Origin: an uncultured Clostridium sp.
GTDB taxonomy: Bacteria; Bacillota; Clostridia; TANB77; CAG-508
Direction: 5' to 3'
NCBI GenBank assembly: GCA_948438085.1
Contig: CAOJKP010000002.1
Span: 32,021-96,020 of the forward strand
Length of the DNA: 64,000 nt
Position 1 is the first letter of the stretch, and the number at the start of each line of letters is the position of its first letter. Positions 1-64,000 of this stretch are shown in pieces. Position numbers and translations under genes: made by a program. Below the pieces are notes generated by a model that was given only the letters and a program-made list of their open reading frames with translations, had not been told where the DNA came from and made no database searches.

Positions 1-89
1 TTGCATATAAATTATTCTCCTTTTTCGTATAATAAAATATAATACATTAAATTTACAGTAAAGTCAAGAAATAAAATTGTAAAAAACTA

Positions 90-118
90 TTGACAATACT
101 GTGAAAATGTTATATTAT
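90..118 (+). promoter_or_regulatory. sigma-A-type promoter of the infC-rpmI-rplT operon
   Basis: TTGACA (90-95), 17-nt spacer, TATTAT (113-118). Confidence 0.5.
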
Positions 119-120
119 AT

Positions 121-278
121 TAACATTAAAAAAGAAGAAGTCATCCACTTCTCACCTTATCTTATGGAAAAAGGTTTATAAACAAAGATTTATAATGCTA
201 TTAAATTAGTTTTTTAATAGTAGGGAAAATGTGGATTGGCAAATATGTCAATCTTTTTTTATTATGGAGGTGTTTTAT
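121..278 (+). promoter_or_regulatory. long 5' leader of the infC operon (possible L20-responsive leader)
   Basis: ~160 nt untranslated region with a hairpin (GAAGT/ACTTC) around 134-153. Firmicutes infC operons are known to carry an L20-binding leader. Covariance model not run. Confidence 0.25.
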
Positions 279-794
279 ATAAAACAAGAATTACCAATAA
301 ACGAACAAATTCGTTTAAAACAAGTGCAATTGATAGATGATGAAGGGAAAAAATTAGGAATAATAGATACCCAAAAAGCATTAGAACTTGCTTATGAAAA
401 AAATTTAGATTTAGTTCTAGTGGCTCCAAATGGAAATCCACCAGTATGTAAAATAATGAACTATGGAAAATACAAATTTGAGCAAGCTAAAAAAGAAAAA
501 GAAGCAAGAAAAAAACAAAAAATAACAGAAACAAAGGAACTCAGAATAACACCTAATACAGAAGAACATGATTTTAATTTTAAAGTAAAAAATGCGAAAA
601 AATTCTTAGAAGATGGTTGCAAAGTAAAAGTAACAGTTAGATTTAGAGGAAGAGAATTAAACTATGTAAAACAAGGAGAGGATATACTAAACAAATTCAT
701 AGAAGAATTACAAGAAGTTGCAACAGCAGAGAAAAAACCTGTATTAGAGGGTAAAAATATGTTTATTATATTAGCTAAAAAAGCTGAAAAATAA
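279..794 (+). CDS. infC: translation initiation factor IF-3
   Basis: ORF 231-794 carries IF-3 motifs (INEQIR, VQLIDDEGKKLGI, PPVCKIMNYGKYKFEQ). GGAGG 266-270 lies 8 nt upstream of the in-frame ATA at 279. A non-AUG start is the known hallmark of infC. Confidence 0.9.
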   Translation: MKQELPINEQIRLKQVQLIDDEGKKLGIIDTQKALELAYEKNLDLVLVAPNGNPPVCKIMNYGKYKFEQAKKEKEARKKQKITETKELRITPNTEEHDFNFKVKNAKKFLEDGCKVKVTVRFRGRELNYVKQGEDILNKFIEELQEVATAEKKPVLEGKNMFIILAKKAEK

Positions 795-830
795 TATATA
801 CAATTTAACAAAGAAAGGAGTTTGGATAAT

Positions 831-1034
831 ATGCCAAAATTAAAAACAAACAGAGCTGCAAAGAAAAGATATTCTTATACAGCAACAGGAAAAGTTAAAA
901 GAACAAAATCAAATAGAAGACATCTTCTAGCACACAGAACAACAAAACAAAAAAGACAATTAAGAGCACAAACAGGTTATGCAGATAAAACTTGTGAAGC
1001 AGGAATAAAAAAATTATTACCATATGGTAACTAA
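831..1034 (+). CDS. rpmI: 50S ribosomal protein L35
   Basis: MPKLKTNRAAKKRY... is a typical L35 N-terminus. GGAG 817-820 precedes ATG 831. Operon position is between infC and rplT. Confidence 0.9.
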   Translation: MPKLKTNRAAKKRYSYTATGKVKRTKSNRRHLLAHRTTKQKRQLRAQTGYADKTCEAGIKKLLPYGN

Positions 1035-1066
1035 TACAGTAGAAATAAAGAAAGGAGAAATATAAA

Positions 1067-1417
1067 ATGGCAAGAGTAAAAAGTGCAATTATAACACGTA
1101 AAAAACATAAAAAAATATTAAAACAAGCAAAAGGATACTATGGAGCTAAACATTATAGATTTAGAATGGCAAGACAAGCTGTTATGAAATCTGGAGTTTA
1201 TTCTTATGTAGGAAGAAAAGATAAAAAATCTAATTTCAGAAAATTATGGATAACAAGAATAAATGCAGCAGCAAGAATGAATGGATTAACATACAGCAAA
1301 TTAATTGCTGGATTAAAAAAAGCAAATGTTACAATAAACAGAAAAATGTTAGCAGAAATAGCAGTAACAGATGCAGAAGCATTTAAAAAAATAGCAGAAA
1401 TAGCAAAAAATGCATAA
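1067..1417 (+). CDS. rplT: 50S ribosomal protein L20
   Basis: [28 protein letters not shown]... is a canonical L20. AGGAG lies upstream. Confidence 0.95.
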
Positions 1418-1424
1418 TATGGGG

Positions 1425-1456
1425 AAAAGAAGACAAATAATGTCTTCTTTTTTATG
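1425..1456 (+). terminator. intrinsic terminator of the infC operon
   Basis: Stem AAAAGAAGACA / TGTCTTCTTTT with 5-nt loop, followed by a T-run. Confidence 0.7.
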
Positions 1457-1559
1457 TGAATTTAATGTAAATTAGATTGCAATACTATGTGCAATATGAT
1501 ACAATAATATACTCATATGGTATTTCCAAAGTAGAAAAATAAAGGAGGCTATCATTATC

Positions 1560-2084
1560 ATGAACGACTTAAGAGATGTTATGACATCTGAGCTACTTGT
1601 AAGAGTAGTAAGCGAAACAGCAGTTGCTGAAAAAAATGAGTGCTTAAACGAGTGGCAACGGCGTATAAGTATGCTTGAGTTAACAGATGAGCAACAGAAA
1701 ATGCTCTATAGCTTAGAAATATCAGTCATAAAAAAAGGCTGTTATATACAGCCAGAAAAATTGCTACTGTCGGAAAGTTTTATAGCAAACGATTTCGCAA
1801 TTGATGTTGAAAAATGCACAATTTCAGAATTAATTTTATTAACGGAAGAAGCTGATTATGAATATATCAGAAACTCTGAGGAGTTAATGATGGAAAGATA
1901 TGCGTGGGAGAACATCAGCAGAAATGCTTTGAATTGTGGAATTTGTGAAGCGGCACTTGAAAGAAGAAAACGGATGCATGAAATAGGCTTCACTTATGAC
2001 CAGGAGCACACATATGTTAAAAATGAAACAATGATAATTAAACGCCTTCGGTGGGATGTTAACACCGAAGAGAAGGCATGGTAG
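1560..2084 (+). CDS. hypothetical protein (compositionally atypical, GC-richer)
   Basis: 174-codon ORF with AGGAGG upstream. Visibly higher GC than its neighbours. Contains three in-frame CGG codons (1659, 1971, 2049) that do not coincide with a frame change. Confidence 0.5.
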   Translation: MNDLRDVMTSELLVRVVSETAVAEKNECLNEWQRRISMLELTDEQQKMLYSLEISVIKKGCYIQPEKLLLSESFIANDFAIDVEKCTISELILLTEEADYEYIRNSEELMMERYAWENISRNALNCGICEAALERRKRMHEIGFTYDQEHTYVKNETMIIKRLRWDVNTEEKAW

Positions 2085-2090
2085 TAAAAG

Positions 2091-2121
2091 AAAGGGGCAG
2101 ATGGTTTTCTGCCTTTTTTTC
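2091..2121 (+). terminator. intrinsic terminator
   Basis: GGCAG ... CTGCC hairpin followed by TTTTTTT. Confidence 0.6.
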
Positions 2122-2361
2122 ATATAATCTCCATTAGATATTAGTTAGCAAAGAAATAAAATTTTTGTTTCTATGTTAATTTTATATTCATAATTTAACA
2201 TAGAATTTATAGTTTTGCAAGTAAAACTAATCACATTACAAATATAATTTTAATCATTTTGTTAGTTGTCGAAAGCATAAAATTATGATAGAATTTATTT
2301 ACGAAACAACTTATTAAAAGATTTACTTTTAGGTATAAAAGTGTAAGGAGGTAATAAATTA

Positions 2362-3369
2362 ATGAAAATCTTAATTATAACAACAGGTGGAACAATCGGA
2401 CAGGAAAAAGACGAAAATCATGTATCGATTAGTACAGAGGTAGATTATTCAATGGACTTTTTTGAAAGTGACTTAATTCCAAAAGATATAGATTTTACTT
2501 TTGAAAATATATACAATTGTGATTCTTCAAATGTAACGCCAAATCATTGGGAAAAAATTGTTAAATGCTTAATGCAAAATCATGATTACTATGATGGATT
2601 TATTATAACACATGGAACAAATACACTAGATTACACATGTGCTGCATTAACATTTATGTTAGAAAAATTTAATAAACCAGTAGTATTAACACGGAGCTCA
2701 GTTGCCACTTGCAGTGTTACGGAAGTGATGCTCAAACAAATTTGGCAAATTCAATTCGTTTACTTTATAATAAACATAAAGAAATAAAAGGCGTTTTTGC
2801 AGTATTTAATTCGCAAATTATTAGTGGAGTAAATCTATTCAAAATTAGTGAAGAATCTTTTAGTGGATTTGGATCTAGGACAAAACCTGCAGGAAGTATA
2901 GGGGTAAATATTATTTTGGATGAAGAAATAATACAAATGAACAATAGGCTTTTTTCTGGAGAGAAGCCATCTTGTATAACAAATCTTCCAGTGAATAGAC
3001 TATTTTGCGTTACAGAAAGTCCAGGACTTAATAAAGAATATTTAAAAGCAATTATAGACACACGGAGTGAAAGGTATAATTTGGCGTTCTTATGGAGTTG
3101 GTGACCCTAACCAAGAATATCTAGAGATTTTTGATATTCTTAAAGAACGAAAAATACCAATTGTTATGACAACACAAATAAAAACTGGTTCAGCTTCTAT
3201 GAATGTTAACGAACCAGGAATATTGGCAAGACAACGTGGAGTAATACCAGCATATAGAATGAGCCTACCTATTATGTGGTGTAAAATGGCATATTTATTT
3301 GAAAAGGGTTATAAATATGAAGATATATTAGAACTTATGAATAAAAATTTAAAGGGAGAATTAGTTTAA
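2362..3369 (+). CDS. ansA: type I L-asparaginase, reading frame interrupted three times at in-frame CGG codons
   Basis: ORFs 2362-2787, 2709-3104 and 3067-3369 together spell a complete asparaginase (TGGTIG, HGTNT, VVLTGAQLPL, SDAQTNL, GVKGII..YGVG). The joins are at CGG 2692, 2720 and 3063, each continuing in the +1 frame with GGA. Standard annotation would call this a pseudogene. Confidence 0.7.
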
Positions 3370-3374
3370 TATTT

Positions 3375-3855
3375 ATGCAAACCAAGACAAATAGTGATTT
3401 AATGGAAAAAATAATAAATGCAATTCTAAATCAAAATGCAACTTTATTTGGAAGTAATCCTAAAGTAGAGAAAGTCAATGTGGGATTTACTAATACTATA
3501 TACAGTATAGAGGATTCTTTTATTGTTAAAATTTGCACTAATAGTGATAATGAAAACGCATTTCAAAAGGAAATTGAATTTTATAAAACAAACAAATAAT
3601 TTAATTCCAAAATTGTATTATTCAAGTACTGATAGGAAGGATATTCCACATTTTTATGAAATTATAGAAAAAATAGATGGCGTTTCTTTATACAATGTAT
3701 GGCATACTTTTAATGAAACACAAAGAGAAGAAATTATAAAGCAACTATGTATTGCTATGAAATGCATTCATAGTAATATTGGTGAAAGTTATGATTGGAC
3801 AAAAAGAATAAAGAATCAATTTTTATCATTATATGAAAAAGCAAAAGAAAAGTGA
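3375..3855 (+). pseudogene. aminoglycoside/choline-kinase-type phosphotransferase fragment
   Basis: N-lobe-like sequence only (VGFTNTIYSIEDSFIVKI...), split between two frames (3375-3599, 3523-3855). It lacks the catalytic HGD..N region. There is no CGG at the break. Confidence 0.5.
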
Positions 3856-3924
3856 TCTTTTATTTGCTACTAGAAAAGTAGCATTAAAAGATGAATAAAT
3901 TAATAATTTGTGAAAGAGATAATT

Positions 3925-4551
3925 ATGTTTCCAGAAATTATAAATGAATATGTAAAAAATCTTACATGTAGTATTGATACAATAGGACGTAGTGAAGATG
4001 AAGTATATAATTTTGAAGATAAATACATCTTAAAAGTTTCTCAAGATAATAAAAGATTATTGAGAGAAAAGGAAAGATTAGATTATTTTACTGTTAATAA
4101 TATACCAGGAAGTAAAAGTATTTGCTATATAGAAGAAAATAATAAATGTTATTATTTAAGAACCTGTATTAATGGAGATAGTTTAATTAATGAAAGATTC
4201 ATAAATAATCCTAACTTATTAGTAAATGTTTTAGTGAAAGTAATAAAAGTATTAAGAAGTTTAGATAATTCAAAATGCGCATTCAAATCAATGGACAATA
4301 TAGGAAATGATTTTATTCATGGAGATTTATGTTTGCCTAATATATTTGTAAATAAAAACAATGAATTTATCGGCTTTATTGATGTAGAAAATTCAGGACT
4401 TGGCGATAAGTGGTATGATTATTCATGGCTATTATGGAGTTTAGAATATAACTTAAAATCTAATAAATATAATGATAGCTTATTAAGGAAACTAAACTTA
4501 TCATTTAATAAGGAAAAATATAATATGTATATTCCAGAAAAGTATCGTTAA
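3925..4551 (+). CDS. aminoglycoside phosphotransferase (APH)-family kinase
   Basis: FIHGDLCLPNIFV...FIDVENSGLGDKWYDYSW matches the APH catalytic loop and DxG region. ATG 3925 is preferred over GTG 3910. Confidence 0.6.
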   Translation: MFPEIINEYVKNLTCSIDTIGRSEDEVYNFEDKYILKVSQDNKRLLREKERLDYFTVNNIPGSKSICYIEENNKCYYLRTCINGDSLINERFINNPNLLVNVLVKVIKVLRSLDNSKCAFKSMDNIGNDFIHGDLCLPNIFVNKNNEFIGFIDVENSGLGDKWYDYSWLLWSLEYNLKSNKYNDSLLRKLNLSFNKEKYNMYIPEKYR

Positions 4552-4574
4552 GCTTTTTATAATTCATATATTAT

Positions 4575-5516
4575 TTAACATTTTTCATTATCATTGTTAT
4601 CTAAACTACTTTGTTGTTGTAATTCCAATTCTTGACTTTCCATTTCCTTCTCCGTTTCATCAGTCAATGGTGTATCTGACATTTCTTCTAACACTTGCTT
4701 TCCTAAAATAGGAGTACCAACTTGTTGATTAGGAGGCAAAAATGTAGGTATCTCTACAACATCAGGTATTTCAATTTCTTGTTCGCCTACTAATTCTCTC
4801 ATTTCTGCTAAATTTTGTGGTATAACTCCAAATTCATTTTCTATTACTTCTCTTGCAATTTGAATTAAATCAACTACAGAAGATTCTTTTCCCATTAATG
4901 ATCCTAACATATATTCTCTATAAGCATTACTAAATTGTGAATTGGTATGTAAATATTCTGCTAATCCCTTTGCCTGTCCCGACATTATGCCCAATTCCAT
5001 TTCTAACATTGTGTTAAATGATGTCATATTTGCATTAAAACATTCTTTTTCTTCAAAATCTTGATTAACTTCAAAAAAGTCTGTATCTATAATTTTTATC
5101 CTACCACTTTTTTCATTCCACATTATTCCTCCTTGATTTAAATCTTGAAAGAATACTTTATCTTGTGCCAAACTTCTTATATCTTGTTCTGCTTTTTTTA
5201 TTGCACTTATTAATGTATCTAAATCAATTTCACCCACTTTTTCTTGTAATTGTTGTCCATCAACAAATTCCATTGTATATCCTTGAAATTTTCCATTAAT
5301 TTCAACTCTATTTTGTGGAAATGCACAAATATCATTATTAATTTTTAGTAATTGCCCAAATTGTTCTTCGTTATGAAGTTGCATACCACTTTCATTTAAT
5401 ACTTTAACAACTTGATTATCTCCATATTTATATACGACTGAACAAGCGCCTCTTCCTAATACTTGCATTTTATTTAGCATTTCTGAATTTATTTTGATTA
5501 TTTCATTTTTAGCCAT
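4575..5516 (-). CDS. protein-kinase-like fold protein
   Basis: GRGACSVVYK (glycine loop), VVKVL (beta-3 Lys), FFQDLNQGGIMW and IIDTDFF (catalytic/DFG-like). Acidic Q/E-rich C-terminus. The ATG at 5516 has AAGGGA upstream. Confidence 0.45.
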   Translation of the reverse strand: MAKNEIIKINSEMLNKMQVLGRGACSVVYKYGDNQVVKVLNESGMQLHNEEQFGQLLKINNDICAFPQNRVEINGKFQGYTMEFVDGQQLQEKVGEIDLDTLISAIKKAEQDIRSLAQDKVFFQDLNQGGIMWNEKSGRIKIIDTDFFEVNQDFEEKECFNANMTSFNTMLEMELGIMSGQAKGLAEYLHTNSQFSNAYREYMLGSLMGKESSVVDLIQIAREVIENEFGVIPQNLAEMRELVGEQEIEIPDVVEIPTFLPPNQQVGTPILGKQVLEEMSDTPLTDETEKEMESQELELQQQSSLDNNDNEKC

Positions 5517-5564
5517 AAACAATCCCTTCATTCGTTTTTTCTTTTCTTAATAGTATAAGAAATA

Positions 5565-6014
5565 TTATTTTATTTTTAAAAATTTTTTAATTTTATTAAA
5601 AACTCTTGTAATAAAATTTGCTTTATAAACTACCATTTCAGTAACTTCTTCTTTTGCTTCTGTTTCACTACAAATATTTCGTTTTTTAAATATATTTTCA
5701 ATATCATATAATGACTTTTTTTGTTCTTTTAAAATTAATCTATCATTTTTTTGTTTTCTGATAATTTTCTCTCTTTGTACTTCTGTTGCCCAATAATCTC
5801 TAAATAATATTCCTATTATTGCTTTTGCTCTTTTAGAAACATTTTGTTCATCTAATGTCTTTTCAGAATCATATGTAAATTCATATTCTTTATTCGAATT
5901 TAGCTTAAATAATTCTATCTTATTTGCAGGAATCTTCTTATAATCTTCTTTAGAAATAAACTTTAATATCTCTAAAACTTCACTATAAGCATTTGCATAT
6001 TCTACACTAACCAT
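5565..6014 (-). CDS. hypothetical protein
   Basis: 149-codon ORF in an operon with the flanking minus-strand genes. Confidence 0.5.
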   Translation of the reverse strand: MVSVEYANAYSEVLEILKFISKEDYKKIPANKIELFKLNSNKEYEFTYDSEKTLDEQNVSKRAKAIIGILFRDYWATEVQREKIIRKQKNDRLILKEQKKSLYDIENIFKKRNICSETEAKEEVTEMVVYKANFITRVFNKIKKFLKIK

Positions 6015-6033
6015 TTTATCCTCTTTTCATTTT

Positions 6034-6960
6034 TTATTTTAAAATAAAAAATAATAATATACTAATTGCTAATTGTGCTAGAACAATTTTATTTGTTATT
6101 TTATATATTTTTTCAATTGTTATTCTTCTTTTCTCTGCATCCCAGTACTTTCCAAAATGTACTTCTGAATGTTCTACATAGTCATCAACATCATCTGTAT
6201 AGTTTCCTCTATTTGCTGAATAATTGTATCCTGCATATTTCGTTTCTGGTAACAAAGGTCTATATACTGATAAGATATACCAATATGAAAAGACATTTCC
6301 TAATAGGATTGCAACAAACCATTGACCAAATACTAGAATATATTTATTATTTAAATACTCTGCAAATATAGGAGATATTTTATCTGTATTGATCTTCAAA
6401 ATAACATATAAAATGTATGATAAAATAATTCCTATGGATATTGTAAAACATTGTGTTCTTATTTTTCTATGTTTCATGGTTTTATTATATCTATCTTGAT
6501 TATCTTCTAATATGTTCATTACTTCTGAATATAAGTTATGTGCTTCGTTTTCTTGATTTGTAGTGTCTACATCTATAGTAACATCAAATTCTCTAAAGTA
6601 TAGTGATACATTAATTTTATTATATACATCATTAATAGTATTATTAGGGCTTTTAGTATAAAAGCTAACATACAAGTCAATAGATATACTTTTTATTGTA
6701 CTTGGCTGATTTAGATTTCCAACAAACCAGTTATAATCACTTTCTGTTATATTTTTCCCATTTTTAAATTCTATTGTATATTTTATCGTTGTACTTCCGT
6801 TTTCATATTCCCATTGTTTTTCTCCATAAGGAATATTCTTATTTTTATTTTCTTCTAATTCAAATTTTCTATCATATTTTTCTTTATAATCTTCTAATTG
6901 GTTAGCAACTTTCACTATTGTTTCTAATGGTATTTGTTTATTTACGACTTTATTATTCAT
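6034..6960 (-). CDS. membrane protein with ~170-aa soluble N-terminal domain and 3 predicted TM helices
   Basis: 308-codon ORF with hydrophobic segments FTISIGIILSYILYVIL, ILVFGQWFVAILLGNVFSYWYIL and IVLAQLAISILLFFIL. Confidence 0.55.
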   Translation of the reverse strand: MNNKVVNKQIPLETIVKVANQLEDYKEKYDRKFELEENKNKNIPYGEKQWEYENGSTTIKYTIEFKNGKNITESDYNWFVGNLNQPSTIKSISIDLYVSFYTKSPNNTINDVYNKINVSLYFREFDVTIDVDTTNQENEAHNLYSEVMNILEDNQDRYNKTMKHRKIRTQCFTISIGIILSYILYVILKINTDKISPIFAEYLNNKYILVFGQWFVAILLGNVFSYWYILSVYRPLLPETKYAGYNYSANRGNYTDDVDDYVEHSEVHFGKYWDAEKRRITIEKIYKITNKIVLAQLAISILLFFILK

Positions 6961-7117
6961 CTAAAATTTTCCCATTTTTCATCAGTTTATTATTCTATAT
7001 TTTTTATACCATTACTGCACATAAAAGTCAATGCTTATGCGTTATATTTAACGCATATTTAATATTTTTATTTGCTATACTGATTTTGTAAACTTTAATG
7101 AGAATAGGAGGAATACT

Positions 7118-7357
7118 ATGACTTTGCTAGAAGCAACAAGAAAGAGAATAGATGATTTATGCAATGCACATAATATGAATATTAATCAATTAGCAATAGC
7201 TTCTGGTATTAATCCATCAACAATAAGAAGTATTTTCAAAGTTATAAAGAAAGCTCCATCTTCTGATACTATTCACTATATTTGTATTGGATTTGGAATA
7301 TCTATAAAAGATTTTTATGATAGTAAATTATTTGATGATTTAGATGATAACGACTAA
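7118..7357 (+). CDS. XRE-family HTH transcriptional regulator
   Basis: NINQLAIASGINPSTIRSIF is a helix-turn-helix. Divergent from the 4575-6960 operon. Confidence 0.65.
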   Translation: MTLLEATRKRIDDLCNAHNMNINQLAIASGINPSTIRSIFKVIKKAPSSDTIHYICIGFGISIKDFYDSKLFDDLDDND

Positions 7358-7399
7358 AAATAATAAAATTTATGCAAATAATGAATTTTTAAAAATAAT

Positions 7400-7428
7400 T
7401 TGACATATAATAAAATTGATGTTATAAT
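7400..7428 (+). promoter_or_regulatory. strong promoter of a small RNA
   Basis: TTGACA (7400-7405), 17 nt, TGT-TATAAT (7423-7428). Confidence 0.6.
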
Positions 7429-7434
7429 AACATT

Positions 7435-7499
7435 AGCTAGCAAATCGAATGAACTCACAAAGGTTTGCACGAGATATGTGTCCGCATATCTCTTTTTTT
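7435..7499 (+). ncRNA. ~65-nt antisense sRNA (candidate type I antitoxin)
   Basis: Runs from the promoter at 7400-7428 to the terminator GAGATATG-tgtccg-CATATCTC + T7 (7471-7499). Nt 7442-7458 are complementary (17 nt, one G-U) to the start-codon region of the convergent 29-codon ORF. Confidence 0.55.
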
Positions 7500-7519
7500 A
7501 TTGTTCAAAATAAAGAAAA

Positions 7520-7537
7520 GGCAGGTGTCCGCCTGCC
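7520..7537 (-). terminator. terminator of the toxin mRNA
   Basis: GGCAGG-cggaca-CCTGCC followed by TTTTCTTTATTTT on the minus strand. Confidence 0.6.
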
Positions 7538-7544
7538 CCAAAGA

Positions 7545-7634
7545 TTAATCTTTGTTTGTGTCTTGGCTTTCATCATCATTATTACTTAAAAGTAACAAAA
7601 CGATTAATCGCCAGATTAAATCAAATGAACTCAC
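7545..7634 (-). CDS. Fst-like type I toxin candidate (29 aa)
   Basis: GTG start 10 nt after GGAGG. Product is MSSFDLIWRLIVLLLLSNNDDESQDTNKD, a hydrophobic helix plus acidic tail. Has its own promoter (TTGTTT-17-TATAAT, 7685-7713) and terminator. Confidence 0.5.
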   Translation of the reverse strand: MSSFDLIWRLIVLLLLSNNDDESQDTNKD

Positions 7635-7742
7635 TCTAGTTGCACCTCCTTCCTCAAAGATTTCCTTTGGAAAAGGATGGATTTATTATACTTTAATTTT
7701 ATTTTAAAAACAATGCTTTTTCTACAATTTCAACAATTATTT

Positions 7743-8648
7743 TTAATCTGCTTTATTTTTATTTCTGCTTTTATATACATTAGCTTGGTTTCTACATTGA
7801 CTACTATCATATTCAGCTTTAGGATTTTTAGCATAAAAGACTTTACCACAATGCTTACATATTCTTAAAGGATTTTTTTCACTACAAAGCATAAACCCAA
7901 AAGCCATATCTATTGCTTGTTTTAAAGAATTAGGTTGCCAAGATATTTCTGGTGCATTTCCATACATATTAATTTTGTATGGCATTCCAGAAAAATAGTA
8001 ATCACTTATAGTTTCTCTTGCTTTATATTCATCATAATTATTTACACTACTATTTGATAAATCTACATATTTTTTAAATATTTTATACATTTTTTTTGCA
8101 TATTCAATTATCCAATCTATTTTTTCACAGTAAAAACTAGAATAGATTAATTGATTGTTAAATGATGTTCTGTTTAACATTCTTTGTAAGTCTGAATTTG
8201 TTTCTATAACTGCTTTCCTATTTGTTATTGTATAACTCATTTCATCGTTAGTTGCAAACGGAAAGAATAATTCAAAGTAATCTTTTGTTCTCATTGTACA
8301 ATTTTTATTAATAAAATTATTTTCTTTTAATGTTATTTCATCATTTAGCATAAAATCAGGGCTAATTGGTGCTTCAACCATAAATCCCAACAAGCCATAT
8401 TGCTCTACAAAAAAATATGCACAAGTAAATTTAGTTTGATCATCATCTGCATCCATACAAATTCTTCCTATATTAAGTAAATCAACCAATATTGAATCCA
8501 TTTTACTGAACATATCATATAAATCTCTAATATTTATACTAGCTTCTGGATTTGGTATCATATAATATTCTTTTCCTTTATATCTTCCTTGATAGCCACC
8601 ATATCTCATATATGAATATGCACTGTTACTTTTAAAATTAAATTCCAT
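7743..8648 (-). CDS. hypothetical protein with C-terminal zinc-ribbon
   Basis: 301-codon ORF. C-terminal CKHCGKVF...SSQCRNQ cysteine pairs. Confidence 0.5.
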   Translation of the reverse strand: MEFNFKSNSAYSYMRYGGYQGRYKGKEYYMIPNPEASINIRDLYDMFSKMDSILVDLLNIGRICMDADDDQTKFTCAYFFVEQYGLLGFMVEAPISPDFMLNDEITLKENNFINKNCTMRTKDYFELFFPFATNDEMSYTITNRKAVIETNSDLQRMLNRTSFNNQLIYSSFYCEKIDWIIEYAKKMYKIFKKYVDLSNSSVNNYDEYKARETISDYYFSGMPYKINMYGNAPEISWQPNSLKQAIDMAFGFMLCSEKNPLRICKHCGKVFYAKNPKAEYDSSQCRNQANVYKSRNKNKAD

Positions 8649-8843
8649 TACTTTATTCTCCTTAAATTTTTTTAAAAATTTTATTGTAATATATTGACAT
8701 ATTACAATTATTACTTTATAATGATATAAAATATTAATAGTTGAAATATAATAACATATTACAACAATTAATATAAAATGTCAAGTGCTATCCTTGTATA
8801 AAAAATATGTAGACAGAAATTTTACCAAATTGTTTGAAAGGTT

Positions 8844-9317
8844 GTGATTACTATAGATAACAAGAACTATATACTAGACAAGTATTATAATGAACATGAT
8901 AAACCAATTGATATTGCAAAAGAATTAAATGTTCACCCATCTTATATCACAAAAATAATTAAAAACGATACAAGATATATTCAAGAAAAAGAATATAGGG
9001 CTGAAATAAGTAGAGAAAATCGTAAAATTGCAAAAAGAGAGTGGATTAGAAACAAAAGACATAGTGAAACTGATAAACAATTATATGAATTTGTTAAACA
9101 ACAACATATTGAAGCAAGTAAAGAATTATCTTATTCTTATGAAATGAGTGATTTAGCATTTAGAAAATGGAATTCAAGTGCTTATCATAGAAATAGTAAA
9201 GGTAATTTTGTTATAGATAGAAAGCTAAAAGTTGGATCAGATATTCCTAAATCAATAAATATGAATATTAAAATTCCAACACAGAAATATAAGAAAAAAT
9301 ATTGTTATAGTATTTAA
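8844..9317 (+). CDS. hypothetical DNA-binding protein (HTH near N-terminus)
   Basis: DIAKELNVHPSYITKIIK is HTH-like. A TTGACA-17-TATAAT promoter lies at ~8693-8722. Confidence 0.4.
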   Translation: MITIDNKNYILDKYYNEHDKPIDIAKELNVHPSYITKIIKNDTRYIQEKEYRAEISRENRKIAKREWIRNKRHSETDKQLYEFVKQQHIEASKELSYSYEMSDLAFRKWNSSAYHRNSKGNFVIDRKLKVGSDIPKSINMNIKIPTQKYKKKYCYSI

Positions 9318-9378
9318 TTGGTTCTATTGATGAATAGGACTTTTTTATTTTAAATTTTAGCAAAGGAGGTACAGAACT

Positions 9379-9588
9379 ATGGCTGATATGAAAGAAACTT
9401 ATACTTTAATGTTTACAGATTACCCAGACATTGTAAATCTTACACAAATGAGAAAAATGTTAGGTGGTATTAGTAATACTCTTGCATATCGTATGTTAAG
9501 AGAAAAGAAAATTAAAAGTAAAAAAGTTGGCAGAGAATATAAAATTCCTAAAGTTAATGTTATCAAATATGTGATGACAGAACAGTAG
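9379..9588 (+). CDS. xis: excisionase-type (MerR/HTH_17-like) DNA-binding protein
   Basis: Small HTH protein (MRKMLGGISNTLAYRMLREKKIKSKKVGREYKIP) immediately upstream of the integrase. Confidence 0.5.
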   Translation: MADMKETYTLMFTDYPDIVNLTQMRKMLGGISNTLAYRMLREKKIKSKKVGREYKIPKVNVIKYVMTEQ

Positions 9589-9669
9589 GAATTTTTTTAT
9601 TATCATGGTATAATACACAAAATATCAATGATAAGTTAAATATAAACTGTTACAACGGAAAGGAGAAAT

Positions 9670-10890
9670 ATGATAACAGGTAGCTTACAAAAAAAGAAAG
9701 GTCTTTATTATGCAGTTTTAAATTTATATGATGACTATGGAAAAAGAAAACCGAAATGGATTCCTACAGGTTATACTATAAAAGGAAACAAGAAAAAGGC
9801 TGAAGAAAAATTAGAACAATTTAAAATTGAGTATGAACAAAAATCTAAAATACAATTAAGAGATCCAAACATATATGATAAATATAAAAACATTTTATTT
9901 TGTGATTATATGTTGGAGTGGCTAGAAAAACAAAAAGGAAAAGTTGAACAAACAACCTATATAGGTTATGAGCAAGTAATTAAAGGTAGATTATACAAAT
10001 ACTTTAGAGCAAAGAAAATAAAATTAGTTGATTTGAAACCTAAACACATTCAAGACTTTTTTGATTTACTATTTGCATAGGGTCTATCTGGAAATACAGT
10101 AAAACATTATAGAGCAAATATTAGTAGAGCTTTAAAAAGTGCAGTTATCACAGAAATAATAGATAGCAACCCTGCTACTAAATTAGAAACAATTAAAACT
10201 AAAGAATATACAGCAGATTATTATACACAAGATGAGTTACTAAAACTAATGGAAATTATTAAAACTACACCTATTGAATTGCCAGTAATTATAGCTGGTA
10301 TATATGGCTTAAGGCGTGAAGAAGTTATTGGTATTAAATGGAATGCTATTGATTTCAAAGCAAAAACATTAACAATTAGACATACAGTAGGTCGTGGAAA
10401 AATTGATGGTGTTACACAATTCATTTTCAAAGATAGAGCAAAAAGTGATTCAGGTTATAGAACTTTACCTTTATTTGATTTCATTGCTGATTTATTAAAT
10501 ACCTATAAAGATAAGTATGAAGAATATAAAAAGTTTTATGGCAATACTTATTGCAATGATTATAAAGACTATATATGTTTAATGGAAAATGGAGAACTAA
10601 TGAAACCTGGATATGTAACACAAACTTTTAGTAAAGTATTAGATAGCAATAATTTACGACATATTAGGTTACACGATTTAAGGCATAGTTTTGTGGAACT
10701 TTATTAATTCAAAATGGTGTACCAGTTAAAGACATGCAAATATGGCTAGGTCATTCTAATTTTCAAACTACTTTAAGATATGCACATGCTGATATAGAAA
10801 ATAAAAGAATTTCTGCAAGTGTTATTAGTGATAAACTTGCATTAGATATAAAAGATACAAAAAAAGAACAAATTACCGAACTCGCTATTT
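9670..10890 (+). pseudogene. int: tyrosine integrase (Tn916-Int-like), inactivated
   Basis: N-terminal arm-binding region, core-binding region and catalytic HDLRHSF...LGHSNFQTTLRYAH. Carries an in-frame TAG at 10078-10080 and a -1 frameshift near 10693-10700. Neither defect is at a CGG. Confidence 0.8.
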
Positions 10891-11019
10891 AGGTAATCTG
10901 TCTTAAAAAATACATTTCTAACTATTTATAAAAATTCTAATTTTGGAAAAGTGTTAGAACTTTGCACTATTTTTATAATTAAAGCCTCAAGCATAATCTT
11001 ACGAAACACTTGAGGTTCT

Positions 11020-11038
11020 AATGGTGCAGATGGGAATG
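11020..11038. repeat. att copy A (tRNA-Leu 3'-end derived)
   Basis: AATGGTGCAGATG---GGAAT compared with the tRNA + strand AATGGTGCAGATGATCGGAAT (57269-57289). Confidence 0.6.
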
Positions 11039-11151
11039 TTCAAAGTTGTGTAATATGCTATTTATAAGCATTATTTATATTTAGTCCGAGCAGATTACGA
11101 GCAAAAGATTTAATAACAAATAATGTTATATATTGTTAAAGATAAACTATT

Positions 11152-11466
11152 TTAAATTTTATCCGTCCAATTAGAAGCACCATATAAAATTCTTTCAATA
11201 TTTACAATTTTATTGTTTTCACTTATTCTATAAAAGACAATGTAATTTTTTATAATTAACTTATATATCTTAGAATAATTTTTGACTTTAATATCTACAA
11301 CAGCAAACCTATGTGGGTTATATGCTAATTTTTCAATTTCTTCATTTATCAATATTGAATATTTATTAGCAATAGTAGGTTCTACTAAACTATATTTAAT
11401 GTATCTAATAATATCAAAATAGTCATTTCTAGCCTCTTTTGAAAATTTTATTTTGTAATTTTCCAT
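11152..11466 (-). CDS. RelE/ParE-family type II toxin
   Basis: MENYKIKFSKEARNDYFDIIRYI...NYIVFYRISENNKIVNIERILYG fits the ParE/RelE pattern. GGAG precedes the ATG at 11466. Confidence 0.65.
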   Translation of the reverse strand: MENYKIKFSKEARNDYFDIIRYIKYSLVEPTIANKYSILINEEIEKLAYNPHRFAVVDIKVKNYSKIYKLIIKNYIVFYRISENNKIVNIERILYGASNWTDKI

Positions 11467-11485
11467 AATTAAATTCTCCGATTTG

Positions 11486-11728
11486 CTATATTTTTTGTAC
11501 TTCTTCAAAGACTTCTTCAAGAGAATAAACTTCGCCTTTTTCTGTACTTTCAATTCCTGATTCTAATTTCTTTTTTAAATCTTCTTTATCTTTTATAATT
11601 AAGTTTTGTGGTGCATTATTTATAATAGAATTAAATTTTAAATATTCTATATAATCGAGAACTTGAATTGCAAGTTCTTCTGGTAAAGTTTCTATTGATT
11701 TTAATAATTCTTGTTTTTCTACTGACAT
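11486..11728 (-). CDS. cognate antitoxin
   Basis: 80-codon acidic protein directly upstream of the toxin in the same operon. Confidence 0.45.
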   Translation of the reverse strand: MSVEKQELLKSIETLPEELAIQVLDYIEYLKFNSIINNAPQNLIIKDKEDLKKKLESGIESTEKGEVYSLEEVFEEVQKI

Positions 11729-11803
11729 AATTAATCTCCCTTCAAATTATATATAATATATTATAGCACACATATTATATTTTTCATACAATTTTAAAAG
11801 ATT

Positions 11804-11873
11804 TTACGAATGTTTTTGGATAAAAATAAAACTAGATGAATTGAGTTAAATTCATCTAGTTTTGGTGCAAATG
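11804..11873. repeat. att copy B inside a 70-bp direct repeat
   Basis: 66/70 identical to 20486-20555. Contains hairpin AAACTAGATGAATT...AATTCATCTAGTTT and TGGTGCAAATG. Confidence 0.7.
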
Positions 11874-12039
11874 TTACAGGTCAAAGTAGGGAAGAGAGCT
11901 ATCTTAGTACTTGTCTCGTGCATAAAATATATTATTAAATAGTGTCAAAAAAAGATTATAAAAATAAATTTGACAGTTACAGATTTTTGCTTACTTATTC
12001 GAAAATTTTTGAAAAATCTTTATAAAAGTGCGAATAAAA

Positions 12040-13002
12040 TTATTGGCTATTTTGCGACATTTCATTTGCACGATCAGCTAAGAAGTTAAAAAGAAATTCA
12101 TTTATTCGAACAGCTCTTGTACATGAACCGTTTTGAGCAGTGCCTTTGTATACTCCTACAAGAATATTTGAGCTACTATCTAAAATAGCACCACCACTAT
12201 ATCCGTAACCTCCAGTACAAGACATTTCTAATACAGTATCAGTTGCATTTAAAATGCAACCTCTTGAGCTATACATATAGTTATTACTTATTGAATCACC
12301 AGGATATCCAAGTAATGTCGCTTCTTTGCCAGGTACAGAGTCAATGTTTGTGTAATATCCATATAATTGAAATGTATCATAGCTACTTGATATATTACAA
12401 ACAGCCCAATCCTTATCACCATTAAGTGTAGGAAAATTAACATAACCTCTTGGAACAGAATACTGAAGTGTATAAGAAGAACCTAATGGATTATTACCTC
12501 CATTTCTTGCAGGTGATACTTCAACACTTGTAGCCCAACCACCACATTCAGAGTCATAAACTAAATGTGCAGCTGTTAATATAACATTAAAGTATACTAA
12601 CGTAGCACTGCCACCTTTTACAGAGGAGTCAGGAAAAGTTGCTGTTATATGACATATATTTCGGTAGGGTGAAGCTAATGTATCGGTAACTTTATTTACT
12701 GTTGGTTGAGGTCCTACAATAATATTTCCATTAGAAGAAGTGCTCTCTAATCCAATTATATCGGTTGAGCCATCTTCTGAATAGAAGTTTGTAGTCATAG
12801 AAGTGTAGTCAAAAGAGACTTCTTCAGTGGTTGTTTCTCCAGTAGCTACATCATATGTGATAACTGTATTATCAGAATCTGAGTTTACAGGAAAAGATGA
12901 ATCTGTTGCGTATACATTTACACTAACAGTTGCAATAATTATAGTAAGGGTTAATATAAATGATATAGTCCGTTTAATTGATGAAATAATAGTGCCTTTC
13001 AT
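12040..13002 (-). CDS. secreted trypsin-like (S1B/glutamyl-endopeptidase-like) serine protease
   Basis: Signal peptide. LTAAHLVY (His), DKDWAV (Asp), GYGYSGGAIL (Ser). Codon 11 is an in-frame CGG without a frame change. Confidence 0.65.
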   Translation of the reverse strand: MKGTIISSIKRTISFILTLTIIIATVSVNVYATDSSFPVNSDSDNTVITYDVATGETTTEEVSFDYTSMTTNFYSEDGSTDIIGLESTSSNGNIIVGPQPTVNKVTDTLASPYRNICHITATFPDSSVKGGSATLVYFNVILTAAHLVYDSECGGWATSVEVSPARNGGNNPLGSSYTLQYSVPRGYVNFPTLNGDKDWAVCNISSSYDTFQLYGYYTNIDSVPGKEATLLGYPGDSISNNYMYSSRGCILNATDTVLEMSCTGGYGYSGGAILDSSSNILVGVYKGTAQNGSCTRAVRINEFLFNFLADRANEMSQNSQ

Positions 13003-13186
13003 AGAATACCTCCTATATATGTGTCATTTTTTGTGTACTATTCGGATATATTCACGAATAATGTAGTAGTATATTATCAAACTATAAAATGTTTTGTCAA
13101 TAAAAAAAGTTTTGCAATATTCGACCTTTTTCGACACAATTTAATACAACAACAAGTGCTTATTTTTGTTGTTGTATTAGATTTTA

Positions 13187-13564
13187 TTAATTATCTAAAA
13201 TTTCTATTTTTGTAACCCAATCTAAACTTGCGGGAAATGTTTCAATGATTGTGTTACCTCTTGATGTAATTACAATTTTTTGACCTACTTGTAAATCTTC
13301 AATATGAATTGTTTTATTATTATATATTAATTTTGTGTGTTTGTTTACAGAAAAACGATATAATCCAGAATCAGATTCTCTTTTGGCTAATATGTTAAAA
13401 TGTTTATCATATTGACTTATTTTTTCTATAGTAGCAGTCATTGTCCAAGGTTTTGAAGTAAAGTAAAAATTAATATATTTGATACCAAAATTTAGAAACA
13501 ATGTTGTACATATAAAAATAATTAATATAACTATAATGATTAGTAAAAATTTTTGAGATTTCAT
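13187..13564 (-). CDS. small membrane-anchored protein (DUF3221-like?)
   Basis: N-terminal TM helix and beta-rich C-terminus. The family guess rests on size and pattern only. Confidence 0.35.
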   Translation of the reverse strand: MKSQKFLLIIIVILIIFICTTLFLNFGIKYINFYFTSKPWTMTATIEKISQYDKHFNILAKRESDSGLYRFSVNKHTKLIYNNKTIHIEDLQVGQKIVITSRGNTIIETFPASLDWVTKIEILDN

Positions 13565-13853
13565 ATAATATCACGTCCTTATAATTTTATAATAATTATA
13601 AATTTATAAATATGTAAAGTCAAATAAAAAAAGGAAAAAATGTCTTATCTAAATCTTGAATGACTTTAAAATGTGACTTTTCTTGTTATTTGTAAGTATG
13701 TTTATAATCGCTTTTTCACTTAATTCCACTTCTTATATACAAATCGACAATATTTGATATATTAACAATAAAATGGTAACATATGAGTATGATGTAGAAG
13801 GAAGCAAGGTAATATACGAATAAATTTGAAATAAACTATTATACTACATATAT

Positions 13854-14234
13854 CTATGAATAATCAATTTCTAATTTTATAATACGACTAATTTCTTCTA
13901 TAAAGTTTTTATTTGTAAATAGATATTGGTCGTATTCAAAACAAAAAATTTTTTCAAAATTTCGTATAGTTTTTTCTTCGTTTCTATTATTAAGAGTATA
14001 AGAAATATCATTTTTTACTTGTTTTGGAGTTATATTATGATATATAGTTGCAATATGTTTATAAATATCTTCAAATTTAAACATATCAGTATTAGATATT
14101 AATAGCATCTGAATTGCTTTGTTAAGATATTTAGCACCTCTATGGCTTGTATTTAATCCTATATCACGTAAAATATTAAAAATAATTAAAACTTGTTTAG
14201 GATTAATTGTAATACTTTTATTAAATCCATTCAT
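13854..14234 (-). CDS. stand-alone Spo0A C-terminal-like DNA-binding domain protein
   Basis: LRDIGLNTSHRGAKYLNKAIQMLL...IYKHIATIYHNITPKQVKNDISYTL...FTNKNFIEEISRII is collinear with the Spo0A C-domain at the end of this window ([23 protein letters not shown]...[24 protein letters not shown]...[14 protein letters not shown]). GGGGGT lies 7 nt before the ATG at 14234. Confidence 0.55.
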   Translation of the reverse strand: MNGFNKSITINPKQVLIIFNILRDIGLNTSHRGAKYLNKAIQMLLISNTDMFKFEDIYKHIATIYHNITPKQVKNDISYTLNNRNEEKTIRNFEKIFCFEYDQYLFTNKNFIEEISRIIKLEIDYS

Positions 14235-14348
14235 AATTATTACCCCCAATACAGAAACTGTAGAAGTAAACATTAGTTGTTCTAATCAATAATAATTCCT
14301 TATTACAATATAAGTGTATCAAAATTATGTAAACATATCAAAAATATA

Positions 14349-14397
14349 AAATCTGCATATAGTGCAGTGAAATATGCACTATATGCAGATTTTTTTA
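14349..14397. terminator. bidirectional terminator hairpin
   Basis: Perfect 19-bp stem AAAATCTGCATATAGTGCA / TGCACTATATGCAGATTTT flanked by T/A runs. Confidence 0.65.
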
Positions 14398-14461
14398 TAA
14401 ATAATTGTATATTTTAATAGAATTTATTAGTAAAATATACTATTTTAGATAGATTTTTATA

Positions 14462-14564
14462 AAATAACACGGGAGAATACGCAAATTCCCGTGTTTTAGT
14501 GCTTTAAATCTTAACCTTTAAAGCTATAATTAATATAAACTATTACGACTAATCTATATTAATT
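14462..14564 (-). ncRNA. ~100-nt sRNA candidate carrying an anti-SD sequence in its terminator
   Basis: Minus-strand promoter TTGAAA (14594-14599) -17 nt- TATAAT (14571-14576). Terminator CACGGGA..TCCCGTG + TTATTTT (14468-14493). Carries two blocks complementary to the upstream transcript (16 nt and 9 nt). Confidence 0.45.
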
Positions 14565-14604
14565 AATTTAATTATAAACTAAAATAGCATTATTTTCAAG
14601 TAAA

Positions 14605-14912
14605 TTACAGAAAATAGGGGAGAAACTAATCTCCCCCAAAAGCCGAATGACTTTTTTCTGTCAGCAATCGATTACCCACCAGGACAACCGACCACCATCA
14701 CATAATAAGTGTTTCATTTGCGTATTCTCCCTTGTATAAATTCTTCAAGTAAAAATTCAATGATGTAATACGAGAGAATAAGCAATGCTTAATCTTGTAT
14801 AAAAAATCCAGGCAGTCGTAATGCCTGAATGTTATCACTGAACATCAAGCATTACGCTTGTGGAATGGATTGATTATTAAGATTTCAAAGCCATTCTTTT
14901 TACTATGAAGTT
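14605..14912 (-). other. ~300-nt structured, GC-richer transcript carrying an 18-codon ORF
   Basis: Runs from the promoter at 14919-14947 to the terminator GGGGAGA..TCTCCCC + TATTTTCTG (14617-14637). Has mutually exclusive hairpins around 14808-14856. Confidence 0.45.
14661..14717 (-). CDS. 18-codon small ORF (MKHLLCDGGRLSWWVIDC)
   Basis: AAGGGAGAA SD with its GGGAG core 9 nt upstream of the ATG at 14717. The SD and AUG lie inside the 16-nt block complementary to the downstream sRNA. Confidence 0.3.
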   Translation of the reverse strand: MKHLLCDGGRLSWWVIDC

Positions 14913-14918
14913 ATATTT

Positions 14919-14947
14919 ATTATAACATATTTTTATATAAAAATCAA
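14919..14947 (-). promoter_or_regulatory. strong minus-strand promoter
   Basis: TTGATT (14942-14947), 17 nt, TGT-TATAAT (14919-14927), read on the minus strand. Confidence 0.55.
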
Positions 14948-14987
14948 TATATGCAAGATGTATCAAGCATTTGAAAGGTTTTTACGG

Positions 14988-15016
14988 TTGAAAAATTAGG
15001 AAGAAAATGGTATAAT
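14988..15016 (+). promoter_or_regulatory. promoter of the XRE-type regulator gene
   Basis: TTGAAA (14988-14993), 17 nt, TGG-TATAAT (15011-15016). Confidence 0.55.
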
Positions 15017-15053
15017 TAATATTAGGAAGATTTATTAAAGGAAGTGATGTGAT

Positions 15054-15767
15054 ATGGCTGAATTTAATAGAAAAGATTTTGGAGAAAGATTAAGAAAATT
15101 TAGAAAAGAAAAAGGATTAAGTCAAGAAAATCTTGCAAATGCAATTAATAAAAATGCAACTACTATTGGTAGATTTGAAAGTGGTAAACTTATTCCAAAT
15201 GCAGAGGAAATATATTTATTATGCAATGAACTAGAAATTAATGAAAGTGAGCTTTTTAATACTTCCAATAAAATAAATAAAAAAGATAGTTTTAATCCTT
15301 TTGAAACTAATACATTATATATTTATTACAATGGATATTATCCTTCTAGCAAAAAATTTGATAAATGTAAATTTAAAATAAATATTAAAGAAAAAGAAGA
15401 TTATTATGCACTAGAACTTGTAGATTATAAAACTAATAGAATATATTTAAGTGGGCATATAGAAACAGATAATTATATGGCTTTTTTCAAATTAAACAAT
15501 TATAAACCTAATAGTCCGCGTTTGGAGTGTACACAAATAAATGTAAATATTGCAAATGGTATTGATAGATTAATGAAAGGAGCTTTGTTTTGTACTAATG
15601 GTAAATATGAACCAAGTAGTAGAAAATGCTTTATATCTAAAATTGATTTGGAATTTACAGATGAAATGTTTGAAGAATTAAAAATAACTAAACAAGAATT
15701 TAGAGAAATGGAGAAAATAAATATATGGTACTTAGATGTAAAGAATAAAGAAGATTTTGAAAACTAA
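15054..15767 (+). CDS. XRE-family HTH regulator with ~170-aa C-terminal domain of unknown function
   Basis: LSQENLANAINKNATTIGRFESGK is an HTH. The C-terminal region is beta-rich. Confidence 0.6.
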   Translation: MAEFNRKDFGERLRKFRKEKGLSQENLANAINKNATTIGRFESGKLIPNAEEIYLLCNELEINESELFNTSNKINKKDSFNPFETNTLYIYYNGYYPSSKKFDKCKFKINIKEKEDYYALELVDYKTNRIYLSGHIETDNYMAFFKLNNYKPNSPRLECTQINVNIANGIDRLMKGALFCTNGKYEPSSRKCFISKIDLEFTDEMFEELKITKQEFREMEKINIWYLDVKNKEDFEN

Positions 15768-16049
15768 TAAGAAGCATTGAATTATGAATAATTAATTCAG
15801 TGCTTTTTTATAACAAATTTTGAACGTATTTCAAATTTTATAATCTTAATAAGTACTGATATTGATACACTTTTGGCAGTTTGCTAAAAGTGTATTTTCA
15901 GCTTTTTTTGACTTTGTTGGATATTATAAGGTTTTTTATGTAATTTTTGGGCTTTTATACTTTACTTAAAATTACAATGCTATCATAAAGTTAAGCTTAA
16001 GCCAAAAAAGACTATTGATAGTCAAATATATTTAAGGAGATTTTAATTA

Positions 16050-16217
16050 ATGAACAAAAAACAAAAAAAGTTGAAAAAAAATCAAAACATAGACTGCTTA
16101 TTTACTAAGGATATAATTAGCATAGATGACAAAAAGAATAAACAATATTTAGATGATTTTGCGTATCAACAATATTTGTCAAAATTAAATAACAAAGGTT
16201 GTGATTTTTATGAGTAA
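16050..16217 (+). CDS. small hypothetical protein (55 aa)
   Basis: AAGGAG precedes ATG 16050. The stop overlaps the next gene start. Confidence 0.35.
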   Translation: MNKKQKKLKKNQNIDCLFTKDIISIDDKKNKQYLDDFAYQQYLSKLNNKGCDFYE

Positions 16218-16737
16218 TAACAAAATTGTAATTATTTATCAAGAACCAGGAAAAAAGCCAGTATATCAAAAAATTAAAAATGATATAGCAGAAATTGAAA
16301 GAATGATAGGTGGAGAAACAGAAAATATTTTTTATGAGGATATAGTTATTGTTTGCAAAAAAGAAAGAAAAAATCTAAGACCTAATATTTACATTAATAA
16401 GGAATTCCTAAGTATAGGAGAAACTATAAGAGGAAATATAATTATTGTAAATAAAGAAAAAAATCAACTTAAAACACTTACAAAAGAAGAAGTTTTGAAG
16501 TATTTAGAATTTCTTAAAAATGCAAGTTTTCACTATGACAATGTAGACGAAAATGGAAGATTACTAATATTAAATGATAATAATTACATAAAAAGATTTG
16601 AGCAAAGAAAAAATCCAATAGATAGACAAAGAAATAATGAAGAAAATGAAAATCTAAATAATAGTAAAGCGTTAAAAATGATATTAGGAATACAAGCTAC
16701 AATTTTAAAATTTATAAAAGATAATAAGGAGGAGTAA
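16210..16737 (+). CDS. hypothetical protein (DUF3846-like, common in conjugative/mobilizable elements)
   Basis: IVIIYQEPGKKPV...IERMIGGETENIFYEDIVIVCKKE pattern. Family assignment is tentative. Confidence 0.4.
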   Translation: MSNNKIVIIYQEPGKKPVYQKIKNDIAEIERMIGGETENIFYEDIVIVCKKERKNLRPNIYINKEFLSIGETIRGNIIIVNKEKNQLKTLTKEEVLKYLEFLKNASFHYDNVDENGRLLILNDNNYIKRFEQRKNPIDRQRNNEENENLNNSKALKMILGIQATILKFIKDNKEE

Positions 16738-16741
16738 ATCA

Positions 16742-17050
16742 ATGGAAGAGATGAGAGAAATAACGCAACAAGTAGTAAATGAAATACAAAATACAGAAAG
16801 TAAAAATATTGTAATTGAAACGAAAGAAATATTAACACCAGAACAAAGAATAGTTGTAGAAACAATTAGAAGAATAAAAAATCCTTTTGCTATGTTAACT
16901 GTAAAAGATGTAATGAAAGATTTAAACATATGCGAAACAGTTGCATATAAGACATTTAAAAGAGAAGATTTCCCGTCTATAAATGTGGGAAAGAATAATC
17001 AAGTAATGTTAATTTCATATTTGCTATGGAAAATGAGTAAAAGAATTTAG
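16742..17050 (+). CDS. excisionase-like HTH protein
   Basis: LTVKDVMKDLNICETVAYKTFKREDFPSINVGK is an HTH_17-type motif directly upstream of the integrase. Confidence 0.45.
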   Translation: MEEMREITQQVVNEIQNTESKNIVIETKEILTPEQRIVVETIRRIKNPFAMLTVKDVMKDLNICETVAYKTFKREDFPSINVGKNNQVMLISYLLWKMSKRI

Positions 17051-17062
17051 GAGTGTAGTATT

Positions 17063-18283
17063 ATGGAAAAAAGTAAAAAAGAAAAAATTGGAAGCGTATA
17101 CTATGATAAAAGAGATAAAAAATGGAAAGTAGTTTATTACATAATTGATAATGAAACGAAACAAGAAAAAAGAAAATATAAATCTTTTCAAACAGAAAAA
17201 GAAGCTAGAGATTGTTTAACAAGTATTCAATGTCAAAAAGGAAATAGTTTATTTATAAAAAATAATGGAATACCATTAAATATGCTTATGAAACAAATTG
17301 CTGAAAAGAAATTAGATTTAAATTTAGTTGGAGAAAGAACATATGCAAGAATAATAGAAACAATAAAAACTATTGAAAAAACAGAGTTATCAAAGCAAAA
17401 TATTAATGAAATAACAAGTAATGAAATACAGGAATATATGAATACTTTAAAAGATTATAGTAATTCTACAATTAAGAAGATAAGAGAACAATTTTCACAA
17501 GCATTTAAAGAAGGTATTAATAAGGGATATATTATAAGAAATCCAATGAATGATGTAATTAGCCCCAAAAGTAATAAAAAAAATAAAATAGTTAGAGCTT
17601 TAGAAATAGAAGAACAACAGCAATTAACTAATTATTTAAGAAGTGTTTCTATTACAAACGAGCCTTACAAAGTAGCATATTTAATTGAAATGTATCTGGG
17701 ACTTCGTGTAGGTGAAGCTTTAGCATTAAGAAGTACAGATATTAATTTGCATAAAAACTTAATTTCAGTAACAAAAACTTTATCAACTGATAAAGAACAT
17801 AAAATTATAATGAAATATTTACCTAAAACTTTTGGGGGAATTAGAGAAGTACCTATTCCAGGTTTTATAAGAGATGAAATAATACGCCAAATGCAAATAG
17901 CAGAGGAAAATAGAGATAAACAATTATTTTTGAATAAAGATAATAATTATGTAAGACCAGAGAATACAAATAGAAGATTAAAAGAGATATTAAGAGCTAT
18001 TGGAGTAACTGGAATATCTTCACATAGTTTGCGACATACTTATGGAACACGTTGCATTGAAGCAGGAATGAGAGCAGTTGCACTACAAAGATTAATGGGA
18101 CATACTGATGTAGCAATAACATTAAATACATATACGTCTGTTTTTAACAAATACAAAGAAGCGGAGCTAGAAAAAGTTAATAATTATTATATGAATAATG
18201 AAATAGTAAATACAGATTACTTACTAGAAGAAAACCAAAAAATATTAAATGAGAAAGGAGAACAAGAAATTGAGGAAAGATGA
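17063..18283 (+). CDS. int: tyrosine recombinase/integrase of the IME
   Basis: LGLRVGEALALR, SSHSLRHTYGTRCIEAG, LMGHTDVAITLNTYTSV (R..HxxR..Y catalytic set). Confidence 0.85.
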   Translation: MEKSKKEKIGSVYYDKRDKKWKVVYYIIDNETKQEKRKYKSFQTEKEARDCLTSIQCQKGNSLFIKNNGIPLNMLMKQIAEKKLDLNLVGERTYARIIETIKTIEKTELSKQNINEITSNEIQEYMNTLKDYSNSTIKKIREQFSQAFKEGINKGYIIRNPMNDVISPKSNKKNKIVRALEIEEQQQLTNYLRSVSITNEPYKVAYLIEMYLGLRVGEALALRSTDINLHKNLISVTKTLSTDKEHKIIMKYLPKTFGGIREVPIPGFIRDEIIRQMQIAEENRDKQLFLNKDNNYVRPENTNRRLKEILRAIGVTGISSHSLRHTYGTRCIEAGMRAVALQRLMGHTDVAITLNTYTSVFNKYKEAELEKVNNYYMNNEIVNTDYLLEENQKILNEKGEQEIEER

Positions 18284-18533
18284 AATACAAAAAAGAATTA
18301 ATGGGCTTAATGAATATATGCTATCTAATAGTGATTTGCAATTACTATTATTAAAAATATCAAATGATTATACATACAACAAAGCAGTAGCATTAATAGA
18401 AAAAAATGATAAAAGAAAAAACTGGTATTCAGTTGATGATAAAAATTGTTTTAAAACCTGGGAAGAAGTAGACGCATTTATAGACGGATTATGCAAAGGC
18501 AAAAATACAAACTTTGAAGAACACGAAAGATAA
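18249..18533 (+). CDS. hypothetical protein (start uncertain, TTG 18270 possible)
   Basis: ORF overlaps the integrase 3' end. Followed by hairpin GGAAAACG..CGTTTTCC. Confidence 0.4.
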   Translation: MRKENKKLRKDEIQKRINGLNEYMLSNSDLQLLLLKISNDYTYNKAVALIEKNDKRKNWYSVDDKNCFKTWEEVDAFIDGLCKGKNTNFEEHER

Positions 18534-18748
18534 ATTCATAAAAATGATTAAACTTGTTTAATTATTTTTATGAATAATGCGGAAAGGTTTGGAAAACGGC
18601 AAACGTTTTCCAAGTAAGATTTTTTAAATAGAGATTATTTATTATAGCACTTTTTATAAATTATTCAGAAAACGAATAATGATAGAAATTTTTAAAAAAT
18701 CTTGAATAATGGGTTTATTAAGGGAAATATGTTCCCTTAAGCACACAA

Positions 18749-18791
18749 AGAACACTTTTTAACGAAGTGTAAAAAAGTGTTCTAGTGTGTT
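18749..18791 (+). promoter_or_regulatory. oriT-like region for the MobV relaxase
   Basis: 12-bp inverted repeat AGAACACTTTTT/AAAAAGTGTTCT (18749-18760, 18772-18783) followed by TAGTGTGTT, which resembles the pMV158-type nick sequence. Lies immediately upstream of mob. Confidence 0.45.
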
Positions 18792-18887
18792 CTAACACTT
18801 TTAAAGTAGTGTTATTTAAGAAAGAATAGAAGTGTTAGAACATAAGTAAGACTACGAAGCGTAAAAAAGAATGGGGGCGAATAAAAT

Positions 18888-27249: not shown

Positions 27250-28347
27250 ATGAAAAAAATAAATTATTCAAAATTAGAAGAAATAACAGTAAAGAATCAA
27301 GAAGAATTAAATGATATACCTTTAGATTTTAAAGGAAGAATATATATAAAATTTGGAACTTATAGTAATCCAGCTATAGTAAGAAATAGCTATTACTATT
27401 CAGTAAGAGCATGTGACAACAGCACAGTAGAAGCATATGACAACAGCACAGTAGAAGCATGTGACAACAGCACAGTAGAAGCATATGACAACAGTACAGT
27501 AAAAGCATGTGGCAACAGTACAGTAAAAGCATATGACAACAGCACAGTAGAAGCATATGACAACAGTACAGTAAAAGCATGTGGCAACAGTACAGTAGAA
27601 GCATATGACAACAGTACAGTAATAGCATGTGGCAACAGTACAGTAAGAGCATGTGGCAACAGTACAGTAAGAGCATGTGGCAACAGTACAGTAAGAGCAT
27701 ATAACAACAGCACAGTAGAAGCATATGACAACAGTACAGTAAGAGCATGTGACAACAGTACAGTAAGAGCATATAACAACAGCACAGTAGAAGCATATGA
27801 CAACAGTACAGTAAGAGCATGTGACAACAGTACAGTAAGAGCATATAACAACAGCACAGTAGAAGCATGTGGAAATGTCCAGGTATTAAATAGACAATTC
27901 GATGGAAAAATTAATGTTAAAGGTAACGCAAGAATAGTACATGACCCAGAGAATATAAATGAATTTATAGATTTTCATGGAATTGAACATACAAAAACTA
28001 CAGCAACATTTTATAAAGCAGTTAGAAAAGATAGTAATGGAATATATAGAGCTGATAGAGATAAAAATTTTATATATGAGATTGGAAAATACAAAACTGA
28101 AAAATGTGATTCTAATGTAAAAGAAGATTGTAGTTATGGAATACATATATCAACTTTAAATTGGGCATTAAATTTTGGAAAAAATTGGAACAACTTAGCA
28201 ATTCTTGAAGTTAAAACAAAAATATCAGATATAGTACTACCAGAAGGTTCAGATGGAAAAGTAAGAACATCAAAAGTAAAAGTAATAAGAGAAGTACCAT
28301 TAGAAGAATATGGAGTAGATGGCAAAATATTAATAAAGGAGAGATAA
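27250..28347 (+). CDS. octapeptide-repeat protein with globular C-terminal domain
   Basis: 19 consecutive A[YC][DGN]NSTV[EKRI] units followed by a ~160-aa non-repetitive domain (..FYKAVRKDSNGIYRAD..CSYGIHISTL..). Confidence 0.6.
   Translation: MKKINYSKLEEITVKNQEELNDIPLDFKGRIYIKFGTYSNPAIVRNSYYYSVRACDNSTVEAYDNSTVEACDNSTVEAYDNSTVKACGNSTVKAYDNSTVEAYDNSTVKACGNSTVEAYDNSTVIACGNSTVRACGNSTVRACGNSTVRAYNNSTVEAYDNSTVRACDNSTVRAYNNSTVEAYDNSTVRACDNSTVRAYNNSTVEACGNVQVLNRQFDGKINVKGNARIVHDPENINEFIDFHGIEHTKTTATFYKAVRKDSNGIYRADRDKNFIYEIGKYKTEKCDSNVKEDCSYGIHISTLNWALNFGKNWNNLAILEVKTKISDIVLPEGSDGKVRTSKVKVIREVPLEEYGVDGKILIKER
27409..27864 (+). repeat. 19 x 24-bp in-frame tandem repeat
   Basis: GCA-TGT/TAT-GAC/GGC/AAC-AAC-AGY-ACA-GTA-RNA units, head to tail, without spacers. 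Confidence 0.9.
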
Positions 28348-28351
28348 GCTA

Positions 28352-28795
28352 ATGGTAAAAATAATAAATAAAAATATATTAGAGTGTGAAGAAAATATTA
28401 TTATTCATCAAGTAAATCCATTTGGAAAAATGTGTGGAGGAGTAGCAAGACAATTAGCAAACAAATATAAAGGGTTAGAAGAAAAATACAACCTGTTTTG
28501 CAATAGCAAAAATTATGATTATAACCAACTAAAAGGAAAAGTATTTAAAATAAATATAGACGATAAAACAATATGTAACATGTTTAGTCAGATGCCAGAC
28601 TTTACAACAGACTATATAGCAATGAAAAAAGCTTTAACAACAATAAAAGAAATGGCAAAAGATTTAGGATTAAGTGTATGTATGCCATATAAAGTAGGTT
28701 GTGGGATTGCTAAAGGGAAATGGGAGACAGTAGAGCAAATTATTGCAAATGTATTTGATGATTATGAGGTTGCACTATACAGATTAGGAGAGTGA
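28352..28795 (+). CDS. macro-domain (ADP-ribose binding/hydrolase) protein
   Basis: NIIIHQVNPFGKMCGGVARQLANKY and MPYKVGCGIAKGKWETV resemble the macro-domain N-terminal and GxG-loop patterns. Confidence 0.5.
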   Translation: MVKIINKNILECEENIIIHQVNPFGKMCGGVARQLANKYKGLEEKYNLFCNSKNYDYNQLKGKVFKINIDDKTICNMFSQMPDFTTDYIAMKKALTTIKEMAKDLGLSVCMPYKVGCGIAKGKWETVEQIIANVFDDYEVALYRLGE

Positions 28796-28801
28796 TAACA
28801 A

Positions 28802-29107
28802 ATGAATGAAGAATGTGAAGAAACAAGACGAGAAGCAAATGAAAGAGTGGATAAAACAACAAGAGAATTACAAGTATTAAGTATATTGAATGAACATGAA
28901 GAAGCAACAGCAAAGCAAATAGCAAGGTATATGGCATATAGAGGTTATACAAAAGAAATAGACTACAATTATGCAAGACCAAGATTAACACATCTATTGG
29001 AAGAAAGAGAAGTTTGCATAGTAGGGAAAGAGTTAGATGCAGAAACAAATTGTAAGGAAGTAGTATATAAAATAACTGAAAAAGGGAAAGAGAGGTTAAA
29101 ACAATGA
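28802..29107 (+). CDS. winged-helix DNA-binding protein
   Basis: ELQVLSILNEHEEATAKQIARYM...VVYKITEKGKERL. Confidence 0.4.
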   Translation: MNEECEETRREANERVDKTTRELQVLSILNEHEEATAKQIARYMAYRGYTKEIDYNYARPRLTHLLEEREVCIVGKELDAETNCKEVVYKITEKGKERLKQ

Positions 29108-29388
29108 TAATAGTAAGTCAAGATAAAAAGCAAATTATAAATTTAGATAATCTAACAAGAATTTTTATTGAAGATTTCTCAGAAGATGGAGATGGATTTG
29201 GAATTGGAGCAGATACTAATAGTGCAGAAAGTCAATGTTGGGATTTAGGATATTATAAAACTGAACAGAAGGCAAAAGAAGTATTACGAAAAATAGTAAG
29301 GTTATATAGTAAATATGAATATGAAAAAACGCAATATGATTATAGAAAATACGAAGCTCCAAAAGTATATGAAATGCCAGAGGACTAG
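29104..29388 (+). CDS. hypothetical protein
   Basis: 94-codon ORF with overlapping stop/start. Confidence 0.45.
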   Translation: MIIVSQDKKQIINLDNLTRIFIEDFSEDGDGFGIGADTNSAESQCWDLGYYKTEQKAKEVLRKIVRLYSKYEYEKTQYDYRKYEAPKVYEMPED

Positions 29389-29391
29389 CCT

Positions 29392-29566
29392 ATGAAATAT
29401 CAACAGATAGAAGGAATATGCAAAACAGCAATAGAAACAGGAATGTGCAAACGGATGCAATTTATTGGAACTAGAAAATTTTGTAGGAAAAGATAAATGT
29501 AATCTAGTACCAAGTGGGCTAGATATATGTAAGAAAATACTAGAAGGAGTACAACAAAAAATATGA
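29392..29566 (+). CDS. 57-aa Cys-rich protein, readable only with a +1 step at in-frame CGG 29452
   Basis: The zero frame stops at 29497, leaving a 65-nt gap. The +1 frame (GGA TGC AAT...) stays open 37 codons and ends in the ATGA overlap with the next gene at 29563. Confidence 0.4.
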
Positions 29567-29964
29567 CAGAAGAAGAATTTTTAATTGAAATGAAGAATTT
29601 TTTTGAAAATATAGATAAATTAAAAATTGATTTAGAAAAGCAAATTAAAGAAACTGAATTAGTTAGAGATGATTTGTTGCACGAGTTAGAATTAGCAAAT
29701 TTAGATGCAATAGATATGTCAAAGTTAGCAAAGACATTAAAAAAAGTTTTAAAAGAACGCAGAAAATACAAAGATGAATTAGCCAAAGTAATGACGTTGA
29801 AAGGGTTTACAGACAAATATAATAACAAGCTTATAGTAGGAGATATAATTAATGTTCTAAAAAATTTAAAAACATTAAAAAGCAACAATAGTACAAGAAC
29901 TTATAGAGCAAGAAGAATAACAAATTTAAAATGCACTGAAATAAAAGAGTTAGAGGAGGTTTAA
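29563..29964 (+). CDS. coiled-coil hypothetical protein
   Basis: 133-codon ORF. Confidence 0.5.
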   Translation: MTEEEFLIEMKNFFENIDKLKIDLEKQIKETELVRDDLLHELELANLDAIDMSKLAKTLKKVLKERRKYKDELAKVMTLKGFTDKYNNKLIVGDIINVLKNLKTLKSNNSTRTYRARRITNLKCTEIKELEEV

Positions 29965-29965
29965 G

Positions 29966-30238
29966 ATGTCAAATAAAAAAGATAAAGTAATAACAATAAT
30001 ATTATTACTAATAATGATTATATTAATATATATAACAGCAGAGCAAGAAACAATAGAAAATAAGATAAAAGAAAACAGAATAAACAACATAGAAAATACA
30101 TTAGAAAATCATACACATTACATAGATAAGTTAGAAGCGGATGTGGATAATTTGAAAGAGGTAAGTCAATTAAAATTGAAAAAGAAAAATAATATTATTA
30201 ACTTACAGTCAAATAAGCATTATTTTGTTGACAGTTGA
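29966..30238 (+). CDS. membrane-anchored coiled-coil protein
   Basis: N-terminal TM helix VITIILLLIMIILIYI. Confidence 0.45.
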   Translation: MSNKKDKVITIILLLIMIILIYITAEQETIENKIKENRINNIENTLENHTHYIDKLEADVDNLKEVSQLKLKKKNNIINLQSNKHYFVDS

Positions 30239-30260
30239 GAAGTGTTAGAAAATAGTAAAA

Positions 30261-30284
30261 GACTGACCATAAATTGGTCAGTCC
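30261..30284. terminator. bidirectional terminator
   Basis: GACTGACCA-taaat-TGGTCAGTC with a T-run on the minus strand. Confidence 0.65.
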
Positions 30285-30289
30285 ATCGA

Positions 30290-30421
30290 TTACCTAATTG
30301 TTTGGTTATGGCAAATTTGTAAGAGAATAAGCCCAATACCTAAGAGCATAGTTTTAACACCAAACACTCCAAAACCAAAATAACCAAGTAACATTGCGAT
30401 TATGCCTGCAACTGTCCACAT
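30290..30421 (-). CDS. 43-aa double-TM hydrophobic peptide (counter-oriented)
   Basis: MWTVAGIIAMLLGYFGFGVFGVKTMLLGIGLILLQICHNQTIR. GGGGG lies 7 nt before the ATG. Has its own promoter and terminator and is GC-richer. Confidence 0.5.
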   Translation of the reverse strand: MWTVAGIIAMLLGYFGFGVFGVKTMLLGIGLILLQICHNQTIR

Positions 30422-30461
30422 AAAAATACCCCCATCTGTGTAGGTTAACTGTATCAATTAA

Positions 30462-30490
30462 ATTATAACATAAAATTTACATAAAATCAA
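30462..30490 (-). promoter_or_regulatory. promoter cassette copy 1
   Basis: Minus strand TTGATT (30485-30490) -17- TGT-TATAAT (30462-30467). Confidence 0.55.
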
Positions 30491-30514
30491 ATTTAAAAAG
30501 GAGTTGATAAAGAA

Positions 30515-30853
30515 ATGCAAGAATATAAATTTAAAGGAAAAACAATAGATAATAATGAGTGGGTTTATGGAAACTTAATAATTGATGGGGACAAATATTA
30601 TATTTGTTTGGGAATAAATGAGCATATAAAAAGAAATGATTATGAAGTATATATGATAGAAGTAATACCAGAAACAGTATTACAAGCATTAGATAATTCT
30701 ATACCTAAAGAAAAAGTGAAATCAGTATTAGAAAGAGAAATAAAGCAAATAAAAGATAAACAACAATATAATTGGGTTGGTACTGAATGGAATGAAACAG
30801 AAGTTGTAGAAGAATTAGGAGATATAAAGAAAGAACTATTGGAAGAAAAATAA
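30515..30853 (+). CDS. YopX-like phage protein (tentative)
   Basis: FKGKTIDNNEWVYGNLIIDGDKYYI pattern. Confidence 0.35.
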   Translation: MQEYKFKGKTIDNNEWVYGNLIIDGDKYYICLGINEHIKRNDYEVYMIEVIPETVLQALDNSIPKEKVKSVLEREIKQIKDKQQYNWVGTEWNETEVVEELGDIKKELLEEK

Positions 30854-30859
30854 GAAGAA

Positions 30860-30884
30860 CCCCCTGCTAAAGTTCAGCAGGGGG
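30860..30884. terminator. bidirectional terminator
   Basis: CCCCCTGCT-aaagttc-AGCAGGGGG. Confidence 0.7.
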
Positions 30885-30890
30885 AGAGAG

Positions 30891-30974
30891 CTACTTTTTG
30901 CATGCAATAAAAGCAAGAAGAATAATCACAAGGAGCTCAAAATACTGATGTACTAAAGTTAAAAGTTCCTGCAT
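30891..30974 (-). CDS. 27-aa hydrophobic peptide with KK tail (type I toxin-like)
   Basis: MQELLTLVHQYFELLVIILLAFIACKK. GGAGG lies 8 nt before the ATG. Has its own promoter and terminator. Confidence 0.5.
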   Translation of the reverse strand: MQELLTLVHQYFELLVIILLAFIACKK

Positions 30975-31006
30975 ACTAAATACCTCCATATATTTTTTAT
31001 AATATA

Positions 31007-31035
31007 ATTATAACATAAAATTTACATAAAATCAA
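31007..31035 (-). promoter_or_regulatory. promoter cassette copy 2
   Basis: Identical TTGATT-17-TGT-TATAAT. The 29 nt are identical to copy 1. Confidence 0.55.
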
Positions 31036-31057
31036 ATACTACAGCTAAGGTGGTAGT

Positions 31058-31264
31058 ATGGGAGAAAATGAGATTTTAAATTTATGGAGAAGCGGATTAA
31101 GTAAGACAAAAGTAGCAGAGATGTATCGTAGAAGATATAATCAACAAATTAGAATAATAAGAGCAGAAGTAGTAAATAGACACAGTGGAAGATTTATAAG
31201 CAGTTATGAAGCATTAGCAGTAGTGGAGAGAGTAATTTATAAGGAGGTAAGAAAAAAGTACTAA
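31058..31264 (+). CDS. small HTH-like protein
   Basis: LSKTKVAEMYRRRYNQQIRIIR. Confidence 0.4.
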   Translation: MGENEILNLWRSGLSKTKVAEMYRRRYNQQIRIIRAEVVNRHSGRFISSYEALAVVERVIYKEVRKKY

Positions 31265-31281
31265 AAGAAGCTGATGAAAGA

Positions 31282-31464
31282 TTGCAGGATTTCTTGAAAT
31301 ATGGTGTAGATGAAGATTTTCAAGATATTTTTACAGAATTTGTACATGAATTAAGTTGTGCAGATTTAAGTGAAAATACACTAAATAATCTATATGAATT
31401 ATTTATAAAAAATATGAGAATGTATTTTGAAAAGAAAGCATTGGAGGTGCAAAATGAACAATAA
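31282..31464 (+). CDS. hypothetical protein
   Basis: 60-codon ORF (TTG start). Confidence 0.35.
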   Translation: MQDFLKYGVDEDFQDIFTEFVHELSCADLSENTLNNLYELFIKNMRMYFEKKALEVQNEQ

Positions 31465-31582
31465 TGATATAGAAGAAGATATATGTTCTAAAACAGAAAA
31501 TGAGCATTGTGACCAAATGGGTTTTGGCGTGTGTGAAAATTGCATAAAACAATATTTTGAAAGGAAAGTAAATGACAATTGA
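31454..31582 (+). CDS. 42-aa Cys-rich protein
   Basis: GGAGG upstream. ..CSKTENEHC..GVCENC.. Confidence 0.35.
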   Translation: MNNNDIEEDICSKTENEHCDQMGFGVCENCIKQYFERKVNDN

Positions 31583-31721
31583 AAAGAAATTACAAAAAAG
31601 AATTAATACAATAATACAACTAAGTGGAACATATCCAAAAGAAATAGAAGTAACAAAAGAAGAATATGAGCAAATAGGACAAGATACATTTATGGGAGTT
31701 AAATTAAAAATAAAAGAGTAG
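31572..31721 (+). CDS. 49-aa hypothetical protein
   Basis: Overlapping start. Stop lies just before the SD of the next gene. Confidence 0.3.
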   Translation: MTIEKKLQKRINTIIQLSGTYPKEIEVTKEEYEQIGQDTFMGVKLKIKE

Positions 31722-31730
31722 GAGGTACAG

Positions 31731-32219
31731 ATGAATATAGAAAGAGCCTTAAAAGAATATAAAAAGACTAAAGGCAAGATAGAAACAGCAGAAGAAAGAT
31801 GCAAATATTGGCAATATTGTTTAGATACAATGACAGATGATGAAATAAAAGCAGAATTTGTATATAATGAAAACGATCTATATGGAATGCCTAAATCAAG
31901 AAATAATAACAGTCCAGTAGAAAATACAATAATAACTAAAGAAGTTACAAGAGATATGGTAAAGCAATGGATAAAAGACGACAAGTCAAGAATAAGACCA
32001 TTAAAACAAGAAGTAAAACAAATAGAAATAGCATTAGGTTCTCTAACAGAGGAAGAAAACTATGTAATAACATGTAAAAGCATAGATAATTGGAAATGGA
32101 TACAAGTAGAAATAGGGTTTAATGATACGTTCAGAGATAAAAATAAAATTACAATAGAACAATTAAAAAATATTAAAACAAATGGACTAAAAAAGATGGA
32201 AGAAATCATAAATATATAA
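31731..32219 (+). CDS. ArpU/RinA-like late-gene transcriptional activator (tentative)
   Basis: Size, position before the packaging module, and a C-terminal sigma-region-4-like segment. Confidence 0.35.
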   Translation: MNIERALKEYKKTKGKIETAEERCKYWQYCLDTMTDDEIKAEFVYNENDLYGMPKSRNNNSPVENTIITKEVTRDMVKQWIKDDKSRIRPLKQEVKQIEIALGSLTEEENYVITCKSIDNWKWIQVEIGFNDTFRDKNKITIEQLKNIKTNGLKKMEEIINI

Positions 32220-32254
32220 ATTACCCGAAAATTACCTAAAAATTACCCGAAAAA
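32220..32254 (+). repeat. 3 x 11-bp tandem repeat ATTACC(C/T)(G/A)AAA
   Basis: ATTACCCGAAA ATTACCTAAAA ATTACCCGAAAAA directly after the activator gene. Confidence 0.6.
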
Positions 32255-32462
32255 TATCTGTTTTTTTAAAAACAATGTGGTATTATATTAATATCGATAT
32301 GTATCTAAAATAGATACAACGAAGATGAAAAAAGAATGATATGCTTAGAAATAAGTCGTTAGTCCATATACCATTCCAATATAAAATTAGTTTGTTTAGA
32401 AAGTTAGTTATAGATTTATTTTATAGCTAACTCTTTTTAATAAAAAAGAAAGAGGTAGAAAT

Positions 32463-32756
32463 ATGAAAATTATGATAAGTCAACCTATGAAAGGTAAAAC
32501 AAATGAACAAATAAGAGAAGAAAGAGCAGAATTAGTAAAAAGATTACAAGAAGAAGGGAATGAAGTAGTAGATACAGTATTGGAAAATGCACCTGCAGAT
32601 GAAGATATAGCAATATATATGCTATCACAATCAATAAGATATATAGGAAAGGTAGATGCTTTATATTTTATGAAAGATTGGGAAAAAGCAAGAGGATGTA
32701 AAATAGAACATAATGTTGCAGTTGAGTATGGAAAAAAAGTATTTTACGAAAATTAA
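32463..32756 (+). CDS. DUF4406 / nucleoside 2-deoxyribosyltransferase-like protein (tentative)
   Basis: MISQPMKGKT...VDALYFMKDWEKARGCKIEHNVA resembles the ISGPM.G...gW..S.G...E pattern. Confidence 0.4.
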   Translation: MKIMISQPMKGKTNEQIREERAELVKRLQEEGNEVVDTVLENAPADEDIAIYMLSQSIRYIGKVDALYFMKDWEKARGCKIEHNVAVEYGKKVFYEN

Positions 32757-32908
32757 ATTAGCTATTAATACAATACTAGGTAAGTATTAATATAAAGAAT
32801 CTCCTTTCTTATTGATGAATAAAATAGAAGAAAACAAATAAAGCTTTCCTAGTAAGTTTTATAAAATAGAGTTATGTTCTTTGATAACATAACCCTATTT
32901 TAATATAT

Positions 32909-32983
32909 TGCAGAATAGTTTAACTGGTATAACAACACGCTTTGACCTTGTCATTTTTAGTTCGAATCTAAATTCTGCAACCA
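32909..32983 (+). tRNA. phage-encoded tRNA-Gln (anticodon UUG)
   Basis: Cloverleaf by hand. Acceptor TGCAGAA/TTCTGCA (U1-A72), D-loop with GG, anticodon arm ACACG-CTTTGAC-CTTGT (one C-U mismatch), T-arm TTTAG-TTCGAAT-CTAAA, encoded CCA. Confidence 0.65.
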
Positions 32984-32993
32984 ATAAAAGACA

Positions 32994-33021
32994 AGCCCAC
33001 AACTCTTTCGAGAAGTGGGCT
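32994..33021 (-). terminator. terminator of the 33076-33333 cassette
   Basis: AGCCCAC..GTGGGCT followed by TGTCTTTTATT on the minus strand. Confidence 0.5.
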
Positions 33022-33075
33022 AATAGACGTGACCAACTTAATTAATATGTTGGTAATTATTGAAGTGTAAAAATG

Positions 33076-33333
33076 TTATACAGGTGAATATGTAGGATGC
33101 TCTTCTAATTCTTTGGCTCTGCGTTTGTCCATCAATTTCACACCAGCTTCTAAATGATTGAAAGGATTACTATATCCCATATTTTCAGCAATTGTTGCAC
33201 TTAAATGTATTGTTTGCTGTCTATAGTAATCATATTCTTCATCTGAATAGAAAATAGGTCTTATTGTACATTCCTTCCGAATAGGACAGTTTGTGCAATA
33301 TTCTTGAGAAAAACAAATTTCACCATTAGTCAT
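33076..33333 (-). CDS. counter-oriented GC-richer moron, Cys-rich hypothetical protein
   Basis: AAAGGAG lies 9 nt before the ATG at 33333. MTNGEICFSQEYCTNCPIRKECT... Has an in-frame CGG at 33279-33277 without a frame change. Confidence 0.5.
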   Translation of the reverse strand: MTNGEICFSQEYCTNCPIRKECTIRPIFYSDEEYDYYRQQTIHLSATIAENMGYSNPFNHLEAGVKLMDKRRAKELEEHPTYSPV

Positions 33334-33368
33334 AATCAAACACTCCTTTGCATTATAATGATAACTAC

Positions 33369-33397
33369 ATTATATAACAATTTACATAAAAAATCAA
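33369..33397 (-). promoter_or_regulatory. promoter cassette copy 3 (diverged)
   Basis: Minus strand TTGATT (33392-33397) -17- TATAAT (33369-33374). Shares the ..TTTACATAAAA.ATCAAA.. core with copies 1 and 2. Confidence 0.5.
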
Positions 33398-33411
33398 ACG
33401 AGGTGGTACAA

Positions 33412-33576
33412 ATGACAGTAGAAGCATATAAGAAATACATATGTCCTAACTGTAAGAATAAAGATAAATACTTATGCAATATAAGATATAGGTATGATAA
33501 TACATTATATTGTACAGGATATGACACTAATATAGAAAAAAGAAAGAAATCGCCATTACATTGGCAAAGGTGGTAA
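33412..33576 (+). CDS. 54-aa zinc-ribbon protein
   Basis: GGTGG upstream. CPNCKNKDKYLC...LYCTG. Confidence 0.4.
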   Translation: MTVEAYKKYICPNCKNKDKYLCNIRYRYDNTLYCTGYDTNIEKRKKSPLHWQRW

Positions 33577-33947
33577 AGTATGTGAAACAACGACGTAAAA
33601 GAAGAAAATATGTTAATTGGGAAGTAGAAATAGCAAAAGGAAATACAGATGCTTTTTATAATTCTACAGATTGGGAAATACTGAGAGAAAAAGTTTTGGA
33701 AAGAGATAAAGGTAAATGCCAATTTTTTTTAGGTAAATGGAATGATGGAAAGCATTTTCCAAAGACAATAAAAATAATAAATGCAGATACAGTACATCAT
33801 ATTATCCCGATAAAACAAAGACCAGATTTAGCATTAGATATAAATAATTGTATGAGTTTAAGTTTTGAAGCACACGAAATAATAGAAGAAAGACATAGAT
33901 GGACTTGGAGAAAAAAGAAGAAAGTATTAACGGAGGAGCGATGGTAA
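33561..33947 (+). CDS. HNH endonuclease (packaging-associated)
   Basis: CQFF..DTVHHIIPIKQRPDLALDINNCMSLSFEAHEIIE. Positioned upstream of the terminase genes, as in HK97-like cos phages. Confidence 0.7.
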   Translation: MAKVVKYVKQRRKRRKYVNWEVEIAKGNTDAFYNSTDWEILREKVLERDKGKCQFFLGKWNDGKHFPKTIKIINADTVHHIIPIKQRPDLALDINNCMSLSFEAHEIIEERHRWTWRKKKKVLTEERW

Positions 33948-33948
33948 T

Positions 33949-34401
33949 ATGTTAAAAAGAATATATTCAAAAAATGAAGAAATAGATAAAGATGTTAAGG
34001 ATATTATATTAAAAAATGAACAATATGATTTAAAACAATTATTGTATTTATTTGCAATACCAGGAGCGAAAATAGGATGGAAAGGTCAAAAGAAAAGATT
34101 CAAGGTTATTGCTAGAAATGATAATTTTGTAATTATAACAAGACCATATAATCCTAAAAAGACATTTGAATATTCAATATTAGATTTAGAATATATGCAA
34201 TGTAATCATGATAATTGCTACAATAAATATGACTATTCTAGTAAAGACGAGTGTATGGAAGCATTAATGGAATTACAAGAAAATAGAAATCAAGGAAAGA
34301 GATTAGGTTATAGTTGCGATGGATTGCAATTATCAAGAAGAGGAATAGCAAGAATAGAAGATGTAGTAAGTGAAGTATATATACAAGTTGAGGTGAAATA
34401 A
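33949..34401 (+). CDS. hypothetical protein
   Basis: 150-codon ORF. Confidence 0.5.
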   Translation: MLKRIYSKNEEIDKDVKDIILKNEQYDLKQLLYLFAIPGAKIGWKGQKKRFKVIARNDNFVIITRPYNPKKTFEYSILDLEYMQCNHDNCYNKYDYSSKDECMEALMELQENRNQGKRLGYSCDGLQLSRRGIARIEDVVSEVYIQVEVK

Positions 34402-34403
34402 AT

Positions 34404-34830
34404 ATGAAATTAGAACATTTAGTACAAGCATATAAAGTTAATAACATAGAAGTAGAATTAAAAGATATGAGTGATGAAAATGAAAAAGCAGGAGTAATTA
34501 CTTTTTCAAAAGGAATATCTGCAAGTTATTTACTAGATGATGAAGATATAATAACAGTTATGAAGATGTTCTTTAATTGTTTAACAGTAGATTCATTAAG
34601 AGTACAAAATCAAATAAATCATATAATAAAAGTATTAAATGTAATGCAAAATACAATGATGTTATTATGCAACATACCACAAAGAGAATGCAATATGATA
34701 CTAGAAAAGCTAGGATTGTTTGATAATACATTTCGAGAACGGAAAGAAAATAAAACATTTAGAACATAGTTATCAAATAGAAGTAATAGATGGATTATTA
34801 TGTTTAAGTATAAATGAAATAGGAATATAG
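34404..34830 (+). CDS. hypothetical protein, C-terminus extended by a +1 step at in-frame CGG 34740
   Basis: The zero frame stops at 34769, 66 nt before the next gene. The +1 frame (GGA AAG AAA...) stays open 29 codons and stops at 34828-34830 inside the SD of the next gene. Confidence 0.45.
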
Positions 34831-34841
34831 GAGGAATGAAA

Positions 34842-35183
34842 ATGGCAACAGATATTAATGTGGTGATAAAACAAAGTAAATATGAAGAGACAAGGAAAAG
34901 AGTTTCACGTTTTAAAAATACATTTGAGATAAGCGATAAAGAAATAATAGAATATTTAGCAAAAGAAATAGAACAATATAGGGAAAGAATAAGAAAACAA
35001 GAAGAATATATTAATGAATTAAAAAACAAACAAACTATTTTAGAGATAAGAGAAGATAGAGTAGAACTAAAAGAAATAGAACAAGTAGAAGATGAAGATA
35101 TTGAAGAAATAGAAACAATAAATAAATTTGCAAATGAAAGATTAATAGAAACTATTACAAAATATAACTATAAAAAACATTAA
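34842..35183 (+). CDS. coiled-coil hypothetical protein
   Basis: AGGAGG lies 7 nt upstream of ATG 34842. Confidence 0.5.
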   Translation: MATDINVVIKQSKYEETRKRVSRFKNTFEISDKEIIEYLAKEIEQYRERIRKQEEYINELKNKQTILEIREDRVELKEIEQVEDEDIEEIETINKFANERLIETITKYNYKKH

Positions 35184-35298
35184 AGAGAAGCGGAACACCC
35201 CAGTCAAAATCTCAAGCAAAAAAATGCTTAAGGAGAGCGGGTGTGAGGTCTTAACTGTTTAACTTTTACAAAATTTCTCACGTGAAAGGGGGTATGTT

Positions 35299-35634
35299 AT
35301 GAAAAAAGCTCAAGAAAAAGAAGAAATAAATCAAATAAAGCAAGATTTATTGGAACAATTATTAGAACAGGGAAAAATTGGTAAGCATTTTGAAAGTTTA
35401 GTTGAGGATTATATAAATTTAGAAAAACTGAAAAGAGATATACAAAAAGATATAGATAAAAATGGATTAAGAATAAAAGTAATGACAGGAAATGGATTTA
35501 AATCAGAAAAACCAAACGAAAGCGTGCAAAATATTCTTAAAGTAAACGGACAACAACTTAAAATACTACAAGACTTAGATTTAAAGACACCATCAAAACC
35601 ACCAGAAGAAGGTGAGAGAGATGGTTTACTGTAA
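35299..35634 (+). CDS. terS: terminase small subunit (P27 family-like)
   Basis: Size, position and the pattern ..DYINLEKLKRDIQKDIDKNGLRIKV..GFKSEKPNESV. The upstream 35184-35298 region is GC-rich (possible cos region). Confidence 0.6.
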   Translation: MKKAQEKEEINQIKQDLLEQLLEQGKIGKHFESLVEDYINLEKLKRDIQKDIDKNGLRIKVMTGNGFKSEKPNESVQNILKVNGQQLKILQDLDLKTPSKPPEEGERDGLL

Positions 35635-37333
35635 AGAAATAAATGAATATATAAAATTTGTTGAAGAGAATCCAAACGAAACAGATGATGAAATAAAATT
35701 ATTAATTAAAAATATAGTAAAACCGACATTGTCAAGAGACGATGTCTTTTTTGATGAAGATACATACCATAAATGTATTAGATATTGTGAAAAATGGTAT
35801 TACAAACTGTTTCCATATCAAAAATTTATATATGCTTTTGTTTTTATGTATGAAGATAAGAATAGAGATGTTGTAATATTTCCAGATATATTCATCTTAA
35901 TGGGGAGAGGCAACGGAAAAGATGGAATGATAATGCCATTAGCTAATTTCCTTCAAACACATTATTATGGTGTTAAAAATTATCATATAGACATAGTTGC
36001 TACATCAGAGGAACAAGCGTTAAATTCATTTAATGTTGTTTATAACATGCTAGAAGACAATAAAGAAATAATGAGAAAATATTTCTATTGGAATAAAACA
36101 GAAGTTATAAATAAAATAACACATTCTATTTTGAGATATAATACAGCAAATGCAAAAACAAAAGATGGTAAGCAAACAGGAATGATAGTCTTCAATGAAC
36201 TACATGCTTATGAAGATTATAAACAATTAAATGTGTATTCTTCTGGACTTGGAAAGATTGTTCATTCAAGAACTGTTACCATCACAACAAATGGAATTGT
36301 TAGAGAAGGACCTCTTGATGAAAAAATATCTTTATCAAATCCAGTTTTAAATGGAGAAATAAATGCATTAGGGTTGTTGCCAATTATTTATAAAATAAAT
36401 AATAAAAAACTTGTGGATATACCTATGGAAAAATACATAAAAACAGGTAACAAGCAAGATATAGATGTGACATTTTGGGTTCAAGCAAATCCTAGCTTAA
36501 GATATAGACCTACATTGTTAAACGAATTAATTAGAGATTATACAAAAATGCAAAAACAAAAATCATATCGAGTAGAGTTTTATGCTAAAAGAATGAATGT
36601 ACCTCAACAAGATGAGGAACAATCTGTTACAGACTGGAACAATATTCTAAGAGCATCTTATAGCGATGTAGATAAACAAATTTCAAGAGAAACTGGAAAG
36701 ATAGAAGGTAGAAAAGCAATAATCGGAATCGACTATGCTTCATTAAATGATTTTGCGAGTGCTGGCTTTTTGTTTAAACAAGATGGTGAGTACATTTGGA
36801 GACAAAAGACATGGATATGTTCAAAAAGCAAATTTTTTGGAGACATTAAATTTCCATTTGATAATATGGGACAAGAGGGCTTTCAGGATTTTGTTGTAGT
36901 GAATACTGAAACAATAGATGCAGAAGAAATTATACTCTGGTTAATAGAAGAGATGGCAAAATATAACATTCAAAAGTGGATATTGGATATGTATAGATTT
37001 TTATTATTAAAAAGTATATTTGAAAAATATGGAATATCAATAGAAACAAAAGAAAACCCCTATGGGCAAGTTAGAATGATAAGAAGAATTGATAGTATTA
37101 TGGCGATAGTAGCACCAAGGATAGAGGTTGGATTTGCAGAAGGAAAAATAAACATAGGAAATAGTGCAATAATGAGATGGGCAATAAATAATACTGCTAT
37201 AAAAATCGGAAAAGATGGAAATAAAAAATACGAAAAAATAGAACCAAAATTAAGAAAAAATGACCCGTTTATGGCTTTTGTGGCTGCGATGAGTGGGCAA
37301 GAGCTATTAGATGAAGAGATTATTTATGTTTAG
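35621..37333 (+). CDS. terL: terminase large subunit
   Basis: 570-aa ORF with an ATPase motif (LMGRGNGKDGM) and C-terminal nuclease-type region. Canonical position. Confidence 0.85.
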   Translation: MVYCKEINEYIKFVEENPNETDDEIKLLIKNIVKPTLSRDDVFFDEDTYHKCIRYCEKWYYKLFPYQKFIYAFVFMYEDKNRDVVIFPDIFILMGRGNGKDGMIMPLANFLQTHYYGVKNYHIDIVATSEEQALNSFNVVYNMLEDNKEIMRKYFYWNKTEVINKITHSILRYNTANAKTKDGKQTGMIVFNELHAYEDYKQLNVYSSGLGKIVHSRTVTITTNGIVREGPLDEKISLSNPVLNGEINALGLLPIIYKINNKKLVDIPMEKYIKTGNKQDIDVTFWVQANPSLRYRPTLLNELIRDYTKMQKQKSYRVEFYAKRMNVPQQDEEQSVTDWNNILRASYSDVDKQISRETGKIEGRKAIIGIDYASLNDFASAGFLFKQDGEYIWRQKTWICSKSKFFGDIKFPFDNMGQEGFQDFVVVNTETIDAEEIILWLIEEMAKYNIQKWILDMYRFLLLKSIFEKYGISIETKENPYGQVRMIRRIDSIMAIVAPRIEVGFAEGKINIGNSAIMRWAINNTAIKIGKDGNKKYEKIEPKLRKNDPFMAFVAAMSGQELLDEEIIYV

Positions 37334-37344
37334 GAGGTGTAGAA

Positions 37345-38524
37345 GTGTTTTTTGACAAGAAAAATAAGAAGCGGAGAATATATATTTGATATATTTTTTG
37401 GTAACAAGAATAAGACAAATTATATATATACACTAGCTGAAGCACATGCAATAGATTTGATAGCAAAAACAATATCTAAATGTGAAATACAGGTATTTGC
37501 AAAGAATAACAAAACAAACAAGATAGAAGAAACTAAAAATGATACATATTGGAGATTAAATTTACAACCAAATTACAATGAAAATGGAACAATGTTTATG
37601 TATAAGCTAGTAACGAAACTTCTAACAGAACAAAAAGCATTAGTAGTGATAAATAAAGATATTACAAATTCAAAAATGTTATATGTAGCAGATGATTTTA
37701 ATTCAAGCAATTCGATTCTTTATGGAAAAATATTTAGCAATGTAGTTGTATCAGATAATGAAGGAAATTCAATTACATTGTTAAAAAAATATGATGCAGA
37801 AAACTCTATATATTACTCATTAAAGAATACAGAATTAAAAACAGCTAGCGAAAATTTTAATACTAATATAAACAAACTGTTGAAAGCAACTCAAAATAGC
37901 TTTATAAATGCGAATACAAGTAAATGGAGACTAAAATACCCAGGAGGACAACCAGCACTACAAGATGCTAAAACAAAACAGCCTATTTCTTACGAACAAT
38001 ATAAGGAAAAAATAACTGAAGGACTGTTAAGCGAAGAGGAGGCAATTGTTTTACTTTCAGAAATGTTTGATTTAATAAATTTAAACAAGGATTCTAAAAA
38101 GGAATTAACAGATTTTGAAATCTTATTTGTTAGGATAGGTAGTACAGTTGCACAAAATTGGAATATTCCTTTAAGCGTGTTTTTTGGAAATAAAACAGAA
38201 AAATCAACAGGAAATGAAGATTTTATAACTTTTGGAGTAGACCAATATTTTGAACTAATAGAAGATGGTTTAAATATTACTTTAGTTGGTAAGAAAGATT
38301 ATCTAAAAGGAGAATATGTTAAATTCAATAGAACAAATATAAGCCACAAGGATGTATTAGATTGTGGAACAGGAATAGATAAATTAACAGCAAACAGATT
38401 TAGCAGAAATGAAATAAATAAGTTATTAAAATTACCAAACATAGATGAAGCATGGGCAAATGAACATGCTTTAACAAAGAATTATGAAAATACGAAAGGA
38501 GGTGCAAAAGAAAATGGAGAATAA
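37345..38524 (+). CDS. portal protein (HK97 family-like); N-terminus probably needs a +1 step at CGG 37372
   Basis: GGAGG 37333-37337 lies 7 nt upstream of GTG 37345. That frame reaches an in-frame CGG at codon 10 and then stops. The +1 frame continues as GEYIFDIFFGNK... for 383 codons. The alternative TTG 37352 lies 14 nt from the SD. Confidence 0.7.
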
Positions 38525-39368
38525 TTTTTTAAACTTTAAAAAGAAAAGCGAAACAGAAACTGAACTCTACATATATGGAAATATAGAAGAGAAGACTTGG
38601 ATAGACGATTGGCTAGGCACAGGAAAGAAAAAAACAGATGCGTTCACATTAAAAGATGCATTAATGCAAGTTGATACACCAAATTTAACTGTTCGTATAA
38701 ATTCATATGGTGGAGATGTAGCTGAAGGCTTAGCAATTTACAGTCTGCTAACGGATTTTAAAGGACATTTAAAAACAATTGTAGATGGTTTTGCTTGTAG
38801 TGCTGCAAGTGTAATTTTTATGGCAGGGCAAGAAAGAGTTGTACCAGAGAATGGACTTTTAATGATACATAATGCGTGGACAGAAGCAAGAGGAGATTCT
38901 AACAAAATGAAAAAAGTAGCTGAAGACCTAGAAAAGATAACGCAACCCTCACTAAACATTTACACAAGTAAAACTAATTTAACAGAGAAAGAAATAAAAG
39001 CAAAAATGGATAAAGAAGAATGGATAACTTCCAAAGAAGCATATGAGTGGGGTTTTTCTACAACACAAGAAAGAAAAAATACAGTTATGCAGGCAGTGGA
39101 AGCAGATTTTGTTTATAATTTAGTTATGAAAAATAAAGAATTACAAAAAGAAAATGAAAGCCTAATTCAAAAAAACAATACAATAGAAATAAAATCAACA
39201 GATGTATCTCAAGAAATTAGAGAAAAAGTAGTAGAAGCAATAAAGAAATCACTTGAAAGATATGAAGAAGGATTTTCAACAGGTAATCAGGATGAAGCGA
39301 ATAACAGTGAAAATTTAAAACCGATTAAAGAGGACGCATGGACGTCTTTTTTTAATACAAGAAATTAA
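38514..39368 (+). CDS. ClpP-like (S14) head maturation protease
   Basis: INSYGGDVAEGLAIYSLL, VDGFACSAASVIFMAG, LLMIHNAW. Confidence 0.8.
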   Translation: MENNFLNFKKKSETETELYIYGNIEEKTWIDDWLGTGKKKTDAFTLKDALMQVDTPNLTVRINSYGGDVAEGLAIYSLLTDFKGHLKTIVDGFACSAASVIFMAGQERVVPENGLLMIHNAWTEARGDSNKMKKVAEDLEKITQPSLNIYTSKTNLTEKEIKAKMDKEEWITSKEAYEWGFSTTQERKNTVMQAVEADFVYNLVMKNKELQKENESLIQKNNTIEIKSTDVSQEIREKVVEAIKKSLERYEEGFSTGNQDEANNSENLKPIKEDAWTSFFNTRN

Positions 39369-39386
39369 TAGAAGGAAGGTAAAAAT

Positions 39387-40574
39387 ATGAAATTTGATAA
39401 AAGAACAATTGAAAATTTAGTAAAGGAGTTAAATGATGCTCCAGCTGAACAAAAGTCAGAAAAAATTATTGAAACTATACAAAGTATAGTAGATGAGAAT
39501 TATGCAGAAGTAATTAATCAATATCAAAAAGAATTTGAGGAATATTCTGCAACAAAAGAAAATGATGCAAAATTTGGATTGCGTTCATTAACTGAGAAAG
39601 AAAAACAATGGATTGATAGAGCAATCAAACAAGAAGACACCTCTAGTTTAACAGGAAAAGAAATTGACTATTTACCAGAAACAACAGTAAGTTATATATT
39701 TGAGGATTTAAAAACAACACATCCATTATTCCAATACATTGACTGGACACCTGCAGGAGTTCAAAAATGGTTTTTATCTGAAAGAAGTGGAAAAGCTACT
39801 TGGGGTAAATTAACAAGAGCAATTACAGACCAAATCGAGGCAGGAGTTGAAACTTTAGATTTAGAAGTAAATTCTTTATCTGCATTTATGTTTGTACCAA
39901 AAGCTATAATTAACATGGGGTACAAATGGATAGATAGATTTGTAAGAACAGTTTTATTAGAAGTAAACGAAGAAGGTATTGAAGAAGGAATAATTGCTGG
40001 AACAGGAAAAGATAGTCCAATTGGATTGCTAAAAGATTTAGCTGGTTCTGTTGTAAATGGAGTATACCCAGATAAAACAGCAAAACAAATTACTGATTTA
40101 GGTCCAGATGATTTTGGAGCAACAGTATTACCAATTTTAAATAGAGATGGTAAAAGAAATACAGATACAATAGTTATTATTGCAAATCAAAATGAGCTAG
40201 ATACAAAAATATACAAAGCGACACATGTACTAAGTTTTAATGGATATGTAAAAGCTGATAATTACAAAAAATTTATATATGTAGCAAGTCCATTCGTTCC
40301 AAAAAATAAAGCAATTGCATTGTTACCACAAAAATATACTTGTGGAATTTCAAAAATGGGAATTGATTATAGTGACCACTATAAATTTTTAGAGCAATTA
40401 AGAACATACTCAATTTTAACATATGGAAATGGCAGATTAAAGGCTAATGATGATGCAGTAGTTCTTGACATAACAAATTTAAAAGCATTAAAACCAATAG
40501 TACAGACCGAAGGCGAAGTAACAACTACTGTTAATGGTGAAGTAACTACAAAAACATCCACACAAGGAGCTTAG
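39387..40574 (+). CDS. major capsid protein (HK97 fold family)
   Basis: 395-aa ORF directly after the protease, with an N-terminal delta-domain-like coiled coil. Confidence 0.75.
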   Translation: MKFDKRTIENLVKELNDAPAEQKSEKIIETIQSIVDENYAEVINQYQKEFEEYSATKENDAKFGLRSLTEKEKQWIDRAIKQEDTSSLTGKEIDYLPETTVSYIFEDLKTTHPLFQYIDWTPAGVQKWFLSERSGKATWGKLTRAITDQIEAGVETLDLEVNSLSAFMFVPKAIINMGYKWIDRFVRTVLLEVNEEGIEEGIIAGTGKDSPIGLLKDLAGSVVNGVYPDKTAKQITDLGPDDFGATVLPILNRDGKRNTDTIVIIANQNELDTKIYKATHVLSFNGYVKADNYKKFIYVASPFVPKNKAIALLPQKYTCGISKMGIDYSDHYKFLEQLRTYSILTYGNGRLKANDDAVVLDITNLKALKPIVQTEGEVTTTVNGEVTTKTSTQGA

Positions 40575-40609
40575 AAATTAAGCTCCTTTAGTAAAATAGG
40601 AGGTGCAAT

Positions 40610-40786
40610 ATGTATAAAGTAATTTATGATGAGTTTTACGATATGAAAGATAAAACGAAACATGTTTATCAAAAAGGAGATATTTTTCCCTTTGATAATA
40701 GAAAAATTCCTCAAAAAAGAATAGAGGAATTAAGTACAGAAAATAACAAAATAGGTGTTCCTTTAATTGAGAAAATTAAAGAATAG
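40610..40786 (+). CDS. 58-aa hypothetical head-module protein
   Basis: AGGAGG upstream of ATG 40610. Confidence 0.4.
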   Translation: MYKVIYDEFYDMKDKTKHVYQKGDIFPFDNRKIPQKRIEELSTENNKIGVPLIEKIKE

Positions 40787-40797
40787 AGGTGTATTTA

Positions 40798-41088
40798 ATG
40801 AACGATGCACAAATAAAAGAACTTTTAAAAGAAATAAGAGGAGAGCAACACATATCTCCTCTTGAAAAAGATGAAATAATTATAGGTTATATAAAAGAAG
40901 CAGAGTTTGACATTAATGATAAATCTGGAGAAAAAATTAATTATGAGGTTGATTTAAAAGCAAGAGGTCTATTAAAAAATTATGTTTTATATTCAAGATA
41001 TAAAACATTAGCAGAGTTTAAACAATTGTATGTAGGAGATTATGCTGAATTACAAGCAAAATATTACAACTCTACCAGTGTACAATGA
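40798..41088 (+). CDS. head-tail connector (gp6-like)
   Basis: Size and position. MNDAQIKELLKEIRGEQH... Confidence 0.5.
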   Translation: MNDAQIKELLKEIRGEQHISPLEKDEIIIGYIKEAEFDINDKSGEKINYEVDLKARGLLKNYVLYSRYKTLAEFKQLYVGDYAELQAKYYNSTSVQ

Positions 41089-41413
41089 TGGAGAATTTAG
41101 ACTTTTTGTAATAAAGCAAACTGAAGATACTTATTCGATTGAATATTTACATGATACAAAAAAGGATTTTTGGTTTGAGGAATTATCAATTTCAGATAGA
41201 TTAAAATTTGAAGCTGAAGAAAGAAAAAAGAAAATAACCTACAAGCTGAGAATACCACAAACAAAAGAGATTAATTCGTTATGTGTTGTTAAAATTGACG
41301 AAGAATATCACAAGGTATTTAATGCTTATCATTTTACCAATAAAGACGGATTTAAACAAACTGACTTAACACTAGAGGAATATCCAAGAGTTAAATTGGA
41401 GGAAGAAATATGA
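41042..41413 (+). CDS. head closure / head-tail adaptor protein
   Basis: Position in the HK97-like order. Start uncertain. Confidence 0.45.
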   Translation: MLNYKQNITTLPVYNDGEFRLFVIKQTEDTYSIEYLHDTKKDFWFEELSISDRLKFEAEERKKKITYKLRIPQTKEINSLCVVKIDEEYHKVFNAYHFTNKDGFKQTDLTLEEYPRVKLEEEI

Positions 41414-41739
41414 GTAAAGAAGAATTATTGGATTTGTTAAAAGAATTAAATGTTCCATTGAGTGAATGTAGTCCTAAAGACGAAGATATGGAAGAGGAAA
41501 TTAGAATACATTATTGGGATTATATATGGGAAGATGTAACTGCAAGCGGTTCTAAATACAATACCAATGTTACGTATCAAATTTCTATAATAGCAGACAG
41601 ACCAAGACATCCTAAATTATTAGAGTTAAAAAGGAAGTTAAATGAACAAAATCTATTTCCTGTTATACAACATGAACATTCAGCAGAAAAAAGAAGAGTA
41701 CATTCCTTTTTTGCTTTAGAGGTATTAGAAAATGTCTAA
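41410..41739 (+). CDS. head-tail joining protein (hypothetical)
   Basis: Overlapping stop/start in the connector module. Confidence 0.4.
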   Translation: MSKEELLDLLKELNVPLSECSPKDEDMEEEIRIHYWDYIWEDVTASGSKYNTNVTYQISIIADRPRHPKLLELKRKLNEQNLFPVIQHEHSAEKRRVHSFFALEVLENV

Positions 41740-42103
41740 TAATATTTATGCATATAATGGTTTTAAAGATTTAACAGAAATTATTGAACATTATGTAAAA
41801 GGTGCTGAAAATGCTATGGAAGGAATTGAAGAAGGAGTAAAAGAATTTGTAAACGATGCACTTAAATTACCTAAGCCAATGTCAAAAATAAGAAAAGCAG
41901 GATATACGCACTTAGTGCGTTGTTTTGCATATAGAAAAAAGAAAACAGAAATTGAAGCAGGTTGGGGTAAGTACTATGGACCAATGGTAGAACGTGGAAC
42001 TGTAAATATGGATGCAAATCCACATGTTTATCCTCTGTGGGATAAAAAGAAAGAAAAATATTATAAAACAATGCTTATCAAGTTAGGAATAAAAACTTGG
42101 TAA
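41732..42103 (+). CDS. HK97 gp10-family tail-completion protein
   Basis: ..KAGYTHLVRCFAYRKKKTEIEAGWGKYYGPMVERGT.. Confidence 0.5.
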   Translation: MSNNIYAYNGFKDLTEIIEHYVKGAENAMEGIEEGVKEFVNDALKLPKPMSKIRKAGYTHLVRCFAYRKKKTEIEAGWGKYYGPMVERGTVNMDANPHVYPLWDKKKEKYYKTMLIKLGIKTW

Positions 42104-42140
42104 GCATTTTTAAATTTTAAAAAGAAAGAAGGAATTTAAT

Positions 42141-42821
42141 ATGTCAATAGAGACAAAAAGACCAATGATTAAAGAAACAGTAGGAGCTTTATATTATGCT
42201 TTTAATAAAATGTTAGAAAATGGAGAATTTGATATAGAAAATTATAATACTACTGTTAAAAGCGAAGTAGTAAAACAAATTGGAACTAATGAAAATTCAA
42301 ATAGTACAGTTGTAAAAGCAAGTGGAAAAGATTATGTAACAGCATCTCAAACTTCAAATGTAGAGCAAGCAGTTGAAGTAATTGCTTTTGACCCAGAAGA
42401 CATAGCAAAAGCAAGAGGAGATAAAATAGGAAAATATGGAGTAAAAAGTGGAGCACCAACACAAAGACCATATTTTGCTTTTGGAAAAGTAAAGAAAATG
42501 CTTGGAGGAGCAGTAGAATATGTTTGGTACCCAAAATGTCAATTGGCAGAGAATACAGATGACATAGGAACATCTGAGGATACTTTTTCAGAACAAAATG
42601 ATACTTTAACTATTAGAGCATATTCATATGACAAAGAAGGCAATAAATCTTATAGAATTAATAGCGAAATGAAAAATTTTCCAGTAGGAATAACAGAGGA
42701 ATTATTTTTTAATCAAGTAGTTACTTCAGATGAAGATATAGAAAAAATACTAGCAACATTAAATACAGATGAAGGAAATACAGATAATAATGAAAATCAA
42801 GAAAATGTACAAGGGGCGTAG
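42141..42821 (+). CDS. major tail protein
   Basis: 226-aa ORF at the canonical position, resembling the phi13-family pattern. Confidence 0.6.
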   Translation: MSIETKRPMIKETVGALYYAFNKMLENGEFDIENYNTTVKSEVVKQIGTNENSNSTVVKASGKDYVTASQTSNVEQAVEVIAFDPEDIAKARGDKIGKYGVKSGAPTQRPYFAFGKVKKMLGGAVEYVWYPKCQLAENTDDIGTSEDTFSEQNDTLTIRAYSYDKEGNKSYRINSEMKNFPVGITEELFFNQVVTSDEDIEKILATLNTDEGNTDNNENQENVQGA

Positions 42822-42853
42822 ATATACGCCTCTTTAAATAAAAGGAGAGAGTT

Positions 42854-43189
42854 ATGGAAGTAGAATTAAAAAATGGAGAAACTATAATTTTAGAAGTGAC
42901 ACCAATTACTTTAGAATATTTAGAAGATTATAGAGGTGGGATAGAACAATTAAAAAAAGATGCTCAGGGGCAAAAAGATATAAATGGATATACAAAAAGA
43001 ATGTATGCAACAAATCAATTGTTATATGCAATAATCGCATCAAATTATGAAAAGCCATTAACATATAGACAAGCGGTGCGACTTGTGAAATTAGAGGATA
43101 TTGAGCCAATACTTAATTTTATGATAAAAAATACTTCGAAAAACAACAATAAAATTGAAAAAAGCGATAATTCTTTACACAGAATGTAA
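42854..43189 (+). CDS. tail assembly chaperone
   Basis: Small acidic protein between the major tail protein and the tape measure. Confidence 0.5.
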   Translation: MEVELKNGETIILEVTPITLEYLEDYRGGIEQLKKDAQGQKDINGYTKRMYATNQLLYAIIASNYEKPLTYRQAVRLVKLEDIEPILNFMIKNTSKNNNKIEKSDNSLHRM

Positions 43190-43270
43190 AAAAATATAAT
43201 TATTAACATGTTTCGACAACATTCGACAATAATATAATGTTATCCTTCTTTATATAAAGGGGGAAGATAA

Positions 43271-43858
43271 ATGGAAGAAAATAAGGAACATGGAAACAAT
43301 GCAAATGAAAAGTATAAATTTTTTAAAGATAAGAAAAATGTGTTGATAATAATATTATCATTGTTGTTATTAATATGTATTGGTAGTAATGTAAATTCAA
43401 CTAAAGAAACAATTAGCTATGATGTGACTAACAATAATAATTTGATAGAAGAAAAAGATAAAATTATTCAGGAAAACCAGAGAACAATAGAAACGCTAAA
43501 AAATGATAAGAATTTATTGCAACGTGAAAAACAAGAGTTGGAAAATCAAAAGAGAACACTAGAAGAAGAGAAAACAACATTAAATACTAAAGTTGAAGAA
43601 TTAAATGAAAAGTTAGCTACTAAAACACAAAGTCAGAATAGTTCTAGTAAACAATCAACATCTACAACCAATAATAATACTAATACAACTAAATCAAACA
43701 ATAGTACTAAAGATACAAATTCATCTATAGTATATATTACTAACACAGGTAAGAAATATCATAGAAGTGGTTGTTCGTATTTGAAAAAGAGTAAGATAGA
43801 AACAACTTTATCGAAAGCACAAAGTCAAGGATATACTCCTTGTAGTAGATGTTATTAG
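43271..43858 (+). CDS. membrane-anchored coiled-coil protein with C-terminal H/C zinc-binding motif
   Basis: TM helix VLIIILSLLLLICI, coiled coil, S/T/N-rich linker, KYHRSGCSYL...GYTPCSRCY. Confidence 0.5.
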   Translation: MEENKEHGNNANEKYKFFKDKKNVLIIILSLLLLICIGSNVNSTKETISYDVTNNNNLIEEKDKIIQENQRTIETLKNDKNLLQREKQELENQKRTLEEEKTTLNTKVEELNEKLATKTQSQNSSSKQSTSTTNNNTNTTKSNNSTKDTNSSIVYITNTGKKYHRSGCSYLKKSKIETTLSKAQSQGYTPCSRCY

Positions 43859-43869
43859 GAGGGAGAAAG

Positions 43870-44229
43870 ATGCATGAAAGTGATTTTATGAAAAAGCATA
43901 GTAAAAATACATTTATTATTCCAATTATATTGCTATTTATTTTAATTGTTTTAATTTGTACATATTGTTTAAAAAGAAATGATTCTGTGTATATATATCA
44001 AAGTGAAGCTATAAGATTACTGAGAGATTACAAAGAATCAAAAATTTCTAAAGATAATACAAAGAAAGAACTAGAAAAATTAGCAGAAGATATACAAAAC
44101 AAAGAAAATAATAATGAATCTTTGAAAAAATTGCATGATAAAATAAAAATAACAGCAATTAAAATAGGTTTAGAAGGTACAAGTAAAGTAGATGTAGAAA
44201 TGTGTATTAAGGACATACAGAACTTGTAA
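43870..44229 (+). CDS. membrane-anchored helical protein
   Basis: GGAGGGAG upstream of ATG 43870. TM helix FIIPIILLFILIVLICTY. Confidence 0.45.
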   Translation: MHESDFMKKHSKNTFIIPIILLFILIVLICTYCLKRNDSVYIYQSEAIRLLRDYKESKISKDNTKKELEKLAEDIQNKENNNESLKKLHDKIKITAIKIGLEGTSKVDVEMCIKDIQNL

Positions 44230-44310
44230 AAATATTAAGATATTTAAGTATAAAACACTAGATTAATAATAGTCTAGTGTTTTTATTATGCCTAAAAGAG
44301 GTGAAAATAA

Positions 44311-47300
44311 ATGGCAGATGATTTAAAAAGAGTTGGTTTAGTCTTTAAAGAAGAAGGTGCAGTAGATTTTAAAAAAACATTGCAAGAAATTAATGTTGAA
44401 ATGAATAAAAACTACAATCAATTCAAATTAACACAATCACAGTGGGACGATTCTACTAAAAGCACAGAAAAATTGAGACAGGAACAAGAGTATTTAAAGA
44501 ATGCATACGAAATCCAAGCAGATAAAGTTTCAACATTAAGAATGCAATTAAGTGATTTAGAAAATGCAGAAAATAAAAATATAACAGCAATCAAGAAAAA
44601 ACAAAATGAGTTAACTAATGCAGAAATAAAATTACAAAACTATAAAAATAATTTAGATAAAACAACTACTAGCCTTGACAATATTAAAAATGGTTTTGAA
44701 ACAACAACAGAAAAATTAAACCGACTTAATAATGAAATAAAAGAAAATGAGAGTAATTTTAATTTAGCAAAATCGCAATGGAATGCTATGACAAAAGAGT
44801 CAGAAAAGTTAAAAACAGAGCAACAATATCTTACAGAAGCTTACAGACTCCAAAATGAAAAATTAATTGTCTTAAAAGAACAATTGATAGAATTAGAAAG
44901 TGTAGAAGATAAAAATACTGATGCTATATCTAAGAAAAAACAAGAAATTATTAAAACTGAAACTGAATTAAATAATTATAATACAAAATTAAAAATAGTC
45001 ACTAATCAGTTAGAAAACTTTAGTGCAAAAATGATTAGTACAGGAGAGAAGATAAAGAATGTTGGTGAAAAAATAGAAGGAGCAGGCAATAAAATGTCTG
45101 CTTTTTCTGTTGCTACTGGAACTGCATTATTGATGTGTGCGAAGAATGCAATAGATTTTGAAGATGCTTTTACAGGTGTAGAAAAAACTGTAGATGGAAC
45201 AGAGCAACAAATGGCAACATTAAAGCAAGGTATAAGGGATATGGCAAAATCTATACCTTCTACTACAACTGAAATAAGCGCTGTTGCAGAAGCAGCTGGA
45301 CAATTAGGAATACAGACAGATAATATTTTAAGTTTTTCAAAAGCAATGATAGATTTGGGAAATTCTACTAATTTAACAGCTGATGAGGCAGCATCGCAAC
45401 TTGCTAAATTTGCTAATATAATGCAAATGTCACAAAAAGATTTTGACAGATTAGGTTCTTCTATTGTTGACTTAGGAAATAATTTTGCTACAACAGAAGC
45501 TGATATTGTAGAAATGTCAATGAGGTTGGCAGGTGCTGGAAAACAAGTAGGACTATCAGAAGGTCAAGTTTTAGGATTAGCAACAGCATTGAGTTCTGTA
45601 GGTATAGAAGCAGAAATGGGTGGTTCTGCAATTTCAAAAGCAATGATTAAAATGCAGAATGCAGTTGAGCTTGGTGGAGATAAATTAAATAATGTGTTAA
45701 ACAAAACTGGAAAATCATTAAGAGATTTAGAATTATTATCTGCAAACAATTCTAAAGGATTTAAAGATTTTGCTGATAATCTTGGAATGACAAGTACAGA
45801 ATTAAAACAATTAATTACAGCAGGAACCAATTTGGAAGATTTTGCTAAAGTTTCAGGAAAAACAGCTGAACAATTTAAAAAAGATTGGAAAAAAGATGCG
45901 GCGGGAGCTTTATCAGACTTTATAAAAGGGCTAGGAAAATTAGAAGATAAAGGTGATAGTGCAATAGTAATGCTTTCTGAAATGGGCTTAACAGAAGTTC
46001 GATTAAGAGATTCATTGTTAAGAGCAGCGAATGCTGGTGATTTATTTAATAAAGCTATTCAAACTGGAACAAAAGCATGGGAAGATAATACAGCATTAAC
46101 TAATGAAGCTAACAAGAGATACGATACATTAAAAAGTAAAATTGAAATAGTAGTAAATAAGTTTAAAGATTTAGCTATTGCTATGGGAGAAAAGCTAATG
46201 CCATACATAGAAAAGCTACTTAAAAAAATAGAAGGGTTGGTAAATTGGTTTAGTAATTTATCTAATGAGGAAGTAGAATTTATAATGAATGTTGGACTAG
46301 TTATAACGGCAATGGGACCATTACTTACTATAATCGGAAAATTAACATCCACAATTGGAGGAGTAATAAATGGATTAGGAACATTTGCACAAGCCGTAGG
46401 AGTAGTAAAAGGCACTGTAACAACTACTTCAACAGCAGTAAATGGATTTGCTGGAGTCATATCTTTTATTACAAATCCATTAGGATTAGCTGTAATAGCT
46501 ATTGGAGCAGTAGCAACAGTATTATGGACACTAGGACAAAGAGCTGATGAAAATGTAAAGAAAATGACAGAACAAATAAATGCAGTAGAAAAACAAAAAG
46601 ATGCGTTAAATCAATTAAAAGATGCACAAAAAGAGTATTTAGACATTAATTTATCAGAGATAGATAATGTATCTAAATTGAAAGATGAATTAACGAAGTT
46701 AGTAGATGAAAATGGCAGAGTAAAAGAAGGATATAAAGGAAGAGTTTCATTTATTTTGGGAGAATTGAACAATGCACTTGGAACTGAATTTAGTATAACT
46801 GATAATATAATAAACAAATATAAAGAACTTACTCAAAGTATAGATGAAACAATTGCTAAAAAGAAAGCTAATATAATTTTAAATTCTATGGAAGAAGGAT
46901 ATACAAATGCTTTGAAGAGTAGAAGTGATGCAATTAGGAACCTAGCAGAACTAGAAAAAAATTACTCTAACAATAAACAAATGATAATAGATAAAGAAGC
47001 TGAAAAGCTGGATTTAATGAAAGAAAAACAAACTATATTTACATTATCGAGAATAAATCAATTAAACACTGAAATTCAAACTTTACAGGCAAATGTAAAC
47101 GCTTATGACGAGCAAAAAGAAAAAATCATAGAATACAATACGCAAATCACAGATTACGAAACAACAGCAGCTATAATAAAAGAAGGAAATATTGAAAAAA
47201 TAGAAGAATTAAATCAAAGATTTACTAACAGTTATCAAAAAAGAAAAGATGATACAATTGCAAGCTTATCAGAACAATTAAGTTATGAAATAATAAATTT

Positions 47301-48183
47301 ACAAACACAAAAAGAGACATATGAAAAAAATCAAAATGAAATTACTGAAAATCAAATAAAAGAATCTCAAGAAAGATTAAAAGTTTTATCAGATGAGTTG
47401 AAAAATGCAACTAGTACAGTTGATAATTCACCTGAAGTTGTAGAGGCATGGAAGAATCTAGCAACAAATTCGTATAACGTTTATTATGACACAATATCTC
47501 CTCTAGATGGAACTTTAAAAAAGAAAATAGAGGAAATGACAGGTGTAGTTGCTGAACAAACTCCTGAACTTGTATCAGAAACCGCCAAGATGAGTGAAGA
47601 GGTTGTAAATCAGATTAAAGATAATCCTCAATTTAAACAAGAGGCAATAAATAACTTAACAGGTTTGCTTAATGGATTGAAAGACGAAGAATTAAGAGAG
47701 CTATTAAGAGAAGCAGGTGTGCAAAATATAGATAAAGTAATAGCAGGAATCAAAGAAGGTAATTTGGCTGAAGATGAAGGAGTAAATATATTAAATAGTT
47801 TGAATGAAGGATTAAAAAACAAAACTTGGAAAGAAAAATTATTTGATACAGCAAGAGGCATAGCATCAGCTCTATCTGGATTACTAACAATAAAAGCTAA
47901 TGTAAATGGAGATACATCAAAATTGCCAGGACATAAAAATGGATTAGATTATGTACCTCATGACGATTACGTTGCTAGACTTCATAAAGGCGAAAGAGTT
48001 TTAACTAAAGAAGAAAACAAAGAATACACACAAGAACAAAAATCAAACACAAATAAAAAAACATACAATTCTCAAAAGACTGAGAACAAATTTACTATGA
48101 ATGTTTATTGTGAGAAGTTGAATAATGAAGAATTGGATAAAATATTTAATTATATAAATAAAAGATTTGGAGTTGAGTATTAG
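44311..48183 (+). CDS. tail tape measure protein
   Basis: 1290-aa ORF with coiled coils, a central TMP domain (..EISAVAEAAGQLGI..LAKFANIMQM..) and a hydrophobic segment. Confidence 0.85.
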   Translation: MADDLKRVGLVFKEEGAVDFKKTLQEINVEMNKNYNQFKLTQSQWDDSTKSTEKLRQEQEYLKNAYEIQADKVSTLRMQLSDLENAENKNITAIKKKQNELTNAEIKLQNYKNNLDKTTTSLDNIKNGFETTTEKLNRLNNEIKENESNFNLAKSQWNAMTKESEKLKTEQQYLTEAYRLQNEKLIVLKEQLIELESVEDKNTDAISKKKQEIIKTETELNNYNTKLKIVTNQLENFSAKMISTGEKIKNVGEKIEGAGNKMSAFSVATGTALLMCAKNAIDFEDAFTGVEKTVDGTEQQMATLKQGIRDMAKSIPSTTTEISAVAEAAGQLGIQTDNILSFSKAMIDLGNSTNLTADEAASQLAKFANIMQMSQKDFDRLGSSIVDLGNNFATTEADIVEMSMRLAGAGKQVGLSEGQVLGLATALSSVGIEAEMGGSAISKAMIKMQNAVELGGDKLNNVLNKTGKSLRDLELLSANNSKGFKDFADNLGMTSTELKQLITAGTNLEDFAKVSGKTAEQFKKDWKKDAAGALSDFIKGLGKLEDKGDSAIVMLSEMGLTEVRLRDSLLRAANAGDLFNKAIQTGTKAWEDNTALTNEANKRYDTLKSKIEIVVNKFKDLAIAMGEKLMPYIEKLLKKIEGLVNWFSNLSNEEVEFIMNVGLVITAMGPLLTIIGKLTSTIGGVINGLGTFAQAVGVVKGTVTTTSTAVNGFAGVISFITNPLGLAVIAIGAVATVLWTLGQRADENVKKMTEQINAVEKQKDALNQLKDAQKEYLDINLSEIDNVSKLKDELTKLVDENGRVKEGYKGRVSFILGELNNALGTEFSITDNIINKYKELTQSIDETIAKKKANIILNSMEEGYTNALKSRSDAIRNLAELEKNYSNNKQMIIDKEAEKLDLMKEKQTIFTLSRINQLNTEIQTLQANVNAYDEQKEKIIEYNTQITDYETTAAIIKEGNIEKIEELNQRFTNSYQKRKDDTIASLSEQLSYEIINLQTQKETYEKNQNEITENQIKESQERLKVLSDELKNATSTVDNSPEVVEAWKNLATNSYNVYYDTISPLDGTLKKKIEEMTGVVAEQTPELVSETAKMSEEVVNQIKDNPQFKQEAINNLTGLLNGLKDEELRELLREAGVQNIDKVIAGIKEGNLAEDEGVNILNSLNEGLKNKTWKEKLFDTARGIASALSGLLTIKANVNGDTSKLPGHKNGLDYVPHDDYVARLHKGERVLTKEENKEYTQEQKSNTNKKTYNSQKTENKFTMNVYCEKLNNEELDKIFNYINKRFGVEY

Positions 48184-48185
48184 AT

Positions 48186-49050
48186 ATGAGGGTAGCAGAA
48201 TTTTATTTAATAAATGAAAAAGGTCAAGAATATTCACTAATGGATGAAATAAATTATTGTTTGTTAACAGATGTGGATGGATTAGGATATAGTTACTCTG
48301 TAGAATACCAGCAACTAGGGAATATTTTTATAAATACATTAAGACAAATGGAACAAGGCAGAATAGACGGAATTGCTAAATTTAGAACTTATGATAATTT
48401 TAGGGATTTTATTAATTTTGTAGAAAGTGCAGAAAGATTAAAATTTCTATATAAAATTCCTTTTTCAAATAATAGAAAAGAAGAATATTTAAAGGACGTA
48501 GAAGTAAAAAGCATTTCAAAAGGTAGAATAATAGATGAAGATGAGAGATTATCTTCATCTATTTCTTTTAATTGCTTAGGTTTATGGTATCAAGATAAAG
48601 AAACAGTTTATACAATAAATAAATTAGAAGAGGAGTTGCAGTGGGATTTTAGATGGGGTACAAGATTTGCAGATTATACTTCAAGAAGCATAACATTTAA
48701 TAATAATGGACATACAAAAGCTTCATTTAAATTAGAAATGAATAATCATTTAATAAAACCACGGTATAATTGTTAGCAAAAATAGGGAAATAGTATATAA
48801 TTTAAGATTGCCACTTACATTTCAACAAGGTGAGAAAATGCTAGTATCTTCAAAAGATAATGAAATATATATAAAAAAGAAAAATATAAATGGTACTTAT
48901 GAAAATTTATTTAAACAAAAATACGGAATAGATTTAAATAATAACAATATCTTTAAACTTCCACAAGGTACAAGCATCATTACTCTTGTTGCTGATAATG
49001 ATATACTTGACGCAAAACTAAATATATTTAAAGAATATAAGGTGGTGTAA
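48186..49050 (+). CDS. distal tail protein (Dit), frame interrupted at in-frame CGG 48762
   Basis: ORF 48186-48776 (..HLIKP-CGG) continues in the +1 frame as GIIVSKNREIVYNLRLPLTFQQGEK..., which is ORF 48808-49050. Combined length is 287 aa, typical for Dit. Confidence 0.6.
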
Positions 49051-49051
49051 A

Positions 49052-50092
49052 ATGGATAGTTATGCGTATTTTTTAGATAGAAATACATTTGAAATAGTAG
49101 ATGTAATACAAGTTAAAGATTATCAAATAAATTTAGATGAAGAAACTAATGCAAGAACTTTTATAACAGTGGTTAAAAAGCCAAATGCACATGATAAAGA
49201 TATTGTTTTCATAAAAGAAGAGGAAAAGACAATATTTATGGGAATTATGGAAGCACCAATTACCGATGATAGAGAAAGTTATTATACTATCAATATTAAA
49301 TACATTACAAACTTATTTGATAGAAAATTGATATTAAAAAACAATAGCCTAATAAAAGAATCTGGGATAGAAGATTTTATTGCTTATACGATACAAAATG
49401 AATTTTTAAATAATGAAGATACATTATTAAATATTAATTATATTGATATAGAGGTAAAAACACATACGAAAAAGAATTTTTCTGTAAGTACTGATAATGG
49501 AATATATAATTTCCATACTTTTATAAATAATTGTACACAAAATTACAATATTATTTATACATTTACGATTAAGAATGGAAGAATGAAAATAGAAATTGAA
49601 AATATAGAAAATAAAGATATAGAAATTATAGATACCAATGTGTCAGATATAACAAACTATACTGAGATATTTAGGACAAATGTAATAGCAAAAGTAACAG
49701 TATTATGTGAGGATAAAACAATAAGTGATTTCTTTTTGCTGAATGATAGAACTACAACAACAAATAAAGATGCAGAAAATAGAGCAGTAGGAGATACAAC
49801 AGTAATTTATGAAACAGAAACAGCAAATGCGAGACAATCAGCATTAAATGTTTTTAAAAGCAATTCATATAGTCATTTAATACAGTTTAATATAAACAAA
49901 AATTCAACGTTGTACGACATAAAAAGATGGCAAATTGGTACTTTAGTTAAAATAAAAAATAAAACAAATGATATTATAGATACCTATATATCAGCAATAA
50001 CTATCAATAAAGGCAATCCTATTTACACGATAAAAACGGGTAATATTAGGATTGCTTTTTTAGATAAATTAAAACAAAAAAAGGAGGGGTAA
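49052..50092 (+). CDS. tail-associated protein at the Tal position
   Basis: 346-aa ORF after Dit. Family not recognised. Confidence 0.45.
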   Translation: MDSYAYFLDRNTFEIVDVIQVKDYQINLDEETNARTFITVVKKPNAHDKDIVFIKEEEKTIFMGIMEAPITDDRESYYTINIKYITNLFDRKLILKNNSLIKESGIEDFIAYTIQNEFLNNEDTLLNINYIDIEVKTHTKKNFSVSTDNGIYNFHTFINNCTQNYNIIYTFTIKNGRMKIEIENIENKDIEIIDTNVSDITNYTEIFRTNVIAKVTVLCEDKTISDFFLLNDRTTTTNKDAENRAVGDTTVIYETETANARQSALNVFKSNSYSHLIQFNINKNSTLYDIKRWQIGTLVKIKNKTNDIIDTYISAITINKGNPIYTIKTGNIRIAFLDKLKQKKEG

Positions 50093-50094
50093 AA

Positions 50095-51012
50095 ATGGCA
50101 TTACGAGGACATGTGTTTAGTAAACAGTTATTTACAAGTGATTGTTTTGCATTATTTATTGATACATTTTTAGCTAAAAATAATGGAATTGTAAAAGGGT
50201 GTGAACTTTCCAATACAACAAATAGTATAGATTTAACAGATGGTTTCTTTTGCATAGGAGGCAGATTTCTGCAAGAAGAAGGAGGAAGCACATTTAACAT
50301 AGAAGCATCTACTCAAAATGATATTTATTGCAAATTAATTTGTGAAATTGATTTGACAAAGGAAAATACTGTAAGTGAATTAAAACAAGCACAGTATAAG
50401 ATTTTACAATCTGTAGAAGGATATCCTAGCTTACAACAGGAAGACACAACGAATGAAGGTACAACATATCAATTCGAATTTGCACAATTTAAAGTAACAG
50501 AAAGTGGAATTGAGGATTTTATAGATAAAAGAACAACTTTAAATTTTAATTCTATATACGCAGAAATACGAAGAAATATAAATACTTTTTTAAGTCAGCA
50601 AAACATTACTACAAAAGAAAAAATAAATGAACTGGTAGCAGATTTAAAAACGTATTGTGATACAGCTAAAGAAGTATTAGATGAAAATGTAGCGCTAAAT
50701 CTACTTAACCTAATCAACACCAAATCAGACATACCTACATCATACAGCTTAACGATAACACCAGAACAATGGGTACAAAATGAAGAAATGCAGTTGTATG
50801 AATATAATGTAGAAGATACAAACATAACAGCCAACCACAAAGTAGAAGGAGCATTGCATTTAGAAAGTCAAGGAAAACTAGGTAGCTCTGTAATAGAAAG
50901 CTGCAACGGAGGATACAAAATAAAAGCAACGGAATTGCCTACAGAAAGTGTAACAATGGATATAGTTATAATCCTAACAAATCCAGTAAGTACTGGAGGC
51001 GAGGAAGTATGA
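50095..51012 (+). CDS. baseplate/tail fibre-module protein
   Basis: 305-aa ORF, translationally coupled to its neighbours. Confidence 0.4.
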   Translation: MALRGHVFSKQLFTSDCFALFIDTFLAKNNGIVKGCELSNTTNSIDLTDGFFCIGGRFLQEEGGSTFNIEASTQNDIYCKLICEIDLTKENTVSELKQAQYKILQSVEGYPSLQQEDTTNEGTTYQFEFAQFKVTESGIEDFIDKRTTLNFNSIYAEIRRNINTFLSQQNITTKEKINELVADLKTYCDTAKEVLDENVALNLLNLINTKSDIPTSYSLTITPEQWVQNEEMQLYEYNVEDTNITANHKVEGALHLESQGKLGSSVIESCNGGYKIKATELPTESVTMDIVIILTNPVSTGGEEV

Positions 51013-52358
51013 TAACTGAACTTGAAGCAGGTGGGGGAGGTTTAGACATAAATGGAGTAATAGAACAATATAAAGTAGCAAGTGGTGGAAATGTAAATGC
51101 AGGTGATTTTGTTAAGTTTTTAAATGAGTATGTTGTAGGTTCACCTACAACAATATGTACGCAATCTTATACTGGAGCATATAATAAAGCTTGTGTTTTG
51201 TCTGACAATGTCGTTTGTGCAGTTTATAAACCTTATAGTTCTAGTAGTAGTGTTTCATTATATGCAATAGTATTTATAGTTGATGGTGTAAATATTTCTG
51301 TTGGAACGCCAGTAGAAATAACAACAACAGGATCTTCTATAGATCAATTCAACATTGTAGCATTATCGCCTTTAAAAGCTATGATTGTAAATATACATAG
51401 TGCATTTATCATAACAGTATCAGATACTACAATAACTGTTGGTACTAAATATACTATAAAATCAGATGCACCTTATAATCCTTCTATAATTAAATTAACT
51501 GAAAATAAAGTAGTTGTAATTTGTTCAAAAGTGAGTTCTAGCAAAGATGCTTTATGTGCTGTTGTATGTACAATAAATGATACTATAATTACAAGTGGAA
51601 CTCTAACAGAAATTCTTAAATCTAGTAGCTTTAATTATGGTGGACATCTTACAGGTGGCGTAGCTCTTTCAAAATCAAAAGTATTGATAAGTTATACGTA
51701 TAGTGGATCTTTATCTTATTTTTGGATACATGCTATTGTTTGCAATATATCTGGTACTACTATAACAAAAGGTACTGATACAAATATAACAAATAAAAAC
51801 TATGCAGGATATTCAAATATAACGCCTGTATTACTTTCAAATGGCACAATAGTATTTGCTCATTTAGGAAATCTTACAAGTGATTCATTGTATGCAACTG
51901 CATGTTTTATATCAGATACTAAAATAACTGTTGGCACTACAACAGAATTATTATCAACAGCAACTAAAGCTACTAATTCAACTGTGACAATTAATGATGA
52001 TGTTTATATTATTAGTCTTTGTAGTACTAATAGTGGAAGTAGCGATAGTAATGATATTGTTTTAACAAAAATAACATTAGAAGGGTTAAATATATCTGTA
52101 AACAGTCAGAAAATTATAACATTTGGATATACACAACATAATTTAGGTTTAAGCATTCATTGTTTAAACCGTTCTAACGATTTGTGTATAGTTTATGAAG
52201 GTAGTGGTTTATATAGATTAGGTACTATAATAGTAGATAATATAAAAGAGGTTTCTAATTTTATATTACCAGTAGATAAAATAGCAGGAGTAGCTAATAC
52301 ATCAGGTACAGAAGGAGAAACAATAGAAGTATATGTGCCAGAGGAGGTGTCTGTATGA
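51009..52358 (+). CDS. repeat-containing (beta-propeller-like) tail fibre / receptor-binding candidate, paralog 1
   Basis: N-terminus GGGLDINGVIE..AGDFVKFL. Internal ~45-50-aa repeats (..AIVFIVDGVNISVGTPVEI.., ..AVVCTINDTIITSGTLTEI.., ..AIVCNISGTTITKGTDTNI..). C-terminus GETIEVYVPE. Confidence 0.5.
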   Translation: MITELEAGGGGLDINGVIEQYKVASGGNVNAGDFVKFLNEYVVGSPTTICTQSYTGAYNKACVLSDNVVCAVYKPYSSSSSVSLYAIVFIVDGVNISVGTPVEITTTGSSIDQFNIVALSPLKAMIVNIHSAFIITVSDTTITVGTKYTIKSDAPYNPSIIKLTENKVVVICSKVSSSKDALCAVVCTINDTIITSGTLTEILKSSSFNYGGHLTGGVALSKSKVLISYTYSGSLSYFWIHAIVCNISGTTITKGTDTNITNKNYAGYSNITPVLLSNGTIVFAHLGNLTSDSLYATACFISDTKITVGTTTELLSTATKATNSTVTINDDVYIISLCSTNSGSSDSNDIVLTKITLEGLNISVNSQKIITFGYTQHNLGLSIHCLNRSNDLCIVYEGSGLYRLGTIIVDNIKEVSNFILPVDKIAGVANTSGTEGETIEVYVPEEVSV

Positions 52359-53671
52359 TTGGAAAAATAAAAGGAATAAAAAATGGTGGTATAGACATTA
52401 ATGGAATCATAGAAGATGCTAAAGCTAAAAATATCGTTACAGCGGGTGACTTTGTAAAATATTTAGAAGAATATGAAATAACAAGTGATAAAACGGCTGA
52501 GATAAATTCATCAAATTACTCAAGTAGGTTTAATGCTATAGAATTAAATGAGCATAAAGTTTTTATAGCTTTCTGTAATTCAGCTGTAGGTTATTATATG
52601 TATGGAGTCGTGTGTATTATAAATGAAACTGATATAGAATATGGTACAGTAACACAATTAAATGGATATGATTCTACATATAGTTCAGTAGTAGCTTTAG
52701 ATGAAAATAGAGTTTTTATTGGACATACTGATGGAGGTAATGGAGTTGCTAATTATTTATATGGAATGGTATGTACAATAAATGATTTAGAAATAAGCGT
52801 AGAAATATCAAGTTTAAAACTAACCAGCGAATTAAATAATGGAAGTGTATTTTCTTTAGTTGGTATCAGTAATGATAAAGTATTGATTACTTATGCAGGT
52901 GGAACAAATCATTATTTATACGGCATTATATGTACTGTCAGCACTGATATTATTAATTTAGGAACTAAATATACTTTAGTTAGTAAAGGTGTGTATAGAA
53001 ATGTATCTACAGTACTATTAGCCTCGAACAAAGTCCTTATAACATATAATGTAAATTATGACAATTATACCTATGGCTGTTTAACAGGGATTGTATGTAT
53101 TATAAACGGAACAACAATATCAAAAGGAACGTCAAAACAACTTAGTAAAATTGATTTTAGTGGCACAGTAAGTTTAATGTCACTATTAACCCCCAATACA
53201 GTGTTGATTTGTTTTTACGAGTCTCTTAAAGGATATTCATATATAATGTTATGCAAAATAAATTCTTCTTCGATATCAGTACTACTACCTGATATGATGA
53301 TTACTTATTCGAAACCATTATTAAATAGCAGAGTATCAAATAATAGTGCTATAGTTATTACAGAAGATAAAAATGTATATTTATTTTCTGTAACGAAAAA
53401 GCTATTTATAAATAAAGAAATTATAGGAAACATGGGGGATGTAAATTATTCTACTAGACCTAATTTGATTAGATTATCGAATGGTAATATTTTTTATTTT
53501 GGCTCAACCAATCCTATAAAATTAATATATTATTTATTTAATAATAATTCAGGAGTTATTAATTTAGAAAATAATATGGAGGAAATTTTCGGCATAGCAC
53601 AAAACAAAGCACTAGAAGGACAGACAGTAAAGGTTGTAAGACCAAATTATAATGAAAGTGAGGAAAATTAA
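52355..53671 (+). CDS. repeat-containing tail fibre / receptor-binding candidate, paralog 2
   Basis: Same architecture as paralog 1: GGIDINGIIE..AGDFVKYL, blades ..GVVCIINETDIEYGTVTQL.., ..GMVCTINDLEISVEISSL.., ..GIVCIINGTTISKGTSKQL.., and GQTVKVVRPN. Confidence 0.5.
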   Translation: MIGKIKGIKNGGIDINGIIEDAKAKNIVTAGDFVKYLEEYEITSDKTAEINSSNYSSRFNAIELNEHKVFIAFCNSAVGYYMYGVVCIINETDIEYGTVTQLNGYDSTYSSVVALDENRVFIGHTDGGNGVANYLYGMVCTINDLEISVEISSLKLTSELNNGSVFSLVGISNDKVLITYAGGTNHYLYGIICTVSTDIINLGTKYTLVSKGVYRNVSTVLLASNKVLITYNVNYDNYTYGCLTGIVCIINGTTISKGTSKQLSKIDFSGTVSLMSLLTPNTVLICFYESLKGYSYIMLCKINSSSISVLLPDMMITYSKPLLNSRVSNNSAIVITEDKNVYLFSVTKKLFINKEIIGNMGDVNYSTRPNLIRLSNGNIFYFGSTNPIKLIYYLFNNNSGVINLENNMEEIFGIAQNKALEGQTVKVVRPNYNESEEN

Positions 53672-53672
53672 A

Positions 53673-54002
53673 ATGAAATATATAATAACAAATAAAGATA
53701 ATGAAATAATACATATAAGTGATACAATAGGGTATCAAGAAAATGGAAATATATTAGTAGACAATGGGAGTTTAGCAATAGCAAAAGCACCAAATGAAAA
53801 AATGGGAGTATATGAAGTAGAAGATGTAGCAGAAGGTATATGCGAACGAAAATACTGTTACACGGAAGAACAAGGATTTTATAAAAATCCAAATTATAGA
53901 GAACCAGAACCAACAGAAACAGAAAAAATAGTAAAATTACAAGAACAAATAACAGATTTACAATTAGCATTAGCAGAACTTGTAGAAGGAGGAAATGTAT
54001 AA
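53673..54002 (+). CDS. XkdW-like tail-module protein (tentative)
   Basis: GAGGAAA SD. Position between the fibre and lysis genes. Confidence 0.35.
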   Translation: MKYIITNKDNEIIHISDTIGYQENGNILVDNGSLAIAKAPNEKMGVYEVEDVAEGICERKYCYTEEQGFYKNPNYREPEPTETEKIVKLQEQITDLQLALAELVEGGNV

Positions 54003-54109
54003 TGGCAAAAGTATATTATAGTTTAATAAAAAAGGAATTAAGAAAAATCGAAGATATTCCAGAAAAATATAGACAAGCAGTAGAAGCTTTGCTAGAAAGT
54101 GAGGGCTAG
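54002..54109 (+). CDS. 35-aa XkdX/CD1375-like protein
   Basis: MAKVYYSLIKKELRKIEDIPEKYRQAVEALLESEG. Confidence 0.4.
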   Translation: MAKVYYSLIKKELRKIEDIPEKYRQAVEALLESEG

Positions 54110-54112
54110 TGT

Positions 54113-54406
54113 ATGGAGATATCCGAAAGAGAAAGATTAGTACAAGTAGAAGATAGAGCAAAAAGTAATACGAAAAGACTAGACGAACATGATGAGCAGA
54201 TAAAAGAATTAAACAATGTGTATTTGGCTCTAACAAAAGTAGATGATAAAGTTACTAATGTAGAAAAAGATGTATCTGAAATAAAAGAAGATTTAAAAGA
54301 TATAAAGGATAAGCCATCTAAGAATTGGGACAAGATTGTAACCACCATAATAGGTACAGTAGTAGGAGCAATAGCAGGTGGTATAATAGGATTAATAATT
54401 AAATAG
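54113..54406 (+). CDS. XhlA-like lysis-associated membrane protein
   Basis: N-terminal coiled coil and C-terminal TM helix IVTTIIGTVVGAIAGGIIGLII. Confidence 0.55.
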   Translation: MEISERERLVQVEDRAKSNTKRLDEHDEQIKELNNVYLALTKVDDKVTNVEKDVSEIKEDLKDIKDKPSKNWDKIVTTIIGTVVGAIAGGIIGLIIK

Positions 54407-54418
54407 GAGGATTGAAAC

Positions 54419-54604
54419 ATGAAACAAGCATGGAGTGATTTAAAAAGTTTTGTAACCGTGGTAATGACAATTGCCATGGTTGCTTTATTATTTGTGCCAT
54501 TTGAAGTAAATAAAGAAGCATTAATGTTATTTAGCACTTCATATGGAGCTGTGATAACATTCTTTTTTACAAAGAAGAAAAATAAAGAAAGTGAGGAAAA
54601 ATAA
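54419..54604 (+). CDS. holin
   Basis: 61 aa, two TM helices and a charged KKKNKESEEK tail, immediately upstream of the endolysin. Confidence 0.6.
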   Translation: MKQAWSDLKSFVTVVMTIAMVALLFVPFEVNKEALMLFSTSYGAVITFFFTKKKNKESEEK

Positions 54605-54605
54605 T

Positions 54606-55223
54606 ATGTTAAATATAAAACAAAGACAAATGAACTTAAAATTTCTAGGACTATATGGAGGCAAGATAGATGGAATAGTAGGAAATGGAACCATAGGAGC
54701 AATAGAAGAATTTCAAAGACAAAATGGACTAGTAGTAGACGGAATCTATGGAGCAAAAACAGATGCAAAGTTAGTTGAAATAATAAAGCAAAAGCAAAGA
54801 GAATTAGGAGTAACAGCAGACGGAGTAGCAGGAACAATAACAACAAATGCAAGAGATAATAAACAATTATCGTGGAATGATATAAAACACTTTAAACAGT
54901 CAGAATTTGCTTGTAAATGTGGTTGTGGATTTTCAGATATAAACTTAAATCTAGTAAAGATATTAGATGAAATAAGAGAATATTTTGGACAACCAGTAAT
55001 AATAACAAGTGGGTGTAGATGTAGAAACCACAATTCAAAACAAAAAGGTTCAAGCCAAAATTCAAGACATATTTCAGGAAAAGCAGCCGATATAGTAGTA
55101 AGAAATGTAGATAAGGCAAAAGTATTAGCAAAATGTAAAGAGTATGTAGCAAGTGGAAGAGCAAGATATACGTATACCAATAATAGTAATATGGGAAATG
55201 CAGTACATATAGATATTGTATAA
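54606..55223 (+). CDS. endolysin: PG_binding_1 domain + M15-type zinc D-Ala-D-Ala peptidase
   Basis: GKIDGIVGNGTIGAIEEFQRQNGLVVDGIYG repeats. SEFACKCGCG..ITSGCRCRNHN..SRHISGKAADI..AVHIDI. Confidence 0.7.
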   Translation: MLNIKQRQMNLKFLGLYGGKIDGIVGNGTIGAIEEFQRQNGLVVDGIYGAKTDAKLVEIIKQKQRELGVTADGVAGTITTNARDNKQLSWNDIKHFKQSEFACKCGCGFSDINLNLVKILDEIREYFGQPVIITSGCRCRNHNSKQKGSSQNSRHISGKAADIVVRNVDKAKVLAKCKEYVASGRARYTYTNNSNMGNAVHIDIV

Positions 55224-55235
55224 TTTAATAAAAAA

Positions 55236-55266
55236 AGAAACGGATAGAGTATAATTATCCGTTTCT
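55236..55266. terminator. hairpin shared by the convergent lysis and hicAB transcripts
   Basis: AGAAACGGATA..TATCCGTTTCT. The T-run is only on the minus-strand side. Confidence 0.5.
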
Positions 55267-55333
55267 AAAATCTCCTAATAAGACAATAATATATTCATTA
55301 TAATAAATTAAAATTCTAAAAATGTCAAGAAAA

Positions 55334-55729
55334 TTAATTATTAATTTTTAATTCTTTTTTTAATGCTTTTTGTAATAACTGAGAAAAGTTAATGTCGTTT
55401 TTTTCTGCTAAAGTATTTAACCAAGTTGGTATAGATAAAGTCTTTTTTACAGCTATATTACTATATTTTTTCCTATATTCTAGCAAATCTATTTCAATAA
55501 TAGATATGAATTGATTAGCTTTTAATTTTATATGGTTATATGGAATAGTTGGTTTTGGAAAATCTTCTAAATCAGATAAATATAAACCTAATGCATCTTG
55601 AGCCATTATATATGCCTCATTAATAGAACTTCCGAAAGTGGAACAGCCTTTTAAGTCAACAAAATCAACCATATAACACTTACATTCATCATCATAAGTA
55701 AATATAGCTGGATAAACATAATTATTCAT
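55334..55729 (-). CDS. hicB: HicB-family antitoxin
   Basis: MNNYVYPAIFTYDDECKCYMVDFVDLKGCSTFGSSINEAYIMAQDALGLYL plus a C-terminal RHH-like tail. GGTGGGGA SD. Confidence 0.7.
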   Translation of the reverse strand: MNNYVYPAIFTYDDECKCYMVDFVDLKGCSTFGSSINEAYIMAQDALGLYLSDLEDFPKPTIPYNHIKLKANQFISIIEIDLLEYRKKYSNIAVKKTLSIPTWLNTLAEKNDINFSQLLQKALKKELKINN

Positions 55730-55788
55730 ATAAATCCCCACCTAATAGTATATTATTATAATATATTCAAAATATGATTAGAGTGGGA

Positions 55789-55969
55789 CTATTGTTTTAG
55801 TCCCGTTCTCTTTAGGATTTTAGCTACTAATCCTTTAGGTACATCCTTATTGTGCATAGGAATTATTTCTGTTTGATTACCGTTTTCTCATTTTTAAATG
55901 AGAGCCAGATTGAGAAATTTGTACCCATCCATTTTTTTCTAGTAGCTTTACTAATTCTTTAGGATACAT
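55789..55969 (-). CDS. hicA: HicA-family toxin, frame interrupted at an in-frame CGG
   Basis: MYPKELVKLLEKNGWVQISQSGSHLKMRK-CGG. The +1 frame continues as GNQTEIIPMHNKDVPKGLVAKILKRTGLKQ. CGG at 55882-55880 (minus). The combined 59 aa is a textbook HicA. Confidence 0.65.
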
Positions 55970-56185
55970 ATATGTAATCTCCTCTTTTCTTCAGTGCTTT
56001 TAAAAAGCTACTATTGAATATATTATTGTCCTTCGACATTATAATTATACTACGTAATAATACGTATGTCAAGAAAAACTTTTAAATTTTAAAAAATATT
56101 GAAGTTGGCATAGATATTGTATAATTTAACATAATATGGTAAAATATAATAGAAAACCAATAAAGGAATTGCAGGAGGAAGCAAG

Positions 56186-56383
56186 ATGGATAAAGACAAA
56201 GAAGAAAAACAGGTTTACGAAGCAAAGGGAATGGCTCTTATGGTTTATGATGGTTACACTGAAGCTGAAATAGCAGAAGCTTTTGGTGTAAGAGCATATG
56301 TTGTTGAAAGACGGCTACATATGATAGGACATACCTATCGTGAACTTGTTGAAATCCGTGAAAAAAGGAAGCAGAGTGGCTAA
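56186..56383 (+). CDS. small GC-richer HTH protein
   Basis: GYTEAEIAEAFGVRAYVVERRLHMI resembles sigma region-4 HTH. In-frame CGG at 56312 without a frame change. Confidence 0.45.
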   Translation: MDKDKEEKQVYEAKGMALMVYDGYTEAEIAEAFGVRAYVVERRLHMIGHTYRELVEIREKRKQSG

Positions 56384-56714
56384 TGCTACTCTGTGTTATT
56401 TTTATCCTTGACAAATTTTAATATCAATTATATTATTTAATTATTCTAATAGTATATAAAAAGTACTTGCATTATTCCACTCACTGCAGGTACTTTTTTT
56501 ATTATTTATTTTCGTTTCTAATTTTTTTCTGAATATATTTCCAAAATACAAAAAACATAGAAAAATCAAGACATATAAGTTATTTGATTAAAAATAAAAA
56601 TGGCTTAAATCCAATTTTAACGTGTCAAATTCTTTCCACTTTTTTCCATGTCTCCCACAGGAGACGGAATGTATGATATTAATATATATGTACATGATAA
56701 TGTAGGGTGAAAAA

Positions 56715-56915
56715 ATGAAAGTAAAAATATTGTTAAAGGAAGTAAGAACTAAAAGAGGTATTTCACTAAGACAACTAGAAGAGATGAGTGGAGTATCAAG
56801 AGCACATCTAAACGCAATAGAATTACAACATAAAGAACCAAGAATATCCATTTTAATAAAAGTAGCCAAAGCATTAGAAGTATCAATAGAAGAATTATAT
56901 GAAGTAGAGTGGTAG
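56715..56915 (+). CDS. XRE-family HTH protein
   Basis: LKEVRTKRGISLRQLEEMSGVSRAHLNAIE. Confidence 0.6.
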   Translation: MKVKILLKEVRTKRGISLRQLEEMSGVSRAHLNAIELQHKEPRISILIKVAKALEVSIEELYEVEW

Positions 56916-57126
56916 CACAAAAGAGATAAGGTAAAACTTATCTCGAATGTACATATCAGATGCTAATAAATGTTGTATAAAAGGAGAAAAAGATGGAGAA
57001 AGAAATTGTAGAAGAAATTATGAAAGAATGTAATTGGAAAGAGAAAATTATTGTAAAATTATTTGCAAAATTGATTATTAAAATTTATAAGGTAGGTATT
57101 ACGTATGGATTTAATAATAAATAAAA

Positions 57127-57150
57127 AGTATGCAATAGGTAATGCAGTAG
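57127..57150 (+). repeat. arm-type repeat pair related to 20620-20641
   Basis: AGTATGCAATA GGTAATGCAGTAG compared with AGTATGCAGTA AGTATGCAGTAG. Confidence 0.45.
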
Positions 57151-57240
57151 CAAAAATTTTGTACATATGTGTAAAAAATATATACAGTTTTAAAAACGAT
57201 AAAAAGGCTTTAAATCAATATGTAGAGAGTTGTAAAACAA

Positions 57241-57268
57241 AAGAAGAGTTTTTTGAAAAACTCTTCTT
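57241..57268 (-). terminator. terminator of tRNA-Leu
   Basis: AAGAAGAGTTTTT..AAAAACTCTTCTT hairpin directly 3' of the tRNA on the minus strand. Confidence 0.65.
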
Positions 57269-57270
57269 AA

Positions 57271-57359
57271 TGGTGCAGATGATCGGAATCGAACCGATAC
57301 GGTGTTTAACCACCGCAGGATTTTAAGTCCTGTGCGTCTGCCAGTTCCGCCACATCTGC
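57271..57359 (-). tRNA. tRNA-Leu (anticodon UAA), integration target
   Basis: Minus strand GCAGATGTGGCGGAACTGGCAGACGCACAGGACTTAAAATCCTGCGGTGGTTAAACACCGTATCGGTTCGATTCCGATCATCTGCACCA. Long variable arm, anticodon loop CTTAAAA, encoded CCA. Confidence 0.9.
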
Positions 57360-57391
57360 ATATTAACTGGCTTGATGTTTAAAACAAAACT

Positions 57392-57420
57392 ATTATAAAT
57401 GTGTTTTTGTTCTTTGTCAA
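57392..57420 (-). promoter_or_regulatory. promoter of tRNA-Leu
   Basis: Minus strand TTGACA (57415-57420) -17- TATAAT (57392-57397). Confidence 0.6.
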
Positions 57421-57530
57421 TACATTTTTATAAAAAACTTAGAATATTTTATAAAAAATCGTAATCATAGATATGTAAAAACATAAGTATTTAATGTATA
57501 ATATAAAAAATAAAAAGGAGAAAATCGTAA

Positions 57531-58100
57531 TTGAGAAGTATTATAATTGTAAAAAGCAATAAGAACAAAGCAATAATTGAGTTAAAGCAGTATGTTAATC
57601 ATAAATGGGCAACTACTATATATACAAAAGGGTACATAGGTAGGAATGGAGTAGGCAAACTAAAAGAAGGAGATGGCAAAACACCAAAAGGATTATTTAG
57701 ATTGGGAATAGCTTTTGGAATATATGAATCAATTAAAACTATGTTGCCATATGTGAAAGTTCAGGATAGTATGTATTGGATTGATGATTATAATTCAAAG
57801 TTTTATAATGAATTAGTGAAAGTTGAAACTAATAAGAACAACAAAGAAATGAATTGCAAAAATGTATCAATAGAAGAAATTGATTGGAAAACAGCAGAGC
57901 ATTTAATTGAATATAAAAAGCAATATGAATATGCTATTGAAATAAAATATAATGAAGAAAAAGAGAGGGAGAAAGGAAGTGCCATTTTTTTACATTGTTC
58001 TTGTGATAAACCAACAGCTGGTTGTATAGCAATACCAGCTATAGACATGAAGAAACTTTTGAAATGTGTTAACAATAAAACAAAGATTTATATTATGTAA
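57531..58100 (+). CDS. L,D-transpeptidase-family (YkuD-like) protein
   Basis: GSAIFLHCSCDKPTAGCIAIP catalytic Cys motif. TTG start. Confidence 0.55.
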   Translation: MRSIIIVKSNKNKAIIELKQYVNHKWATTIYTKGYIGRNGVGKLKEGDGKTPKGLFRLGIAFGIYESIKTMLPYVKVQDSMYWIDDYNSKFYNELVKVETNKNNKEMNCKNVSIEEIDWKTAEHLIEYKKQYEYAIEIKYNEEKEREKGSAIFLHCSCDKPTAGCIAIPAIDMKKLLKCVNNKTKIYIM

Positions 58101-58188
58101 GAATTAATCTACATTGACAAATATTTAACTTAAATATAAAATAACATTGAAACTAAACAAATAATCTGGAAAGGATTGAAAATTAAAT

Positions 58189-59898
58189 ATGAAAAAAATA
58201 GTACTAATAATATTGGTAATAGTTGTTATTATATTTGCAATATTTATAATTAATAAAAATAAAGATAGTAATTATGAATTAAAAGAAGTTGTGGAATATA
58301 ATTATTATCAATTGAATAAAGAACAAAAATTGGGAGTAATAAATACAAAAGGAGAAATAATAGTAGAACCAATATATGATAGTATAAAGATACCAAATCC
58401 AGAAAAAGATGTATTTATATGTCAAAAGGATAATACATATGAAACATTAAATTCAAATGCACAAAAATTATTTAACGAATATGAAGAAGTGGACGCAATA
58501 GAATTAAATGGTATAGTAAGTGATGTTCCATATGAAAAAGAAGTGCTAAAATACAAAAAAAACGGAAAATATGGGATAATATCGTACGATGGAAAACAGC
58601 TAACAAAACCAATATATGATGAAATACAAGGATTGAACAACAAAGAAGGGGAAATGTTAGTAAAAAAAGATGATAAGTATGGTGTTATAAATTGCAAAGG
58701 AAAATTAATCATAAAAACTAAGTATGATTCTATATCAGGTGATGGATTTTATACTAAAAAGGATAAATATAAATATTCTGGATATATAGTTAATGTAAAA
58801 ACTCAAGATGGATATAGATATGGATATATTAACAACAAATTAAAGAAAATACTAGATGAAGAATATTCAGAAATATATAGAATTATGGAAAATGATGATA
58901 TAGAAAATACATATATAATTGCTACAAAAAAGGGTATGACGGGTGTAATAAAAAATAATAATCAGCTAATAGATGCAATATATCAAGATATAGAATTTGA
59001 AAAAAATAATAAAATATTTATTGTAAAGAAAAACTCACAATATGGAGTTTTAGACATAAATGGAAATATCATTGTACCAATTGATGCAGATAGTATACAA
59101 GAAAATGGAATATATATATTAGAAAAAAAAAATAATGAACAAAAGTATTATGATTTATCTGGTAATATAATTAACGATTTAAAATATGAAGCAGTGAATA
59201 AAACTAAAAGTGATAAGTATTTTATAGCTAGTACTACAAATGGTAAATATGGAGTTATAGATAATAATAAAAATGAATTAATAGAAGCAAACTATACATA
59301 TATGGAATATTTATTTGATGACTATTTTATAGCGACGAAAGATGATGGAGATTTAGGAATAATAAATTCAAAAAATAGAACTATAGTGGAATTCAAATAC
59401 GATGTAATACAAAAAATTGGAGATACTAAAATAGTACAAGCAAAAACAATAAATAAAGATAAATCGGATTTCTATTCAAGCTCATTATCATTAATAGCAT
59501 CTCTTAACAATGCAAATGTAACACAAAAAGAAGATGTTATAAAAATATCAAATAATGAAGATGTGAGATATTTTGATGCCCAAGGGAATGAATTACAAAA
59601 AGAAAAAATATTTGTAAATAATAAATTGTTATCAATTAAAGAAGCAAATAAATGGGGGTTTGTAGATAAAAGTAATAAAAATATAGTAGAATGTAAGTAT
59701 GACAAAGTAACAGAATTTAATCAATATGGATTTGCGGGAGTCTGTATAGATGAAAAATGGGGAGTAATAAATGAAAATGGAGAAATTTTGATACAACCAA
59801 CATATAAACTAGTATCAGACCGTGAACCAGAATTTATAGGGGAATACTATAAAGTATATTATGGATATGGAGAAAGCTATTATACAGATAAAAAATAG
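58189..59898 (+). CDS. WG-repeat (KWG) containing membrane-anchored protein
   Basis: N-terminal TM helix and many repeats of the K(Y/W)G(V/F)I(D/N)..G..I(V/I)..(K/Y)YD type. Confidence 0.7.
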   Translation: MKKIVLIILVIVVIIFAIFIINKNKDSNYELKEVVEYNYYQLNKEQKLGVINTKGEIIVEPIYDSIKIPNPEKDVFICQKDNTYETLNSNAQKLFNEYEEVDAIELNGIVSDVPYEKEVLKYKKNGKYGIISYDGKQLTKPIYDEIQGLNNKEGEMLVKKDDKYGVINCKGKLIIKTKYDSISGDGFYTKKDKYKYSGYIVNVKTQDGYRYGYINNKLKKILDEEYSEIYRIMENDDIENTYIIATKKGMTGVIKNNNQLIDAIYQDIEFEKNNKIFIVKKNSQYGVLDINGNIIVPIDADSIQENGIYILEKKNNEQKYYDLSGNIINDLKYEAVNKTKSDKYFIASTTNGKYGVIDNNKNELIEANYTYMEYLFDDYFIATKDDGDLGIINSKNRTIVEFKYDVIQKIGDTKIVQAKTINKDKSDFYSSSLSLIASLNNANVTQKEDVIKISNNEDVRYFDAQGNELQKEKIFVNNKLLSIKEANKWGFVDKSNKNIVECKYDKVTEFNQYGFAGVCIDEKWGVINENGEILIQPTYKLVSDREPEFIGEYYKVYYGYGESYYTDKK

Positions 59899-59929
59899 TA
59901 TAATACAATTATTGGAAGGAATGAGGAAA

Positions 59930-61177
59930 ATGTATAAAGAATATGGTTTAAATGAAGAAATTTTAAAACTAGCAATAGATGTAGAAAATGAATTAAAAGA
60001 TATTTATAATGAGATTGATGAAATATGCGAATACAATAGTTTAAAAGTACTAAAAGCTATGCAAGATAATAATATATCAGATATGCATTTTGGTAGCACT
60101 ACTGGATATGGATATGGAGATATTGGAAGGGATACAATAGAAAAAGTATATAAAGATGTATTAGGAGCAGAAGATGCAATTGTTCGTAATCAATTTATAT
60201 CTGGAACACATGCTCTAACAGTAGCATTGTTTGGAATATTAAGACCACAAGATACAATGTTAAGTATTTCTGGAAAACCATATGATACATTAGATTCAGT
60301 TATTGGAATAAAAGAGAATTCCAGTTCATTAAAATCATTTGGAATTAAATATGAGCAAATTGATTTAGTAAATAATGAATTTGATAAAGAAAAAATAAAA
60401 AAAAGAATTGAAAAAGGTGGAGTAAAGTTAGTAGAGATTCAACGTTCAAGAGGATATTCAACAAGGAAAAGTATAACAATTGAAAAAGTAGAAGAAATAG
60501 TAAAATTAATTAAATCAATAGATAAAAATGTAATAATAATGATAGATAATTGTTATTGTGAATTTGTATGTAAAAAAGAACCGACTCAAGTTGGAGCAGA
60601 CTTAATTGTAGGTTCGCTAATAAAAAATTTAGGTGGAGGGATAGCACCAAATGGAGCATATATAGCAGGAAAAAAAGAATTGGTAGAATTAGCAGCAGAA
60701 CGATTAACATCTCCAGGATTAGGAAAAGAGGTAGGACCATCACTTGGAATGAACAAGAACATAATGCAAGGATTATTTTTTGCCCCAAGTGTTGTTGCAA
60801 GTAGCTTAAAAACGGCAATATTTACAAGTAGAATGTTAGAAAAATTAGGATATATACCAGAACCACTATATAATGAAGAAAGAGCAGATATAGTACAAAC
60901 AATACAATTTGGAAATGAAAAAGATTTAATAAAATTTTGCCAAGGAATACAAATGGGTTCACCAGTAGACTCAAATTCAATACCAGAGCCATGGGACATG
61001 CCAGGGTACACAGATAAAGTAATAATGGCTTCAGGTGCATTTACACAAGGTTCATCAATAGAATTATCATGTGATGCTCCAATTAGACCACCATATATAG
61101 CATATATGCAGGGAGGATTAACTTATCAATATGGAAAATTAGGAGTATTAAAAGCTATTTCAAATATGAAAAAATAA
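59930..61177 (+). CDS. YnbB / aluminium-resistance-family PLP-dependent (methionine gamma-lyase-like) protein
   Basis: HFGSTTGYGYGDIGRDTIEKVY..., LIVGSLIKNLGGGIAPNGAYIAG. Confidence 0.7.
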   Translation: MYKEYGLNEEILKLAIDVENELKDIYNEIDEICEYNSLKVLKAMQDNNISDMHFGSTTGYGYGDIGRDTIEKVYKDVLGAEDAIVRNQFISGTHALTVALFGILRPQDTMLSISGKPYDTLDSVIGIKENSSSLKSFGIKYEQIDLVNNEFDKEKIKKRIEKGGVKLVEIQRSRGYSTRKSITIEKVEEIVKLIKSIDKNVIIMIDNCYCEFVCKKEPTQVGADLIVGSLIKNLGGGIAPNGAYIAGKKELVELAAERLTSPGLGKEVGPSLGMNKNIMQGLFFAPSVVASSLKTAIFTSRMLEKLGYIPEPLYNEERADIVQTIQFGNEKDLIKFCQGIQMGSPVDSNSIPEPWDMPGYTDKVIMASGAFTQGSSIELSCDAPIRPPYIAYMQGGLTYQYGKLGVLKAISNMKK

Positions 61178-61191
61178 AAAGGGAAATTAAA

Positions 61192-62436
61192 ATGGATGTA
61201 ATAATAATAGGTGGAGGTCCTGCAGGAATGTTAGCAGCTATAAGTGCTGCAGAACATGGAAATAATGTAACGATTATAGAAAAAAATAGTATCTGTGGGA
61301 AAAAACTTTTGATAACTGGAAAAGGTAGATGTAACATAACAAGTAGTTTACCTATAGAAGAATTTATTAACAATATACCAGGAAATGGAAAATTTTTATA
61401 CAGTGTATTTAATAATTTTAGCAATAAAGATATAATAAATTTATTAAAAAAACATAACTTAGAAGTGAAAAATGAAAGAGGAAATAGAGTTTTTCCAGTA
61501 ACAGATAGATCGATGGATGTGTTAAATGCACTACTAGAAGAAATAAAACAAAAAAATATATTAATAAAAACAAATACAATAGTAAAAGATATATTAACAG
61601 AAAATAAAAAGGTAATAGGAGTAAGAACCGAAGAAGAAACAATCTATGCAGATAAAGTAGTACTTGCAACAGGAGGAAAGAGTTACCCTAAAACAGGATC
61701 TGATGGAAATGGATATGAAATAGCAAAAAGACTGGGGCATACTATAACTCCAATTAGAGCATCACTTGTACCGTTAGTAGTCAAAGAAAAAAATGAATGT
61801 GTTGCATTGCAAGGTTTAAGCTTAAAAAATGTTAAAATAACAGTAAAGCATACTAAGAACAATAAAATAATATATAATGATTTTGGGGAAATGATATTTA
61901 CTCATTTTGGGCTATCTGGACCAATAATACTAAGTAGTTCAGCACATATTTTAAGAGTAGAAGATATTGATGAAGTTTTAAAACAAAATAAAATAGAATT
62001 ATTAATAGATTTAAAACCTGCATTATCAGAAGAAAAGTTAAATTTAAGAATTATAAATGATTTTCAAAAATACAAAAACAAGCAGTTTAAAAATAGCCTA
62101 GAAGATTTATTGCCTAAAAAGATAATACCTATAATAATACAACTTTCGAAAATTAGCCCCGAAAAGCATGTTAATGAAATAACTAAACAAGAAAGACAAA
62201 ACTTAGTAAAATTACTAAAGAATTTAAAATTTACAATAAAAGATTTTGGAAGTATAAATGATGCAATTATTACATCAGGAGGAATAGATATAAAAGAATT
62301 AAATTCAAAGACAATGGAATCTAAAATAATAAAAGGACTATTTTTTGCAGGAGAAATAATAGATGTAGATGCATATACAGGTGGATTTAATTTGCAAATT
62401 GCATATTCAACAGGATATACAGCAGGATTAAACTAA
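61192..62436 (+). CDS. HI0933/BaiN-like NAD(P)/FAD-dependent oxidoreductase
   Basis: VIIIGGGPAGMLAAISAAE, ITGKGRCNITS, GLFFAGEIIDVDAYTGGFNLQIA. Confidence 0.8.
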   Translation: MDVIIIGGGPAGMLAAISAAEHGNNVTIIEKNSICGKKLLITGKGRCNITSSLPIEEFINNIPGNGKFLYSVFNNFSNKDIINLLKKHNLEVKNERGNRVFPVTDRSMDVLNALLEEIKQKNILIKTNTIVKDILTENKKVIGVRTEEETIYADKVVLATGGKSYPKTGSDGNGYEIAKRLGHTITPIRASLVPLVVKEKNECVALQGLSLKNVKITVKHTKNNKIIYNDFGEMIFTHFGLSGPIILSSSAHILRVEDIDEVLKQNKIELLIDLKPALSEEKLNLRIINDFQKYKNKQFKNSLEDLLPKKIIPIIIQLSKISPEKHVNEITKQERQNLVKLLKNLKFTIKDFGSINDAIITSGGIDIKELNSKTMESKIIKGLFFAGEIIDVDAYTGGFNLQIAYSTGYTAGLN

Positions 62437-62456
62437 AAAAGGAATTGATATAAAAG

Positions 62457-63086
62457 ATGGACAAATTTAAAACAATTGATAAGAATTATACTGAACAAAT
62501 AATTGAAAAAAAATCTAAATTTATTGCTAATGTATTTTATATAAATAATGTGCAAGAAGCCGAAGAAATTTTAAAAACAATAAAGAAAAAGTATTATGAT
62601 GCAAAGCATAATTGCTTTGCATATATTGTTGTAGATGAATCAGGTAACATAATTCAAAAATCAAGCGATGATAAAGAACCTTCAGGAACTGCAGGTGGAC
62701 CAATATTAAATATTATAAATGGTATGAATTTATGTAATGTAATAGTAATAGTAACAAGGTACTTTGGAGGAATTCTTTTAGGTACAGGGGGACTAGTAAG
62801 GGCATATTCTGAAGCAACAACAAAAGTTTTAAATTCTGCTAATATTATTGAGCTAGAGTTAGGAACATTAATAAAAGTAGAAGTTGAATATAGTAATATA
62901 GAGAATTTAAAGTATTATTGTAGAAAAAATAATATAAAAATTGCAAAAGAAAATTATTCAAATAATGTTGAAATTTTTTTAGAAATCACAAAAGATAAAT
63001 GGAAAAAAATGGAATTAGATAAAATGAAACTTAAAATAACAAAAATTGATAAAATACATGAAAAATATATAAAAATCGACTTATAA
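62457..63086 (+). CDS. yigZ: YigZ / IMPACT-family protein
   Basis: KSKFIANV..DAKHNCFAYIV..SSDDKEPSGTAGGPIL..VTRYFGGILLGTGGLVRAY. Confidence 0.8.
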   Translation: MDKFKTIDKNYTEQIIEKKSKFIANVFYINNVQEAEEILKTIKKKYYDAKHNCFAYIVVDESGNIIQKSSDDKEPSGTAGGPILNIINGMNLCNVIVIVTRYFGGILLGTGGLVRAYSEATTKVLNSANIIELELGTLIKVEVEYSNIENLKYYCRKNNIKIAKENYSNNVEIFLEITKDKWKKMELDKMKLKITKIDKIHEKYIKIDL

Positions 63087-63201
63087 AACAAAATGAAAAA
63101 TAAAAAAAATTAGAAAAAATTTAAAAATATTATTGTAAAATATTGGAAGTGATATTATAATCCTAAATGTGAAAAAAATAAATATTTAGGAGGAAAAACA
63201 A

Positions 63202-64000: not shown

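What the first reader, a model, noticed from the sequence alone, without database searches (positions are those of the whole stretch)
14462..14947. GC-rich structured RNA locus on the IME: an 18-codon ORF whose SD/AUG is matched by a 16-nt perfect complement in a tandem sRNA
This 480-bp 'intergenic' stretch is much more GC-rich than its surroundings and is packed with signals on the minus strand. Promoter P1 (TTGATT-17-TGTTATAAT, 14919-14947) starts a transcript containing two mutually exclusive hairpins. One is CGTAATGC/GCATTACG, 14816-14856. The other is a terminator-like CAGGCA/TGCCTG + U6, 14802-14827. Next comes an anti-SD-like block (14772-14787), then AAGGGAGAA plus AUG and the ORF MKHLLCDGGRLSWWVIDC (14717-14661), and then terminator GGGGAGA/TCTCCCC. 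Immediately downstream, a second promoter P2 (TTGAAA-17-TATAAT, 14571-14599) would make a ~100-nt RNA. Its terminator hairpin contains ATTTGCGTATTCTCCC, a perfect 16-nt complement of the SD-to-AUG segment (DNA inverted repeat 14471-14486 / 14716-14731). A second 9-nt complement (14542-14550 / 14814-14822) targets the loop of the 5' terminator-like hairpin. This resembles a trans-antisense switch controlling translation and possibly attenuation. It lies between a divergent XRE regulator and a Spo0A-C-like gene. The peptide is not hydrophobic, so it may be a leader or signalling peptide rather than a toxin (it has a WW-containing C-terminus).
Basis: partly seen in the sequence, partly recalled or inferred. 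Interest (0 to 1): 0.7.

Follow-up and report, generated by a model that had tools for sequence, protein, structure and literature searches.

The report
Antisense-locked, frameshift-gated micro-peptide cassette
The regulatory core of a mobile element from gut Clostridia holds an undescribed pair of RNAs: a small RNA that base-pairs at two co-evolving sites with a folded messenger for a peptide of about 14 residues, and the conserved form of that peptide can apparently be made only if the ribosome slips one base forward at the rarest codon, CGG.

Summary

The ~500-nt locus is conserved, divergent from an XRE regulator, in about 110 related loci from gut Clostridia MAGs and metagenomes (85 distinct sequences). 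Both promoters are conserved.

Both sRNA:mRNA contacts covary:
- The sRNA 5' hairpin loop pairs with the loop of the leader terminator-like hairpin (97% paired, 7 of 9 pairs with double changes).
- The sRNA 3' hairpin pairs with the SD-AUG region (11 of 17 pairs with double changes).

Also supported by covariation are the antiterminator, the anti-SD:SD helix and a 5'-3' helix in the mRNA.

The 18-codon ORF as read is wrong in its second half. After codon 9 comes an invariant C that makes a rare CGG codon. Past it, the conserved frame is +1 (G-[C/S]-P-G-G, then stop). Nine sequences in five lineages lack the C and encode the same peptide in one frame. This is the signature of a programmed +1 frameshift.

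The RNA logic resembles par(pAD1) type I TA and P1 c4/ant immunity. The peptide's role (switch effector or toxin) is inferred, not shown. There are no expression data.

The parts
14988..15016 (+). Pxre, promoter of the divergent XRE regulator gene (TTGAAA-17-TGGTATAAT)
   Evidence: 11/12 matches with an extended -10. The -35 and TG-TATAAT are conserved in 27 aligned homologs, while the roughly 40 nt between the two -35 boxes are not.
14919..14947 (-). P1, promoter of the micro-ORF mRNA (TTGATT-17-TGTTATAAT); the transcript is inferred to start near 14912
   Evidence: In A2 the TTG of the -35 and most of TG-TATAAT are invariant or nearly invariant columns.
14887..14896 (-). 5' strand (GAATGGCTTT) of the long-range 5'-3' helix H1 of the mRNA
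   Evidence: Pairs with 14645-14654. 92% of cells are paired and 5 of 10 pairs change on both sides, e.g. GGTT/AACC, GAGTGG/CCACTC, GACT/AGTC.
14849..14856 (-). Antiterminator strand (CGTAATGC). It pairs with GCATTACG (14817-14824) and has the same sense as the sRNA kissing loop
   Evidence: 95% paired, 4 of 8 pairs with double changes, slid controls 18-47%. For the leader alone, the antiterminator form folds at -29.0 kcal/mol and the terminator form at -26.9.
14798..14829 (-). T1: leader hairpin TTCAGGCA-TTACGAC-TGCCTGGA plus a U-tract. Its 7-nt loop (within 14814-14822) is the kissing target of the sRNA
   Evidence: Terminator-like site. Stem 93% paired with 5 of 8 pairs double-changed. Loop-loop helix with the sRNA is 96.9% paired with 7 of 9 pairs double-changed, 0/500 shuffles. 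The U-tract is present in 51 of 68 sequences.
14770..14785 (-). Anti-SD block (TTGCTTATTCTCTCGT) that pairs in cis with the SD region
   Evidence: I22. The helix is 82% paired with 9 of 14 pairs double-changed.
14716..14735 (-). SD-to-AUG segment (ACAAGGGAGAATACGCAAAT), target of the sRNA 3' hairpin
   Evidence: 20-nt inverted repeat with 14467-14486 (I5). 80% paired in a structure-blind alignment, with 11 of 17 pairs double-changed. Window duplex energy is -29.4 kcal/mol.
14672..14717 (-). Recoded micro-ORF. Zero frame is 14717-14691 (MKHLLCDGG), the shift base C is at 14690 (rare codon CGG, 14690-14688), and the +1 frame is 14689-14672 (GCPGG, stop TAA). The predicted product is MKHLLCDGGGCPGG.
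   Evidence: 71 distinct sequences carry the C and 9 lack it and read in one frame. Synonymous share of codon differences downstream of C is 62% in frame +1, 2% in frame 0 and 8% in frame +2. The +1 stop falls exactly 5 codons on in 51 of 71.
14645..14654 (-). 3' strand (AAAGTCATTC) of helix H1
14615..14638 (-). T2, intrinsic terminator of the mRNA (TGGGGGAGA-TTAGTT-TCTCCCCTA plus Ts)
   Evidence: A G5/C5 stem is present in the homologs with double changes (helix 4).
14571..14599 (-). P2, promoter of the sRNA (TTGAAA-17-TATAAT)
   Evidence: 11/12 matches. TTG and TATAAT are nearly invariant columns in A2 while the spacer varies.
14457..14565 (-). sRNA, about 105 nt. It comprises 5' hairpin S1 (14527-14565) with kissing loop GTCGTAA (within 14542-14550), hairpin S2 (14501-14524), and terminator hairpin S3 (14466-14495) whose loop and 3' arm carry the anti-RBS block 14467-14486
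   Evidence: MFE -32.4 kcal/mol, z = -6.6. S1, S2 and S3 are 89-93% paired with double changes. Intermolecular covariation. Cognate versus non-cognate duplex energy is -28.1 against -16.3 kcal/mol.
14348..14393 (.). 19-bp perfect inverted repeat with a T-run. Each arm is a TGCA-N5-TGCA quasi-palindrome. It acts as terminator T4 and/or a double operator, and it separates the RNA cassette from the next gene
   Evidence: I3. Conserved with co-varying half-sites in 25 homologs.
14313..14341 (-). P3, conserved own promoter of the Spo0A_C-like gene (TTGATA-17-TG-n-TACACT)
   Evidence: Strongly conserved block TTTTTGAnTTGTTTACATAAnnTTGnTATAnT.
13854..14273 (-). Spo0A_C-like gene, the conserved downstream neighbour on the same strand
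   Evidence: PF08769, E = 4e-9. Syntenic in nearly all homologous loci.
15054..15767 (+). XRE-family regulator (237 aa) made of an N-terminal HTH and an 8-strand beta domain. It is the conserved divergent neighbour
   Evidence: Pfam HTH_3/HTH_19. 114 homologs. AF2 pLDDT 87, and PDB matches cover only the HTH.

Best explanation
This is the post-transcriptional core of the regulatory region of a family of integrative mobilizable elements in gut Clostridia. It consists of two tandem same-strand transcripts.

P1, back-to-back with the XRE repressor promoter, makes a ~300-nt mRNA whose only coding content is a micro-ORF. The mRNA locks itself in three ways:
- its extreme 5' end pairs with a 3' segment just before the terminator;
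- an anti-SD block pairs with the SD;
- the leader toggles between an antiterminator and a terminator-like hairpin.

P2 makes a ~105-nt sRNA. Its 5' hairpin loop kisses the 7-nt loop of the leader hairpin. That sequence is the one the antiterminator strand competes for, so binding favours the terminator form. Its 3' hairpin then pairs with about 20 nt spanning the SD and AUG, which blocks initiation.

Ribosomes that do initiate meet the rarest codon, CGG, after 7-10 codons. The conserved product (hydrophobic N-terminus, then D/G-G-G-[C/S]-P-G-G, 14-25 aa) arises only if they shift +1 there (GGN_C_GGN). This resembles the Ty3 / glass-sponge-mitochondria type of shift, with a slow A-site codon and no P-site re-pairing.

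I think the peptide is most likely the effector of the element's decision circuit, and the sRNA an immunity RNA of matched specificity, as with c4/ant in P1 and sar/ant in P22.

Status of each step:
- Shown by comparative sequence: both RNA-RNA contacts, the intramolecular helices, promoter conservation, and the switch of coding frame.
- Inferred: transcription itself, the frameshift mechanism, and any function of the peptide.
For: Conservation:
- The ~500-nt non-coding locus is found in 42 hits among 44 genome loci.
- It is found in 114 hits among 124 genome plus metagenome loci, giving 85 distinct sequences.
- P1 and P2 hexamers are invariant or nearly so.

Intermolecular covariation: 85% of cells paired against 37-52% for slid controls. 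19 of 28 pairs change on both sides, in 120 cells against 38.6 in shuffles (0/500).

Intramolecular helices: 87% paired, 40 of 74 pairs double-changed. Antiterminator: 95% paired.

Specificity:
- Cognate sRNA:RBS duplexes average -28.1 kcal/mol, non-cognate -16.3.
- The cognate sRNA is the best partner in 40 of 63 modules.
- Co-resident elements in one MAG are orthogonal (-29 to -32 cognate, -11 to -18 cross). An orphan sRNA in L072 matches another element's mRNA.
- Blocking the kissing target shifts the leader to the terminator hairpin.

Frame switch:
- With start codons picked by SD proximity alone, 71 distinct sequences have the G[C/S]PG motif at offset +1 preceded by C (70 by the automatic start choice plus L091, whose start I corrected by hand from GTG to the ATG 7 nt downstream). 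Nine have it at offset 0 without the extra C. There are no exceptions.
- Entropy peaks move from frame-0 third positions upstream of C to frame +1 third positions downstream.
- The synonymous share of codon differences downstream is 62% in frame +1 and 2% in frame 0. 47 distinct segments encode 8 different +1 pentapeptides but 29 different frame-0 pentapeptides.
- Frame 0 stops right after CGG in L072, L079 and L080. 15 of 71 have no start codon in the +1 frame.
- Long forms of both classes share GG-x-P-[IVLTY].
- In the variants L116 (TTA_C_GGT) and L135 (CCA_C_GGA), reading +1 at a CGG codon likewise restores a short Gly-rich reading (L116 YGGGSPGG; L135 GSGGC then stop), although the preceding codon differs.
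- CGG accounts for 5 of 11,361 codons in window ORFs. It is the rarest sense codon in 298 ORFs of related loci, at 32 of 64,835.

Precedent: +1 shifts at rare CGG_A/UGG_A next to GGA in glass-sponge mitochondria (PMC5009743).

Core position: the synteny Spo0A_C-like, sRNA, mRNA | XRE, DUF3846, xis, int is conserved. The cassette is insulated from the next gene, which has its own conserved promoter.
Against: - There are no expression data of any kind. Promoter-like sites are not enriched in this AT-rich DNA.
- All homologs were found through the XRE gene. Co-occurrence with XRE is therefore built in, and independence of context is untested.
- The shift site offers no P-site re-pairing and no recognisable stimulator. 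No bacterial precedent for a CGG-driven programmed +1 shift is known to me.
- The product was not observed.
- K2 is only 80% paired in the MAFFT alignment. The spacer is indel-rich, so some cells are misaligned.
- The T1 U-tract is missing in a quarter of sequences, so attenuation may be accessory.
- The peptide has no detectable similarity to any known effector.
- No XRE operator could be recognised between the divergent promoters.
- The choice of 'switch effector' over 'toxin' rests on position and synteny only.
Confidence: 0.55

Rival explanations
1. It is a type I toxin-antitoxin (addiction) module. The RNA mechanism is the same as above, but the micro-peptide is a toxin that kills or arrests cells that lose the element. 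The labile sRNA is the antitoxin. The frameshift merely keeps toxin output low.
For: - The RNA architecture matches par(pAD1) point by point (PMC7472228): loop-loop initiation; a second complementarity over the SD and start codon; an intramolecular stem-loop hiding the SD; and a helix sequestering the 5' end. Here these are.
- It sits on a mobile element.
- There are many stacked layers of repression.
- Specificity groups are diversified and an orphan antitoxin-like sRNA exists.
Against: - The peptide is 14-25 aa, Gly/Pro-rich, with mean hydropathy about 0 and no possible transmembrane helix. All well-studied type I toxins of Firmicutes are hydrophobic membrane peptides.
- The cassette holds a fixed position in the regulatory core across XRE identities of 45-100%. 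TA cargo usually comes and goes.
- The window element already carries a ParE/DUF2281 pair.
Confidence: 0.28
2. There is no recoding. Ribosomes read frame 0 through CGG. The nucleotide conservation after the C reflects an RNA-level or DNA-level motif, or relaxed decay of an ancestral in-frame gene. The sequences without the C are a side branch.
For: - The conserved block GGNCGGNNGYCCWGGWGG is G-rich and could be a binding motif.
- No slippery P-site codon or known stimulator is present.
- Positions +3 and +4 (A/T) are correlated, which a pure +1 coding model does not require.
Against: - The variable positions are exactly the third positions of the +1 frame, with all four CCN and GGN codons used.
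- 62% of codon differences are synonymous in +1 against 2% in frame 0.
- Frame-0 stops occur directly after CGG in three sequences, and frame-0 tails run from 1 to 78 codons.
- Single-frame orthologs in five lineages encode the same motif and the same GG-x-P-hydrophobic extension.
- Indels between AUG and the C are always multiples of three.
- A pseudogene would not keep purifying selection downstream across XRE identities of 45-100%.
- No covarying partner for the block was seen by eye in A2.
Confidence: 0.12
3. It is a cis-acting leader or attenuator of the downstream Spo0A_C-like gene. Translation of the micro-ORF and sRNA binding only set how many P1 transcripts read through T1, T2, T3 and T4 into that gene, and the peptide itself has no function.
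For: - Same strand and conserved synteny with the Spo0A_C-like gene.
- There are four terminator-like hairpins in series.
- The leader has an antiterminator/terminator alternative.
Against: - The Spo0A_C-like gene has its own strongly conserved extended -10 promoter directly after the last hairpin.
- T2, the sRNA terminator and the 19-bp hairpin are all strong.
- The sRNA has its own conserved promoter.
- The peptide sequence, not just its translation, is under purifying selection.
Confidence: 0.05

Closest known systems
par(pAD1) Fst/RNA II type I toxin-antitoxin system of Enterococcus faecalis (PMC7472228)
   Same: - An sRNA contacts a structured small-ORF mRNA first through complementary hairpin loops, then through a second block that covers the SD and start codon.
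- The mRNA hides its own SD in an intramolecular stem-loop.
- The mRNA sequesters its 5' end in a helix.
- It is carried by a mobile element.
   Different: - par RNAs are convergent and share a bidirectional terminator and direct repeats. Here both RNAs are on the same strand, in tandem, each with its own promoter and terminator, and complementarity comes from inverted repeats.
- Fst is a 33-aa hydrophobic membrane peptide with a PXXXG motif. This peptide is Gly/Pro-rich, non-hydrophobic and needs a frame change.
- There is no sequence or Rfam similarity.
c4 antisense RNA / icd-ant immunity (ImmI) of phages P1 and P7, and sar/ant of P22 (PMC12197685; Citron & Schuster 1990, from that review)
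   Same: - A small RNA encoded on the same strand as its target presents complementary sequences in loops.
- It blocks the ribosome binding site of a small first ORF of an anti-repressor-type transcript.
- Matched changes in RNA and target create heteroimmune specificity groups. Compare the orthogonal co-resident elements and the orphan sRNA here.
- It sits in the decision region of a mobile element.
   Different: - c4 is processed from the same operon upstream of its targets. Here the sRNA lies downstream with its own promoter.
- The targets in P1 and P22 lead to a sizeable antirepressor protein. Here the only product is a 14-25-aa peptide.
- The host is Gram-positive and the element is an IME, not a phage. 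No relatives were found in phage or viral collections.
Countertranscript-driven transcription attenuation (pT181 RNAI/II, pIP501 RNAIII, pAMbeta1; Anti-Q/prgQ of pCF10) - from my own knowledge
   Same: - The leader has mutually exclusive antiterminator and terminator hairpins.
- The sRNA pairs with the segment the antiterminator needs, which should favour termination.
- In pCF10 the regulated RNA also encodes a small peptide and lies next to an XRE-HTH regulator.
   Different: - Those countertranscripts are cis-antisense (opposite strand, fully complementary). Here there are only two short complementary blocks, supplied in trans.
- The U-tract is absent in about 25% of homologs.
- The XRE here has a beta-rich C-terminal domain rather than the helical peptide-binding domain of PrgX-like regulators. 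PDB fold matches, including those to PlcR and ComR, cover only its HTH.
Programmed +1 ribosomal frameshifting at slow-to-decode sense codons: Ty3 (GCG_AGU_U), Ty1 (CUU_AGG_C), glass-sponge mitochondrial genes (rare CGG_A / UGG_A next to GGA), bacterial prfB (PMC5009743)
   Same: - The zero-frame A-site codon is the rarest codon of the genome.
- The +1 codon is an abundant Gly codon.
- The inserted base is C, 5' of GGN, exactly as in the sponge cases.
- There is no P-site re-pairing, as in Ty3.
- In-frame orthologs exist, as for prfB.
   Different: - The context is bacterial.
- The ORF is only about 14 codons long, and the shifted part is usually 5 codons.
- No stop codon is involved, unlike prfB.
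- No stimulatory element was identified.
- There is no experimental evidence.

Membership tests
Type I toxin-antitoxin system | Antitoxin is an sRNA that base-pairs with the toxin mRNA and blocks its translation and/or triggers its decay | tested here: met
   Two complementary blocks are kept by compensatory changes. Cognate duplexes average -28.1 kcal/mol and non-cognate -16.3. The pairing covers the SD and AUG. Repression itself was not measured.
Type I toxin-antitoxin system | Toxin mRNA is folded into a translationally inert form (SD sequestration, 5'-3' or 5' helix) | tested here: met
   The anti-SD:SD helix and the 5'-3' helix H1 are both supported by covariation.
Type I toxin-antitoxin system | Small hydrophobic, membrane-active toxin peptide | tested here: not met
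   Predicted products are 14-25 aa, Gly/Pro-rich, with mean Kyte-Doolittle about 0. No stretch is long enough for a transmembrane helix.
Type I toxin-antitoxin system | Product is toxic when the antitoxin is lost | not testable with these tools
   This needs expression of the in-frame peptide in a host.
Countertranscript-driven transcription attenuation | Mutually exclusive antiterminator and terminator in the leader, with the antisense RNA binding the segment used by the antiterminator | tested here: met
   Antiterminator 95% paired with double changes. Terminator stem 93% paired. The kissing target overlaps the antiterminator 3' strand. Blocking it gives the terminator fold.
Countertranscript-driven transcription attenuation | Functional intrinsic terminator (U-tract) after the hairpin | tested here: inconclusive
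   At least 5 T in the next 8 nt in 51 of 68 sequences. The U-tract is absent in several lineages.
Countertranscript-driven transcription attenuation | Regulator RNA is transcribed from the opposite strand of its target (cis-antisense) | tested here: not met
   Both RNAs are on the minus strand, in tandem, with separate conserved promoters.
Programmed +1 ribosomal frameshift | Purifying selection on the zero frame upstream and on the +1 frame downstream of one defined site | tested here: met
   Entropy periodicity and synonymous fractions switch frame at the invariant C. 71 distinct sequences show this (one, L091, after a hand-corrected start codon).
Programmed +1 ribosomal frameshift | Slow-to-decode zero-frame A-site codon (rare sense or stop codon) | tested here: met
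   CGG is invariant at the site. It is the rarest sense codon, at 0.44-0.49 per 1000 codons and 1.3-1.4% of Arg codons. The tRNA-Arg(CCG) content of the hosts could not be checked.
Programmed +1 ribosomal frameshift | P-site codon allowing re-pairing in the +1 frame (Ty1/prfB type) | tested here: not met
   The P-site codon is GGA, GGT or GGG, or TTA or CCA in variants, followed by C. No +1 re-pairing is possible. This fits only the Ty3 / sponge-mitochondria type.
Programmed +1 ribosomal frameshift | Orthologs that encode the same product in a single frame | tested here: met
   Nine distinct sequences in five lineages (L073; L065/L067/L118; L069/L120/L139/L127; L146; L130).
Programmed +1 ribosomal frameshift | Trans-frame protein product observed | not testable with these tools
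   This needs a reporter assay or mass spectrometry.
RRNPP/Rgg-type regulator plus signalling-peptide cassette | Regulator with an HTH plus a helical (TPR-like) peptide-binding domain | tested here: not met
   The AF2 model (pLDDT 87) has an 8-strand beta domain. Foldseek matches to PlcR and ComR cover only the HTH.
Any Rfam family | Covariance-model match | tested here: not met
   No match inside 14455-14950 even at E <= 10. At gathering threshold the window holds only two tRNAs.

The most novel reading that the evidence does not exclude
The element uses the host's rarest codon as a sensor. The share of ribosomes that shift +1 at CGG, rather than decoding it, depends on tRNA-Arg(CCG) supply or the general elongation state. 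That share sets how much of a conserved 14-25-aa peptide is made once the sequence-matched immunity sRNA is titrated. The peptide then flips the element's XRE / Spo0A_C-like circuit towards excision or mobilization, or arrests the cell. If so, this would be the first programmed, sense-codon-driven +1 frameshift used for regulation in bacteria. It would sit in a micro-ORF, coupled to a two-site antisense RNA that defines heteroimmunity groups among co-resident mobile elements.
Probability: 0.25. Interest if true: 0.9.

Novelty: new variant of a known kind. Interest (0 to 1): 0.8.

Why it matters
- It defines an undescribed, widespread RNA family. It has no Rfam match, and four literature searches turned up no description of it. 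It occurs in mobile elements of uncultured gut Clostridia from human, mouse, deer and rabbit samples.
- Comparative sequence resolves a complete regulatory logic: two conserved promoters, a two-site antisense interaction with three-way covariation, and a self-locking mRNA.
- It offers a natural set of orthogonal sRNA/target pairs.
- Its micro-ORF may be a rare bacterial case of programmed +1 frameshifting at a hungry sense codon. In-frame natural controls exist, so the question of how such shifts work without P-site slippage becomes directly testable in a 14-codon system.
- It shows that ORF callers and a naive reading both miss the real product.

Tried and rejected
- Rfam, at gathering threshold and at E <= 10: nothing in the locus. 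The weak miRNA and Streptococcus sRNA hits nearby are just hairpins or terminators.
- BLASTN of the locus against phage and plasmid collections: no match.
- Exact 16-mer scan of viral contigs: 22 hits. None shares the locus, so they are chance.
- XRE profile scan of viral contigs: only unrelated HTH domains. The element is not phage-borne.
- Identical-protein look-up: 10 contigs that are clonal copies, useless for covariation, but they revealed a 30-nt indel.
- The 15-bp G.U-rich hairpin inside the window ORF: considered as an RNA element and rejected because it is not conserved.
- Small hairpins within GGACGGAUGCCCAGG: examined by eye in A2; I saw no covariation.
- Independent initiation of the +1 ORF: rejected. 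15 of 71 have no start codon in that frame, none has an SD, and GTG is replaced by GCG in several.
- Ribosome hop from GGN to GGN: not required. On my reading of the shift-site sequences, the take-off and landing third bases are uncorrelated; L116 and L135 have non-Gly P-site codons.
- Double-glycine leader, AgrD, SHP/XIP and RiPP readings of the peptide: considered from memory. Lengths and motifs do not fit, and they were not pursued.
- Search for an XRE operator between Pxre and P1: no conserved palindrome. The window's ATTAGGAAGA repeats are not conserved.
- Fold search of XRE: only the HTH matches.
- Other targets of the anti-RBS block in the window: none.
- Other copies of the module in the window: none.
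- Literature searches for a prior description: none found.
Full report
**1. What is in the window**

- P1 lies at 14947..14919 (TTGATT-17-TGTTATAAT).
- A terminator-like hairpin lies at 14830..14806, followed by T6.
- An anti-SD block lies at 14774-14785.
- A strong SD plus ATG starts an 18-codon ORF at 14717-14661.
- A G5/C5 terminator lies at 14638..14615.
- P2 lies at 14599..14571 (TTGAAA-17-TATAAT).
- A terminator hairpin follows whose loop and 3' arm are complementary to the SD-AUG segment.

The 16-nt complement extends to 20 nt at 95%. That 16-mer occurs nowhere else in the 64 kb. The 9-nt second complement is exact.

GC rises to 0.30-0.36 against about 0.2 in the flanks. Terminator-like sites are enriched (6 against 0.3 expected), while promoter-like sites are not. 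The two putative RNAs fold much better than shuffles, with z of -5.7 and -6.6.

Context:
- A divergent XRE regulator lies at 15054-15767.
- It is followed on the plus strand by a DUF3846 protein, a Xis-like ORF, a tyrosine integrase and a Mob_Pre relaxase.
- A Spo0A_C-like gene lies downstream of the locus on the minus strand.

**2. Relatives**

Rfam gave nothing. Phage and plasmid BLAST gave nothing. Viral contigs gave only chance or HTH-only hits.

The identical XRE protein occurs on at least 22 metagenome contigs. The 10 retrieved are clonal. The 9 that span the whole locus differ from the window only by a 30-nt indel just after the sRNA terminator, and the tenth (L032) starts inside the locus and is identical over its overlap.

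The XRE family has 114 members at 43-100% identity. A profile of these found 44 loci in species-representative genomes, all uncultured gut Clostridia/Bacillota MAGs, and 80 more in metagenomes. A single-sequence nhmmer search found the ~500-nt non-coding region upstream of XRE in 42 hits among the 44 genome loci. A profile search of all 124 genome and metagenome loci gave 114 hits, 85 of them distinct sequences.

Synteny is conserved in the order Spo0A_C-like, sRNA, mRNA | XRE, (orf55), DUF3846, xis, int.

**3. The RNA-RNA interactions are real**

In a structure-blind MAFFT alignment of 36 distinct sequences (A2), the -35 and -10 hexamers of P1 and P2 are invariant or nearly invariant. The spacers vary.

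I wrote the window's pairings as brackets and counted them on A2. Intermolecular contacts:
- Loop-loop contact, leader hairpin loop with sRNA 5' hairpin loop: 96.9% paired, with 7 of 9 pairs changed on both sides.
- SD-AUG with sRNA 3' hairpin: 80% paired, with 11 of 17 pairs changed on both sides.
- Overall: 120 doubly changed cells against 38.6 in shuffles (0/500), and 85% paired against 37-52% when the partner is slid by 1-3 columns.

Intramolecular helices also covary:
- 5'-3' helix H1: 92% paired.
- Leader hairpin T1: 93% paired.
- Anti-SD:SD: 82% paired.
- T2 and the three sRNA hairpins also covary. Across all these helices, 40 of 74 pairs are doubly changed.
- Antiterminator CGUAAUGC/GCAUUACG: 95% paired, with 4 of 8 pairs doubly changed.

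Three segments change together: the antiterminator 5' strand, the leader hairpin loop and the sRNA loop. Examples are CGUAAU / AUUACG / UCGUAAU in the window, CUCAAU / AUUGAG / UCUCAAU in L053, and UUGCAAU and CUGCAAU types elsewhere.

Predicted duplex energies between a 30-nt RBS window and each sRNA average -28.1 kcal/mol for cognate pairs and -16.3 for non-cognate pairs. The cognate sRNA ranks first in 40 of 63 modules and in the top five in 55.

**4. How the RNA part most likely works (inferred from the anatomy)**

The leader can adopt an antiterminator form (-29.0 kcal/mol) or the T1 hairpin form (-26.9). If the kissing target is occupied, the T1 form wins. The sRNA loop has the same sense as the antiterminator strand, so it competes for the same partner.

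In the three quarters of sequences with a U-tract (51 of 68), this should give sRNA-driven attenuation. In all sequences the two complementary 7-nt loops provide a kissing contact.

The second contact unfolds the sRNA terminator hairpin and the anti-SD:SD helix, and it covers the SD and AUG. Cofolding gains about 10 kcal/mol.

This matches the par(pAD1) logic of loop-initiated, two-site pairing on an mRNA that hides its SD and its 5' end (PMC7472228). It also matches the same-strand c4 RNA of P1/P7, whose loops block an RBS and define heteroimmunity (PMC12197685).

Consistent with specificity groups:
- Paralogous elements in one MAG are mutually orthogonal. In CABUJR01, cognate pairs score -29 to -32 kcal/mol and cross pairs -11 to -18.
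- L072 carries an extra orphan sRNA gene. Its loop and anti-RBS block fit the L035-type mRNA (-30.1) better than its own element's mRNA (-22.4).

**5. The ORF is not what it seems**

The zero-frame peptide is conserved only up to ...[F/C/Y]-x-[D/G]-G-(G)-R. After that its length ranges from 10 to 55 residues in A2.

In the larger set, 71 distinct sequences have the pattern AUG-(7-10 codons)-GGN-C-GGN-[U/A]G[C/U]-CCN-GGN-GGN/GCN/UGY. The C is invariant.

Nine distinct sequences from five lineages lack the C. They read ...DGG[S/C]PGG... or close variants in a single frame.

With start codons chosen only by SD proximity, the G[C/S]PG motif is at offset +1 in every sequence that has the C (70 by the automatic choice; L091 joins them once its start is moved by hand from GTG to the ATG 7 nt downstream). 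It is at offset 0 in every sequence that lacks it.

Further points:
- Column entropy peaks at zero-frame third positions upstream of the C, and at +1-frame third positions downstream of it.
- Among pairwise codon differences in the five codons after the C, 62% are synonymous in frame +1, 2% in frame 0 and 8% in frame +2. Upstream, frame 0 leads with 33% against 3% and 14%.
- 47 distinct segments encode 8 different +1 pentapeptides but 29 different zero-frame ones.
- The +1 frame stops after exactly five codons in 51 of 71 sequences. Zero-frame tails run from 1 to 78 codons, and three sequences have UAG directly after CGG.
- Fifteen sequences have no possible start codon in the +1 frame.
- Long forms of both classes share GG-x-P-[I/V/L/T/Y].
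- In L116 (UUA_C_GGU) and L135 (CCA_C_GGA), reading +1 at a CGG codon restores a short Gly-rich reading (L116 YGGGSPGG; L135 GSGGC then stop), although the preceding codon differs.

CGG is the rarest or second-rarest codon. It accounts for 5 of 11,361 codons in window ORFs and 32 of 64,835 codons in 298 ORFs of related loci, which is 1.3% of Arg codons.

The simplest reading is a programmed +1 frameshift at a hungry CGG codon, without P-site re-pairing. This is the type proposed for Ty3 and for glass-sponge mitochondrial genes, where a C or U is inserted 5' of GGA to create rare CGG_A or UGG_A (PMC5009743).

For the window the predicted product is MKHLLCDGG-GCPGG (14 aa), not the 18-mer with WW. 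A 4-nt hop (GGN to GGN) or a -2 shift cannot be excluded. Only protein data can tell.

**6. What the cassette is for**

The cassette is insulated from the Spo0A_C-like gene. After the sRNA terminator come three features:
- a conserved palindrome, which the window has lost with the 30-nt deletion;
- a 19-bp inverted repeat made of two TGCA-N5-TGCA sites (14348-14393);
- a strongly conserved extended -10 promoter, P3.

So the only product of P1 is the micro-peptide.

Its fixed place back-to-back with the XRE promoter, across XRE identities of 45-100%, argues for a core regulatory role. On this reading the peptide is the effector of the element's decision circuit and the sRNA is an immunity RNA. 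I put the whole scheme at about 0.55.

The RNA architecture and the many stacked locks fit a type I toxin-antitoxin module equally well (0.28), but the peptide is not hydrophobic.

The XRE protein has an HTH plus an 8-stranded beta domain with no solved relative. It could be the peptide's partner, but nothing tests that.

A pure cis-leader role is unlikely (0.05). 'No recoding' is hard to reconcile with section 5 (0.12).

**7. Limits**

- Everything is comparative or predictive. No RNA or peptide has been observed.
- Homologs were collected through XRE, so occurrence outside this element family is unknown.
- Shuffle controls ignore phylogeny. The slid controls and the number of independent pair types are the stronger evidence.
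- The hosts' tRNA-Arg(CCG) status could not be examined.

**8. Verdict**

The locus is a new, well-supported RNA-RNA regulatory family. It works like known antisense locks (par, c4/ant, countertranscript attenuation) but belongs to none of them. It carries a candidate bacterial sense-codon +1 frameshift.

Novelty: a new variant of a known kind, with a component that could be new for bacteria. Interest: 0.8.

Noticed in passing
window 14464/14465 (minus-strand position just 3' of the sRNA terminator); L023-L031: The window lacks a 30-nt segment (TTTTTATTAAAATATGCACTATGTGCATTA) that 9 otherwise identical metagenome copies carry. The segment holds a palindrome, ATGCACTATGTGCAT. A related TGCAC-N3-GTGCA motif is conserved at this place in most homologs and is a possible operator.
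   Followed up: partly
window 14348-14393 and 14313-14341: There is a 19-bp perfect inverted repeat whose arms are each a TGCA-N5-TGCA quasi-palindrome. It is conserved with co-varying half-sites in 25 homologs. A conserved extended -10 promoter for the Spo0A_C-like gene follows it immediately. It could be a double operator, a terminator, or both. The binding protein (XRE or the Spo0A_C-like protein) is unknown.
   Followed up: partly
L072:869-1047 (minus strand): A second, orphan copy of P2 plus the sRNA lies about 1.4 kb beyond the main cassette, downstream of the Spo0A_C-like gene. Its kissing loop (TCGTAAT) and anti-RBS block match the L035-type mRNA (-30.1 kcal/mol) rather than its own element's mRNA (-22.4). 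It resembles a heteroimmunity determinant.
   Followed up: partly
L054/L059/L066 (CABUJR01), L049+L069 (MNRP01000037, 10 kb apart), L034/L056, L041/L065, L036/L057: Single MAGs carry two or three paralogous elements of this family. Where tested, their sRNA/RBS pairs are mostly orthogonal (cognate -21 to -32, cross -9 to -18 kcal/mol; clearest in CABUJR01 and L041/L065). The exceptions are L049's mRNA with L069's sRNA (-25.2 against -26.1 cognate) and L034's mRNA with L056's sRNA (-26.7 against -30.1).
   Followed up: partly
window 15054-15767: The XRE regulator has a confidently modelled 8-strand beta C-terminal domain (pLDDT about 90) with several invariant Cys and Tyr residues. Beyond the HTH it has no fold match in the PDB. 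It may be an uncharacterised sensor domain.
   Followed up: partly
window 11152-11728, 12040-13002, 13187-13564: The cargo on the minus strand comprises a ParE toxin with a DUF2281-like antitoxin, a 320-aa trypsin-like protein with an N-terminal hydrophobic segment, and a 125-aa membrane protein. Some clonal copies carry a 281-aa variant of the protease gene.
   Followed up: no
window ~9600-10707 and 20646-21830: Additional tyrosine-integrase genes flank the element. On the left is a short (152-aa) ORF with only a partial integrase match, whose counterpart is called as two adjacent ORFs (202 + 142 aa) in L024. On the right is a 394-aa integrase on the opposite strand. This suggests tandem accretion of elements, or insertion into another element.
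   Followed up: no
window 15746-15906: Two sub-threshold Rfam hits (Spd-sr07 and SpF01 Streptococcus sRNAs, 29-34 bits against a gathering score of 55) lie just after the XRE stop codon. They look like terminator hairpins between XRE and the next ORF.
   Followed up: no
window 14992-15004 and 15018-15030: Direct repeats AA(A/T)ATTAGGAAGA lie within and just downstream of Pxre in the window. They are not conserved in homologs, so they are probably not an operator.
   Followed up: yes
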